Assembly: GCA_042408215.1 (NCBI GenBank)
Contig: JAYFMW010000006.1
Span: 128,001 to 192,000, forward strand
Direction of reading: 5' to 3'
DNA length: 64,000 nucleotides
Source: Microcoleus sp.
GTDB taxonomy: Bacteria > Cyanobacteriota > Cyanobacteriia > Cyanobacteriales > Microcoleaceae
The notes under the pieces were generated by a model that saw nothing but the letters and a program-made list of their open reading frames with translations, was not told the DNA's origin and did not search any database. The position numbers were made by a program, and so were the translations under genes. Positions 1-64,000 of the stretch are shown one piece after another. How positions within the stretch are numbered: position 1 is the stretch's first letter; every line of letters begins with the position of its first letter.

Positions 1-1098
1 GGTGAAGGTTTTCGAGCTTCTCGGTTACGATCGCACTTATTGACGCCCACAGTGCGATCGCAAGTTAAGCGTTTTGAAGATTACGAGGAAATGCTGACTC
101 CTCTGATGGCCTTTGTGAGCGATCGCGGCCGCCTTCCCGTCAAAGGCGAATTAGCCGAAGAATCGGCGATTAAGGGGGAATTTCACAGTTTTAATCGCGC
201 TTGGAGGGTGATTTTGCAAGCTACCGATGCGGATGATTGGGAGACGATCGCCGATAAACGCCGCCAGGATTTGCTGGTATATCTCGCTCTCAACGGTTTG
301 GAGGACGATTCCCTACGGGATAGCTACGCTTCACGACCTTCGATGCGCCGACTCCCAGCTCAAATCCGCAACGACATTAAAGGTTTATTTGATAATTATC
401 AAAAAGCTTGCACTTTGGCGGATTTAATGCTATATAGTTTGGGCAAAACTCATATTGTGGCTGACTGTTGCGAAGATAGTGCGATCGGCTACAAACAGCA
501 CGGTTCTCTTTCAGTTCACGTCTCTGCGTTAGAAGAACTAGACCCTTTGCTGCGACTCTATGAAGGCTGTGCAAACCGCACAATTGGTAGACTTGACGGC
601 GCTACAATTATCAAATTTCACGCTCACAAACCTCAGATTTCCTATTTATTTTATCCTGATTTTGATCCTAATCCCCATCCAGTATTGCACACTTCCATGC
701 ACATAGATTTGCGCGACCTTTCGGTAAAATATCAGAAATTTTATAATTTATCTAACCCGCCTATTTTAGTGAGAAAAGAAGCTTTTGTCACCCCTAACTA
801 TCCCCATTACGAAAAGTTCGCTAAACTCACTCGCCAAGAAAACAAATTGGGAATTCTTGATAGTTGCGTAGTTAAGAAGCATCAGGAATGGGTGAAGTGC
901 TTGGAGGAAAATTGTGTCAGAATTAAGGGTCATCGCTTGTTTTGGCGATCGGATGCTGACCCGGAAAAATTGAAAATACTGCAAAAAGCTGCGTCGGAAC
1001 GTCACTCGCCAAAAATTGAGGTTAATGGGGGAAAGATTGAAGGAACCGCAGAGGCCGCAGAGGGCACAGAGGATGGAAAAGAAGAGGGAGGGGAATAG
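1..1098 (+). CDS. DNA phosphorothioation-associated putative methyltransferase, C-terminal part (5'-truncated by window)
   Basis: Frame is open from base 1. Motifs RRQDLLVYLAL, LRLYEGCA, ISYLFYPDFD..PHP.L and NPPILxRKE.FV resemble the C-terminal repeat region of this family. Confidence 0.75.
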   Translation, partial: GEGFRASRLRSHLLTPTVRSQVKRFEDYEEMLTPLMAFVSDRGRLPVKGELAEESAIKGEFHSFNRAWRVILQATDADDWETIADKRRQDLLVYLALNGLEDDSLRDSYASRPSMRRLPAQIRNDIKGLFDNYQKACTLADLMLYSLGKTHIVADCCEDSAIGYKQHGSLSVHVSALEELDPLLRLYEGCANRTIGRLDGATIIKFHAHKPQISYLFYPDFDPNPHPVLHTSMHIDLRDLSVKYQKFYNLSNPPILVRKEAFVTPNYPHYEKFAKLTRQENKLGILDSCVVKKHQEWVKCLEENCVRIKGHRLFWRSDADPEKLKILQKAASERHSPKIEVNGGKIEGTAEAAEGTEDGKEEGGE

Positions 1099-1100
1099 TC

Positions 1101-1220
1101 ATGGAAACGGAGTATGATTTGAGTCAGGGTAAGCGAGGGGCGATCGATCCGACATTACCTGGGAAAACTCGTATTACAATAGAAGCAGTTAGTGGAAAGA
1201 GTGTCTTGAATGGAATTTGA
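1101..1220 (+). pseudogene. N-terminal remnant of a BrnA-type antitoxin
   Basis: Translates METEYDLSQGKRGAIDPTLPGKTRITI, then loses similarity. A second decayed copy with an internal stop starts at ~1762. Confidence 0.55.
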
Positions 1221-1485
1221 GTGGAATCCCGAAAAAGCAGCACTTAACCTTCAGAAACATGGTGTTTTGTTTACAGAGGCTGCAACGGTGTTTAATGATC
1301 CATTGTCTACAACCTTTCCCGATCCCGATCATTCTCTCGGCGAGAGCCGCTACGTTATCATAGGTCTATCTCGATTTGGACAATTGTTGGTGGTTTCACA
1401 CACAGATCGAGGAGAAAAGATCCGGATTATCAGTGTTCGGAAAGCCACTCGCCAGGAACAGAGGTTTTATGAAGAGGGAATTTGA
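1210..1485 (+). CDS. brnT: BrnT family toxin
   Basis: MEFEWNPEKAALNLQKHGV.F.EA...F.D, ESRY..IG, IRIISVRKAT. Confidence 0.9.
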   Translation: MEFEWNPEKAALNLQKHGVLFTEAATVFNDPLSTTFPDPDHSLGESRYVIIGLSRFGQLLVVSHTDRGEKIRIISVRKATRQEQRFYEEGI

Positions 1486-1759
1486 GAACGAAATGGAAGA
1501 TGAGCTACGTTCAGAGTATGACTTCTCCAAGCTACAGGGAGGAGTGCGGGGGAAATATATTGAGCGATACCGTTCTGGTACAAACCTCGTACTTTTAGAT
1601 CCTGATGTTGCTCAGGCTTTTCCAAATGATGAAGCCGTCAATGAAGCATTAAGGTTATTGCTTAAAATTGCTCAGCGACAGCAGCCTAACAACCCTCCGG
1701 CGGGTGAGCTTGGTCGTTACGCCGTCTACGTTACAGGTGATAGCGAGGGAGAGGAATAG
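1469..1759 (+). CDS. Antitoxin (BrnA-like), coupled to upstream toxin
   Basis: ATG overlaps the toxin 3' end. DELRSEYDFS..GGVRGKY and VLLDPDVAQAFPNDEAVNEALR are typical. The C-terminus reads through an attC-like remnant. Confidence 0.8.
   Translation: MKREFENEMEDELRSEYDFSKLQGGVRGKYIERYRSGTNLVLLDPDVAQAFPNDEAVNEALRLLLKIAQRQQPNNPPAGELGRYAVYVTGDSEGEE
1684..1722 (+). other. Shortened attC-like site
   Basis: GCCTAAC ... GGCGGGTGAGCTTGGTC-GTTACGC; the right half resembles the sites at 3135 and 4349. Confidence 0.45.
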
Positions 1760-1881
1760 TCATGGAAATAGACTAGGATTTTAGTCAAGGTAAGCGAAGG
1801 GCGATCGAATTTTAATTCTGCTTGGTGGTCAAATCTTGGTACTTTTGCTCTAAACTTGGCTCATGTGCTAGATTTAAGTTC

Positions 1882-2169
1882 ATGAAGTTTGAGTGGGACG
1901 AGCGTAAAAACCAAAGCAACCTTGCAAAGCATGGGTTTGACTTCGCTGATGCTTTTCGTATCTTCAACCTACCGATGGTTGTCGAATTAGATGAGCGGGA
2001 TGATTATGGTGAAGATCGATGTATCGCTATTGGTTTACTTGATGGACGAGTTGTAGTTGTTGTCTACACGGAGCCTGATGAGGAAACAGTTCGCATTATC
2101 TCATTACGAAAGTCACTGTCTTATGAACGCAAACGCTATGAACAATACCTCAAAAACCGACTGGGCTAG
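1882..2169 (+). CDS. brnT: BrnT family toxin
   Basis: MKFEWDERKNQSNLAKHGFDFADA, DYGEDR, VRIISLRK. Confidence 0.9.
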   Translation: MKFEWDERKNQSNLAKHGFDFADAFRIFNLPMVVELDERDDYGEDRCIAIGLLDGRVVVVVYTEPDEETVRIISLRKSLSYERKRYEQYLKNRLG

Positions 2170-2416
2170 AATCGACGCAATGAGCGATGAAGATATCGAT
2201 ACTTCCGATATTCCACCACTATCGGAGGAGTTCTTTACTAGAGCGCAATTACGAATGCCTCAGTCAGCTATTACTATGCCAGTTCAAGTCGATCCTGAAA
2301 CATTTGCTTGGTTTCAGGCACAAGGAGAAAGTGCCCAACAGCAAATGTCTGTAGCACTTAGAATTTATGCAGATGCACACAAAACCTATCCTGCATTCGT
2401 AGCAAAGCCAGCATAA
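2138..2416 (+). CDS. brnA: BrnA family antitoxin
   Basis: SKTDWARIDAMSDEDIDTSDIPPL..EFF and VDPETFAWF; overlaps the toxin. Confidence 0.85.
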   Translation: MNNTSKTDWARIDAMSDEDIDTSDIPPLSEEFFTRAQLRMPQSAITMPVQVDPETFAWFQAQGESAQQQMSVALRIYADAHKTYPAFVAKPA

Positions 2417-2538
2417 CGCTCGGCAGGCTAACATTAAAGCCCCAACAAGCAGAACAGGCTGTGGCAGTAGTTTGAAAACGATCGTTTTTTGTCATAACGT
2501 ATTGACATTGTAAATACATTTTACCTATACTAGGGAGT

Positions 2539-2835
2539 ATGAATGTATACTTCGTGCTCAATGGCATTACCTTTGTCTGGGACGAGGGAAAAGCGCGGAT
2601 TAATCCCACAAATCATGACGGGGTTACTTTTCAACAAGCTGCTGAATCCTTCTTTGACCCATTTCTAGTAGTCGTTGATGCCAGCCGGAATCAGGAAGCG
2701 CGTGATGCTGTGATTGGGCTAGATAGTCGGTGGAATCTACTGTATGTGGTTCATATTGAGCGTGAAGAGAATGTCATTCGGATTATTTCAGCACGTAAAG
2801 CAACTCGTCAGGAGAGGGCAGAGTATGAAAATTGA
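2539..2835 (+). CDS. brnT: BrnT family toxin
   Basis: FVWDEGKARIN..NHDGVTFQQA, IRIISARKATRQER. Confidence 0.88.
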   Translation: MNVYFVLNGITFVWDEGKARINPTNHDGVTFQQAAESFFDPFLVVVDASRNQEARDAVIGLDSRWNLLYVVHIEREENVIRIISARKATRQERAEYEN

Positions 2836-3118
2836 AGCATTAAAGCAGCGATTAGACCGAAACCGTCCAATGACTAGCGTAACGATCCGTATGCCCGAAG
2901 ATGTTGTGGAAGACCTAAAAAAAGTTGCACCATTGTTGGGTTTTTCGGGTTATCAGCCATTAATTCGTGCTTATATCGGTCAAGGTTTGCGGGTTGATTT
3001 AGAACGATTTGAGAGCGATACAGTGACAGCCTTAGTAGCAAGTTTGAAGCGTCGAGGTATCAGCGATGCAGTGATTAATGAGGCATTAAACGAAGTCGTT
3101 CATGCTAAATCCTGTTAA
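2825..3118 (+). CDS. RHH/CopG-like antitoxin
   Basis: RPMTSVTIRMPEDVVEDLK..A...G..GYQPLIRAYI; overlaps the toxin stop. Confidence 0.8.
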   Translation: MKIEALKQRLDRNRPMTSVTIRMPEDVVEDLKKVAPLLGFSGYQPLIRAYIGQGLRVDLERFESDTVTALVASLKRRGISDAVINEALNEVVHAKSC

Positions 3119-3134
3119 TTGTGTCTAGCCAGCA

Positions 3135-3219
3135 GTACAACACCGATGCACCCGACCGCCGAGAGTTGATCGGTTATGATGCAAAGGCTATCTGTGGCCG
3201 GTGATGGGCAACGTTATAC
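3135..3219 (+). other. attC-like recombination site
   Basis: GTACAAC..ATGCACCCGACC...GGTGATGGGCAAC-GTTATAC. Imperfect palindrome, homologous to 4349-4437. Confidence 0.6.
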
Positions 3220-3235
3220 CGAAGGAGGTACGATC

Positions 3236-4354
3236 ATTAACCGAAGATCGTTTATTCAATTTACTGCTACTTGTGCAGGTTCTATTTTAATGAGCAACCT
3301 TGTTGGGAGTTGTAGCACCTCTAAAAGTATGGAGGCAACTATAGCCAATCCGATTTGGCTAATGCCTGATGAATCCGATCCCCATAAACGCACCTGGATG
3401 TCATTTGGCGCTAGCCGTAAAATTTGGGGGCAAAAGTTACTTCCAGGAGTGCAAGATAATTTAGCGACAATTGCTAAAGCGATCGCGAAATTTGAACCTG
3501 TTTATATGCTGGTTCGCCAAGCAGACTATGATATCGCTGCGCGTAAATGTGGCTCATCTGTAAACTTGGTAGTCTCCCCTTTAGACGATCTGTGGATGCG
3601 CGATATTGGCCCTGTTTTCATCAAAGATGATCGCGGAAATCTTGGGGGCATCGATTTTAATTTCAATGGCTGGGGTGAGAAGCAAGATTATAACGACGAT
3701 GCCCAAGTAGCCAATTTTGTCATTCAGCAGTCCAAGGTGCAGGCAATCCAAACCAAACTTGTACTAGAAGGTGGTGGGATTGAAGTAGATGGACATGGAA
3801 CAGCAATCATTACTGAAAGCTGTGTTCTGAATCAGAATCGCAATCCAGGCATGAGTAAGTCTGAGTGTGAAGCTCTGCTCAAGCCACTCCTGGGCTTACG
3901 CAAGATCATTTGGCTCCCCGGCATTCGTGGAAAAGATATTACGGATGGTCATACTGACTTCTATGCACGGTTCGCCAGCTCGGGCTTCGTGGTTGCCGGA
4001 TCTGATCCTGATCCAGCATCATTTGATCATCTAGTTACTCAAAACCATTTGGAAATCCTGCGCTCTGCCACTGATGCTGACGGGCGTAAACTAGAGGTAA
4101 TTGTGCTTGAAGGACCCAAAACCATTCGGCCCCAATTTGAGACTCAGGAATTTGCCGCAGGCTATATCAACTTTTACATTGTCAATGGAGCTGTGATGGT
4201 GCCAGAGTTTGGCGATGCGATGGCAGATAGCAAAGCAAAATCTACATTGCAAGAACTATTTCCCGATCGCGACATCGTGCAACTTAACATTGATGCGATC
4301 GCCGCTGGGGGTGGTGGCATACACTGCACTACACAACAGGAACCTCTTGCCTAA
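3236..4354 (+). CDS. Agmatine deiminase family protein with Tat-like signal
   Basis: DLWMRD.GP, LEGGGIEVDG.GT, TDGHTD, GGGGIHCTTQQ. N-terminal NRRSF. RBS AGGAGG lies 7 nt before an ATT codon at 3236. Confidence 0.9.
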   Translation: MNRRSFIQFTATCAGSILMSNLVGSCSTSKSMEATIANPIWLMPDESDPHKRTWMSFGASRKIWGQKLLPGVQDNLATIAKAIAKFEPVYMLVRQADYDIAARKCGSSVNLVVSPLDDLWMRDIGPVFIKDDRGNLGGIDFNFNGWGEKQDYNDDAQVANFVIQQSKVQAIQTKLVLEGGGIEVDGHGTAIITESCVLNQNRNPGMSKSECEALLKPLLGLRKIIWLPGIRGKDITDGHTDFYARFASSGFVVAGSDPDPASFDHLVTQNHLEILRSATDADGRKLEVIVLEGPKTIRPQFETQEFAAGYINFYIVNGAVMVPEFGDAMADSKAKSTLQELFPDRDIVQLNIDAIAAGGGGIHCTTQQEPLA

Positions 4355-4437
4355 CAACGCCCATGCACACCGACCGACAAAAAACGATCGGTTATGATGC
4401 AGGAGTGACTCCCGGCGGGTGATGGGCAACGTTGGCT
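4349..4437 (+). other. attC-like recombination site
   Basis: GCCTAAC (contains the gene's TAA stop) ..ATGCACACCGACC...GGCGGGTGATGGGCAAC-GTTGGCT. Confidence 0.65.
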
Positions 4438-4672
4438 TGGTCTTTAGAAGACAGAACGTTGATGCGATCGCAGGGTAAGAGCGCGAGGTTTGCCGCTGGT
4501 GACACTGGAGCCGATCGATCGTAGTTTCCTGGGGCGCTATGGTGGGCGATCGCATCATTGGTTGTTAGGGGGCAGGGGCGATCGCCTTTCTCCGAATGGC
4601 TCGGTCTGGGGCGATCGCACTGACATCATCTAAATTATTATTCTGATGCAACCGGAAACGATATAAGTCCTG

Positions 4673-5846
4673 TTAAGCAAACTTAATCTTCAAATAATCA
4701 TCCTCCATCTTCGCACCCGGAAGGTTGTAGCGCCGCTAAAGCTTGCGGCAAAACCATATTGCGGCGGTGATTCCCAATCCGAACATTCAACTCATCTCCT
4801 GTTTTGCTCAACTGAATCTGATCCTTAGCAATTCCCGGCAAGTACAGTTCTAGAACATATTGATTATTGTCCTGAACAATCCTAATCGTATTTTCTTTGT
4901 AATATATTTGACTAGGATCTTCGTCTTTGTAAAGCGTTTCTTTCAAGCGCTCCAAAGCTGGCAAACCGCACATTTCTTCGGAATAAAGCGGCACTTCTTT
5001 CACGGGCAATGGTCGGAAATTCTCGTGAATTTCCTGACGATACTGCTCCTGGCTTTCTTTCCACCGTTTGAAAAATGGGTCAGTTACTTCTTCGGGAATA
5101 ATGCGATTTGCTACTATTAAATCTGTGGCTACATTGTACAAACTCAAATAGGCATGAGCGCGCAGAGACTCTTTAATTACCATTTTTTCAGGATTAGTAA
5201 CTAACCTTACCGAAGTGACAGTATTGTCAGTTAAAATCTTTTCCAAAGCCTCAATTTGTTCGTAAAATTCATAAGGTGCATCCATCACCTCTTTGTCTGG
5301 CAAAGAAAAACCCGCAATTGGTCTAAAAATAGGTTCCACTAAAGGTCTCAGGGCGGCGGATATGCCTTGCAGCGGCTTGTAAAATTTTCTCATGTACCAG
5401 CCGCCAACTTCCGGCAAACTTAGCAGTCTCAATGCTGTTCCAGTGGGAGCTGAATCGATAATTAAAACATCAAATTCGCCTTCGTCGTAATGCCGCTTCA
5501 TTCGCACTAAACCGAAGATTTCATCCATTCCTGGAAGTATGGCCAATTCTTCAGCTTGAACGCCTTCGAGTCCCTGGGCGCGCAAGACTTGAGTAATGTA
5601 GCGCTTAACTGCTCCCCAATTGCCTTCTAATTCCCTGAGAGCGTCTAATTCTGCTCCCCACAAATTCGGTTTCACCAGTCGGGAATCGTGTCCGAGTTCC
5701 ATGTCGAAGCTGTCGGCTAGGGAGTGGGCGGGATCGGTGCTTAGCACTAGGGTTTTGTATCCCAATTCGGCACATCGCAGCCCTGTGGCGGCGGCTACGG
5801 ATGTTTTACCGACGCCGCCTTTTCCGGTCATTAATATTAAGCGCAT
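4673..5846 (-). CDS. ArsA/GET3 family ATPase with C-terminal HSP20-like domain (apparent +1 frameshift near 4717)
   Basis: [22 protein letters not shown]. Removing one G in TCCGGGTG restores the terminus [17 protein letters not shown]. Confidence 0.9.
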
Positions 5847-6313
5847 TGATTGTTTAGCTCGCCTGAAAGTTCTTTACTTATATATTGTAACGTTATGTAA
5901 CAGAGATTAATTTAGTGGCGGATTTAATTTGGGCGACAACTAGCCGCACAGAGGCAGAAACCGGGTTTTTTACCAAAATACTGCATCGCAGCCTTTAAAT
6001 AAAATGAAAAACCCGGTTTCTTTGGTATCTATGCGTCCAGGGCTAATACAGGACATTTCCACTGATGCACTAAATCTGTGCGATGTCAATAGAGAGTTGA
6101 GTTTAAAGGGCGATCGCACTTAATTTGTAGGTGTTCAAAAAGGGCGATCGCACTTAATGCTTGTTCAATAAAAGGCGAACCAGACAGACACCGGGTTTTT
6201 CAGAAATATCTGGTTTGGAGCTAAAGCAGCGATCGCAACGCATTTAGTCCTTGACAAAAATATCCTTTTCAGTTACGATAAAACTTAATACTAAATATTT
6301 TAATTTATGCCTG

Positions 6314-6736
6314 ATGAAACAAACAAATTTGCATGAATTAAATGAGCAAGTTTTGTTAGAGGAAACTCAGCCTCTAGCAATAGAGTATAATGGGCGATTA
6401 GTTGGCTATTTTTATCCAGTGAGTGCAATGCCAAGTGCGATGGAGGAAATCGATCGCACTTTTACAAATTTAGTACAACAATGGCGCAATGAAACAATAG
6501 GTATTTCCTCTACTACGGATTTAGTGATGCACCCTGCTTACCAACAAATTATTAGGATGGGTTCAGTAGTAATTCCTCTGTTATTAAGGGAAGTGGAAAG
6601 AAAGTCGGGGCGTTGGTTTCATGCTCTGTGTGAAATTACTGGAGAAGATCCAGTACCTTTAGAAAAACGGGGTAAAACTAAAGAGATGACTCAGTTATGG
6701 TTAGAGTGGGGGAAAGCCAAAGGTTACAAATGGTAG
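6314..6736 (+). CDS. Hypothetical protein: Phd/YefM-like N-terminus plus helical HPAYQQII domain; putative antitoxin
   Basis: PLAIEYNGRLVGYFYP resembles the Phd beta-hairpin; HPAYQQIIRMG..VIPLLLRE...WF.AL..ITGEDPV. Confidence 0.6.
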   Translation: MKQTNLHELNEQVLLEETQPLAIEYNGRLVGYFYPVSAMPSAMEEIDRTFTNLVQQWRNETIGISSTTDLVMHPAYQQIIRMGSVVIPLLLREVERKSGRWFHALCEITGEDPVPLEKRGKTKEMTQLWLEWGKAKGYKW

Positions 6737-7203
6737 AAAATAATGCTTGGATGCAAAATATTAAAGAATGGATTGAACAAAATCATCCTAATTTAGTGAC
6801 AACGGGATATAAAATTACCAGTTCAGACACAACTGATTATAATTGTATTGCTTGGGCTGCTGGAAATACAGAAGAATGGTGGTGGCCAGATGCCAAAGGT
6901 GGAGACTATTGGCCGCCTAATATACCGCGAGAGGAATCTCTGACTGCTTTTATGATGGCTTATCAAACTTTAGGGTATGAAGTCTGTGAAAATGCTTTGC
7001 TGGAAGCTGGTTTTGAAAAGATAGCGATTTATGTTTTAGATGGAAAACCTCAACACGCCTCCCGACAACTTCCTAATGGGAAGTGGACTAGCAAATTAGG
7101 TCAGTATGAGGATATAGAACATAATTATTTAGAGGGTTTAGAAGGTAGTATATATGGTGAAGTTGCTTGTGTGATGAAAAGGCGTTTGATTGAGGGGGAG
7201 TAA
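6730..7203 (+). CDS. DUF7689-like protein, probable Cys/His papain-like fold
   Basis: YNCIAWA, WWWP, QHASRQ, GKWTSKLG; start overlaps the upstream stop. Confidence 0.65.
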   Translation: MVENNAWMQNIKEWIEQNHPNLVTTGYKITSSDTTDYNCIAWAAGNTEEWWWPDAKGGDYWPPNIPREESLTAFMMAYQTLGYEVCENALLEAGFEKIAIYVLDGKPQHASRQLPNGKWTSKLGQYEDIEHNYLEGLEGSIYGEVACVMKRRLIEGE

Positions 7204-7245
7204 TAAACTCATCAAAAGCGCGATCGCATCTCAGCCTGAGACTTG

Positions 7246-7580
7246 AGAAACCGGGTTTCTGTGATATCTCTGATTTTCACCAAGAATCTCTCATCAGAAA
7301 CCCGGTTTCTTTGGCCCTGCGTAAGTCCTAATTTATTTAGACTTGGGATGATCTTGACACACTTTTAACTTTTGTTTTTCCTCTGGACGAGTAACGAAAT
7401 AATCTTCGCCCCAACAGTCAGAAACCGGGTTTCTCATAGATATCTAGTTTTAGCCAACAATCTCTAAGCAGAAACCCGGTTTCTTTCGTCCTGCGTAAGT
7501 CCTAATTTATTTAGACTTGGAATGATCTTGACACACTTTTAACTTTTGTTTTTCCTCTGGACGAGTAACGAAATAATCTT
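7246..7580. repeat. Tandem duplication of an AGAAACCGGGTTT palindrome plus the last ~25 codons of the CHAT-STAND gene
   Basis: 7318-7404 is nearly identical to 7494-7580, and each copy is preceded by the same palindromic element. Confidence 0.85.
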
Positions 7581-10500
7581 TTAACCAGTCGCACCCTGTC
7601 GCTAATAGTTCATCTAAGTTCTGATTGCGCCAAATCATCACTTTTATACCGCCAGTGGCTATATATTTCCCATCTGGGCTAAATTGGATTAACCCTTGAC
7701 CTTGTTCGGGAACAGTATATTTAGCAATTAGTTTCCCGGCTATACTCCAGATGCTTAATTCATTGGGATAACCTAAAAAAGCAATTTGCTGACTATCAGG
7801 GCTAAAAGTCAAGGCATTTGGAGATTGTTGTAATTTAATTTGATTAATCAATTTGCCAGAAAAGTCCCATATCTTGATTGAATAATCTGTACCAGTTGTT
7901 GCTATTAATTTGCTGTCTGGACTAAAATAGACATCCATAATACCTGCTTTATTATCTAAGTCAATAAGTTTGTGGCTCTTTATATTCCTTAAGTGTAATT
8001 CTTTTCCGGGCAGATACCAGGTTGCTAAATATTTACTATCAGGACTAAATTTTGCAGTGTTTCCTAGCATGAGATCGGTTATATCAACAAATATAAATTT
8101 TTCACGAACAATATTTTTTTCTTCTATCTTATCATTGCGGGATTTTACTTTTATTTTAACAGAAGTACCTGCTTCCCCCTTGAGAAAATCATAAGCTTTC
8201 CATGCCTTACCTTTGAAATCAGACACTTGATGACCATTTATTTCTAAAATTATATCACCAGTCCTTAAGCCAGCTTTCATGGCTGTGGAATTTTGCCAAA
8301 CATCAAGTATTTTTACTCCGTAACCACGTTTAAAACCTTCAGTAAATGTTTCTTCTACAGAATGACCTAAATAAATTGCTATCATTGAATGTTCTTTGCC
8401 ATTTGCTGATGATTTATTATTAACATCTAACGGATTAATTAAATTTCCCGAAGCATCCCAAAGTTTAGCCATACCTGATGTGATAGTAAGAATATATTCA
8501 CCATTTGGACTAACTACAACTCGATGAATTATTTCAGGAAGAGAATCATGTTTTAATTGCTTGACTTGCTGAGTTGATAAATCCCAGAGACGGAGAGGAT
8601 TAGACGACTCTCTACCCAATTTGCCAAAGTTGTCAAAATTAAATCCCTTTGTGGCTATCTTGCTGCCATCAAAACTAGAACTATAAGTTTTATCGCCTAA
8701 ATAATTTCCAAAAGACAACGCCTGTAAGACTCTTTCTCCATTGCTTACAGTAGTTTTAACTTCTGAAATCAAGTTTCCTGTTAAATCATATTTTTTCACA
8801 GCTTCTTTAGTGACAAAGATGATAAATTTACCGTCAGGAGATACATTTGCAAAACTAAAATCGTCCACCATATTAATACTTTTAACTTTTGTTTCTTGCC
8901 AGTCCCAAACATCTAATACTCCATTATAAACATCTTGAATCAAAAGCTTTTCACCATCTGCACTATACTGTAAGTTTATCATTGTTGGATATTTTACACC
9001 ATTTACTCCTTCTTTTTCATAATTCTTAGGTAATTCTGTAACATTCTTAGGTAATTCTGTAACATAAGGTTGGGCTATACTCAATAATTTGAGTCCGTCA
9101 GTCCCTGAGATAAAAATTGTTTGACCATCAAGACTATAGCTTAAGCCAGAACCAAAAAGCGAACTTATTGTCAGTTGGTCAACCAGTTTTCCTGATCTAG
9201 CATCATATAATTTGACGGCTCCTTCACCTGGCATGACTGTAGCAATTTTTTGACCATCAGGACTAAAACTAACATCACCATTAGAAAAAAGTAATCCTGA
9301 AAAATTGAAATCTGCAATTTTTGGGCCTGATAAATCCCAAAGTCTAGCTATGAGGACAGTTGTTTGAGATGAATCAACATCTACCCCTAAAGTCAAAACT
9401 CGCTGTCCATCTTGACTCATCACTATTTTGGTAACTTGATTAGTATTAGCTTTAAATTCTCGGATTTTTTGCATGGTTTTTAAGTTCCAAAATTGCACCA
9501 TCCCAACAGCATCTCCTATCACAACTTCTTCACCATTAGCAGTAAATCCTAAACTTTGTATAGTCCCACCTCCGTTGGGTTTTAATTCCCTAAGTTTCCG
9601 ACCAGCCAAGTCAAAAAATATTATTTGAGTAGCAAATGCTGATACAGCAATATATTTACTATCTGGACTAAACTTAACAATATTAGCCCCTATTAAAGAT
9701 TGTATTTTAGCTATTTGTTTGCCAGTAAAATCCCAAATATATAAATTTCCTTCGTCATTAATAGTAACAATATATTTACCATTAGGACTCATCGCTAAAT
9801 CCTGAATACCTTGATTCTCTGGTTCATCCCATTCAGTAACTTTCTGACCTGATAAATTCCAAATTATCACTTTACCCCTCTTGGCGCTCAAGGAAACAAT
9901 TTGCTGACCGTCTGGAGTAATAATCACTTTGCCAATGACATTATCACTTTTAAACTCATTTTTTTCTCGAATATTGCTCGTAATAGTCTGTAAAGCCAAA
10001 AAAGGGCTATTAGTAGGATAATCTGCTAATGATTCACCATCTTTTACTAATTGTTTCAGCTTATATCCGGCTTCCAGTGCAATCTTTAAAGCATTGATTC
10101 CACCTTCTCCCGACTGAAATTGACTCAAAGCTAAATTGCCTAAACTATCAGTTTCACTAATTAGGCTTTGTCGTTCAGCCCGTTGCCATTGCCACACCGC
10201 CCCCACAGCAAAAATTGAAACAGCTAATAAACCACTCGTTAGACCTAAAATAGTACGGCGACGATTGCGATCGCGCAACCCCAACCCCAACTGAATAAAC
10301 TCCCCTTCCGCCTTACTTACATCCTCCAACCGTTGCAATAAATACCCCTCCGCCTCTCCCAAAGGTGCCCCTTGCAACAAATAACCCTCCTTATTCTCAT
10401 TCCTTTCCCACTCCTGAAACGCCACCTTTAACCGCTTTTTCCATCTCAAAAAAGTATCATTTTCCTCAATCCATTTCCTCAAATCAGGCCATGCTTTAAT

Positions 10501-12735
10501 CAAAGCCTCATGCACAATTTCCACCGTTTCTATCTCAGTCGTTTCATTTCGATTACTCACCACCAAACGTGCCGTCGCCAAATGCGTTACCAAATCCCAA
10601 TTTTCTTCCCCCACCTCAGCGCGAGTCGCCAGTTGGCGCGTGTATTCCGTCCCTTCTCCCGGCGACACCAACTTCATAAAAATCTGCTTTGTCCGTTCCT
10701 TATCCCCCTCTTTCAGCGCATCATATACCCCTTCCGCGTGTCGGCAAAGAGCCTTTTCTACCCCACCAATTTCATCATATTTCAGACGATTCAGCAAACC
10801 ATTTTCCTGCTGTTTCCAAAGTTCCGTAAGCGCAAATTCCAACAATGGCAAATTACCCTGTTCCTCACCAACTTCATTGAGAATATGTTCTGTCAATCCC
10901 GCTTCCAGATAGACATTTCTTTTCTTAGCAGGTTCCTCAATTGCCGCTTGCAATTCGGTTCTCGTCATCCCGCCGATAAATTCCGGTTTCCATCTGTCTA
11001 ACTGTTCCCTAAAAGGATTATATTCTATTGCCTGCCCCAAAAAATCAGCCCGCAGAGTAATCACCAATCTGAAGGATGAAAAATTTTGTACTGCATCCAA
11101 TAAACAATCTAAAAATTGCCGACTTTTCTGATTATGGTAAGTGTAAATTTCCTCAAATTGGTCAATTACTAACAGAAAACGCCGACTGCTACCGATGCTT
11201 CTTACCACATCGGACAAAGTGCGATTCCCTTCTTGCAAATCTATCGCCAGTTGGTTAATTTCATCCCCATTAACCTCAGCCACTCCCTCACTTTTACCCG
11301 TTTCTAATTGCGCCACAGGTGACAGCAGCGCTTTCGCCAAATTATCAAAAGGAGTAGATTCCGGGCGCAAATTAGCAATTAACCAGTTTTCTTGCTGACG
11401 CAAACTAGGAATCAAACCTGCCAATACTACCGAAGATTTCCCACTTCCAGAAGCACCAATTACAGCTACCAGTTTTTTAGTTTCTACAGCTTTTACAAGC
11501 TGATTAGTAAAAGTTTCTCGCCCAAAAAATAAGGCTGCATCTTTCTCCTGAAAAGCCGATAAACCCTGATAAGGATTAGGGGGAATTACTAAATCGTGCC
11601 AACGTAGCGGAATTTCCGCCGGATTTTGGCATAAAACAGGCAACCAACTGACACAGGGAACATCACTTTCTAAGATTTGTAACCGTTTTCGACTGTCACG
11701 GATAGCGGTAGATAAGGATAAACCGTGAGTATAAGCTTCTAGGAAATATTGGAGAAATTTAGGAGCAATTGCTATCGGTAAAATCTCCCGCATCACAATA
11801 ATTTGCGGCAAATATAAATCTTCGCCTTCTGCTAATTGATAGGCAATTCCTAACCCATCACAAGCATTAAAAATTGCTAATTTTAAACCATTATTTATAG
11901 CTCTTTTGAGATGATTCTTAATTTCATCAATTGTCAACCAGTCTTGAGAATTAATTTTAATCTTGCCGATACTTCCATCACTCTCTGTTTTTCCATGACC
12001 CGCAAAAAATAAAATATCCCATCTTTGCTCCCATAAAGGCGCATCTAAATCACTCCGTTGAGTTTCTCGTTGAGTTTCTTTTTTTAACCAACAAAATTCA
12101 GCATCAGGAATTAATTTCTGAATGACTGCTTCATCCGCATCAGTTCCCGCATTATCTCCCAAAATGACTAAAATTTTAACTTTCTCTTTTTTCCCTGAAT
12201 TTCCTGAAGTTTTAACCTGTTTAAACTTAGGAGAAGCTAAAACAATTTCCGCGTTAGGAATATGCTCTAATAAATTCCATGCACACCAAGGTAAACGCCG
12301 CAACCAATGATTTTCTGTAGCTAATAAAATTCTGGTGCTGGTTGAGTCTTGTAAATGATTAAGGAGTAAATTGACTATTGGTTGAAAATCGGGCGATTGT
12401 AACCAATCATTCAGATTTTTTGCTAATAACTTAGCCGCCTTTCTACAAGCTTCAAAAGCTTTATTTTTTACTTCTTCTAGATCGTCAGGACTTTTTACAG
12501 GATCTTTTTTGGCTGTTAAACGGCTCGGCCAAAATTCTTCTGTCTTGTTATATAAACGTCGCCAATGACGATACTGTTCCAATAGTTCAGGATGTGGGGG
12601 TAACTTTCCTGATGCACCCGCGATCGCTAAAATGACTTGATTTTTTGTTATTCCTCCATCTTGCCGCACTTCTGCCTGTACGACAAAACCCTTGTCAAAT
12701 TCCCCACTAATATTGAGAGTCACTAACTTTTCCAT
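7507..12735 (-). CDS. CHAT (caspase-like) - nSTAND1 NTPase - TM - WD40 repeat protein with inserted PDZ domain
   Basis: CHAT dyad FFAGHG/IFNACDG. NPYQGL..F, Walker A GASGSGKS, Walker B LLVIDQFEE. TM ILGLTSGLLAVSIFAVGAVW. Many FSPD WD40 repeats. PDZ GVKILDV..NS.A.KAGLRTGDIILEING. Confidence 0.88.
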   Translation of the reverse strand: MEKLVTLNISGEFDKGFVVQAEVRQDGGITKNQVILAIAGASGKLPPHPELLEQYRHWRRLYNKTEEFWPSRLTAKKDPVKSPDDLEEVKNKAFEACRKAAKLLAKNLNDWLQSPDFQPIVNLLLNHLQDSTSTRILLATENHWLRRLPWCAWNLLEHIPNAEIVLASPKFKQVKTSGNSGKKEKVKILVILGDNAGTDADEAVIQKLIPDAEFCWLKKETQRETQRSDLDAPLWEQRWDILFFAGHGKTESDGSIGKIKINSQDWLTIDEIKNHLKRAINNGLKLAIFNACDGLGIAYQLAEGEDLYLPQIIVMREILPIAIAPKFLQYFLEAYTHGLSLSTAIRDSRKRLQILESDVPCVSWLPVLCQNPAEIPLRWHDLVIPPNPYQGLSAFQEKDAALFFGRETFTNQLVKAVETKKLVAVIGASGSGKSSVVLAGLIPSLRQQENWLIANLRPESTPFDNLAKALLSPVAQLETGKSEGVAEVNGDEINQLAIDLQEGNRTLSDVVRSIGSSRRFLLVIDQFEEIYTYHNQKSRQFLDCLLDAVQNFSSFRLVITLRADFLGQAIEYNPFREQLDRWKPEFIGGMTRTELQAAIEEPAKKRNVYLEAGLTEHILNEVGEEQGNLPLLEFALTELWKQQENGLLNRLKYDEIGGVEKALCRHAEGVYDALKEGDKERTKQIFMKLVSPGEGTEYTRQLATRAEVGEENWDLVTHLATARLVVSNRNETTEIETVEIVHEALIKAWPDLRKWIEENDTFLRWKKRLKVAFQEWERNENKEGYLLQGAPLGEAEGYLLQRLEDVSKAEGEFIQLGLGLRDRNRRRTILGLTSGLLAVSIFAVGAVWQWQRAERQSLISETDSLGNLALSQFQSGEGGINALKIALEAGYKLKQLVKDGESLADYPTNSPFLALQTITSNIREKNEFKSDNVIGKVIITPDGQQIVSLSAKRGKVIIWNLSGQKVTEWDEPENQGIQDLAMSPNGKYIVTINDEGNLYIWDFTGKQIAKIQSLIGANIVKFSPDSKYIAVSAFATQIIFFDLAGRKLRELKPNGGGTIQSLGFTANGEEVVIGDAVGMVQFWNLKTMQKIREFKANTNQVTKIVMSQDGQRVLTLGVDVDSSQTTVLIARLWDLSGPKIADFNFSGLLFSNGDVSFSPDGQKIATVMPGEGAVKLYDARSGKLVDQLTISSLFGSGLSYSLDGQTIFISGTDGLKLLSIAQPYVTELPKNVTELPKNYEKEGVNGVKYPTMINLQYSADGEKLLIQDVYNGVLDVWDWQETKVKSINMVDDFSFANVSPDGKFIIFVTKEAVKKYDLTGNLISEVKTTVSNGERVLQALSFGNYLGDKTYSSSFDGSKIATKGFNFDNFGKLGRESSNPLRLWDLSTQQVKQLKHDSLPEIIHRVVVSPNGEYILTITSGMAKLWDASGNLINPLDVNNKSSANGKEHSMIAIYLGHSVEETFTEGFKRGYGVKILDVWQNSTAMKAGLRTGDIILEINGHQVSDFKGKAWKAYDFLKGEAGTSVKIKVKSRNDKIEEKNIVREKFIFVDITDLMLGNTAKFSPDSKYLATWYLPGKELHLRNIKSHKLIDLDNKAGIMDVYFSPDSKLIATTGTDYSIKIWDFSGKLINQIKLQQSPNALTFSPDSQQIAFLGYPNELSIWSIAGKLIAKYTVPEQGQGLIQFSPDGKYIATGGIKVMIWRNQNLDELLATGCDWLKDYFVTRPEEKQKLKVCQDHSKSK

Positions 12736-12798
12736 AAAAATCCCCGATTTTATGAATTGCCAACTGGATCAATATTGAACTTGTTTGAAATTTATCAT

Positions 12799-12902
12799 TA
12801 GGACTTATGCAAAGAAACCGGGTTTCTATGAAAATCGTTCGTTTCCCAACTAGATATCTACAAAGAAACCCGGTTTCTGCCCTCAGCGTGCGTAAGTCCT
12901 GT
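12799..12902. repeat. Palindromic repeat (AGGACTTA(C/T)GCA...TGCGTAAGTCCT shell with GAAACCGGGTTT core)
   Basis: Related copies at ~5957-6043, 7246-7331, 7420-7504 and 16487-16561. Confidence 0.8.
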
Positions 12903-12996
12903 ATCATATTTCTCAATGGGGCAACTATACCACATTCATTACCCAAGTTGCCTCTCGGTTTACAAATCGTCACAAATGCCCCAAAAGCCATCGGGA

Positions 12997-14022
12997 TTAA
13001 ATTACAAAATCTTCTGTTACTACCACATCGCCCAAAACTAATTGTACTGAAAATTCTTCTCCTACTTCCCCTTCAAATTGACATCGCATGAAAACATCAG
13101 CACTTCTAGCTATCACCTCTTGAAACACTTCATTTTCACTTAAAACAAGCAGTTTCAAACTGGGAGGTAGATAGATATCATTGCCAGTTGGATAAACTCG
13201 CAAAGTTATTTCTACACTAGAGGAATCATCATTTTCACGGCTTAAATTAATCAGTAAGACTACAGAATGACTTAACAAATCTGCTCGCAAATCAATTAAT
13301 TTTCCCCGTTCAAGTTTTTGAGTCCTTGCAGTAGCTTGTAACTGTTGGGGATTTAATAATTCTGTTACGGCTTGCCATCCTGTGGTAAAAGTATTGTCAA
13401 ACCATTGACTAAAATTCACTCGTTCTTTGTTTGGAACAACCTGCACGTCCAAAACAGGGACTCCCAACCTTTTAGAAAGTACCCCTTCTCTAAACAAAAC
13501 TTCAATTTGTTCGCATGATGACCGAGAACCTTGCCAATGTATAATTAGACTCCCTCTCTCAATTTTTTGTATTTTCATCTGATTAGCTCCTAAAATTTGC
13601 TTCATTTTTTCTTCCAAGGTTCTTAAGATTTCTTCTGAAACCTCAACATCGCAAGTCATAACTAGAAGGGTTTCTTCCTTCTCTTTTACATCTTCGCTTT
13701 TGCGATAGCCTTTATTGACAAAAAGAATGATCGGATCTCTCCAATTTTTAATTTGACCGCCAGTTAATCTTTCGATAGTCTTATATAAACCGCTTTGTGT
13801 GATTTTAACTCTTGTAGTTTCTACGGCATCATAAAGCTGATCAGACATTTGTATTGGCTCAATACCAGAGAGCAATAAACATAAATATTGTTTTTCATAG
13901 TCTCCGATACCTTTACCATTATTTAACCTCCTGTGTCTCTCTTCCAAATCATTAAACAACTGCTTAATTTTCCATGTCCGAGCAGCCTCTTGACAACAGT
14001 CTGGTAATTCTTGGGATAACAT
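12997..14022 (-). CDS. DUF1822 family protein with N-terminal HTH-like and central TRADD-N-like domains
   Basis: C-terminal VNFSQWF....GWQ...LRVYPTG..YLPPSLKL..L is DUF1822-like. N-terminal EKQYLCLLLSG..P..M..L..KNWRD is HTH-like. Middle IERGSL.I...GS....IE.LF.EG.L. Confidence 0.75.
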   Translation of the reverse strand: MLSQELPDCCQEAARTWKIKQLFNDLEERHRRLNNGKGIGDYEKQYLCLLLSGIEPIQMSDQLYDAVETTRVKITQSGLYKTIERLTGGQIKNWRDPIILFVNKGYRKSEDVKEKEETLLVMTCDVEVSEEILRTLEEKMKQILGANQMKIQKIERGSLIIHWQGSRSSCEQIEVLFREGVLSKRLGVPVLDVQVVPNKERVNFSQWFDNTFTTGWQAVTELLNPQQLQATARTQKLERGKLIDLRADLLSHSVVLLINLSRENDDSSSVEITLRVYPTGNDIYLPPSLKLLVLSENEVFQEVIARSADVFMRCQFEGEVGEEFSVQLVLGDVVVTEDFVI

Positions 14023-14073
14023 AATTTTTTGTTCCTCATATTTATGTATCCGTTAATCATAGCATACCGATCG

Positions 14074-14223
14074 TTAACGGGCATTAAAATTTTATTAACA
14101 GTCATATTAATTGCTTCATGTTCTAATCAGGTCAGTGAAGCAAAGCAAGAAGCTATTCTTTAACGAGCGTTAAGGATTTTATTAATGCTCATATTAATTG
14201 CTTCATGGCATAACCATGTTAGT
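14074..14223. promoter_or_regulatory. Two ~64-bp imperfect direct repeats with TTAA-bounded palindromes in a divergent promoter region
   Basis: 14074-14136 vs 14160-14223 share TCATATTAATTGCTTCATG exactly; copy 2 contains the palindrome TTAACG-AG-CGTTAA. Confidence 0.55.
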
Positions 14224-14280
14224 CGTGACGATCCCTGATTTTCACAAAACTTATGAAACCAACAAAAGGAGACATTTTCT

Positions 14281-14598
14281 ATGTGGAACTGGATTAAAAA
14301 TTTATGGACCAGTGCAAAGAACTTAGTAGCCGCAATTTTTTGGGCTTTTATGGAATGGATTCTCTTCTTAATTGAAGTAGTTTATATCGCTTTCATAACG
14401 TCTGTGATATTGACTTACTTTCCATACGCTTACCTGCTTTACTTCATGTTCTATGTGCTTGATGGTGTGGCAGTTGTCGAAAGCTGGAACCCTCGTGAAT
14501 CACAAGGACGCTCGATAATTAGCAAGCTTGAACCAGTAACTTCTGGAGTTACTCAACCAAGCCGAGAGAAGGCTACTGTGTTACAAGCAACTAGATAA
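14281..14598 (+). CDS. Small membrane protein, hypothetical
   Basis: RBS AGGAG upstream; amphipathic N-terminus followed by a long hydrophobic stretch. Confidence 0.7.
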   Translation: MWNWIKNLWTSAKNLVAAIFWAFMEWILFLIEVVYIAFITSVILTYFPYAYLLYFMFYVLDGVAVVESWNPRESQGRSIISKLEPVTSGVTQPSREKATVLQATR

Positions 14599-14652
14599 AT
14601 GACAGTCTTCTTAAACGATCAATATCTACTTGTAAAAAAGGAGTAAAGAATC

Positions 14653-15222
14653 ATGCCACGCACGAGTAAAAGTCAGAAGATTGTTCTGAACCTCACCTTA
14701 GAATCAGACCACCCAGATAGCAAGTTAAAGCAAATGGACATCATCGGTGTCCCCGGTCAAAATCAAAATGGTAAGAACATTCTCAGTGACACGGTATTTT
14801 GCTTTTTGGATGATACGATAGGCCGTCCGATCTTTGCTGCTAGTCGGCAGATTCCTAAGCTGGATTGGCAAAAACTTACAGTCTGGCTATGTGCAAAAGA
14901 TGAAGATTCTCTAGGATATCAAGTTCCAACAATCGATGACCGAGACTTAGAGATGAAATCAAACATTCCTGAATCCAACCTGAAATTAATCTATGTCTTA
15001 GACAATGATTTGAAGGGGAATGAATATCGACGGTGGAAGAAAACATCTGAGGATATTTTTACACCGCTATTCAGGAAGTTTGTTCCGCCCCCTCAGTTAC
15101 CCAGTTCTTTTTCGTTTAACCCCTTTGGTTCCTTCATAGAATCTTTGGATTCTCGGATAGATCCTTACGCCAAGATGAAGCGAGAGCTATTTTTCGATGC
15201 CTTAGTCATTCAAATTGATTAA
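14653..15222 (+). CDS. Hypothetical protein
   Basis: 189-aa ORF with RBS AGGAG, co-oriented in a putative operon; no family recognised. Confidence 0.7.
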   Translation: MPRTSKSQKIVLNLTLESDHPDSKLKQMDIIGVPGQNQNGKNILSDTVFCFLDDTIGRPIFAASRQIPKLDWQKLTVWLCAKDEDSLGYQVPTIDDRDLEMKSNIPESNLKLIYVLDNDLKGNEYRRWKKTSEDIFTPLFRKFVPPPQLPSSFSFNPFGSFIESLDSRIDPYAKMKRELFFDALVIQID

Positions 15223-15299
15223 TGCAAAAATTTGTCCAAAAAGTAGGGACATAGCAGTGCTGTGTTCCTACTATCCAAACTACCTAAAAACAAAAAACT

Positions 15300-16331
15300 A
15301 TGCCAAGACCTGACAAGCTCAACGGATTTTTGAAGGCTACTGCTGAACTTCATTCTCTTAATGGGAAAAGCCATTTTAGCCCAGCCGACGAGGAAAAAGA
15401 GCCTGAAACTCTGAATAAATCTTCAGAGCCACCTATCGATCTAACAGCTTACTTGAGAAAGCCAAAATATTCTCTGGAGAGTTTTATCTTTCCTACAGAA
15501 AAAGCTCAACTTCAAGTTAAGAGAGTTTTGGCTGAGATTACATATCATGACCTGATTTACACAACTTGGGGGATGGGTGAAAAACATCCAACAGATGTTG
15601 GACTGTCAATCAATTGCTATGGACCTTCTGGCACGGGAAAAAGTATGCTGCTTGAAGTGATCGCCCACAGCTTAGGATTACAGGTTTTGGAAGTTCCCTC
15701 AACCGCATCTAAATTTGTAGGTGTCACTGAGCAGATCACTCAGGAAATTTTTGCCTTTGCGACAATCCATAACGCATTTATAGTTTGGAATGAAGCGGAC
15801 AGGGATTTTGGTAAACGGCTGGAGCAAGTGAGTCAATCAGCCGATGCAGGAGTTAATTCTGCTCGCAGTATTTTGCTTGATCAACTCTCTTCTTATAAGG
15901 GTGTTATTGGCTTAACTACCAATTTAGTGCATAACTATGATTCAGCTTTTGTTAGTCGGATTCGTTTTGAGATTCAACTTGATTTACCAGATGCAGAAGC
16001 ACGGGCTAAAATTTGGCAAGCTCAGATTCCGAATCAGTTGCCTCTTGATGAATCAGTAAACTTTACGCAACTAGCTGCACAGTTTGATGAGATTTCAGGA
16101 CGGGATATTAAGAAAGCTGTTTTGAATGCTGTAGCAAGTGCCGCAAGTGAAGACAAGCTAGACATTGAGAAGCGCGTTACCCAGTCTCACTTTATAGAGG
16201 CTATGGAGGAAGTAATTGCAGGCAAAAAAGCTGCTGAAAAGGGGGAACTGAAATTAACACCTGTCACGGAGAAGGTTGAGCTACCACCTCAACCATCCAT
16301 TGAATCTAAACCGCCAGCCGAAGCTGTTTAG
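15300..16331 (+). CDS. AAA+ ATPase
   Basis: Walker A GPSGTGKS, SKFVG.TE, variant Walker B FIVWNEAD, TTN...D.AFVSRI, ISGRDIK. Confidence 0.85.
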   Translation: MPRPDKLNGFLKATAELHSLNGKSHFSPADEEKEPETLNKSSEPPIDLTAYLRKPKYSLESFIFPTEKAQLQVKRVLAEITYHDLIYTTWGMGEKHPTDVGLSINCYGPSGTGKSMLLEVIAHSLGLQVLEVPSTASKFVGVTEQITQEIFAFATIHNAFIVWNEADRDFGKRLEQVSQSADAGVNSARSILLDQLSSYKGVIGLTTNLVHNYDSAFVSRIRFEIQLDLPDAEARAKIWQAQIPNQLPLDESVNFTQLAAQFDEISGRDIKKAVLNAVASAASEDKLDIEKRVTQSHFIEAMEEVIAGKKAAEKGELKLTPVTEKVELPPQPSIESKPPAEAV

Positions 16332-16645
16332 GAGCAGTCTCAACCTCCAGAATTTACAACATAAACGTTGTTGCAGTAGCTGCACAAGTAAGTGGTTGCT
16401 GTCGGGGCCTTGATTTGTTTGCTGTACTTTAAATTTTAGTAGCAAGCATATTTTCAATTCTGTTGTCTTCTCCCATTTCTAAGAATCAGGACTTACGTTT
16501 ATGGGGCTAGAAACCGGGTTTCTTTCTTCTCCTAGAAACCGGGTTTTTTGCGTAAGTCCTGAGAGTTGAAAAAGCTCTGCTCAATACCACTGTTGATATC
16601 GACCTGTTACGGGTCGATTTTTTATTTCTAAAAAACGCATAATTT

Positions 16646-17038
16646 TCAGACACCAGGCCTCACAGGAAATACCAATTGTTTGAGCACATCCAATCGGGAA
16701 CAGTCCCAGTAATCAATGTGAGAAACAATTAAACCATCGGGACTAACTTTAAGTTCGCTCCTACCGGCGATCGCCATTTTCGGTTTCCAAGGTAGCGGTG
16801 CAAGCCAGCTCAGCGTCCAGCGAGTTTCTATCGTATCTCCAGACTGCGAAATATCGTGCAAATCTAGATTTATATCCTGAAAAAAAGTCCCCATAAACCC
16901 GATCATCTTGCGGTAGCGATCGACTCCTGTAAATCGATTCACCGGGTCTTCAAAATAGACATCCTTTGCATAAATGCTGTAGGTCTGATTTTTGGGAAAT
17001 CTTTGATAATCGTCTTTGAGAATTTCAATAATATCCAT
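16646..17038 (-). CDS. DUF2358 / SnoaL-like protein
   Basis: QTYSIYA.DVYF.DP..F.G..RY, TRWTL, SHIDYW. Confidence 0.8.
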   Translation of the reverse strand: MDIIEILKDDYQRFPKNQTYSIYAKDVYFEDPVNRFTGVDRYRKMIGFMGTFFQDINLDLHDISQSGDTIETRWTLSWLAPLPWKPKMAIAGRSELKVSPDGLIVSHIDYWDCSRLDVLKQLVFPVRPGV

Positions 17039-17107
17039 TTTGATTAATCATCATTCCTCTGTTATTATAATATAATTTTGATATTCTTGAGAAAAAACCA
17101 ATAATTT

Positions 17108-17723
17108 ATGATAGACCTCTACACTTTTACCACACCCAATGGTCGCAAAGTCTCCATCATGCTCGAAGAAATAGGCTTACCCTACAACGTGCACGTCATA
17201 GACATTAGAAAAAACGACCAATTTAGCCCAGAATTCATCGCCATCAACCCGAATAGCAAAATTCCCGCCATAGTCGATCGCGATAATGGCATTACCGTCT
17301 TCGAGTCTGGCGCAATCCTGATCTATCTTGCCGAAAAAATAGGCAGATTTCTACCCACCGACAAACAAAAATACTTTCAAGTCTATCGAATGGCTGATGT
17401 TTCAAATGGCCAGCGTCGGGCCAATGTTCGGTCAACTCAACCACTTCAAACGCTTTGCACCAGAACCAATTCCCTATGCAATTCAACGCTACGAAAAAGA
17501 AACCCTGCGACTGTACGGAGTATTAGACAATCAACTAGCAAAATACGAATACATCTGCGGCGACTATTCAATTGCCGATATTGCTACCTATCCCTGGGTT
17601 GCCATTTATGAATTTCAAGGATTAACCCTCGACAACCATCCCCACCTCAAACGCTGGGTAGAAACCTTGCAAAAGCGTCCAGCAGTACAGCGCGGCATGG
17701 CAATTCCGGCTGCACAAAAATAA
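17108..17723 (+). CDS. Glutathione S-transferase (YfcG-like), split by a +1 frameshift at ~17384
   Basis: [22 protein letters not shown] in one frame; [19 protein letters not shown] in the next. Deleting one T gives [10 protein letters not shown]. Confidence 0.88.
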
Positions 17724-17736
17724 ATAGATATCATCG

Positions 17737-18330
17737 GTAGGGACAGAACACTACTGAAGCCTGAAACCTCTGATATATGTCGCTTGTACCCGAATCTCGA
17801 TCCCCCTAAATCCCCCTTGTAGGGGCGGTGCCCCCGTGCCCGCCCTCTTTAGGACTTTGAGAAGATTCCTGTCCCCCCCTTGTAGGCAGGGCTGTTTCAT
17901 TCTCTTGTAGGGGCAATCCCCCCGTGGTTGCCCTGATGCCTGAAACACCTACAAAATCGTGGATGAGGAGGGTAGGCACGGGGAGTAGGGGTCGCACTAC
18001 CCCTACAAAACGATGATTTGTTTGAGAATGAAACAGCCCTGCCCTTGTAGGGGCGGTGCCCCCGTGCCCGCCCTCTTTAGGACTTTGAGAAGATTCCTGT
18101 CCCCCCCTTGTAGGGGCGGTGCCCCCGTGCCCGCCCTCTTTAGGACTTGGAGAAGATTCCTGTCCCCCCCTTGTAGGGGCGGTGCCCCCGTGCCCGCCCT
18201 CTTTAGGACTTTGAGAAGATTCCTGTCCCCCCCTTCTTAAGGGGGGCTAGGGGGGATCTGGACTCGAACAAAAGCGATATTCCTCATGGGTTTCAGGCTT
18301 AAGTTGACACCAATGAACACTGTTGTGTCC
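17737..18330. repeat. Nested repeat cluster: REP-like GTAGGGGCGGTGCCCCCGTGCCCGCCCT units (three ~62-bp tandem copies at 18046-18235) within a MITE-like shell
   Basis: Tandem copies are directly visible; right end CTTAAGTTGACACCAATG at ~18298-18315. Confidence 0.85.
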
Positions 18331-18348
18331 TTTTCCTCTGTTGCCAGC

Positions 18349-19773
18349 TCAATCCGCGAAATGCTTAATAATCGCCTCCGCAAACTCCGAACACTTCAAC
18401 TCCGGCACCGGCGGCTCCATCAACCGGGCTAAATCATAGGTAACTTCACCATTAGAAATAGCCGCAGCCAAACCCTTCTTAATCAAGTCTGCCGCTTCCT
18501 GCCAGCCCATATATTCCAACATCATCACCCCGGACAAAATCAGCGAACCGGGATTAACTTTATCCAAACCAGCGTGTTTCGGTGCAGTACCGTGAGTGGC
18601 CTCAAAAACTGCACATTCATCACCAATATTAGCACCAGGGCCCATGCCCAATCCGCCGACAATGGCGGCGGCCGCATCCGACAAATAATCGCCGTTTAAA
18701 TTCATCGTCGCCAAAATCGAATACTCGGCCGGTCGGGTTTGAATTTGTTGGAAAATGCTGTCAGCAATTCTGTCATTGACCATGATTTTCTCTTTCCATT
18801 TGCCGTCGCCATGACTATCCCAAATTGCAGTTAGGACATCGGTGACTTCCTGAGTTATTTTGGCTTGTTTCTCAGGAGTCAAAGCATCGTATCCCGGATC
18901 TATTTGGCGGGCATTATCTTCTAAGCTAATGTCAGGATTTTTTTCTTTGTTCCCCAGAATCCAAGACTCTCTTTCTGTCACACACTCAGCACGATATTCG
19001 GTGGTTGCTAATTCGTAACCCCAGTCTCGGAAAGCTCCTTCGGTGTATTTCATGATGTTGCCTTTGTGCACCAAAGTCACTTGCTGCTTTTCTTTCGGCA
19101 ACCGCAGGGCGTGGGTAATGGCGCGCCGTACTAAGCGCTGAGAACCTGTTTTGCTAATGGGTTTAATGCCAATTCCAGAATCGAGGCGAATTTGTTTTTT
19201 GCCGTGTTCTGGTGTTGCTGGAATTAACTCATTATTGAGGAATTCAATCAATTTGTTGCCGATTTCGCTGCCTTCTGGCCATTCAATTCCCAGGTAAATA
19301 TCCTCTGTATTTTCCCGGTAAATAATTATGTCTAGCAGTTCGGGAGTTTTGTGCAATGATGGGGTTCCATCATAATATTTGCAGGGGCGGACGCAGGCGT
19401 AAAGGTCAAAGATTTGTCGCAAAGCTACGTTTAGCGATCGAATTCCGCCACCTATGGGCGTTGTCAGCGGGCCTTTGATGGCGACGCCGTATTCTTTGAT
19501 GGCGTCTAAGGAATCTTGGGGCAGATATTGGTATGTACCGTAGACATCGCAGGCTTCGTCGCCTACATAGATTTTAAACCAGTTGATTTTGCGATCGCCG
19601 CCGTAAGCCTGTTCTACCGCAGCATCCATGACTTTCTGGGATGCTGGCCACAAGTCAACACCCGTACCGTCGCCGCGAATGAAGGGAATGATCGGGTCAT
19701 TGGGGACGATCGGCAAACCGTCTTTGAAAGTAATCTTAGAACCAGTTGTCGGGGCTACAATCTTTTCGTACAT
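18349..19773 (-). CDS. icd: NADP-dependent isocitrate dehydrogenase
   Basis: [51 protein letters not shown]. Confidence 0.97.
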
Positions 19774-20121
19774 ATCTTAACAGTGCGGATAGCAATTCTC
19801 CCTATTTTGCCACGATTGTCTGTCTAAACTTCAACAAATTCTCAAGAATTGCCTAAATTTTGCTCTTTTCTCGGCTGCTGTATCTATCGCGACAAAATTG
19901 GGATTATATTAATTAATTTTTATAGCAACCTTCTCGGTGCAGCCGGAGCTTTTAAAGTGCTGAAACCATTGATTTTATTACATCTTCCTTCTTCCTTCTT
20001 TTTACCCTGAGCCCTTCGATTACGCGATCGGGTAAACTGCGTCGAAGGGCCTTCTTCCTTCTTCAGATGGAGGCCGATCGACGCAGATTTTTTTTGATGA
20101 TGTCTACATTGATCTGCGTTT

Positions 20122-20730
20122 TTATTCTTTTTGCATATTCTTCTTGACAATCCACAAAATACACCAGATGACAATAATTACTACAACTATTTTGGAAACA
20201 GGAGCAAGATAATCCTCGACAAGTTTATAATTTTCACCGAGTTTATATCCGGCAAAAGTGAGGAAGCTCACCCATAAAACAGTGCCGCCTGTTGAGTAGA
20301 GTAAAAACGGAATTAAAGGCATATTATTGATGCCAGCGGGCAGGGAAATTAGGGTACGAACTCCGGGCACGAGGCGACACAAAAATACGGCTTTGTTGCC
20401 GTGTCTGTTAAACCATCTATTTGCCTTATCAATATCGGCGCCTGATACAGTAATCCACTTGCCGTATTTGTCGGCCAAGTTCCTCAAGCGTTCTTCGCTC
20501 AATAACTTACCGGCATAGTACCACGGAAGCGCCCCTAAAACTGTACCGATGACTCCTGCTGCGATCGCCGGTGCCATCTGCATACCCTGGTCGCCCTTGG
20601 ATACCGTGAATCCTGCCAGCGGCATAATCAATTCTGAGGGTATGGGCGGGAAAAGATTTTCTAAGAACATCAATAATGCAATGCCCAGATAACTCATGGA
20701 CTGCATTGTGTTAGTTATCCATTCAACCAT
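20122..20730 (-). CDS. DedA family protein
   Basis: LENLFPPIPSE, RLVPGVRTLISLPAG. Confidence 0.92.
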   Translation of the reverse strand: MVEWITNTMQSMSYLGIALLMFLENLFPPIPSELIMPLAGFTVSKGDQGMQMAPAIAAGVIGTVLGALPWYYAGKLLSEERLRNLADKYGKWITVSGADIDKANRWFNRHGNKAVFLCRLVPGVRTLISLPAGINNMPLIPFLLYSTGGTVLWVSFLTFAGYKLGENYKLVEDYLAPVSKIVVVIIVIWCILWIVKKNMQKE

Positions 20731-20756
20731 TTTGATTTAATAATGTGGTAAGAAGA

Positions 20757-20907
20757 AGTCAGTAGTCAGTAGTCATTAGTCAGTAGTCAGTAGTCATTAG
20801 TCATTAGTCAGTAGTCATTAGTCAGTAGTCAGTAGTCAGTAGTCATTAGTCAGTAGTCAGTAGTCATTAGTCAGTAGTCATTAGTCATTAGTCATTAGTC
20901 ATTAGTT
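20757..20907. repeat. Heptamer tandem repeat (AGTCAGT/AGTCATT)n, STRR-like
   Basis: About 20 consecutive 7-bp units. Confidence 0.9.
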
Positions 20908-20928
20908 CGCTCGTTCCTATGCTCTGCC

Positions 20929-21133
20929 CATTGGTGAAAATTTAAGACTTAAAGCCCTGAGAAATCTTGTTTTTACCTGAGTATAGATACCCCTAAATCC
21001 CCCTTGAAAAGGGGAGTAGGGGTTGACTTTGAGAAGATTCCGGTTCCCCCCTTATTAAGGGGGGTTAGGGGGGATCTAGGCTTCGACACCAACAAGAAAG
21101 ATTATCGGTTTAATCTTAAGTTGTCAGCAACGG
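20929..21133. mobile_element. MITE-like element with degenerate CATTGGTG...CTTAAGTTG TIRs and a CCCCCTAA/TTAGGGGG core
   Basis: Same architecture as 49565-49771. Confidence 0.6.
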
Positions 21134-21160
21134 GATTGCCCCTACAAGTAAAAACTAAGA

Positions 21161-22444
<1,284 letters not shown>

Positions 22445-22641
22445 TTATTTCTCAGAAATCATTCAACTTCATTAGTTGTACCAGATTAACCTAGGTCGCC
22501 GCAAGTGCTGCGATTTGACTCGATCGGGACTGGCTTGGGTGAGCTGAATTTTTGATGGCCTTCGATCGACTAATTTGCGCTCTACACTTTCGAGTCATGA
22601 CTCACCATGCCTTGAATTTTCCACATCGCACTCAGGAGCGC

Positions 22642-23243
22642 TCAATCTTTTTCTTGAGACTTATTTTCTTGAATTATATGAATAATAGAAGGCACAAAAG
22701 AAGTTACAATTATACCCAAAACGATCGGCAATAAATACTTGTCAACATCAGGAATTACCCGTCCCAAATAATAACCCATCAGGGTGATGCCAAACACAAA
22801 AACCCGCCAATTAGGTTGTCAGACATAAAACTTTTGTATTTCATTGCCGCCACCCCGGCAACTATCGGAGCAAAAGTGCGGACAATTGGCATAAATCACG
22901 CCATGACAACTGCTTTTTGACCGTGTTTTTCGTAGAAGTTTTCGGTTTTTTCTAAATATTCTTTTTTAAACAGCCACGAATCTTCCTTTTGAAATAAGCG
23001 GCGGCCCCAATGGTGTCCGCTTGCATAGCCAACATTGTCGCCCGCTACTGCACATACAAACGCCCCAAATATCAGAGTCCAAATATTCATAGTATTAGGT
23101 TGAGATGCAACAAATCCAGCCGTAAATAGCAATCTGTCTCCCGGCAATAAAAACCCAATCAGCAATCCTGATTCAGCGAACACAATGGCCCAAACTCCTA
23201 AATAGCTAAAGGTTTTAATCCGTTGTGGCAAATCAAAATTCAT
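22642..23243 (-). pseudogene. DedA family pseudogene
   Basis: FAESGL..GF.LPGD. In-frame TGA in VMA*FMPIVRTFAP, plus a frameshift near 22795 before GITLMGYYLG..IPDVDKYL. Confidence 0.8.
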
Positions 23244-23409
23244 TTTTCTGTTTTTTCCTAGGACTTAACTGAGCCTTACAAAAATGATGGTATCATGGAC
23301 GGGATTCTTGGTTAAATGTAACATAAAATGGAAATAGGGCGGGGAGTTAGTCATTGTTTATTGCTTTGTGCACTCTTTTCGCCAGCACAAGGTAGAATTA
23401 ATTTCATGG

Positions 23410-24893
23410 TTGACATCCACCCCGCCGTGAACGGACGGGGATTCCATCTATTTCAACAGATCAAAAATTGACAACTGCTGAAATTCTGGTTGGGTTGACG
23501 CTTCATTGGCTACAGCTACCTTGGCGGTAGTCTTACGTCTGCCTCCACGTCCGTTTAAAGTCTCCGAAAGCCCTCCGGCGACTAAAATATTAATTGCGGC
23601 ATTTACGTCTCTATCGTGATGAATCCCACAATTTAAACAAGTCCACTCTCTAACATTTAACTCTTTTTTTCCACCATGAAAACCACAGTGATAGCAGGTT
23701 TTAGAAGTGGGATTCCATCTATCAATTACTCGAAAATCACGCCCGTACATGACCGACTTAGCCTCTAACATAGTTCTAAAACTACGCCAGCCTAAGTCAC
23801 TAATAGCACGGGACAACCTGCGATTTTTCATCAGACCTGAAACCTTCAAATCTTCCAAGACTATTGTTTGATTCTCACGAATCATCTGAGTTGAAAGTTT
23901 CTGTAAAAAATCGTTTCTGGCATCAGAAATCTTAGCGTGAAGTTGAGCTAGTTTCTTTCTGGCAACTTCCCTTCTTTTGCTACCTTTCTGTTTTCTTGAC
24001 AAATTGCGCTGTAATTTCCTTAAACGCTTTAACTGTTTCTTTAAAGGTTTAGGTGATTTAACTTTTTCACCGTTACTTAATGTAGCAAAATCAGTGATTC
24101 CTAAATCAATTCCTACACTTGGTCCGTTCTTAGGTAATTGTTGAGGATTAAACTCAACTACAAAGCTAACAAAGTATCTATCAGCACTATCTTTGAGCGT
24201 GGTAACACTGGAAGGAATAGCTGGTAACTCTCTACTCCAGACTACTTTAATATCACCTATTTTAGCAAGGTAAATGTAATCAGAATCAGGAGAGAGTTTA
24301 AAACCATTATCAGTGAACTTAGCAGACTGTTTAGACTTACGTTTCTTAAATCTAGGCGGTTTAACTTTCTGACCTTTTCTTTGTCCTTTACAAGATTTGA
24401 AAAAGTTAGAATAAGCCTGTTCTAAATCCCTTAAAGATTGCTGTAAGGGAATAGAGGAAACCTCTCCCAACCAGATTTTTTCCTCTGTTTTCTTGAGTTC
24501 TGTAAGTCTTTTAGAAAGTTCATTACTAGAAGGTTTTTTATGACCTTTTAAGTATGCTTCTTGACAAGGAGCTAAAGCATCGTTAAAAACCACACGACAA
24601 CAACCAAACAATTGAGATATTAGCCTTTTTTGTTGGGTAGTTGGGTAGATTCGATAGCGATATCTTAACTTCATTGACTTAATTTGCCATTGAAAATATA
24701 CTCTAATTATAGAGCTACTTTTAGAGTAGGTCAAGAACAAAAAAAAATCAATTCAATGTCAATGAACGCGAATACCAAAAACTTAAATAATATGCAGAAT
24801 TTCTTAATATTTTAATGGCTGAAGTCTTGAGGGATTATATTAAGTCTTTGGAAAGCCGTCCTAGAAGGACGGGGTTTTAAACCCAAATCTTCG
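23410..24893 (-). mobile_element. IS200/IS605-family element carrying only tnpB
   Basis: Minus-strand left end CGAAGATTTGGGTTTAAAACCCCGTCCTTCTAGGACGG follows TTTAT. Right end GGAATCCCCGTCCGTTCACGGCGGGGTGGATGTCAA. No tnpA. Confidence 0.8.
23448..24674 (-). CDS. tnpB: RNA-guided endonuclease TnpB
   Basis: YRYRIYPT..Q; RuvC residues GIDLG, IVLEDL, DRDVNAA; Zn finger CYHCG...CLNCG. Confidence 0.95.
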   Translation of the reverse strand: MKLRYRYRIYPTTQQKRLISQLFGCCRVVFNDALAPCQEAYLKGHKKPSSNELSKRLTELKKTEEKIWLGEVSSIPLQQSLRDLEQAYSNFFKSCKGQRKGQKVKPPRFKKRKSKQSAKFTDNGFKLSPDSDYIYLAKIGDIKVVWSRELPAIPSSVTTLKDSADRYFVSFVVEFNPQQLPKNGPSVGIDLGITDFATLSNGEKVKSPKPLKKQLKRLRKLQRNLSRKQKGSKRREVARKKLAQLHAKISDARNDFLQKLSTQMIRENQTIVLEDLKVSGLMKNRRLSRAISDLGWRSFRTMLEAKSVMYGRDFRVIDRWNPTSKTCYHCGFHGGKKELNVREWTCLNCGIHHDRDVNAAINILVAGGLSETLNGRGGRRKTTAKVAVANEASTQPEFQQLSIFDLLK

Positions 24894-25467
24894 ATAAATC
24901 ACGATCGCTTTTGGCCTGGGTGCGGTCAACGATCGAGGATAGCGATCGATTATTCGCAACAAATTTTTTCAGTCTGATTTAACAATGGGTGCTGTAATTC
25001 AACAAATCCCAAACTAGCTTGTTAAACCTGCTAGGTCAAGCGATCGAGGCGCCATCAATAGTAGTTGCAGTGGTAGTTCTTTTCCTGAGCCGGACTTGGG
25101 CTAGGTTTGTCCGGCAATAGTCTCGGTAGCTACCGAAGGTATGATTAAAAGTTGATCTTTGCGATCGCTGTTCATGCAAACTAGCTATGCCATGACGTGG
25201 GTCATCGGCAGTTCGTGAGCCTGTGTAATTGCTTTCCCAGCCGATCGCAAATCGGCTGGGAGTTAATCGGATGGGTCATCGGTAATTGGTAATTGGGAAT
25301 CAGTACCTACCGTTAAAATTGGCTGTCAAGGTGCTTGTGGGGTGGAGAAAGTGTCCTTTTTTTGTTAATCAAGAAAAGCAAAAGGCTCGCCAATCTCCCA
25401 TCGGCGCGCCTGCAAATCTTATTAATTTTTTCACAATTAATTTATCAGCTCGCTCAGGTGCAAAAAG

Positions 25468-26172
25468 TCAGGAAGCCGTATTGCTAGCGCGGCGGCGGCG
25501 TGCTGCAATCAAGCCACCCAAACCAAGAGCCAAACCAGTCATTGTCATGGGTTCGGGAACTGCTTGGGCGCTGACGGTGAAGTCTTGGAAGTCTGTGTCG
25601 TTAGTGTTCCCGCGATCGTCGAAGCCAATTAGCGTGGTGCCGTTAAACAGGGAAGCCATTCCGTCTGTGAACGATCCGGCTGCTTGGAATGTGGCAGTTG
25701 TTTCTTTGTCGAGGGCGTTCCACAGCAAGGATGACTGGCCAAACACTACTTGCTGGCTGCCACTAGAGGCGACGTTCAGGTTCAGCCCCGATGTCGAGTA
25801 GACCATGCCGTTATCGCTTGAGAGTCCCAAAGTGTAAACTCTACCGGCCAGGAACTCGAAGACTGCGGGGCCTGAATCCACAACTGTGTTGCCGAGTGTT
25901 CCTTTCCAGTCGTGCTCGTCACCGTTGTCTGAGGATTTAGTTTCCGAAAACAGGTTCGCAACGTTAGTGAGTGAGAAGCCGTTCACTTCGTAAATTCCCA
26001 AAGAGGAAGTGAAGGCCCCGTGAGATTCCTTGAAATTAAATTCGACTTTTTGATTTTGTCCGAATGTGATACCGTTGGTGCCAAAGGAGAAGGCTTGGGC
26101 TGGAGCGGATGCGCCGAATAAAGCTGTTGCGGCTGCTGTGGCTGTTAGGGCGGATAAGAGTTTGGTGTTCAT
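25468..26172 (-). CDS. PEP-CTERM sorting domain protein
   Basis: Signal peptide ending APAQA; C-terminal VPEP + TM + RRRR; GFDD...DTDFQD motif. Confidence 0.9.
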   Translation of the reverse strand: MNTKLLSALTATAAATALFGASAPAQAFSFGTNGITFGQNQKVEFNFKESHGAFTSSLGIYEVNGFSLTNVANLFSETKSSDNGDEHDWKGTLGNTVVDSGPAVFEFLAGRVYTLGLSSDNGMVYSTSGLNLNVASSGSQQVVFGQSSLLWNALDKETTATFQAAGSFTDGMASLFNGTTLIGFDDRGNTNDTDFQDFTVSAQAVPEPMTMTGLALGLGGLIAARRRRASNTAS

Positions 26173-26759
26173 ACAATTTTCCTCTTTCGTGACTATCTTT
26201 CTTAGTGATCTGATTATCTAATACTTTTTGACTCTTTTGGCACTTGAGGTGAGTTGGGAGCAATTCTTCATCAAGTCTTTACATAGCCTTCACAAATGCT
26301 CTAGATTTTCTGGGCGATCGCTATCTAAAAATTCACAGGCCAAAATATAGGAATAGTGCCTTGAAGTCTTGGAATCACAGGCATCTGAGGAGTTATTACA
26401 AAAACTGATTGCTGCCCGGTTTTCTGCTATTCGTGTCTGCGATCGATCGTCTATGTCTCCAAACAGCTAACACTTACGCGGAAATACGGTGGCTCTCACG
26501 CAATTTGATTTTTCGAGGAGTCTGCTATTAACGATAAACCGGGAATATTTGTTTTTTTGGACTTGCGTATAGGAGTTAAATTAGTCTAATTATTAGATTA
26601 AGTAAGTAATTTTACGGATTCACGAAAAATTCGATCGAGACTGGAATTCAGCAGACTGGTGTGCTTTCTGGGGGGATTCCCCCGACCAAATATCATAATA
26701 TACAGATCATATACAGGAGCTGCGTCAGTCTCGATCGACCGCAGGAACATTAGAACAAG

Positions 26760-26960
26760 CCGCCTCCGGGTTCAAAAGCCCAAGGTTCCCCGCGTTCGTG
26801 GTAGCCGTTGCGTTCCCAAAAGCCCAACTCTTGAGATTCTGTAAACTCCAGGCCGTTAATCCATTTGGCGCTTGGACAAGCATAGAGGTGCGGGACTAGC
26901 AGCCGCAGTGCTGCCGCCGTGGTTGGGGATAGGGGTTCCCCGAAGAGTAGCAAAGAAGCG
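26760..26960 (-). pseudogene. C-terminal remnant of a molybdopterin-dependent sulfite-oxidase-like oxidoreductase
   Basis: LRLLVPHLY...SAKWINGLEF...GFWERNGYH.RGEPW with no N-terminal part. Confidence 0.6.
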
Positions 26961-27553
26961 GAGTAATCCGAGAGAAACGGAGTAATTCGGAGTCCACTGC
27001 TACACCAGATTTCACACACGCATTGTGCGATCGCCGCTTACAGGTCATGACTCAATGAATTCGGGAAAGATTCAAGCGTCGGGGGAGGAACACCGCACCC
27101 TACTAACAAGCCTGTAAGCCAATCGCTGCAAACATTACCAATTCTGAGATGCAGAAATGCAAATTCAAGCTAATTACGTTTTTCTTGTGAATCACGACAG
27201 GACGCTCCTGAATATGGTGCATCCAGCCCGTGCTAGAGAGCTGTATCGCCGTCAGTGAGGACGGGGAAGCCGTTGGCCTGGTATTGACCGGGGGGGAGGC
27301 GATCGCTGTTGTCTGATTCTGGGTAGCGAAAAAATTTGCCCAGCATTGATTGACGCTCTACAGCAATTGACTGCAATGCCCAGTATAACTTGCAGGGGGG
27401 GACGCCATTAAAAATTCAAAAAAGTTGGTGCCAGAATATTTATGACTTAACCTTAAATAAGATCGCATTTGATCTTGCTTTTTTGAATTTTTCATGTATT
27501 GTCAAAATATACTAATCTGCCATACATCCAATTTTTCTGATGGAGTAAAAACC

Positions 27554-27790
27554 ATGATCGCAAGTTGCTTGATTCCGTTGACTGTCTGCTTGATTGCTGG
27601 GTTGGTGACGACAGGGACTGACAGAAGAACGTTTGACGGGATTCCGGCTCCCATAGCTGCAATTATCGGAGTGTTTTCGTTAATTTGGTTTGTGGCGGCC
27701 TGTGCTTGGCCGATCAAACTCGGTCTGGTGCTAGTCGTCCTAATTTGGGGCAAAGCTTACGTGCAGAATATTATGTTGAGATTGGGATGA
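27554..27790 (+). CDS. Small membrane protein, hypothetical
   Basis: GGAG before ATG; three hydrophobic segments. Confidence 0.55.
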   Translation: MIASCLIPLTVCLIAGLVTTGTDRRTFDGIPAPIAAIIGVFSLIWFVAACAWPIKLGLVLVVLIWGKAYVQNIMLRLG

Positions 27791-28022
27791 ATTTTCTGTC
27801 TCTAGCGCTGAAGAAGAGTTGCAGGAGTGCGATCGTCCGGTGCTGGTACTATTTTTAATCTCATAAATTTTCCAATTTGGCAGGGTGCGCGGGCGCACCT
27901 TGCTGCTACAACCCTGTGCAATCTCGTTCTTTGGTAAATTGGCAAATTGGTCGGGTGCGCCCAATAGCACCTCAATCAGATCTAGGTAAAATGGCGAGTG
28001 ATCTAGGTAAAATGGCGAGTTT

Positions 28023-28718
28023 TTAAATTGGTAAGCGATTGATATCTTTATTAGAACCAATGACCACCATCGCCGTACCCTTGGTTAAACGCTCATTTGG
28101 CTGCGGATTAATTTCAAATTTGTCATCGCGACCGACTGCTAGCAAATTTAAGCCATATCTGCGACGGAGTTCCAAATCAGCGATGGTTTTGCCATCAAAC
28201 TTTTCAGGAACGAGCAACTCAACTATACTGTGATCGGGATCGAGGTCAAAGCGTTCTAATATGCTGGGTTTTGTAAGAGTGCGGGCCAAAGAGCAGCCCA
28301 TCTCTCGTTCGGGAAAAACTACATGATCGGCGCCAACTTTTTTCAGAATTTTTAAGTGAGTTTCGGAAGAAGCTTTAGCGATGACGTGAGTTACTCCGCC
28401 TTCCTTTAGATTTAGGGTTGTGGTAATACTTTGGGCTAAGTAATTGCCGATCGCCACAATCACTGTATCAAATTCAAAGATACCGGCGGCCTTGAGGGCT
28501 GTAGGATCAGTAGAGTCTAACTGCAAAACGTGAGCTGCAATTCGATCGCTCAAAGCTTGAGTGACTTTTTTTTCGTCGGTATCAACTCCCAAGACTTCGT
28601 AGCCTAAACTGTGGAGAGTCGAACACACAGCGGTGCCGAAGCGCCCCAAACCAATAACTGCAAACTGCTTGTTTTCTGCGCGCAAACTGCGAAAAAAGTT
28701 TAAAGATGACAGGTTCAT
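28023..28718 (-). CDS. ktrA: Ktr/Trk K+ uptake NAD-binding subunit
   Basis: FAVIGLGRFG, VGADHVVFPE, C-terminal TrkA-C domain. Confidence 0.92.
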   Translation of the reverse strand: MNLSSLNFFRSLRAENKQFAVIGLGRFGTAVCSTLHSLGYEVLGVDTDEKKVTQALSDRIAAHVLQLDSTDPTALKAAGIFEFDTVIVAIGNYLAQSITTTLNLKEGGVTHVIAKASSETHLKILKKVGADHVVFPEREMGCSLARTLTKPSILERFDLDPDHSIVELLVPEKFDGKTIADLELRRRYGLNLLAVGRDDKFEINPQPNERLTKGTAMVVIGSNKDINRLPI

Positions 28719-28950
28719 GTTCATATTCAGTGCTAAGTCTCCTACTTTTAAAAAGTTAAGATATACAGCGCCGCCCGGTAAGAGAGCGAAGCCGAAGTGT
28801 TGATTTTTTGGTATGTAATGAAAGTTGATTTGGGTGGTCGCCCATGAGACTTCTCCAAAAAAGCAAGTCTTGAACAGGCAGGATGCCTGTTCCACAATAA
28901 TTATTGGAGATGTCTATTGTTTAGATTATCAGCAAGTAGGCCAGATTTTA

Positions 28951-30285
28951 CTATCCGACTAACAAACTTTCTTCGGGATATTTAAAAGTGGTGGGTTTAG
29001 GATCGCCGACGGCGACACTCATCAGCAGCAGCACGCCAACCCGACCTATGTACATTGTCGCAATCAGAACCAACTTGCCGATCGCCGAAATCTTGGCTGT
29101 AATCCCCGTAGAAAGTCCCACGGTGCCAAAAGCTGACACTACCTCAAATAGCACCTGCATAAATTCTAGTTCGGGATTGGCCAGCTCAACTAAAGTTGCA
29201 GATACTATCACTACCATGAGGGAGCCAAACACCACGCTAATAGTCTTCAGAATCAGTGCTATGGGGATTTGGCGCTGATAACACTGCACCTGATCCTTCC
29301 CTTCGAGAACTGCTGCGGTACAGCTAAACAAGATCCTAAAAGTCGTGGTTTTGATACCGCCGCCGGTGCTACCGGGACTAGCGCCAACAAACATCAGGGC
29401 GATCGTCAAAAATAGTGCCGTTTCGCTCATTTTGCCAATGTCAATGGTATTAAATCCGGCCGTGCGAGGAGTAACAGATTGAAACCAAGCGGCCATCACT
29501 TTTTGAGGAAAATTTAGGGGGCCGAAAGTTTCTGGATTGTTGTATTCCATTAGCAAAAATGCGATCGTTCCTAAAATTACAAGTACAGCAGTTGTGCTGG
29601 TAACGACTTTAAAATTTAGGGAAAACACTGTGCAGATCGGACTCTTGTAAAAACGATCGCGCAGCCACAGGTACATTTCCATAATTACCTGATAGCCGAT
29701 GCCTCCAAAGATAATCAACCCGCCGATAGTGAAGTTGATTAAAGGCGAACCGATATAGCCGATTAAATTGTCTGAGTAGAGGCTAAAGCCGGCATTATTA
29801 AAGGCATTAACGCTGTGAAACACAGAAGACCAAAGACCATCCTTAAATCCATCTTGGGGGACAAAAACTGGCATCAGCAAAAACACGCCTGTTAGTTCAA
29901 ACAAAATGGTTGTGGCTAAAATTGACTGCACGAGTTGCACTACACCATCCAGACCAGATTTGTCAAGAGATTGTTGGATGGCAATTTTGTCTTTCAAGCC
30001 AAATCGGCGGCCCAGTAACAGTAGTAAGAAAGTAGTGGCTGTCATGTAGCCTAAGCCTCCTACTTGCACTAATAAAACTAGGAAAAATTGCCCCAAAAAA
30101 GAGTAATATTTTCCGACATCTACAACTGATAAGCCGGTGACGCAGACAGCAGAAGTAGAGGTAAAGAGTGCTGTGATTGGATCGCTCCAAGTTCCGTCAC
30201 TTGTGGAGAAAGGCATCAATAACAATAGAGCACCTACGGCAATGACGGCTATAAAGCCCAAGCAAATAGTTCGCGAGACGGTCAT
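28951..30285 (-). CDS. ktrB: Ktr/TrkH family K+ transporter membrane subunit
   Basis: SAVCVTGL, FNNAGF, RTAGFN, GSTGGGIK, SAFGTVGLS. Confidence 0.93.
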   Translation of the reverse strand: MTVSRTICLGFIAVIAVGALLLLMPFSTSDGTWSDPITALFTSTSAVCVTGLSVVDVGKYYSFLGQFFLVLLVQVGGLGYMTATTFLLLLLGRRFGLKDKIAIQQSLDKSGLDGVVQLVQSILATTILFELTGVFLLMPVFVPQDGFKDGLWSSVFHSVNAFNNAGFSLYSDNLIGYIGSPLINFTIGGLIIFGGIGYQVIMEMYLWLRDRFYKSPICTVFSLNFKVVTSTTAVLVILGTIAFLLMEYNNPETFGPLNFPQKVMAAWFQSVTPRTAGFNTIDIGKMSETALFLTIALMFVGASPGSTGGGIKTTTFRILFSCTAAVLEGKDQVQCYQRQIPIALILKTISVVFGSLMVVIVSATLVELANPELEFMQVLFEVVSAFGTVGLSTGITAKISAIGKLVLIATMYIGRVGVLLLMSVAVGDPKPTTFKYPEESLLVG

Positions 30286-30309
30286 CGGATTTTAGATTTT
30301 AGATTTGGG

Positions 30310-30580
30310 ATTTGGGATTGAAGAGTGGTCGAAAGTTAAAACATTCTGCCTTGAGTTCCGGCTCCTCGTTTGCGATGGAGCGATCGAACTTAAATCGCAA
30401 AAGATGACAACTGTGGGAAAAAAACGGTAGAATTTATTTCATTCGATTTTAGATTTGGGATTGAAGAGTGGTCGAAAGTTAAAACATTCTGCCTTGAGTT
30501 CCGGCCCTCGTTTGCGCTCGACCGATGCTCGAACTCAAATCGCAAAAGATGACAACTGTGGGAGAAGAAGGGTAGAATTC
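30310..30580. repeat. ~140-bp tandem duplication in the divergent ktrB/vte4 intergenic region
   Basis: GATTGAAGAGTGGTCGAAAGTTAAAACATTCTGCC...GATGACAACTGTGGG occurs twice. Confidence 0.85.
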
Positions 30581-30603
30581 CTTTAATAACTTGCGATCGT
30601 GCG

Positions 30604-31557
30604 ATGACATCAACACTTTACCAGCAAATTCAGCAATTTTACGACGCTTCTAGCGGTCTGTGGGAACAGGTGTGGGGCGAACATATGCACCACGGTTACT
30701 ACGGCCCGGATGGAAACTTAAAGAAAGAACGGCGACAAGCTCAGATAGATTTGATCGAAGAACTGCTGGACTGGGCTGGAGTACCTGACGGGAAAGAACT
30801 CCCAGAATCTTACCGCATTCTGGATGTAGGTTGCGGGATCGGTGGCAGTACGTTATATTTGACCGAAAAGTTGAGTTCTGCTCCTGAAAATAATTTAAGG
30901 TTAGATGGCGGGGCCGATCGCAATTTTAGTCGATCGCCTGGACAAGATCAAACGGACACTAGGGTTACAGCTACCGGCATTACTCTGAGTCCGGTACAGG
31001 CGAACAGAGCAACGGAACGCGCTAAAATTGCTGGGCTGGAAAGCAATGTTAACTTTTTGGTAGCAGATGCTTTGAATATGCCGTTTCCTGACGAGTCCTT
31101 CGACTTGGTTTGGTCGCTGGAGAGCGGCGAACATATGCCTGATAAAATTAAGTTTTTGCAGGAATGTTACCGCGTGCTCAAGCCGGGGGGAACTTTGATT
31201 TTGGCGACTTGGTGTCACCGCCCGGTGGGAGAAACGGCGGGAGAATTGACAGATGCAGAGAGAAAGGAGTTGGCAGAAATTTACCGGGTTTATGCTTTAC
31301 CTTACGTGATTTCTTTGCCGGAATACGAGGAAATTACTCGCAGTTTGCCTTTTGCAAGTATTCGCACTGCTGACTGGTCAAAAGCTGTGGCTCCTTTTTG
31401 GGATATTGTGATCGATTCGGCTTTTACTCCGAGCGCGATTTGGGGTTTGCTGACTAGCGGTTGGACGACGATTCAAGCTGCACTTTCCCTCGGCTTGATG
31501 AGTCGGGGATATCAGAGCGGATTGATTCGTTTCGGGTTGATTTGTGCTGTAAAGTAA
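30604..31557 (+). CDS. vte4: Gamma-tocopherol methyltransferase
   Basis: FYDASSGLWEQVWGEHMHHGYY, ILDVGCGIGGS, WSLESGEHMPDK; adjacent to hpt. Confidence 0.9.
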   Translation: MTSTLYQQIQQFYDASSGLWEQVWGEHMHHGYYGPDGNLKKERRQAQIDLIEELLDWAGVPDGKELPESYRILDVGCGIGGSTLYLTEKLSSAPENNLRLDGGADRNFSRSPGQDQTDTRVTATGITLSPVQANRATERAKIAGLESNVNFLVADALNMPFPDESFDLVWSLESGEHMPDKIKFLQECYRVLKPGGTLILATWCHRPVGETAGELTDAERKELAEIYRVYALPYVISLPEYEEITRSLPFASIRTADWSKAVAPFWDIVIDSAFTPSAIWGLLTSGWTTIQAALSLGLMSRGYQSGLIRFGLICAVK

Positions 31558-31598
31558 ATCAGATGTTGAAGGAAGAAGGATGAGGGATGAGGCTGGTC

Positions 31599-31952
31599 AT
31601 TGGTGTACAATTAGCGTCAAAAGTAGTATCAGTATAACGTCTGACGATTAGCCTCTCGATCCCCCCTAACCCCCCTTAAAAAGGGGGGGAACCGGAGCAT
31701 TCAGAGTCAACCCCTACTCACACCCTACTCTCTTATTAAGGGGGATGCGAGGGGGATCGAGATTCGACTAAAAACGTCTGACGATTAGCCTCTCGATCCC
31801 CCCTAACCCCCCTTAAAAAGGGGGGAACCGGAGCATTCAGAGTCAACCCCTACTCACACCCTACTCTCTTATTAAGGGGGATGCGAGGGGGATCGAGATT
31901 CGACTACAAGCGACATCGATCGTGGGTTTAAGTCTTAAGTTGACAGCAATGG
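31599..31952. repeat. MITE-like shell containing two tandem 137-bp copies of the CCCCCTAA palindromic core
   Basis: 31636-31772 is repeated at 31773-31907; ends CATTGGTG... and ...CTTAAGTTGACAGCAATG. Confidence 0.8.
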
Positions 31953-32007
31953 TGCGTACTGTACACCCTACTTTTGGAAAAAAATATTTTGGGGGCATTT
32001 TAAATTT

Positions 32008-33000
32008 ATGAGTAATGATTCTGTTGGTAAGTCTGAGATCGATCGCAATGGCTTGGTGCTGCGGTGGCTGAGGGCGTTTTGGGAGTTTGCTCGGCCACAC
32101 ACAATTATCGGTACTAGCTTGAGTGTTTTGGCTTTGTATGCGATCGCCGAAAGCAATTTTAGGTTGGCAAATCCTTTATTTTTGCCCTTGGCTTTTGCGT
32201 GGCTGGCTTGCATTTGTGGTAATATTTATATTGTGGGATTGAATCAGTTAGAAGATGTTGAAATAGATAAAATTAATAAGCCTTATTTGCCGATCGCCTC
32301 TGGAGAGTTTGAGCGGAAGACCGGAGAATTAATTGTTGCCACCACTGGTATTTTAGCATTTTTAACTGCTCTTTGTCAAGGGCCGTTTTTGCTGGCTACG
32401 GTTGGGGTGAGTTTGGCGATCGGGACTGCTTATTCTCTGCCGCCAATGAGGCTGAAGCGGTTTCCTTTTTGGGCGGCGCTGTGCATTTTTACGGTGCGGG
32501 GCGCTATTGTAAATTTGGGGTTATTTTTTCACTTTAATTGGGTGTTGGGTTTGGGAAGGGCGAAAAGTGTTTTTTCGGGCTGGGATTTGGAGAGTTTGTC
32601 TTTGGCTATTCCTGGGGAAGTTTGGGTGCTGACGGTGTTTGTGGTGGTGTTTACGTTGGCGATCGCCATTTTTAAAGATATTCCTGACATGGAGGGCGAT
32701 CGGCAATACAATATTACCACATTTACGCTAAAAATTGGTAAGCCAGCAGTCTTTGATTTATCTCGCTGGGTGTTGACGGTTTGCTATCTAGGCGTAACTT
32801 TGGCGGGAGTGTTAATATTGCCAAATGTTAATTTAGGATTTCTGGCGGTTACTCATGTGGTGGCTTTGGGTTTGATGTGGTTTTGGAGCACGAAGGTTGA
32901 TTTGGAGGATAAAATAGAGATAGCTCAGTTTTATCAGTTGATCTGGAAGTTGTTTTTTTTCGAGTATATCATTTTTCCAGCAGCTTGTCTGTTGGGATGA
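32008..33000 (+). CDS. hpt: Homogentisate phytyltransferase
   Basis: F.RPHTIIGT, NIYIVGLNQLEDVEIDKINKP, FKDIPDMEGD. Confidence 0.93.
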   Translation: MSNDSVGKSEIDRNGLVLRWLRAFWEFARPHTIIGTSLSVLALYAIAESNFRLANPLFLPLAFAWLACICGNIYIVGLNQLEDVEIDKINKPYLPIASGEFERKTGELIVATTGILAFLTALCQGPFLLATVGVSLAIGTAYSLPPMRLKRFPFWAALCIFTVRGAIVNLGLFFHFNWVLGLGRAKSVFSGWDLESLSLAIPGEVWVLTVFVVVFTLAIAIFKDIPDMEGDRQYNITTFTLKIGKPAVFDLSRWVLTVCYLGVTLAGVLILPNVNLGFLAVTHVVALGLMWFWSTKVDLEDKIEIAQFYQLIWKLFFFEYIIFPAACLLG

Positions 33001-33054
33001 AGGAAGGCAATACACGGATTTTGACACGGATACACGGATTAATTAAAGATAGCT

Positions 33055-36000
33055 ATGGCTTCTCAAAATAAATCACGAAAATTTGTCAGTGAATTGAGTG
33101 CGGAAGACTCTTTGAAAAGAGCTTGGGAATATCACCAAGCGGGGCGTTTGTCAGAAGCTGAAAGTCTATATAGGCAAATAATAGAAGTGCAGCCGGAGTC
33201 TGCTAATGTGCTGTGTTTGTTGGGAATAGCTGCGAGACAGCAGGGGAAAATTGCCGAGGCGATCGCCTTTTATGAACAAGCGATCGCCCACAAGCCGGAT
33301 TTGGTGGAAGCGCATTTGAATAAGGCTCATGTTTTGCTGGATATTGGCGAAAATCAAAGGGCGATCGCCTGTTACGAACAAGTCATCAAACTTGCTCCAA
33401 ATTCCGCACTAGCACACAATAATTTGGGCTGGCTCAAACAGCAGCTAGGCGAGACAGATGCGGCAATTTTCTACTACCAAACAGCGCTGCAACTAGACCC
33501 CAGCCTGCTCGAAACTTACCATAATTTAGCGAATCTATTCAAAGCAAAAGGTCAATTTAACGAGGCGATCGCCTCTTACCGAAACGCTTTACAAATTAAT
33601 CCCAACTTAACAAATACTCTCATCGCTTTGGGAACAGTATTGCAACAGCAAGGTCAATTAATCGCAGCCCTAAACTGTTACCAGCAAGCAGTTAATCTCG
33701 ATCCAAATAATGCCGAGGCTCTTAACAATGTCGGAGCATTATACCACGAACAAGGTCATACACAAGCAGCAATATCGCATTACCAACAAGCATTAAATTT
33801 AAAACCAGATTTCCTAGATGCGATTAATAATCTCGGACACGCTTTTGTCGATCTAGGACAATTTCAATCAGCACTTTCCTGTCACTATCGAGCCTTGGAA
33901 TTGCAGCCAGAAAACAGCACAGCACATTTGGAATTTGCCCTCACTTTGTTATTGTTCGGAGATTTCCGGCGCGGTTTCGCTGAATATGAATGGCGGTGGC
34001 GCACTTCCCAACTACAACCCAGACAATTTGCACAACCAGTTTGGGATGGTTCAAGTTTACAGGGAAAAACTATTTTACTACACGTTGAGCAAGGTTTGGG
34101 TGACTCGATTCAGTTTATTCGTTACGCGCCGATTCTGTCGAGTCAAGGGGCGAAAGTGATTGTGGCTTGCTATCCAGAATTGATGCGGTTATTTGGAACA
34201 GTTGCTGGTGTTGAATATTTGTCAGTTAGTTTTGAGAATTTGCCGGCCTTTGATGTTCACGCACCGCTGATGAGTTTGCCCTATATTTTGGGGACAACTT
34301 TGGAAACAATCCCGGCCAATATTCCTTATTTGGCTCCGCCTGCTGAGTGCAAGTTTGCACTTTCTTCTGATGCTAAATTGAAGGTAGGAATTGTTTGGGC
34401 GGGAAATCCAAAACGCCGAAAAGATGCTCAACGCTCTTGCAATTTGAGCGATCTTATGCAATTTTTAGATGTGCCTGGAATCGCTTTTTACAGTTTACAA
34501 AAAAACTTGTCCGATGGCGATCGCACTTTATTACATCAACACCTAATCCCGGATTTGAGCCCCCATCTGAATGACTTTGCTGATACGGCTTCTGCTATCT
34601 CTCAACTGGATTTAGTCATCAGCGTCGATACCGCTGTTGCACATTTGGCTGGTGCTTTGGGAAAACCGGTTTGGGTGCTGCTTTCTTTTGCTCCTGACTG
34701 GCGTTGGCTGTTAGATAGAGAAGACAATCCTTGGTATCCGACGGCGAGACTGTTTCGCCAAACTCAGCCGGATGCTTGGGAAGAATTATTTGAGGAAGTG
34801 AAAGCGGCTTTGAGTTTATTGGTTGCTACTAATATAGAAGCACAATTGCAGCAAGCAGAATCCTTAATGGAAATCGGCGATCGAGAAGAGGCGATCGCCC
34901 TTTACGAACAAATCATATCTCTTGCGCCAAATTGCGTTCAAGCCAGAATTAATTTAGGTTTTCTCCAGCAAGAAAAGGGAGAATTAGATGCAGCCATCCC
35001 GCACTACAGGGAAGCTTGGAAAATTGACCCCAATATTCCTCAAACAGCTTACAACTTAGCCAAAGTTTTTGAGGAAAAAGGTCAATCAAAAGAGGCTATC
35101 GAACATTACAAACAAGCTCTTGTCGCACAACCAGATTTCGTACCTGCACTGATCAATTTGGCCGTGGCGCTACAAGAAAATGGCGAACTTTTAGAGGCGA
35201 TAAACCTCTATCGGCGAGCGCTGGAAGTTCAACCCAATAGCTGGGAAGCTTTAAACAATCTGGGAACCGTATTGCAAGAACAGGGCCATTTAGAAGATGC
35301 GCTCGAATATTACCACAAAGCTCTAGAATTGCTGCCGGATTTTGTCGAAGCTATCAACAATTTAGGTCGGACTTTTCTCGAAAAAGGCGCGGTAGAAGAT
35401 GCGATCGCCTGTTATCGACGAGTGATATCTTTGAGTCCCGAACACGCTAGCGCTCACCTGAATTTGTCCCTGGCTTTGCTGTTAGTGGGAGAATTAGAAA
35501 ATGGTTTTGCTGAATACGAATGGCGGTGGAAAATCAAAGAATTTCACACTGGTCATTCCTGTTTCTTGACGGGGCCGGATAATACAGTTTCGGCGAGAGA
35601 ATACCGACCGCTTTGGGATGGTTCAGATTTGCAAGGAAAGACGATTTTACTCCACGCTGAACAAGGTTTGGGCGATTCTATTCAGTTTGTGCGCTATGCT
35701 GCGATCGTCAAAAATAAAGGTGGTAAGGTAATTGTGGGCTGTTATCCGCAATTAAATCGCTTGTTTTCCACAGTTGATGGCATAGATTTATTAATAGTTA
35801 AAGGCGAACCAATCCCGGAATTTGATGTGCAATCGCCCATGTTAAGTTTGCCGCATATTCTCGGTACAACTCGGTCAACAATACCGGCAAATACTGCTTA
35901 TTTAACAGCGCCTGCGGATTGTCAATTTGCCCTTTTGCCCGATCGCAAATTCAAAGTCGGAATTGTTTGGGCGGGGAATCCCAAACATCGCAAGAATATG

Positions 36001-39000
36001 CAGCGTTCTTGCAGTTTGAGCGCATTTATCCCACTTTTGGACGTTTCGGGGGTGAGTTTTTATAGCTTGCAGAAAGAGCTTTCAGAGGCCGATCGCGCGT
36101 TGTTACATCAAACGTCGATCGTCGATTTGAGTCCGCATTTTGGGGATTTTGCTGATACTGCGGCTGCGATCGCCCAACTGGATTTAGTGATTACCGTCGA
36201 TACCGCTGTTGCCCATTTGGCGGGCGCTTTGGGCAAACCGGTGTGGATTTTGCTGGCGTTTTCCCCCGATTGGCGCTGGCTTTTGGAGCGAGAAGATACT
36301 CCTTGGTATCCGACGGCGCGACTGTTTCGTCAGTCGATAAGGGGCGACTGGGAGGGCGTTTTCGAGCGGGTGGCGCAGGCTCTTGGGAGCGCGGTTTCCC
36401 AGGAGTGCGCCCAGGCTGATGAGGCGGATGCAGCATTGATCCGGGGGCGAGATTTGCAGCAGCAGGGCGAGTTGCGAGGTGCGATCGAATGCTACGAACG
36501 GGCGATCGCGATCGCTCCCAATTACGCGATCGCATACAGCAATCTGGGCGTTGTCAAACAACAAATCGGCTTGCTCCCAGAGGCGATCGCATACTACCGC
36601 CAAGCCCTAGCCATTGAGCCGAATTTGGCGGAAACTCTCAGCAATTTGGGGAGTGCTCTGGCGGATGCAGGGGAAACAGCAGAGGCGATCGCAGTCTACG
36701 ATCGCGCTCTGAGTTTAAACCCCAATTGCGCCGAAGCTTGGATTAATTTGGGGCTGGCGCGGGAAAATCAAGGGGATTTAGCGGAGGCTATAAACTGCTA
36801 CCTGAAAGGGATTCAGCTTAATCCAAATTCTGCCGAAGCTTACTTGAATTTGGGCATTGCTTTGGAAAAACAGGGGGACAAGGAAGGGGAAGCGAGGGAG
36901 TTTTACGAACAGGCGATCGCAAATTATGAACGGGCGATCGCAATTCACCCTAATTATTTGGAAGCCTTGCAAAACCTAGCATACGCTGCAATCCGACAGG
37001 GAAAAATTGCCGATGCGATCGCCTATTACGAGCGAGCGACTGCACTGCAACCGGATTTAGCCGCAACTCTGATTGGTTTGGGGAGCTCGCTACAACAGCA
37101 AGGAAAGTTAGATGAGGCTCTAGCCGTTTGTCAGCAAGCGATTCAGAAATTGCCCGCTAATGCTGAGGCTCACTGTAATCTGGGAATTGTGTTTCACAAA
37201 CAGGGAAAAATTGCCAATGCGATCGCCTGCTATCAGCAAGCTTTGAGCCGGAAACCAGACTTTCCAGCAGCTTTGAACAATCTCGGTAAGGCTTTTGAGG
37301 AAGAGGGAAAAATGGCGGATGCGATGGATTGTTACCATCGGGCGATCGAACTTCAACCTAATAATATTAATTCCTGCAATGGTTTGGGAAATGCTTTACA
37401 GCAACGGGGAGAATTTGCCGATGCTGTCGCCTGTTATAGTCAAGGAGTTGAGTTCAATAGGACTCACCCGGAAGCTCACTTAAATCTCGCTTTAGCTTTG
37501 CTGCTAGTGGGAGATTTTGAACGCGGTTTTTCCGAGTACGAATGGCGGCTGCTGGTTCAAGAAAAACAGTTTCCAACTAATAATTTTATGCAGCCGCTTT
37601 GGGATGGCAAAGATTTGGATGGAAAAACTATTTTGCTGTGCCCAGAACAGGGTTTAGGCGATGCGATTCAGTTTATCCGCTACGCAGATTTAGTTAAGCA
37701 AAAAGGCGGCCAAGTAATTGTTTGGTGTCAGCCCCATTTACAGCGCTTATTTGAACAGGTTTCGGGCATCGATCGATTAATAGTTAGTCCAGAATCAGCG
37801 CCGGATTTTGATGTGCGCGCCCAATTAATGAGTTTGCCGCATCTTTTGGGCACAACTTTAGCAACTATACCCGCCCAGGTTCCCTATTTAGCACCGCCAC
37901 CAGGCCTAGAATTTACTCTTCATGCAACTTCCAATTTAAAAGTAGGAATTGTCTGGTCTGGAAATCCTAACAATTCACAAAATAACCTGCGTTCATTTCC
38001 GTTGAATTCCTTGCTCAAACTGTTAGATATTCCGGGAGTAGAATTTTACAGTTTACAAAAGGAAATCTCAGAGGAAGAAGCTACTTTATTAGAGCAAATG
38101 TCAATCGCAGATTTAAGTCCTTATTTGCATGATTTTGCTCATACAGCGGCGGCCATTTCGGCTCTGGATTTAGTGATTTCTATGGATACTTCTGTGGCGC
38201 ATTTGGCTGGTGCTTTGGGTAAAACCGTGTGGATTTTGCTCTGTTTTACCCCCGATTGGCGCTGGATGTTGGAGGGGGAAGAGAGTCCTTGGTATCCGAC
38301 GGCGAGGTTGTTTCGACAGGAGAAATCGGGGGATTGGGAAGGTGTTTTTGAGCGGCTGGCTTTGGCGCTGAAAGCCAAGATTTGCGAGCATCAGCCAGAG
38401 GAGATGATCGTCGGAAATCAGCCGAATTTAGAGTTGGCTCAAAAACAGTTTAATCGGGGAAATATTCTGAAATCGCAAGGAAAATTTTCGGAGGCGATCG
38501 CCTATTTTAAAAATGCTTTAGTTTATCAGCCAGATTTGCTCGAAGCTGCAACTAATTTGGCGGTGACGTTGCACCAAATAGGCGATTTTACCGAGGCTGC
38601 AACATATTATTTGCGATCGATCCAAATCGATCCAAACTCCGCTCCAGCGCACAATAACCTGGGCATTTTGCGACAAGCTCAGGGGAATATCGCTGAGGCT
38701 GTATCTTGTTTTCAAAAGGCGATCGCCCTGAATCCACTCTATGTCAAAGCTCTTAACAATCTCGGCGCAATCCTCCAGCAGCAGGGGGAATTGCCAAGTG
38801 CGATCGCTTATTTTCAGCAAGCGCTTTCTGCCACGTCAAATTGCGTACCCGCCCTGATAAATTTGGGCGTGGCGATGGAAGCAAAATGTCAGCCAGAAGA
38901 GGCTAAACGCTTTTATCAACAGTGCATTGAACTAGAACCTGACAACCCGAAAGGATACTATTATTTAGGTACTTTGTGCTTAAAAATACACGAATTAGAA

Positions 39001-42000
39001 CAGGCAATTTCTCACTTAGAAACAGCCTTAGTTTTGCATCCTGATTCTGTGGAAGACTTGAATAATTTAGGCAGTGCTTTGGAAGGAATTGGCGACATCC
39101 CCAGAGCAATTTCCTGTTATAATCAAGCCTTGACTATCGATGCAAAATGTGGTAAAGTTCATTTCAATTTAGCCTTAGCATTGCTATTGAGTGGAGACTT
39201 GCCGCGCGGTTTTGCCGAGTACGAATGGCGATGGGAAACAGATCAGGCAAAAAAATTGCAGTGGTTTCATTTAGCACAGCCAGTTTGGGATGGTTCTGAC
39301 TTGAATGGAAAAACTATTTTGCTCCGCTGCGAACAAGGTTTGGGCGATGCAATTCAGTTTGTACGCTACGCGCCAATTGTCCAGCAAAAAGGTGGCAAAG
39401 TAGTTGTTTCTTGCTATCAAGAACTCAAGCGTTTATTTAAAGCAATTCCTGGGATTGAACAAGTCGCAGTTAGAGTAGAGGAGTTGCCGGAATTTCACTT
39501 GCAAGCACCGCTGATGAGTTTGCCATATATTTTGGGGACAAATTTAGAAAATATCCCGGCAAATATTCCTTATTTGTCACCTCCTGCTGGCTGGAATTTT
39601 TCCCTGGATTCAAATCATAATTTAAAAATAGGGATAGTTTGGGCGGGAAGTTCGGAACATTTGAAGGATTTTATGCGATCGACTGATTTAAGCTATTTTC
39701 TGAAATTGTTAGATATTCCAGGGGTAAGTTTTTACAGTCTTCAGAAAGAAATTTCGGCTGGCGAGCGCACTTTGTTAAATCAAATTCCAGTCACAGATTT
39801 AAGCGACAATTTAAACGATTTTGCCGATACCGCAGCGGTGATATCGCAATTGGATTTAGTAATTTGTGTCGATACCGCTGTCGCCCACTTAGTCGGTGCT
39901 TTGGGAAAACCAGTCTGGATTTTGCTATCTTTTGTACCCGATTGGCGGTGGATGTTGGAGAGAGAAGACAGCCCTTGGTATCCGACGGCGCGCCTGTTTC
40001 GCCAGCAAAAACCGGGCGATTGGGAGGGAGTATTCGATCGCCTAAAAACAGCCTTGCAAGAGATGGCCCGCACGCACCTTCCACAAGACAGGGCGGGCCT
40101 GGGGGCACAAGACAGGGCGGGCACGGGGGCACAAGACAGGGCGGGCCTGGGGGCACAAGACAGGGCGGGCCTGGGGGCACAAGACAGGGCGGGCACGGGG
40201 GCACAAGAGAGGGCCCCCACGCACCTTCCACAAGACAGGGCGGGCACGGGGGCACAAGACAGGGCGGGCACGGGGGCACAAGACAGGGCGGGCCTGGGGG
40301 CACAAGACAGGGCGGGCCTGGGGGCACAAGACAGGGCGGGCCTGGGGGCACAAGACAGGGCGGGCCTGGGGGCACAAGACAGGGCGGGCCTGGGGGCACA
40401 AGACAGGGCGGGCCTGGGGGCACAAGACAGGGCGGGCCTGGGGGCACAAGACAGGGCGGGCCTGGGGGCACAAGACAGGGCGGGCACGGGGGCACAAGAC
40501 AGGGCGGGCACGGGGGCACCGCCCCTACAGTCTAATTTATTATCACCAGCGCAGGTAGAATTTCACATAGCAAATGCCCTCAAAAAACAGGGTAAAAAAG
40601 AAGCAGCGATCGCCCGATACGAACAAGTAATTACTATTCATCCTCAGCACGCAGAAGCCCATAGTTATTTAGGCTATCTCAAACAACAAAATGGGCTAAT
40701 ATCAGAGGCAATTTCCCATTATCAACAAGCGTTAGAAATTAATCCCAATCAGGGTGAAACTAACTTATACTTAGGTTGCGCTCTCGAAGAACAGGGAAAA
40801 GTTGCAGAGGCGATCGACTATTACGATCGAGCAATTCAACAATCTTCAGACTCACCGAATACTCATTTTAGACTAGCCTTAGCCTTGCTCTTAACCGGCA
40901 ATTTCCCGCGCGGTTTTGCTGAGTATGAATGGCGCTGGAAAACTCAAGAATTGGAACCCAGATATTTCGCCCAACCGCTTTGGGATGGTGCTGATTTGCA
41001 GGGAAAAACAATTCTGTTGCATCCCGAACAAGGTTTAGGTGACACCATTCATTTTATCCGTTATGCAGCTTTAGTTAAACAAAAAGGTGGCAAAGTTATT
41101 GTTGCTTGTCATCAATCACTGAAGCGTTTGTTTGAAGGAGTTGCAGGGATAGATCATGTAGTATCAAGACCGAAGGATTTGCCGGATTTTCAAGTACAAT
41201 CGCCGCTGATGAGTTTGCCACGAATTCTGGGTACAACTTGGGAAAATCTACCCGTTAATATTCCTTATTTAGCTCCTCCCCAGAATGCTAAATTTTTGAT
41301 ACAATCCAGTAATCAACTAAAAGTTGGGATTGTTTGGGCGGGCGGCCCGCTGCACCGAAAAAATAATGATAGATCGTGTAAATTGACCAATTTTATGCAA
41401 TTCTTAGATATTCCGGGAGCAAGTTTTTATAGCCTTCAGAAAGATTTGTCACCGGGCGATCGCAGTTTATTAAATCAACAGCAAATATCAGATTTAAGCC
41501 AAGAGTTAGGAGATTTTGCGGACACCGCAGCCATTATTTCCCAACTGGATTTAGTAATTTGTGTAGATACTGCTGTCGCGCACTTAGCCGGTGCTTTAGG
41601 AAAACCAGTCTGGATTTTGCTATCTTTTGTACCCGATTGGCGGTGGATGTTGGAGCGTGAAGATAGCCCTTGGTATCCCACTGTGCGCTTGTTTAGGCAA
41701 CAAAAAGCCGGTGATTGGGAGGGAGTGTGCGATCGCATAAAAACAGCCCTACAAGACACAGTAAGCACGGGAATACAAGAGAGGGCGGGCACGGGGGCAC
41801 AAGAGAGGGCGGGCACGGGGGCACAAGAGAGGGCGGGCACGGGAATACAAGACACAGTAAGCACGGGAATACAAGACACAGTAAGCACGGGAATACAAGA
41901 CAGGGCGGGCACGGGGGCACCGCCCCTACAGTCTACTTATTATCAGGATCAGCCTCAAATTCAACCCCCAGAAACTCCCCCAAAAATAACAGGAATTGGC

Positions 42001-43170
42001 ATCACATGGCCAGTCAGCGTCACCAGCGGCTGGGGAATTTACGGCATCAATTTAACACTGCAACTGCTGCGAAATCCCGCCTGGGAAGTTGCACTTTTAG
42101 CACCACCTTCCATCTCAGAAATTAATCAATCCGCTGCACAAAGCGCTGTTATTACCCTTAGTAGAAAAACAGAAACAGTTTCAGGAATTAGTCAGCCGCC
42201 AATTCAGACAAACAGATAAATTGCAACTTTCCCAGCACTTTACGCCCTCGGCAATAATTTAGTATCATCTGGTGTGGAAAATCAAATTACCAGTGCTTGT
42301 CAAGTAGGAGTCATCTTTTTTGAAGACACCAGAATCACAGCAGAAGCACTCGAAAAAGCCAAAAAATATAGTGTGATCGTCGCCGGTTCTAACTGGAATG
42401 CCGATGTTTTGAGAAGCTACGGCTTGACTAATGTGGCGATGGTAAATCAAGGAATTGACCCCACAATTTTCCATCCGGCACCTAAATCTAATCTATTTGG
42501 CGATCGCTTTGTCATCTTCTCCGGCGGCAAACTCGAATATCGCAAAGGTCAAGATATTGTCATCGCCGCTTTCAAACAATTTCGCGCCAAACATCCCGAA
42601 GCATTATTACTAACAACATGGCATAACTTCTGGCCTCAGTATATGCTGGGAATTGAACAAACCGGAAACGTAGCCGGACTTCCCAATATTAACCGCGACG
42701 GAAGTTTAGGAATTTCCCAATGGTTAGCAGCTAACGGTTTACCCGTGGAATCTTTTATCAATATCGGCTTAATTCCCAATCACCTCGCCGGACAAATATT
42801 GCGAGAAGCCGATGCTGCTGTTTTCACCAATCGCTGCGAAGGCGGCACTAATTTAGTCGCAATGGAAAGTATGGCCTGCGGAATTCCTACTATTTTATCA
42901 GCAAATACTGGTCATTTAGATTTGATTCACAGCAATAATTGCTATCCTTTATTAAGTCAGCGACGAGTTAAACCGACTGCTCATTTTCCTGGAATTCAAG
43001 GCTGGGGAGAGTCTGATGTTGAAGAAGTTATTGAGGCTTTAGAGCAAATTTACACTAATCGTGAAGAAGCCAAACGTCGGGGTTTAGCTGCGGCTAATTT
43101 TATGCTTAATTGGACTTGGGAAAAACAGGTTAATCGTTTTCTGAATATTATTGGCGGGCTATATACATAA
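33055..43170 (+). CDS. Giant TPR-glycosyltransferase: five (TPR array + GT9-like) modules plus a C-terminal GT4 domain; local frameshifts at ~42120-42235
   Basis: Five copies of EYEWR..WDG..GKTILL..EQGLGD and DLVI.xDT.VAHL.GALG. Downstream ORF 42274-43170 (GGKLEYRKGQD, RCEGGTNLVAME) is in the same frame. Confidence 0.85.
40083..40529 (+). repeat. Intragenic 24-bp tandem repeat (QDRAG[L/T]GA x ~17)
   Basis: CAAGACAGGGCGGGC(C/A)(T/C)GGGGGCA units ending in a full REP copy. Confidence 0.95.
41752..41930 (+). repeat. Second intragenic 24-bp tandem repeat
   Basis: QDTVSTGI/QERAGTGA units ending in RAGTGAPPLQ. Confidence 0.9.
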
Positions 43171-43175
43171 TTCCC

Positions 43176-43455
43176 GTAGGGGCGGGTTCATCAACAATAA
43201 TCGCCCCAAAACTAACAATTTCAAAAACCCGCCCTCTCACCCAACAAACAATATTAATGTACATTCAGATTTACGGTGGGGCGGGGGCGGGTTTATATTA
43301 ATTGTCGGTGATTATTATGTATGGTTGGCGAACCCGCCCCTACAAATAAAATGTAGGTTGAAATTACAATTTCAATCCACCGATAGATACTGTAGGGTGC
43401 GTCGCACTCGACAATCTGCAATTAAAATCAAAAATATAGCAGCGACGCACCCTAC
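43176..43455. repeat. Cluster of GTAG-type REP-like palindromes between convergent genes
   Basis: GTAGGGGCGGGTT...AACCCGCCC; GTAGGGTGCGTCGC...GCGACGCACCCTAC. Similar elements at 15242-15272, 47837-47897, 57028-57085 and 60725-60860. Confidence 0.8.
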
Positions 43456-43468
43456 CAGATAAAAAAGA

Positions 43469-46027
43469 TTAATTTGCGATTGATTCCAATAGTTTGTTAG
43501 CACTGTTTACACTTTCAATATCGTATAGTTCTGGATTGTAAGAAACAATTTGTGCTACCAATTTGTGATGGTATTGTTGAGCTTTTTCATTCCTAGAACC
43601 ATGAGCGCGACGATAATTGACAACGACTTCTCTAGTTCCCAAAAAAGGAATGCTGTGCTTGTGACAATTAACCCAAAACTCCCAGTCTTCGTAACCCTCT
43701 TTCATCTCAGATTTGTAACCCCTGACCAAATCCAAAACGGATTTGTGATAAAGTGAGGACGGGTGAATCATGTTAGATTGCTTGATATTTTCCGGCGAAT
43801 ACAAATCGTAACTGGGTACGGTGCGATTTTCAGTGCCAAACAGTTGATAAGAACCAAATGCTACGCAAGGTATCTTTGATTTTAGACATATTTCTAAAAG
43901 ACAAATCAAGGCATTTGCAGCTAAGATGTCATCGGCATCCAAGGGCATGATATATTCGCCCTTTGCTGCTGCTGTGCCAGTATTTCTAGCCATTGATATC
44001 CCTTGATTAGCTTGTTCTACTAGCCGAATTTGATATTGGGGATTTGCTGCTATCAATTTTTTGGCTACTGTGCTGGTAGTATCTAAACTGCCATCATTGA
44101 CAATGATTATTTCCCAATTTTTGTAAGTTTGATTGATAACGCTAGTTACTGCTTGCGACAAAAAATGAGATTGATTGTAACAGGGAATAATCACAGATAT
44201 CAAAGGTTGACTTTCAAGTTGTGGGGAAGCTGTTACTTGCTTGACACTTTCGGGATGGTTTGAGCGTGCATTTTGGGTGGAGTTTCTAGCAGCTTGTAAG
44301 CTGGAAAAAAAAATATTTGGATGGACGATCGCTAATTGATTCAAATCAGTGTTTAGATACTCGTTATTGCTAATATTATACCCTTGCAAATGTGCTGGCA
44401 ACTCCCAGGAAATATTGGGATCTGGTTGATGTTTGACAGGCTCGACATTGCCCCGCCAAGCAGCACCCATAATTTGCATTGTTTGATAAATTATAGTATG
44501 CCATCCCCTTTGTTTCAAGTAATCTAAACCTTTAGCAACATCGGGAGCAGTTAAATCATGAAATAAAATTATCGCATCTTTTTCGGCAAATTTATCACAA
44601 ACAATTGCGTCATTTAATGGCCCGTCACCTTCGTGTTCTCCGTCAATAAAAATTAACGACCATTTGCGGTTAAATTGAGCGGCAAATTCTTCTACTCTTT
44701 GGGGGCTGTAGCCCGGTATTAGCTCGACGGTTGTTTGAACTCCCGACGCATCAAGAGCGCCTTGAATTGAATCGATTACACTTTGTCTGATGTCATCTCT
44801 TTCTAATAGCGGATCGATGACATCTAATGCAACTCCTGCGAGGGCTAAATGACAGGCTGACCAACCCAGCCAGCAACCTATTTCTAAAGCTTTTTTACCT
44901 TGAAATTGTCGGGCTGTATTGTAAAGGATGTGGGCTTCGTCGCGACTGAGAAATCCGACTGAGGGCGCTCGCCGATCGACATACCAATTGTGAGGAATTT
45001 CTCGACGTAGATAAGGCCACGGACAAGTCTGAGTATCGCTGACAATCATGTTGGGAAAGTAGGCATCAGGGAGGATAATTTTAAATCCTGGCGAGATGTA
45101 ATCTCCTGGGGGCAATAAAGTATTATTTGTGATTTCTGACTGTGCTGGTACTGTCATTTTTTGCTCTTGAATGGGTTGGTAGCGGAGGCTTATTTCTATT
45201 GTATCCCCATCAGTTGTTGCCAATTTTACCAAGTCGTGTTTGTGACCGGTCATGTGCAGAATGCCGATCGCCTCCTGTGGCAAATACGGCTCCACAAAAC
45301 AACCTCGCTGCTTGTCCCACACGGGCAAACCAAAGTTACAACTCCAGTTACACCAAGCCGGCAGCATCTCTGTTTTCTCAAATAATTCAGTGCCGTAAAC
45401 CAAGCGATTTAAGGCAATTTGGTCCGTCATCAAAGAGACGTGTTGCTGCAATCCCTGTGCCAAATATTCCGCCCAAAGTTCCCAGTGCAGAGCATCTTTG
45501 TGCAGCGCAAAAACACCAGCATTTATGGTAGGATAGCTGTGTAACTCTTGGGCTACTTTTTCCCCAAAAGCTGCTTGATAATCGCGATAAACAAATTCGG
45601 AGTACCAAGGCAGTTTGCCGTAAGCTAAATAATAACCACGATCCAGTTCTGGCACAACTGCTAAACCTCGCTTTGCCGCTCCTTGAACTAATAATCTAAC
45701 GGCTTTCCAATCTTGTAGCCAAGCATCAGCATCTATCCACAGATAGATGTCAAAATTTGGGAAGTATTGGCGCAAAAACGGACGTGCTAAAAGTCCTTTG
45801 AGGTAGTGAGGAGCTTCATTTCTGCCAGGAAAGTCAAAGTCCCAATCGGGTTTTTGAATGAAATTAACTTGTGTTTCTAGCCACTGTAATTGATCGGGAG
45901 TGCAGCCGAGATCGAAAAAGCCGATCGCCACATTTTCACTTTCTGGTTTTTGCCGCACCGATAAAATAGTGCCTCGCACCAGTTCAAAGTAATTTGCATC
46001 AGCGGCCGTAATGATGATAAGCTGCAT
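43469..46027 (-). CDS. Multidomain protein: GT-A-like N-terminus, class I SAM methyltransferase (Methyltransf_24-like), GT2
   Basis: WIDADAW (DXD); [44 protein letters not shown]. Confidence 0.85.
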
Positions 46028-46050
46028 AAATATAGGATTTTTGGTTAAGG

Positions 46051-46110
46051 ATTGGGCATTGGGCATTCGGCATTGGGAATTGGGAATTGGGCATTGGGAA
46101 TTGGGCATTG
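46051..46110. repeat. STRR-like heptamer repeat (TTGGGCA/TTGGGAA)
   Basis: About 8 tandem units. Confidence 0.85.
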
Positions 46111-46206
46111 TTTAAATATTTCCCTCTTCATGACCTCCGTTACATCCGTTACATAATCCGTTGCCGAACTTCCTTCTTCCTTAAATTATACTATCGAGGA
46201 GGACTT

Positions 46207-47805
46207 ATGAAAAACCCAAAAGGGAAAGTTTACCTAGTCGGTGCGGGGCCCGGAGATTGTGACTTGATGACAGTGCGATCGCACAAATTGCTATCCCAAG
46301 CCGAAGTCTTAATCTACGACGCTCTAGTCGATATCCCCCAACTCGAATTAATCCCAGTAACTTGCCTCAAAATCGAAGTCGGAAAACGCGGTGGCAAACC
46401 TTCTACTCAACAACAAGAAATCAACCGTTTGCTAGTAGAACACTGCCACAGAGGCAAACAAGTAGTACGCCTCAAAAGCGGCGATCCGTTTATTTTTGGA
46501 CGTTCTAGCTCCGAAATTCAAGCATTAATAGCAGCCGACTGCGAGTTTGAAGTAATACCTGGAATTTCATCTGCATTCGCCGCACCATTGTTAGCAGGAA
46601 TTCCCCTCACAGATCCGGTAATGAGCCGCTGTTTTGCAGTGATGAGCGCCCACGAACCAGATGCTCTGGAATGGGAAGCATTAGTGCACATAGACACTTT
46701 GGTAATATTGATGGGAGGGCGCAATTTAAGTGAGATTATCTGGCAATTACAAAAACACGGATTATCGAGCCAAACTCCGATCGCCATTATCCGAGATTGC
46801 GGCCGCCCCGAACAACAAATTTGGCTCGGCAATCTCTCTGATATTATACATAAAACAACAGGTGAATCTCTGTCACCTTGTGTGATAATTATTGGGGAAG
46901 TAGTAAGATTACGCGAATATTTAATCCAGCCACAAAGCACCAACATGATCGATATAAATGTCCCTCTTAATAACAGCCAATTGCCACTAGCAGGAAAAAC
47001 TATTTTAGTCACCCGTGCAGCTTCTCAATCTGGTCAATTTAGCGATCGCCTCCAGCAACAAGGAGCCCGCGTTATCGAAATGCCCGCCCTAGTAATTGGC
47101 CCGCCTTCCACCTGGGAACCATTAGACAGTGCGATCGCCCAATTGTCAAGTTTTCACTGGTTAATTCTCACTTCCCACAACGCTGTAGACTGTTTTTTTG
47201 CCAGACTAGAAACCAGCGGCAAAGATTCCCGCAGCTTGTTCGGCATCAAAATTGCAGTTGTCGGCAAAAAAACTGCCGAAAGTTTGCGATCGCACTCTTT
47301 GCAACCTGACTTTATTCCCCCCAACTTTGTCGCCGATTCCCTAGTCGAAAACTTCCCCTGGGAGGGCGTGGAGGGCGAGCACGGGGGCATCGCCCCTACG
47401 AACTGCAAGATATTATTTCCGAGAGTAGAAAGCGGTGGGAGAGAAGTTTTAGTCAAAGAATTCACCGCCAAAGGAGCGCAAGTAATCGAAGCACCAGCCT
47501 ATCAATCTTGTTGTCCCGAAAGTATCGACCCGATCGCCCTAGCAGCACTGCAAAATCGGGCAGTGAATATTATAACATTTGCCAGTTCCAAAACCGTACA
47601 AAATTTTTGCAAACTCATAGAACAAAGCCCCGAATTGTCCAGATCGCAGGATTGGTTAAAAAATGTTTGCATCGCCTCCATCGGGCCGGAAACTTCCAAA
47701 AGTTGTTATAATTTATTGGGTAAGTTAGATGTAGAAGCCAAAGAGTATACCTTAGATGGATTGACAGAGGCGATCGTTCAATGGGTTTCAGAAAATCCAA
47801 CATAA
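46207..47805 (+). CDS. cobA: Uroporphyrinogen-III C-methyltransferase / uroporphyrinogen-III synthase fusion
   Basis: VYLVGAGPGD, VVRLKSGDPFIFGR; HemD part ILVTRA, FASSKTV, SIGPETS. Confidence 0.93.
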   Translation: MKNPKGKVYLVGAGPGDCDLMTVRSHKLLSQAEVLIYDALVDIPQLELIPVTCLKIEVGKRGGKPSTQQQEINRLLVEHCHRGKQVVRLKSGDPFIFGRSSSEIQALIAADCEFEVIPGISSAFAAPLLAGIPLTDPVMSRCFAVMSAHEPDALEWEALVHIDTLVILMGGRNLSEIIWQLQKHGLSSQTPIAIIRDCGRPEQQIWLGNLSDIIHKTTGESLSPCVIIIGEVVRLREYLIQPQSTNMIDINVPLNNSQLPLAGKTILVTRAASQSGQFSDRLQQQGARVIEMPALVIGPPSTWEPLDSAIAQLSSFHWLILTSHNAVDCFFARLETSGKDSRSLFGIKIAVVGKKTAESLRSHSLQPDFIPPNFVADSLVENFPWEGVEGEHGGIAPTNCKILFPRVESGGREVLVKEFTAKGAQVIEAPAYQSCCPESIDPIALAALQNRAVNIITFASSKTVQNFCKLIEQSPELSRSQDWLKNVCIASIGPETSKSCYNLLGKLDVEAKEYTLDGLTEAIVQWVSENPT

Positions 47806-48108
47806 TATCAAGTCCGATAGATTAACCATGATTCTCGTAGGGGCGGGTTCACCAACAATAATTGCCAATAATCGACAATCTCATAAACCCGCCCCCACCC
47901 AACGACAAATCATCATCTAAGAAGGCGAGATAAGTAGTAAACTGGTTGTCAGATAATTAGAGGGAATTGAGGAACAAAATAGCCAGTAAAATTATCAACA
48001 ATAACAAAACCCGTGCAGTCTACGTCAAGCAAATAATAGACATCTCCCAAAAAGCCTGTCAAGAACAGGCAGGATGCCTGTTCCACAATAAACTAATTAG
48101 CAAAAGCC

Positions 48109-49290
48109 ATGAATATAAATTTTTCTCGTTTCGACACCTTAAGCAGCGTGCTAGCAGGAACCAGCGTCGCCGCCTTAACCATAATCATCAGCCAACCGGC
48201 GATCGCCAAAACGCCCCAAGCAGTCGCCAACATTGCCGGCCCGCTGACAGTACAAATTAACAGTTCCCTAGGAGACGGTTCCGGCGTAATTATTGCCAAA
48301 AACGGCAAAACTTACACAGTTTTAACAGTCAACCACGTAGTAGAAAAAGCCGACGTCAAATACACGGTTCGCACTTCCATCGGCAAAAACTATCCAGCAA
48401 CCTCCGTCACCCGCTTGCAAATAGCCCAAACCGACGCGGATTTAGCCGTAGTCAAATTTGAAAGTCCAGAAGAATATCCAGTGGCGACGATCGCCGATTC
48501 CGATCAAGCCGTCATTGGCACTCAAATCTTCGTTTACGGCTATCCCGCTACCGGAGGACTTTTTGGGGCAGAAAGAGAACCAGAACTCTCTCCCGGACTC
48601 GTTACCAGCCGCCCCCACAATCGCCCGGAAGGTTACACATTGCGGTATCAGGCCGTAACTTGGAGTGGCATGAGTGGCGGGCCAGTTTTCGACTCCGAAG
48701 GCCGAGTCATCGGCTTACACGGACAAGGCGAATTCGGTTTCGCGCAAACCAGTTCCGGTGAAGTCGCCCCGATTAAAACAGGATTTAACGCAGCAGTTCC
48801 GATCAATACTTTTATCGCAAAACTGGTGGCGGCGGGAATGAACAAATCCGAGTTGAAAGTAGACAATACTCCCGCAATCCAAGGCCCCGTATCCAGCGCT
48901 AATCCTCCAGATGCCCAAGCCTATTATTTTCGCGGACTTTCGCGGTTAGATCAAGGAGATGCTTGGGAGGCGATCGCCGATTTCAACAAAGCACTTGCTT
49001 CCAAGTCCAACTACACTCCCGAATTGTACTTCAACATCGGCAATGCCCGCACTCTCATCAGCAGCGTCGATTCAACCCGTGGGCCCAGCGCTATTCAAGC
49101 ATACACGCGGGCGATCGAAGCCAATGCCGGCTTTGCCGACGCCTACTACAACCGCGCGTTAGCCCATCTCGAAAACAAAGACAAACCCCAAGCAATTGCC
49201 GACTTTCAGAAAGCAGCAGAACTGTACAAACAAGGAGGGAGAACGAGTGCGTATCTAGACGCGCGTAAAAGAATCGAACAGTTGCAGTGA
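48109..49290 (+). CDS. Secreted trypsin-like serine protease with C-terminal TPRs
   Basis: Signal peptide; LTVNHV, DLAVV, GMSGGP catalytic triad; AYYNRA TPR. Confidence 0.88.
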   Translation: MNINFSRFDTLSSVLAGTSVAALTIIISQPAIAKTPQAVANIAGPLTVQINSSLGDGSGVIIAKNGKTYTVLTVNHVVEKADVKYTVRTSIGKNYPATSVTRLQIAQTDADLAVVKFESPEEYPVATIADSDQAVIGTQIFVYGYPATGGLFGAEREPELSPGLVTSRPHNRPEGYTLRYQAVTWSGMSGGPVFDSEGRVIGLHGQGEFGFAQTSSGEVAPIKTGFNAAVPINTFIAKLVAAGMNKSELKVDNTPAIQGPVSSANPPDAQAYYFRGLSRLDQGDAWEAIADFNKALASKSNYTPELYFNIGNARTLISSVDSTRGPSAIQAYTRAIEANAGFADAYYNRALAHLENKDKPQAIADFQKAAELYKQGGRTSAYLDARKRIEQLQ

Positions 49291-49316
49291 AATTTGAAGT
49301 TAGTAGTTCTGGACTC

Positions 49317-50112
49317 ATATCAATTCCGGTAACACCAATTTAATGGGTCGTTGCATAGATCTCGATCCCCCTAAATTCCCCTTAATAAGGGAGACTTTGA
49401 GCAGAATCTTGTTCCACCCCCTACTCCCCTTATTAAGGGGGGTTAGGGGGGATCAGATTCTACGGGGCCTCATAAAAAACTGGTGTTACACCGGAATGAT
49501 ATAGAGGAGACGGCTTGGCCTTAGTCCCTACCCAAAATAATATTGTAGGGACACTCCAGGAGCCCATTGGTGTCAACTTAAGCCTGAAAGCCCTGAGAAA
49601 TCTGGTTTTTACCTGAGTCTAGATCCCCCTAAATCCCCCTTAAGAAGGGGAGTAGGGGGTGACTTTGATCGGACTCCTGTCCCCCCCGACCTAAGGGGGG
49701 TTAGGGGGGATCTGGCCTTAATCGTCAAACAGTAGTCTGTGACAGGGTTTGGCCTTAAGTTGACACCAATGGGCAATGCCCTCTCCTAATTTCGGCAATA
49801 ATTCCGAATCCTATAATTGTTTATGAATGATTTAACCTTTCTAGGGCGCAGAGGGCGCGGAGGAAGAGAGGGTTATTTTGGGGTAGGGAAATGAGATTAT
49901 TGGTGATTGGAACCAACAAATAACCAATCACAAATAACAACTAACAAATAACCAATAATACCAATTTAATTTGAAGTTGCATATATTCCGATCCCCCTAA
50001 ATCCCCCTTAATAAGGGGAGTAGAGGGTGACTTTGACCACACTCTTGTCCCCCCCTTATTAAGGGGGGTTAGGGGGGATCAGATTCTATGCAGCCTCATA
50101 AAAAATTGGTAT
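49317..50112. repeat. Three CCCCCTAA...TTAGGGGGGATC palindromic cores in different inverted-repeat shells
   Basis: Shells ATATCAATTCCGGT/ACCGGAATGATAT, CATTGGTGTCAACTTAAG/CTTAAGTTGACACCAATG, ATACCAATTT/AAATTGGTAT. Confidence 0.8.
49565..49771. mobile_element. MITE-like element with perfect 18-bp TIR
   Basis: CATTGGTGTCAACTTAAG ... CTTAAGTTGACACCAATG; non-coding. Confidence 0.7.
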
Positions 50113-50131
50113 AACAAATAACCGATCGCAA

Positions 50132-55294
<5,163 letters not shown>

Positions 55295-55500
55295 AAGGTT
55301 TGCCTGAGTCTAGCCTTAATTCGAGTTGAGAATTGAGATTTTAGGTAAAACAGAGCAGATCGCACCCTCATCCTGACTATTTCTAACCTAGCTCGCGGAT
55401 CGCCAAATCTCAAATTTTAAGTCGAATTTTGAGTGTGTCACCAACATAGCAAAGACTGCCGATCAGTGTCGAAACACAGAAAGTCAAAACAGAGAAAATT

Positions 55501-56130
55501 ATGAGCGATCGAATTGTGCGGATCATCGGTTTGACTGGGGGCATCGCTACCGGTAAAACCGCTATATCTAATTATCTGGCCGATACTTACAAATTTCCGA
55601 TTTTAGATGCCGATCTTTACGCCCGCGAAGCTGTGTACCCAGGTTCGCGAATACTGAATTCTATTGTAGAACGCTACGGCCCTAGTATTTTGCTTTCCGA
55701 CGGCAATTTAAATCGGTCGGAGTTGGGAAATATTATTTTTTGTAACCCAGCCGAACGGCAGTGGCTAGAACAACAGATTCATCCTTATGTCCGCCGCCGC
55801 TTAATTGAGGCAACTGAAAGCTACATTTCTCGATCGAGTCTGGTATCTACAAGCACGTTGACTGTGGTTTTGGTAGTGCCGCTGCTGTTTGAAGCTAACA
55901 TGACTGATTTGTGTACAGCCATTTGGGTTGTTTACTGTTCGCCCTCTGTGCAGTTAGAACGGCTTATGCAGCGAGATGGCTTGAGTTGCGATCGAGCTTT
56001 GGCCCGTATTAAAACTCAGTTGCCGCTAGATCAAAAGTGTCAAAAAGCTGATGTTGTTTTAGACAACTCGTCAACCCTCGACTCGCTGTTTATGCAGGTA
56101 AATGCGATCGTCAGCCGATTTGAGATTTGA
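55501..56130 (+). CDS. coaE: Dephospho-CoA kinase
   Basis: IGLTGGIATGKT, LEQQIHPYV, VPLLFEA, QLERLMQRD. Confidence 0.95.
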   Translation: MSDRIVRIIGLTGGIATGKTAISNYLADTYKFPILDADLYAREAVYPGSRILNSIVERYGPSILLSDGNLNRSELGNIIFCNPAERQWLEQQIHPYVRRRLIEATESYISRSSLVSTSTLTVVLVVPLLFEANMTDLCTAIWVVYCSPSVQLERLMQRDGLSCDRALARIKTQLPLDQKCQKADVVLDNSSTLDSLFMQVNAIVSRFEI

Positions 56131-56525
56131 GATTACTCCCACCTGAATCTGCGAAGGAATAAATCCGTTCCCAGGTTTAATTTAGCGCCAGATCGATAAA
56201 TTATTAAGGTAATCTGAAGCATTTAAAAAAATTACAATTTAGGATTTTCTTTCGCGTTTTTTGGCGGTTGCTATATATAGCGGTTTTCAACCGCATGAGG
56301 TACAAGCCGATCGATGCCCTATGCCCACGGAGGCCTATGCCCTATGCCCAATCTCCAATCCCCAAGCGTACCTCATTGAACAGAGAAGCGGCTATATAGC
56401 AACCGTCAAGGCAGTTAGGATGTTTTAAATTGCTGAAAGCATTGATTTTATTCCTGATTCCTGATTCCTGATTCCTGATTTCTGATTCCTTCAACATCCT
56501 GCTCTAAGTGAACGCGCAACCAGAA

Positions 56526-56544
56526 TGAGGGGTGTCACCCCCTA
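56526..56544. promoter_or_regulatory. HetR-box-like palindrome GAGGGGTGTCACCCCCT
   Basis: Contains GGG-N5-CCC and resembles the hetP-promoter HetR site GAGGGGTCTAACCCCTC; ~110 bp upstream of patX. Confidence 0.55.
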
Positions 56545-56652
56545 TTTACGGAAGTCAAAAAAGTTGCAATTTTGGCAAAATTGCATTTTTTTACCCTGAT
56601 AGCAGAGTACAGGCTGCGTATCAAGAAGTGGAAACTACAAACACCGAACTTT

Positions 56653-56853
56653 ATGATGCGCGTTTACTCTTCTATCCTGATGCCAAGCCTGTTATTGAGC
56701 AGCACCGCAGTTAACGCTCAAAGCTTTGAAACTCGATCGACCTTTTTCTCTCAATCCAAATCTGTTCCCGAATTCTTAACAGCTCAAGATGACAATTCGA
56801 CTTCTTCAGATAACGATCAAGATTCTGAGCCAGAACGAGGAAGCGGAAGATAA
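56653..56853 (+). CDS. patX: PatX-like RGSGR signalling peptide precursor
   Basis: 66 aa; hydrophobic signal ending VNA; C-terminal PERGSGR*. Confidence 0.8.
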   Translation: MMRVYSSILMPSLLLSSTAVNAQSFETRSTFFSQSKSVPEFLTAQDDNSTSSDNDQDSEPERGSGR

Positions 56854-57144
56854 AGCCAAAAAACGGATATTTTTGCCAAAAAGAAGCGAAAAATACAGAA
56901 TGATTATTTTTGTGATTTTTGCTTCTTTTTTTTGCGGAAACTCAGGAATTCAGATATTTTTGATGTTTTTTAAGTATCGGCGGAGCGGGTTTACAGGAGC
57001 GATCGGAGCATTGTCAATAAGCCCTCCGGGGCGGGTTCACCAATAGCTTTAAAGGATACTCAAAGACTAAAAAACCCGCCCCCACCCCGCGCGAGAGTCC
57101 TTTATTGACAATGGTGCTTGATGTGAATTTAACCGGACTTGATA

Positions 57145-58551
57145 TCAATCCTCAGCAGCAGCTTCACCACCAACAACTACATTGCGAATCCGCAAACTAG
57201 GGCCGCCGCAGCCCACAGGTAAACCGCTTTGTCCACCCTTGCCGCAGCCGCCGGATTCATCCCAATGAAAATCGTCGCCGATCGCCTCAATATCGGCTAA
57301 AGTGCTGAAAACATTACCCGAAAGAGTAACATCCCGCACTGGTTCGGCCAATTTGCCATTGCAAATCATCCAAGCTTCGCCGGCACTGAAAGTAAACATT
57401 TCGCCGTTAGTCATGCCGCCCTGCCAATTGCGCGCATAAACACCTTCTTCGATGCCAGAAAATAAGTCAGCAACCGGTGTTGTACCCCGTTCGATCCAAG
57501 TATTGGTCATGCGGACGATCGGCGGATAATGATAATTCAAACAGCGAGCATTCCCAGTAGGCAATTCTCCCAATTTCCCAGCAGTCTCGCGGGAGTGCAG
57601 CCGCCCGACTAAAGCACCATCCTTAATTAACTGAGTAGTAGTAGCCGGAGTGCCTTCATCGTCGTAGAAATAACTGCCGCGGTGTCCCTCTGGTGCCGCA
57701 CCGTCGAAAATTTGCAACTCTTTGGGGCCGAACTGGCGGCCGAGGGTCATAACTTCCAAGATGTCGGGATTTTCGTAGGCCATGTCGGCTTCTGAGAGGT
57801 GTCCGAAGGCTTCGTGGACGAATAATCCGCTGAGAATTGGGTCAATGACGACGGTGTAACTGTTGCCTTGGACGGGGGGTAAGGCTAGGGAGTCTACGGC
57901 TCTCTGGGCGGCGCTGCGAACTTGAAGATCGAGATCGGTTAAGTCTTCGTATGCTTTGCGGGAACCGGTGGTTTCGCGGCCGGTTTGTACGGTTTCCCCG
58001 CTGCGGGCTGTGGCGGCAAAGCGCATTTCCATGTCGGCCCAACCTTGTTCGAGCATTGTGCCTTCGGAGGTGGCGAGGATGATGCGCTGGGTGCTGTCGC
58101 CGTAGCGGACGGAGACGGTGGCGATGCAGGGGTCTATGCTGCGGAGAATGGCGGCGTAGCGATCGCACAATTGCTTTTTCTCGATCAGGGGAACCAGACG
58201 GGGGTCTGTTCCTGTCAGCGGTAGGAAGCAAATGTCCTGTACGGGGCTGACGGTTGCGAGAATTGTTTCTTCCTCGCCGATTAGTTTGGCGGCGGCGATG
58301 GCTTCTTCAATTCTTTCGGCGAGGGTGGAAAGTCGGTTAAAACTGGCAAAGCCCCAGCCGCCTTTGTGACAAGCTCGAACTTGGCCGCCAATGGAGACTC
58401 CTTCGCTGAGGGTTTCAATTTTTTCGCCCCGCAGCAGGATGTCGGTGCCTTCGGCTTCTTCTAGACGAATTGCTAGATAATCTACCTGGTTGCGGTAGCG
58501 TGCCATTAAGTCAGACAGCAGATTTTTGGAGTCAGCGATCGAGGTGGGCAT
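57145..58551 (-). CDS. tldD: TldD/PmbA family metalloprotease
   Basis: HEAFGHLSEAD, YDDEG, RMTNT, GCGKGGQ. Confidence 0.92.
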   Translation of the reverse strand: MPTSIADSKNLLSDLMARYRNQVDYLAIRLEEAEGTDILLRGEKIETLSEGVSIGGQVRACHKGGWGFASFNRLSTLAERIEEAIAAAKLIGEEETILATVSPVQDICFLPLTGTDPRLVPLIEKKQLCDRYAAILRSIDPCIATVSVRYGDSTQRIILATSEGTMLEQGWADMEMRFAATARSGETVQTGRETTGSRKAYEDLTDLDLQVRSAAQRAVDSLALPPVQGNSYTVVIDPILSGLFVHEAFGHLSEADMAYENPDILEVMTLGRQFGPKELQIFDGAAPEGHRGSYFYDDEGTPATTTQLIKDGALVGRLHSRETAGKLGELPTGNARCLNYHYPPIVRMTNTWIERGTTPVADLFSGIEEGVYARNWQGGMTNGEMFTFSAGEAWMICNGKLAEPVRDVTLSGNVFSTLADIEAIGDDFHWDESGGCGKGGQSGLPVGCGGPSLRIRNVVVGGEAAAED

Positions 58552-58908
58552 GGGGAAAGCAGGGTGTTTAACTGCATCCATTTTGCACTTTTTCCAGGGC
58601 GATCGGTCTAGTTGATGAAAAATATCGGCCCAAGCGCGGAGATTGCGACTTGTTTGGTACGGTTTGCCAATATCGCGAATTGACAAAGGTAGATATGCTG
58701 TGAGTCAGGAGGAAGGCGCAAGAATTCAGCGGGTTTTTTTAATCCTTTTGCTGCCTGAATCCTAACTCCTAAACTTTCATATTAACAATAAATACTTCAT
58801 TCTTGAGGGATCTGAAAATGGGTTTATATAGCCACCTAAATAAGTAATTAAGACTTGTTTAATTACTAAAACTATTGATTGTCTTCTGTCTTTCTACCGT
58901 GAGTCCTT

Positions 58909-58965
58909 CGACCCTTCGACTACGCTCAGGGTACTGCTATTGGGTCCCTGAGCGTAGTCGAAGGG
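58909..58965. repeat. Palindromic repeat CTTCGACTACGCTCAGGG...CCCTGAGCGTAGTCGAAG followed by TTACATCCG 9-mers
   Basis: Perfect inverted repeat; the 9-mer block recurs at ~46138-46180. Confidence 0.75.
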
Positions 58966-59097
58966 TATTCTTCCTTCTTCCTTCTTCCTTCTATCCTTTA
59001 CATCCGTTACATAATCCGTTGCCGAACTTCCTTCTATCCGTTACATCCGTTACATCCGTTACAAAATCCGTTGCCGAACTTCCTTACTTATATAACT

Positions 59098-60714
59098 GTG
59101 AATACTTACTTTTTACCGACAATAAGCGAGATTTTAGCCTCCGAAGGCAGAGAAAATGACCTCAGTCCCTTGGATGGGAGGTTAGCAGGAGAAAATAGTC
59201 GTCATCGGTGTCCAGGGAGCCGTGGGGCTTTCCGGCTGAAAGCGGAACAGGAATGGTATGGGGCGATCGCAACTTTGAATCAAATGCTCGATCGCCAAAA
59301 ACAGGGACAAAAAACAGATATCTTGGGAGCAAATAGTCGATCGACTCTTCCCAATTCCTGTCAGGGATTGGTGTTGTCGGGCCCATCTTCCGTTTTAACA
59401 GACCCCGCTTTAGCTTCCGGGTTGGCCAATTGGATTTTCACCAGTATTCCAGACAATGATGCAGCTTTGTGGTCTTTTCGGGCCAGACAAACTTTAGCTT
59501 TACTCCCGGCTGCTGATGTGCAAATATCAGTGCCTGCTGCTGCGCCTGCGCTGGCTTTGGCGATGGGCGATCCTTTAGCCAACGAGCAGTTTTGTTTGGT
59601 TTTAACGGCTAGTTTTAGCCTGGTGATGGTTTTAGGCGAAAATGCTGTCGGCCTTCCCGCTTTTCTATTTTCTTTCGATCCGCAAGTAGTCGCTTCATCT
59701 TGGGCGGTTTTGCGGCGCAGGGTGACTGACAGCGAAGGTTTGCTGACCAATTCTGACGGCGGTATAAATCTGGCTGTTAGTCAATTAACTAATAATTCTA
59801 CTAAATTAGATGCACTTTTCCAGCAGTTTTCGCCGGTCGAGCCAAATTATAAAATAGTCACGCAGTTCAGCCGCTTGTTGTTGAATAATTTGCCGGTTTG
59901 GAAAGAGGAAACAGGCAGAGTTAAGGATGAAAGAATTGATGATAGTTTGAGGGGAAGGCCTGAAAAGTTACAGGCTAAGAATCTCAACTGTAAATCTCCG
60001 ATTCCTCACGCTACTAAAGAGGTGGAATTGTTGCAGGCGATCGCCCACGAAGTCCGTACTCCTTTGGCTACTATCCGCACTCTGACTCGACTGCTGCTGA
60101 AACGCCCGAAACTCGATGCGGTGGTCATCAAGCGTTTGGAAATGATTGATGCTGAGTGTACCGCTCAGATCGATCGCTTCGGCTTAATTTTCCGGGCCGT
60201 AGAAATGGAAATGTCCCAAGCGAAAAATTCCGCTGTACAGCTAACAGCAATGTCCCTCGGTGAAGTGCTGCTTCATAGCATTCCGCGCTGGCAAAAACAG
60301 GCCTGTCAGCGGAATCATACTTTGGAAGTAATTGTCCCGAAAAAGTTGCCGGCGGTTGTCAGCGATCCGACTATGTTAGATCAGGTTTTAACTGGTTTGA
60401 TTGAGAATTTTACTCGGACTTTGCCGGCGGGGAGTCACATTAAAGTGGGGGTGACTTTGGCGGGCGATCAGTTAAAGTTGCAGTTGGAATCGGAACATTT
60501 ATCTGAAGGTAATGGCCAATCGACTTTCGCAGCTAATACTAATGCTCCTTTGCGATCGATCGGACCTTTATTGATGGTGCAACCGGAGACAGGAAGTTTG
60601 AGTTTAAGTTTGAGCGTGACTAAGAATTTATTTCGGGCGGCTGGGGGAAAGTTGGTGATTCGTCAGCGGCCTGAAAAGGGTGAGGTGATGACGGTGTTTT
60701 TGCCCCTTCAGTAG
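59098..60714 (+). CDS. Cyanobacterial sensor histidine kinase with degenerate HATPase domain
   Basis: H-box AHEVRTPL; LDQVLTGLIENF; no canonical G boxes (QPETGSLSLSL). GTG start inferred. Confidence 0.8.
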   Translation: MNTYFLPTISEILASEGRENDLSPLDGRLAGENSRHRCPGSRGAFRLKAEQEWYGAIATLNQMLDRQKQGQKTDILGANSRSTLPNSCQGLVLSGPSSVLTDPALASGLANWIFTSIPDNDAALWSFRARQTLALLPAADVQISVPAAAPALALAMGDPLANEQFCLVLTASFSLVMVLGENAVGLPAFLFSFDPQVVASSWAVLRRRVTDSEGLLTNSDGGINLAVSQLTNNSTKLDALFQQFSPVEPNYKIVTQFSRLLLNNLPVWKEETGRVKDERIDDSLRGRPEKLQAKNLNCKSPIPHATKEVELLQAIAHEVRTPLATIRTLTRLLLKRPKLDAVVIKRLEMIDAECTAQIDRFGLIFRAVEMEMSQAKNSAVQLTAMSLGEVLLHSIPRWQKQACQRNHTLEVIVPKKLPAVVSDPTMLDQVLTGLIENFTRTLPAGSHIKVGVTLAGDQLKLQLESEHLSEGNGQSTFAANTNAPLRSIGPLLMVQPETGSLSLSLSVTKNLFRAAGGKLVIRQRPEKGEVMTVFLPLQ

Positions 60715-61057
60715 TTATTAGGTTCCGGGGCGGGTTTTACCAACCATAACAGCCCAAAATAAACATCTCATAAACCGCCCCCCCAAGCCCAAAAATCGGT
60801 TCCGGGGCGGGTTTTACCAACCATAACAGCCCAAAATAAACAATCTCATAAACCCGCCCTGGGCCGGGGGGATTCTTCTTCGCAACAGACAGGTAAATAT
60901 AGACTTTGAAAACACGCCCTAGACTGTTAACAAGTAATGAACCCGAAAGGTATTTCTGGGCATAGCTTTTGGAGCTTTGCAGCCAGGCCAGAAATTTTTA
61001 CGGGTTCAACTTTCAGCCGCCGATCGGACTTTCTGAGACTACTGCTGTCGATCGAGA

Positions 61058-62057
61058 TCAAGCATTCGGAAAAACTTCCGCTGAAAACATACGGCGCAGA
61101 ATCTCATAGAAGGGTTCACAATACTTTGCTTGTTCAGGTGACAGACAAGCACAAATTTCCTTCCGCAGTAAGTGAGTCATTTGGCTGACAAGTTCCCAGC
61201 TAACATTTAGTTTGGGGTAAATCATCACGCACAGCGGAAACAGTTCCGTCTCTAGGGCGTGCAGATTGCGTTCGAGCAGACATACCCACATATACACTTG
61301 GAACATCTCGACATCGCGGATACTAGATGTGCGGATATGTGGACTGTTGAGAGGCCCAGAATGACAACGATAGCGTGGATATAGTTGATTTACGCGATCG
61401 ACTACCCGTTCAGAAATCTTGGTCATCACCGGAATCAGCACCCGTACAGATTGCAGTGCTATCGAATCCAATGGATACTTCGCCGCGGCTTGGTAGGCGC
61501 GTTGCAGAGGGCATATACAGATGATCGTCGAGAATCTTGACATAGTTAAGAAAGTTCTCCTGCTCGCCTTCGGGAAGCAAGTCCATCAACTGCATTCCAG
61601 TGTAGTGATACTGCATGGCCACAAAGCCCAGGACGCGGGGATCAATTGCTGTGACTTGCTTTCGGACTTCCCCGAGGACTGGGCTAACTTTGTTGACAAT
61701 ACTATAGGGTGGTAGTTGCTGAGCATAGGCTTCGATCGCAAACTTGTAGACTTTATGAATGCCGCCAGAAATCTGCCAGGGATCAATGAGATCGCCATCA
61801 ATTCCGTGATTAACTAACTCTTTAGCCAGAAAATCATCGGTTCTAGTCCAGGATTTTGCGCTCACAGAACGCAGCGAATCTAACATTTTTTTTGCCATTC
61901 CGGCCCGGCGTCGTTCGACAAACTGATCGTCCACACCAGCCGCCACACCGCCTTTCATCTGCTCCATATATTTTTGGGCAAAGGAAACAGATAAGTCTAC
62001 CGAAGGTGACAGAGGATCAAATGATGTGGAGTCAACCAAAAAGGGATAATTAGTCAT
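61058..62057 (-). CDS. Conserved cyanobacterial hypothetical protein, split by a +1 frameshift at ~61509
   Basis: Removing one C joins DDHLYMP to LQRAYQAAA...RDVEMFQVY.WVC.LE...LFPLCVM.YP. Start uncertain. Confidence 0.7.
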
Positions 62058-62354
62058 GGATCTAGTGTTCACTGCGAAGAGTTTGATAATGATGGTTTGT
62101 TGGTTACATCTGTGATTTATGCGATCGATTATAATGATGTAAGTACCTGAGTGGATGTGATCTAGAATTTGATATCGAGTGATTTAGATCGTAGCGATCG
62201 CTATTCTTTGTAAAAGTGTTCTATATAATTATAATGGTGCCCGTCAGATTGTATCTAAGTCTAATGACTGATTTGTTATGTATTGAATATTATTTGTTGG
62301 GTGTTATTGGTTATTTTTATTACTTGTCAATAACCAATAACCAATAACCAATAA

Positions 62355-63860
62355 TTAACGGCTAACCCGATTCATTCTTTCTTTCAGGGCATTTCGGGCT
62401 TGTTCTCGATCGTCAAAATGGACTTTTTCAGTGCCCAAAATCTGATAATCTTCGTGTCCCTTTCCTGCGATCAGCACGCCATCTCCGGGTTTAGCTTCCA
62501 TAATCGCAGTGCGAATTGCGGTAGCTCGATCGCACAGGACGATCGGCTTGACTTCCGGCCCAATTCCTGCTAGGACATCCTCCAAAATCCGCTCAGGAAC
62601 TTCAGTGCGCGGATTGTCGGAAGTAACAACAGCTAAATCGGCCAATTCTGCCACGATTTTACCCATGATTGGGCGTTTCGTGCGATCGCGATCCCCACCG
62701 CAACCAAACACACAAATCATCTGACCCGGAATAAACGGCCGCGACGCCTTCAACAAGTTTTCCAAACTGTCAGGAGTGTGCGCGTAATCCACAATTACAC
62801 TAATATCTTGGTCAGGACTAATTTGCACCCGTTCCATCCGTCCCGGAACTCCCGAAAACTCCGATAATTTGTCCACAATTGCCGACAAATCCAAACCTAA
62901 CTCCAAAGCAGCACCGACAGCAGCCAGCATATTTGATAAATTGAACTGACCGACTAAAGGCAAAGCAAAAGCAGTTTTTCCCTTGGGAGTATGCAAGATT
63001 CCTTTAACTCCATTGGGCTGATATTGTAAATCATCAGCATACAAATCTGCGGTTTTATCGCTAGTGCTGTAACTCCAAACTTGCTCAGAATTGAGACTTT
63101 CAACTATCCGCCGTCCGTAGGCATCGTCAATATTAACGACCGCCCGACCTTGGAGATAATTGGGACTAAATAACAGCGCTTTCGCATTAAAGTAATCTTC
63201 CATATCCCTATGGAAATCAAGATGGTCTTGAGTCAAATTTGTAAACACTGCAACTTCAAAAGCACAGCCCAAAACTCGCTGCTGTACCAAAGCATGAGAA
63301 CTGACTTCCATCACAGCATATTTGCATCCAGCCGCTACAGATTCTGCTAATTCTTTTTGCAGTTCTACAGCAAAAGGTGTGGTATAAAGTGCGGTTTTTT
63401 CGTAGCCCGGCCAGCGCGTATAAAGCGTGCCGAAAATAGCGGCAGGCCACTGCATTTGATTGAGCAAAAATTCAATTAAATGAGTAGTTGTAGTTTTGCC
63501 GTTGGTGCCGGTAACGCCGACAAGTTTTAATTTGCTGGCTGGATTGCCATAAAATGCGGTTGCTATTTGAGCGCAAACTTGGGCCATATCCGTCGCTGGA
63601 ATGACGCAAGTACCCCCCTCTTGGGAAGGGGTTTTTTGGGCTGCTTGGGTGGAAATTATGGCGGCTACAGCACCAGATTCGATCGCACTTTGCCAAAAAT
63701 CTCCCCCATCTACCCGCGTTCCCGGCATTCCCAAAAATAAATCCCCCGATTGACAAGCATGGGAATTAGTCGATAAACCCTTGACTTCAGCGTCGAGGGC
63801 GGGATGTTTGGCATCAAAGGAAATGCTGGGAACCGCTGCTAATAATTCTCTCAATTTCAT
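62355..63860 (-). CDS. murE: UDP-MurNAc-L-Ala-D-Glu--meso-diaminopimelate ligase
   Basis: GVTGTNGKTT, MEVSSH, TNLTQDHLDFH, DYAHTPD, DNPR, AGKGHE. Confidence 0.97.
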   Translation of the reverse strand: MKLRELLAAVPSISFDAKHPALDAEVKGLSTNSHACQSGDLFLGMPGTRVDGGDFWQSAIESGAVAAIISTQAAQKTPSQEGGTCVIPATDMAQVCAQIATAFYGNPASKLKLVGVTGTNGKTTTTHLIEFLLNQMQWPAAIFGTLYTRWPGYEKTALYTTPFAVELQKELAESVAAGCKYAVMEVSSHALVQQRVLGCAFEVAVFTNLTQDHLDFHRDMEDYFNAKALLFSPNYLQGRAVVNIDDAYGRRIVESLNSEQVWSYSTSDKTADLYADDLQYQPNGVKGILHTPKGKTAFALPLVGQFNLSNMLAAVGAALELGLDLSAIVDKLSEFSGVPGRMERVQISPDQDISVIVDYAHTPDSLENLLKASRPFIPGQMICVFGCGGDRDRTKRPIMGKIVAELADLAVVTSDNPRTEVPERILEDVLAGIGPEVKPIVLCDRATAIRTAIMEAKPGDGVLIAGKGHEDYQILGTEKVHFDDREQARNALKERMNRVSR

Positions 63861-64000
63861 CTGAAAAACTCCTCACTTGGATGTCTTGAATCTATTCTGA
63901 CTGATCTGTTTGCAAATATTTCTGTAACAGTTGCTTCAATTGAGCGACTGTGCAGCGGGGAGAAGGGCGGGGCAACAATTCTTCAGGGGAGAATACAGCA

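Follow-up and report, generated by a model that had tools for sequence, protein, structure and literature searches.

A variable island of Microcoleus sp. in which an HTH-TRADD-N-DUF1822 protein is a candidate switch for a rare divergent operon

Does a caspase-STAND gene pair act on the small operon transcribed away from it, or do the two occupy neighbouring ground for unrelated reasons? The question is raised by a 64,000-nucleotide stretch of Microcoleus sp. DNA (the window) containing five open, full-length frames, two on the minus strand encoding proteins of 1742 aa (7507-12735) and 341 aa (12997-14022), and three on the plus strand encoding proteins of 105 aa (14281-14598), 189 aa (14653-15222) and 343 aa (15300-16331). 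The first-pass annotation described a HIP1-poor block of two minus- and three plus-strand genes around a 258-bp divergent region; the gene coordinates confirm this layout, and HIP1 (GCGATCGC) occurs twice in the region against 9.3 sites expected from the remaining window (Poisson P=0.005). The G+C content is 0.383, compared with 0.461 in the rest of the window. The reading adopted here, to which an even chance is given, is that the region is a 9-kb variable island composed of a TRADD-N/caspase-STAND pair of known type and a separate rare operon, for which the HTH-TRADD-N-DUF1822 protein would be the transcription switch. A 94-aa ORF (12707-12991) is not counted as a gene, since overlap with the start of the CHAT gene and nucleotide identity to a paralogue account for its conservation; in the sister species 24 bp separate the CHAT gene from its upstream partner gene. 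An Rfam search of 12600-14400 gave no match.

The 1742-aa protein was proposed to unite an intact caspase-like dyad, a STAND NTPase and WD40 repeats in one chain, and this is borne out by Pfam, the dyad residues and the Walker A motif. The caspase-fold CHAT protease domain (aa 161-357, 11665..12255, minus strand; PF12770, E 1.1e-10) has an intact catalytic dyad, His247 (FAGHG) and Cys292 (NACDG), invariant in 10 of 10 aligned homologues. The N-terminal constant domain that precedes it (aa 1-160, 12256..12735, minus strand) has no Pfam match and fits the description of EACC2; it is conserved across 10 homologues, and paralogues from the same genome align from aa 2-3 on. The nSTAND1 NTPase (aa 388-783, 10387..11574, minus strand; PF20703, E 2e-116) is matched over nearly its full length (profile positions 1-378 of 379), with Walker A GASGSGKS from aa 427 and a Walker B stretch, LLVIDQFEE, readable in the translation. 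It is followed by a predicted transmembrane (TM) helix (aa 828-848, 10192..10254, minus strand; hydropathy 2.18), with RDRNRRR just before it, and by a WD40 beta-propeller region recognized by Pfam (7510..10035, minus strand), the predicted sensor, into which a PDZ_6 domain is inserted (Pfam; aa 1480-1531, 8143-8298, minus strand). Because the single TM helix comes after the basic cluster, the sensor is predicted to lie outside the membrane; the helix was seen in 5 of 6 homologues and is missing from the sister-species orthologue, which makes the sensor topology uncertain. The C-termini of paralogues in the same genome vary, being nSTAND1-WD40(-PDZ), CHASE2, WD40 or NACHT.

For the 341-aa protein an HTH, a TRADD-N-like segment and DUF1822 had been proposed in that order. 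The stretch quoted as TRADD-N-like lies inside a match to TRADD-like_N (PF20694, aa 133-194, 13441-13626, minus strand; E 5.5e-8, 32.9 bits against Pfam's own cut-off of 23.7), and the HTH also stands, at profile level, whereas DUF1822 (PF08852, aa 200-340, 13003-13425, minus strand) is present as its C-terminal 40% only (profile positions 224-370 of 370), full-length copies occurring elsewhere in the genome. As a single sequence the N-terminal part has no Pfam match; its family profile (aa ~8-110, 13693-14001, minus strand) retrieved from the PDB VraR (5hev, E 1.8e-4), 4wt0 (3.4e-4) and sigma-H (3mzy, 2.8e-3), as well as DesR, GerE and many LuxR-type chains (E 1.8e-4 to 0.05). At this level of comparison the N-terminus is a LuxR/GerE/sigma-region-4-type HTH, and DNA binding is predicted. 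The habit of DUF1822 genes to sit beside CHAT genes, mentioned at first pass for filamentous cyanobacteria, is seen in the window's genome as six pairs with DUF1822 upstream of CHAT. When the first 390 aa of the protease protein were modelled in complex with residues 126-341 of its partner, the prediction scored 0.26, the mark being 0.32.

The plus-strand trio is a separate, rare and unnamed module. Its 105-aa product, hydrophobic over aa 13-60, is one of a paralogous family of small membrane proteins that share hydrophobic helices, a motif resembling E[IV]WDP[RK] and a C-terminal tail that is conserved; the membrane paralogue of ~143 aa carried by most loci is absent from the window. The 189-aa protein has no match in Pfam, NCBIfam, PADLOC or PHROGs; nothing rose above chance in an Atlas feature search (best 0.85) or a PDB profile search (a single 0.06 match), and VIA-align over 48,161 chains gave a best Z of 2.6, none reaching 5. 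A HORMA/TRIP13-like pair of this protein and the AAA+ enzyme was considered and is unsupported, with no HORMA entry among the 50 matches listed (best Z 2.6) and only a weak PADLOC TRIP13 match for the ATPase lid. Relatives of the 189-aa protein occur in 8 of 401 genomes of the phylum and form 44 clusters among 1.84 billion proteins; one of the 44 representative clusters is a CHAT-189-aa fusion, for which a metagenome scan retrieved no locus. The 343-aa protein reads as a classical-clade AAA+ ATPase (PF00004, E 1.4e-13), closest to Cdc48/PAN/FtsH-type unfoldases, with Walker A GPSGTGKS, pore loop KFVG, sensor-1 TTN and arginine fingers in SRIR. Its Walker B reads WNEAD, where Asn replaces the Asp of the hhhhDE pattern, a form that 3 of 27 relatives have, FFDEAD being found in the remaining 24. 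This variant and the missing ~143-aa paralogue count against the reading adopted here. WNEAD and a reduced gene set are common to three loci in three genomes (G000, G216 and G515) and are thus inherited rather than fresh damage.

Between the 341-aa and 105-aa genes lies the 258-bp divergent spacer (14023..14280), in which duplicated motifs had been noted; they were recovered as two pairs of direct repeats, 14089-14136/14176-14223 (48 nt, 81%) and 14071-14087/14157-14173 (17 nt, 82%), which are 86-87 bp apart and constitute an 87-bp tandem duplication (14071-14136 / 14157-14223). The block 14023-14150 is conserved with the TRADD-N-type gene in two other genomes. In G404 the conserved block accompanies the TRADD-N gene where no operon is present, so it may serve that gene's own promoter. 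Spacer-spanning contigs identical to the window were found in runs of two studies, which may include the window's source sample. The contigs of one sediment metatranscriptome run cover 12009-12780 and two short pieces, one at 12809-12880 between the two minus-strand genes and one at 13348-13410, and leave the operon (14281-16331) uncovered, a coverage too thin for any firm statement on expression.

The most serious rival explanation is that two unrelated modules lie side by side, the pair regulating itself or distant genes and the operon having lost its own HTH when the pair landed. Several features of the distribution speak in its favour. The candidate five-gene system of the first pass is not supported as a conserved unit by the synteny survey, in which pair and operon are adjacent in just 2 of 144 family genomes, only within this genus, and each occurs alone far more often than together; in five of the seven genomes that hold both, different contigs carry them, and a small HTH gene of its own accompanies the operon. 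The site itself is variable, G156 lacking window positions 5948-16616 between ArsA and DUF2358 and G447 retaining a 560-nt caspase remnant, and in G404, as described above, it is the TRADD-N gene, with no operon, that the spacer block accompanies. Against this, the sister species (G216) keeps all five genes in the same order and orientation although the readable flank, beyond the CHAT gene, differs, and in their presence and absence the five genes behave as one block. Recombination within the locus also tells against unrelated modules. A 3.2-kb tract (10174..13408) is 90% identical by blastn to a paralogous locus that the genome carries on contig 30; the tract takes in the DUF1822 part, the spacer between the two minus-strand genes, the EACC2-like domain, caspase, nSTAND1 and TM helix, with breakpoints at domain borders. 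Nucleotide identity to G216 is 83-85% over the HTH and TRADD-N part, the WD40 sensor and the operon, which follow that genome. The locus is a recombinant mosaic and its large protein a chimera; since the flanks follow G216 and the core follows the contig-30 paralogue, output domain, sensor and operon stayed together through the core exchange.

Control of the divergent operon by the 341-aa protein, as the first-pass annotation suggested, gains support short of proof from a survey of 32 distinct loci, each including a relative of the 189-aa gene and located in part by a profile scan of genome contigs from a 3-row alignment. At 25 of the 30 loci where the upstream neighbour was assessable, the position that this protein fills is held by an HTH protein. 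At 15 loci it is a standalone HTH from the family to which the N-terminus of the 341-aa protein belongs (tblastn E 6e-9), at three a second HTH type, and at four the second type within proteins of 449-482 aa, the two that were scanned (L030 and L044) both carrying NB-ARC and the others (L081 and L082) being grouped with them by length alone. One HTH is cut by a contig end, two loci (the window and G216) have the TRADD-N protein, one has an EAD4-NB-ARC-TPR protein and four have no recognized divergent neighbour, the last being a point for unrelated modules. STAND-linked proteins hold the regulator position at five to seven loci (window, G216, L045, L030 and L044, with L081 and L082 counted by length only). 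The HTH of the 341-aa protein is 24-27% identical to the operon-linked regulators, and standalone HTH proteins 62-67% identical to the latter are also found away from any such operon; the domain was therefore not visibly taken from the operon's regulator, and the idea of its capture from that source was rejected. Other TRADD-N-DUF1822 genes likewise have small membrane or secreted proteins as divergent neighbours. With an HTH so regularly in the regulator position, at some loci STAND-linked, and with order and inheritance maintained across species and core swap, the explanation by unrelated modules is considered the less likely one, though it keeps a substantial share of the probability.

If the 341-aa protein does switch the operon, a sequence of events can be proposed. 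The WD40/PDZ part, predicted outside the cytoplasmic membrane, would sense a cue, and the nSTAND1 NTPase, by analogy with the apoptosome, would oligomerize and activate the CHAT protease. Through its DUF1822 part the partner would bind the protease module, there to be cleaved or set free, a putative step after which its HTH would change transcription from the 258-bp spacer. As output, a small protein acting on the membrane, with the AAA+ unfoldase and the 189-aa protein as its handlers, may halt growth or kill cells of the filament, in the manner of abortive infection; the activity of this output is the least supported step. In its full form the proposal, a membrane-spanning caspase-STAND receptor acting through a TRADD-N adaptor fused to a DNA-binding domain on a dedicated effector operon for small membrane proteins, a protein of a new fold and an AAA+ unfoldase, with sensor, core and output modules re-assorted exactly at domain borders and the operon an undescribed cassette under plain HTH, HTH-STAND or TRADD-N/caspase control, is put forward tentatively, as a possibility that falls somewhat short of probable.

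The same components could serve envelope-stress or cell-cell signalling instead of defence, a periplasmic PDZ/WD40 sensor triggering proteolysis that frees a sigma-region-4-like protein, and the AAA+ enzyme and small membrane proteins taking part in membrane-protein quality control. The PDZ domain and the predicted N-in/C-out TM helix are consistent with such a role, as are the relationship of the ATPase to Cdc48/PAN/FtsH-type unfoldases and the likeness of three-gene variants (sigma-like, DUF1822 and CHAT) to a sigma, anti-sigma and protease set. However, the 189-aa family is patchily distributed, low G+C, HIP1 depletion and recombining paralogues are traits of conflict islands and not of housekeeping stress systems, and the neighbours of the operon-family loci include STAND, EAD4, Uma2 and methylase genes typical of such islands, all of which renders this role improbable. 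More improbable still is the view of the locus as a chimera, decaying or mis-assembled, whose output no longer works: gene conversion did place a TM helix before a sensor which in the sister species lacks one, the Walker B Asp has become Asn, one membrane paralogue is absent, G447 deleted most of the island and the CHAT gene of another paralogue is broken, but the five frames are open with catalytic and P-loop residues intact, WNEAD and the reduced gene set are inherited, and identical spacer contigs occur in runs of two studies, though these may include the window's source sample.

Should the full proposal of receptor, adaptor and effector operon hold, the locus would represent a 'death-receptor to transcription' pathway in a bacterium. 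Proteins of the TRADD-N, caspase-like and STAND kinds in bacteria count as likely precursors of the death and immune signalling of animals, and full-text literature searches for TRADD-N/EACC2-caspase systems found computational work only, with no experiment in print. The locus provides a concrete read-out, with a single HTH-bearing TRADD-N protein, a 258-bp spacer in which a conserved block is repeated, and just one small operon, which makes a route from a bacterial TRADD-type adaptor to gene expression testable, binding, cleavage and induction each with few constructs. A rare operon family also emerges from the survey; it is repeatedly under STAND-type control and includes a protein lacking a fold match. 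The mosaic, for its part, shows that paralogous loci have exchanged the protease-NTPase core as a module.

Two-gene neighbourhoods of TRADD-N and EACC2-caspase proteins with variable C-termini were described by computation in multicellular cyanobacteria, where a role in counter-invader immunity or programmed death and a transcriptional last step were proposed, also on computational grounds (Kaur et al., eLife 2021; PMC8195603). As far as that paper's account of these neighbourhoods goes, the minus-strand pair fits this already described kind: TRADD-N lies between a variable N-terminal domain (here the HTH) and a C-terminal domain, and the adjacent gene joins a constant N-terminal module, EACC2 there and EACC2-like by description here, to a caspase and a variable C-terminus. 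The C-termini listed there include STAND NTPase, PDZ, TM-linked extracellular parts, CHASE2 and kinase, and the window has nSTAND1, PDZ and TM. Unlike the systems in that account, the window's TRADD-N protein ends in the last 40% of DUF1822, which there is a separate gene in TRADD-N-independent variants, and its HTH is LuxR/sigma-r4-like, with no Pfam sigma match. Section 9 of the paper names no target operon, whereas the window has a candidate one. Three-gene variants of ECF-sigma, DUF1822 and EACC2-caspase are also described (PMC8195603), and three loci with a sigma-like gene (weak Sigma70 r2/r4 matches), full DUF1822 and CHAT occur in the window's genome. Compared with the variants as they are described, the 341-aa protein seems to unite in a single chain the DNA-binding and DUF1822 roles that the variants divide between two, with TRADD-N in place of the first 60% of DUF1822.

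Other known systems share part of this architecture. The 343-aa ATPase matches the PADLOC IetA models (E 3.5e-16) and NCBIfam IteA (53 bits, far below the cut-off of 510); the operon is not IetAS, having no IetS-like protease gene and small membrane proteins and the 189-aa protein as partners. DegS/RseP-RseA-sigmaE would be similar on paper, with a PDZ-bearing sensor, proteolysis and release of a sigma-region-4-type protein, but the proteases are not homologous, the window having a caspase-fold enzyme and a STAND NTPase where that system uses serine and metalloproteases. The divergent genes of at least two operon-family loci, L030 and L044, resemble STAND-fused transcription regulators of the MalT/AfsR type in fusing an HTH to an NB-ARC NTPase, and L081 and L082 have an HTH protein of similar length; in the window, NTPase and HTH belong to different proteins, and any link between them would run via TRADD-N/DUF1822 and the protease. 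Like the Apaf-1/CED-4 apoptosome and the NLR-like defence proteins of bacteria (Avs, NACHT), the large protein strings together a protease or effector part, a STAND NTPase and a sensor made of repeats, and by that analogy oligomerization-driven activation would be its expected logic, whereas here the protease is fused in cis, a TM helix is predicted and a transcriptional output, not direct killing, is proposed.

Five open reading frames make up a variable island of about 9 kb at 7507-16331. The minus strand carries a pair encoding a 1742-aa CHAT-STAND-WD40 protein (the large protein, 7507-12735) and a 341-aa protein (P2, 12997-14022), and the plus strand a trio encoding a small membrane protein of 105 aa (14281-14598), a 189-aa protein (14653-15222) and an AAA+ ATPase of 343 aa (15300-16331). 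The two groups diverge from a 258-bp spacer with a tandem duplication of 48 nt (81% identity) and 17 nt (82%) at a spacing of 86-87 bp. The block contains two HIP1 octamers compared with 9.3 expected from the remaining window (P=0.005), and its G+C content is 0.383 versus 0.461. The first-pass annotation had described five genes, a divergent 258-bp spacer with duplicated motifs and a scarcity of HIP1, all of which were confirmed by the frames, the repeat alignment and the counts. A 94-aa ORF (12707-12991, minus strand) that overlaps the CHAT gene at its 5' end is probably not a gene. The gap between both minus-strand genes differs among strains at 12797-12926, where one mat-metagenome contig lacks 128 nt and numerous contigs terminate; in short contigs from RNA libraries, 12809-12827 is connected in either orientation to 12862-12880, pointing to a small hairpin or repeat element. 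The space separating the TRADD-N-DUF1822 and CHAT genes is 0.6-1.9 kb long in other genera, where it accommodates inserted pairs of small genes (loci L093 5350-6888, L094 3413-4152, L096 10103-10653, L098 9247-9579 and L101 9563-9937), which we take to resemble XisH/XisI-type and toxin-antitoxin-type genes.

The plus-strand trio is a rare module separate from the pair. Of 401 genomes sampled phylum-wide, 8 encode the 189-aa protein, as do 15 of 144 genomes of the family, and only 44 representative clusters match it among 1.84 billion proteins (E<=0.001). AlphaFold models the protein with confidence (pLDDT 85.4, pTM 0.80), yet a comparison with 48,161 chains gave no fold match at Z 5 (top Z 2.6). 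The 343-aa protein falls within the classical clade of AAA+ proteins, where its closest solved relatives are AFG2, VAT and Cdc48; models for PAN and IetA match as well, far below their cut-offs. It possesses Walker A, a KFVG pore loop, Arg fingers and a WNEAD Walker B, which reads FFDEAD in 24 of 27 relatives. Small hydrophobic paralogues of about 105-147 aa, which share an E[IV]WDP[RK]-like motif and a conserved tail at the C-terminus, form the family of the 105-aa protein; operons elsewhere contain two to four of them. The nearest relative of the trio outside the genus (L089, G515:C167, 7046-15499) has an AAA+ 70% identical with the same WNEAD Walker B; its divergent gene encodes a 301-aa unknown protein, and the locus also has a gene of the Uma2 family and, 3 kb off, a TPR-CHAT protein.

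After removal of two duplicates, the organization of this module was surveyed in 32 distinct loci, each containing a gene related to that of the 189-aa protein. The typical order is a divergent gene, a ~143-aa paralogue, a ~113-aa paralogue, the 189-aa homologue, often another paralogue, and the AAA+, which lies downstream in 29 of 32 loci (one of these a remnant). Excluding one contig end and one broken gene, the upstream side was assessable in 30 loci. The divergent neighbour is a standalone HTH protein of the family of the P2 N-terminus in 15 (tblastn E 6e-9 to P2), a weakly related standalone HTH of a second type in three (hhalign E 1.9e-4), this second type within 449-482-aa proteins in four (the two scanned both contain NB-ARC), an HTH truncated at a contig end in one, P2 followed by CHAT-STAND in two (the window and the sister species, G216), an EAD4-NB-ARC-TPR protein in one, and nothing recognised in four. 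In 25 of 30 loci, therefore, the module includes a divergent gene that bears an HTH. Judged from these architectures, the module is repeatedly set under STAND-type proteins, and P2 occupies exactly that divergent position in the window. The locus with the EAD4-NB-ARC-TPR protein (L045, 7199-9652, minus strand) has its relative of the 189-aa gene at 9983-10558 (plus strand) and no detectable AAA+.

P2 had been described as an HTH-TRADD-N-DUF1822 protein. The TRADD-like_N domain in the middle (aa 133-194) scores 32.9 bits, exceeding the Pfam threshold of 23.7; the HTH holds at profile level, but DUF1822 is represented only by its last 40% (profile positions 224-370 of 370). The first ~110 aa have no Pfam match; a profile built from 15 family members matches DNA-binding domains of LuxR/GerE-type response regulators and sigma-H region 4, the best matches including 5hev (1.8e-4), 4wt0 (3.4e-4) and 3mzy (2.8e-3). 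Relatives of P2 retain the TRADD-N and DUF1822 part, preceded by an N-terminal HTH that is of at least three kinds, namely that of P2, Xre-like and GerE-type. In an own-genome paralogue (L018, G000:C17, 2605-3754, minus strand) a 208-aa TRADD-N(weak)-DUF1822(C) ORF shares 8 nt at its start with a 176-aa ORF, an arrangement that may represent a split or frameshifted P2-like gene.

The likeliest reading, to which we give an even chance, is that the TRADD-N/caspase-STAND pair acts as sensor and switch, the AAA+ operon as output, and P2 as transcription factor. Sensing would activate the protease, P2 would in turn dock, be cut or be released, and it would then act on the operon, with an effect on membranes. 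The first-pass annotation had proposed ligand-triggered proteolysis of the DUF1822 regulator as the switch of a divergent effector operon; its observation was confirmed and its interpretation is supported in part.

The main rival, that pair and operon are mere neighbours in a variable island, is possible although less likely. The idea of a five-gene system has limits. Among 144 genomes of the family, 14 have a full-length P2-like gene, 15 the 189-aa gene and seven both; the gene order of the window was found in its own genome (G000) and G216, the only two in which the P2-like and 189-aa genes are adjacent. In the other five, pair and operon are on separate contigs, and a small HTH gene of its own accompanies the operon. 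Elsewhere, the proteins encoded opposite P2-like genes are small and either membrane-bound or secreted, and in two genera there is an FAD oxidoreductase. The HTH of P2 is only 24-27% identical to operon-linked regulators, and standalone HTHs 62-67% identical to these regulators are also located away from such operons. The spacer part 14023-14150 has a counterpart of about 95% identity in G216, and a recognisable version, duplicated as well, precedes the P2-like gene in a genome without the operon (G404); this block therefore belongs primarily to P2's own upstream region.

One of the 44 clusters (P0082, 392 aa) fuses a small CHAT domain (PF12770, 26.3 bits versus a cut-off of 24; FSGHG and LNACYS present) uninterrupted to a 189-aa-family domain. 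Its N-terminal caspase-like module is promiscuous, with many different C-termini in 142 of 401 genomes of the order, among which no second CHAT-189-aa fusion was seen; the CHAT/189-aa link suggested by this fusion is real but thin. In three loci of two other genera (L094 5485-8669, L097 4287-7209, L101 11278-14812), conserved small ORFs of 83-91 aa, with an extra 127-aa ORF in L094 and L101, lie opposite the TRADD-N-DUF1822 gene, some with hydrophobic or signal-like segments, and are followed by a 670-705-aa FAD-dependent oxidoreductase (PF12831). Standalone HTHs of P2's HTH family in two genomes of the genus (L055 2088-2303, plus strand; L065 1046-1258, minus strand) are divergent to a small, glycine-rich membrane peptide of 70 aa.

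In the large protein, a conserved N-terminus of ~160 aa that matches no Pfam family is followed by CHAT (aa 161-357, E 1.1e-10), nSTAND1 (aa 388-783, E 2e-116; Walker A GASGSGKS at aa 427) and WD40 propellers with a PDZ inserted at aa 1480-1531. His247 and Cys292 are invariant in 10/10 homologues, and with the domain matches they bear out the proposal that CHAT, STAND NTPase and WD40 are joined in one chain with an intact dyad. From one strongly hydrophobic helix (aa 828-848) preceded by RDRNRRR, the protease-NTPase is predicted to be cytoplasmic and the WD40/PDZ part to lie outside the membrane, a prediction to be taken with caution because the helix, found in five of six homologues checked, is missing from the positional orthologue of the sister species. 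A non-defence role in envelope signalling, which such a topology would suit, strikes us as improbable. The final ~110-140 nt of the gene are duplicated directly downstream (7470-7613 and 7296-7406); both copies match one 3' segment of a second CHAT-STAND locus of the same genome, the contig-30 paralogue (97% and 94% for 7296-7406 and 7470-7613), and also G216, and the repeat may be a recombination scar.

The ArsA and DUF2358 genes lie 167 bp apart in one complete genome of the genus (G156), so that 5948-16616 is absent there; the missing stretch includes a 161-aa ORF and a DUF7689 protein (6251-7203, plus strand; PF24738, E 5.9e-47). In another (G447), a 560-nt remnant of the caspase region (L105, G447:C1:1025500-1029500, matching 11730-12305) lies between the same flanking genes, DUF7689 and DUF2358; the island was once present and mostly deleted. 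The five-gene contig of G216 differs from the window in the flank past the CHAT gene, and on the AAA side it ends after 534 bp without a window match. By blastn, 7470-10176 (sensor), 13373-14140 (TRADD-N, HTH, spacer block) and 14232-16296 (operon) follow G216 at 83-85%, and 10174-13408 follows the contig-30 paralogue (90% over 3259 nt). One breakpoint lies just past the transmembrane helix (near aa 853), the other where TRADD-N meets DUF1822 (near aa 205). The core of protease and NTPase and the DUF1822 part of its partner were thus swapped as one piece, while sensor, output domain and operon stayed together; as the exchanged parts are contiguous DNA, joint exchange alone is no proof of interaction. 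That this mosaic is a degenerate chimera is, with the frames open and the dyad invariant, very improbable.

TRADD-N proteins with variable N-terminal domains, an ECF-like HTH among these, have been described beside genes encoding a constant N-terminal EACC2, a caspase and a variable C-terminus, such as a STAND NTPase, PDZ or TM-linked extracellular domains (Kaur et al., 2021, eLife; PMC8195603). The pair fits this known, computationally defined TRADD-N/EACC2-caspase kind as a further member. The association of DUF1822 with CHAT genes stated in the first-pass annotation is borne out by six DUF1822-then-CHAT pairs in the window's own genome, three of the TRADD-N type and three with a sigma-like gene, full DUF1822 and CHAT-X, X being CHASE2, NACHT or a broken gene. 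Full-text literature searches found no experiment on DUF1822, EACC2 or nSTAND1; the literature they returned on EACC2 and nSTAND1 is essentially computational, and just two papers mention DUF1822. Three features, none found in the print consulted, although the source data of PMC8195603 may list the architecture, take the locus beyond published work: a pair coupled to a defined rare operon, an HTH-TRADD-N-DUF1822(C) fusion and a mosaic that follows domain borders.
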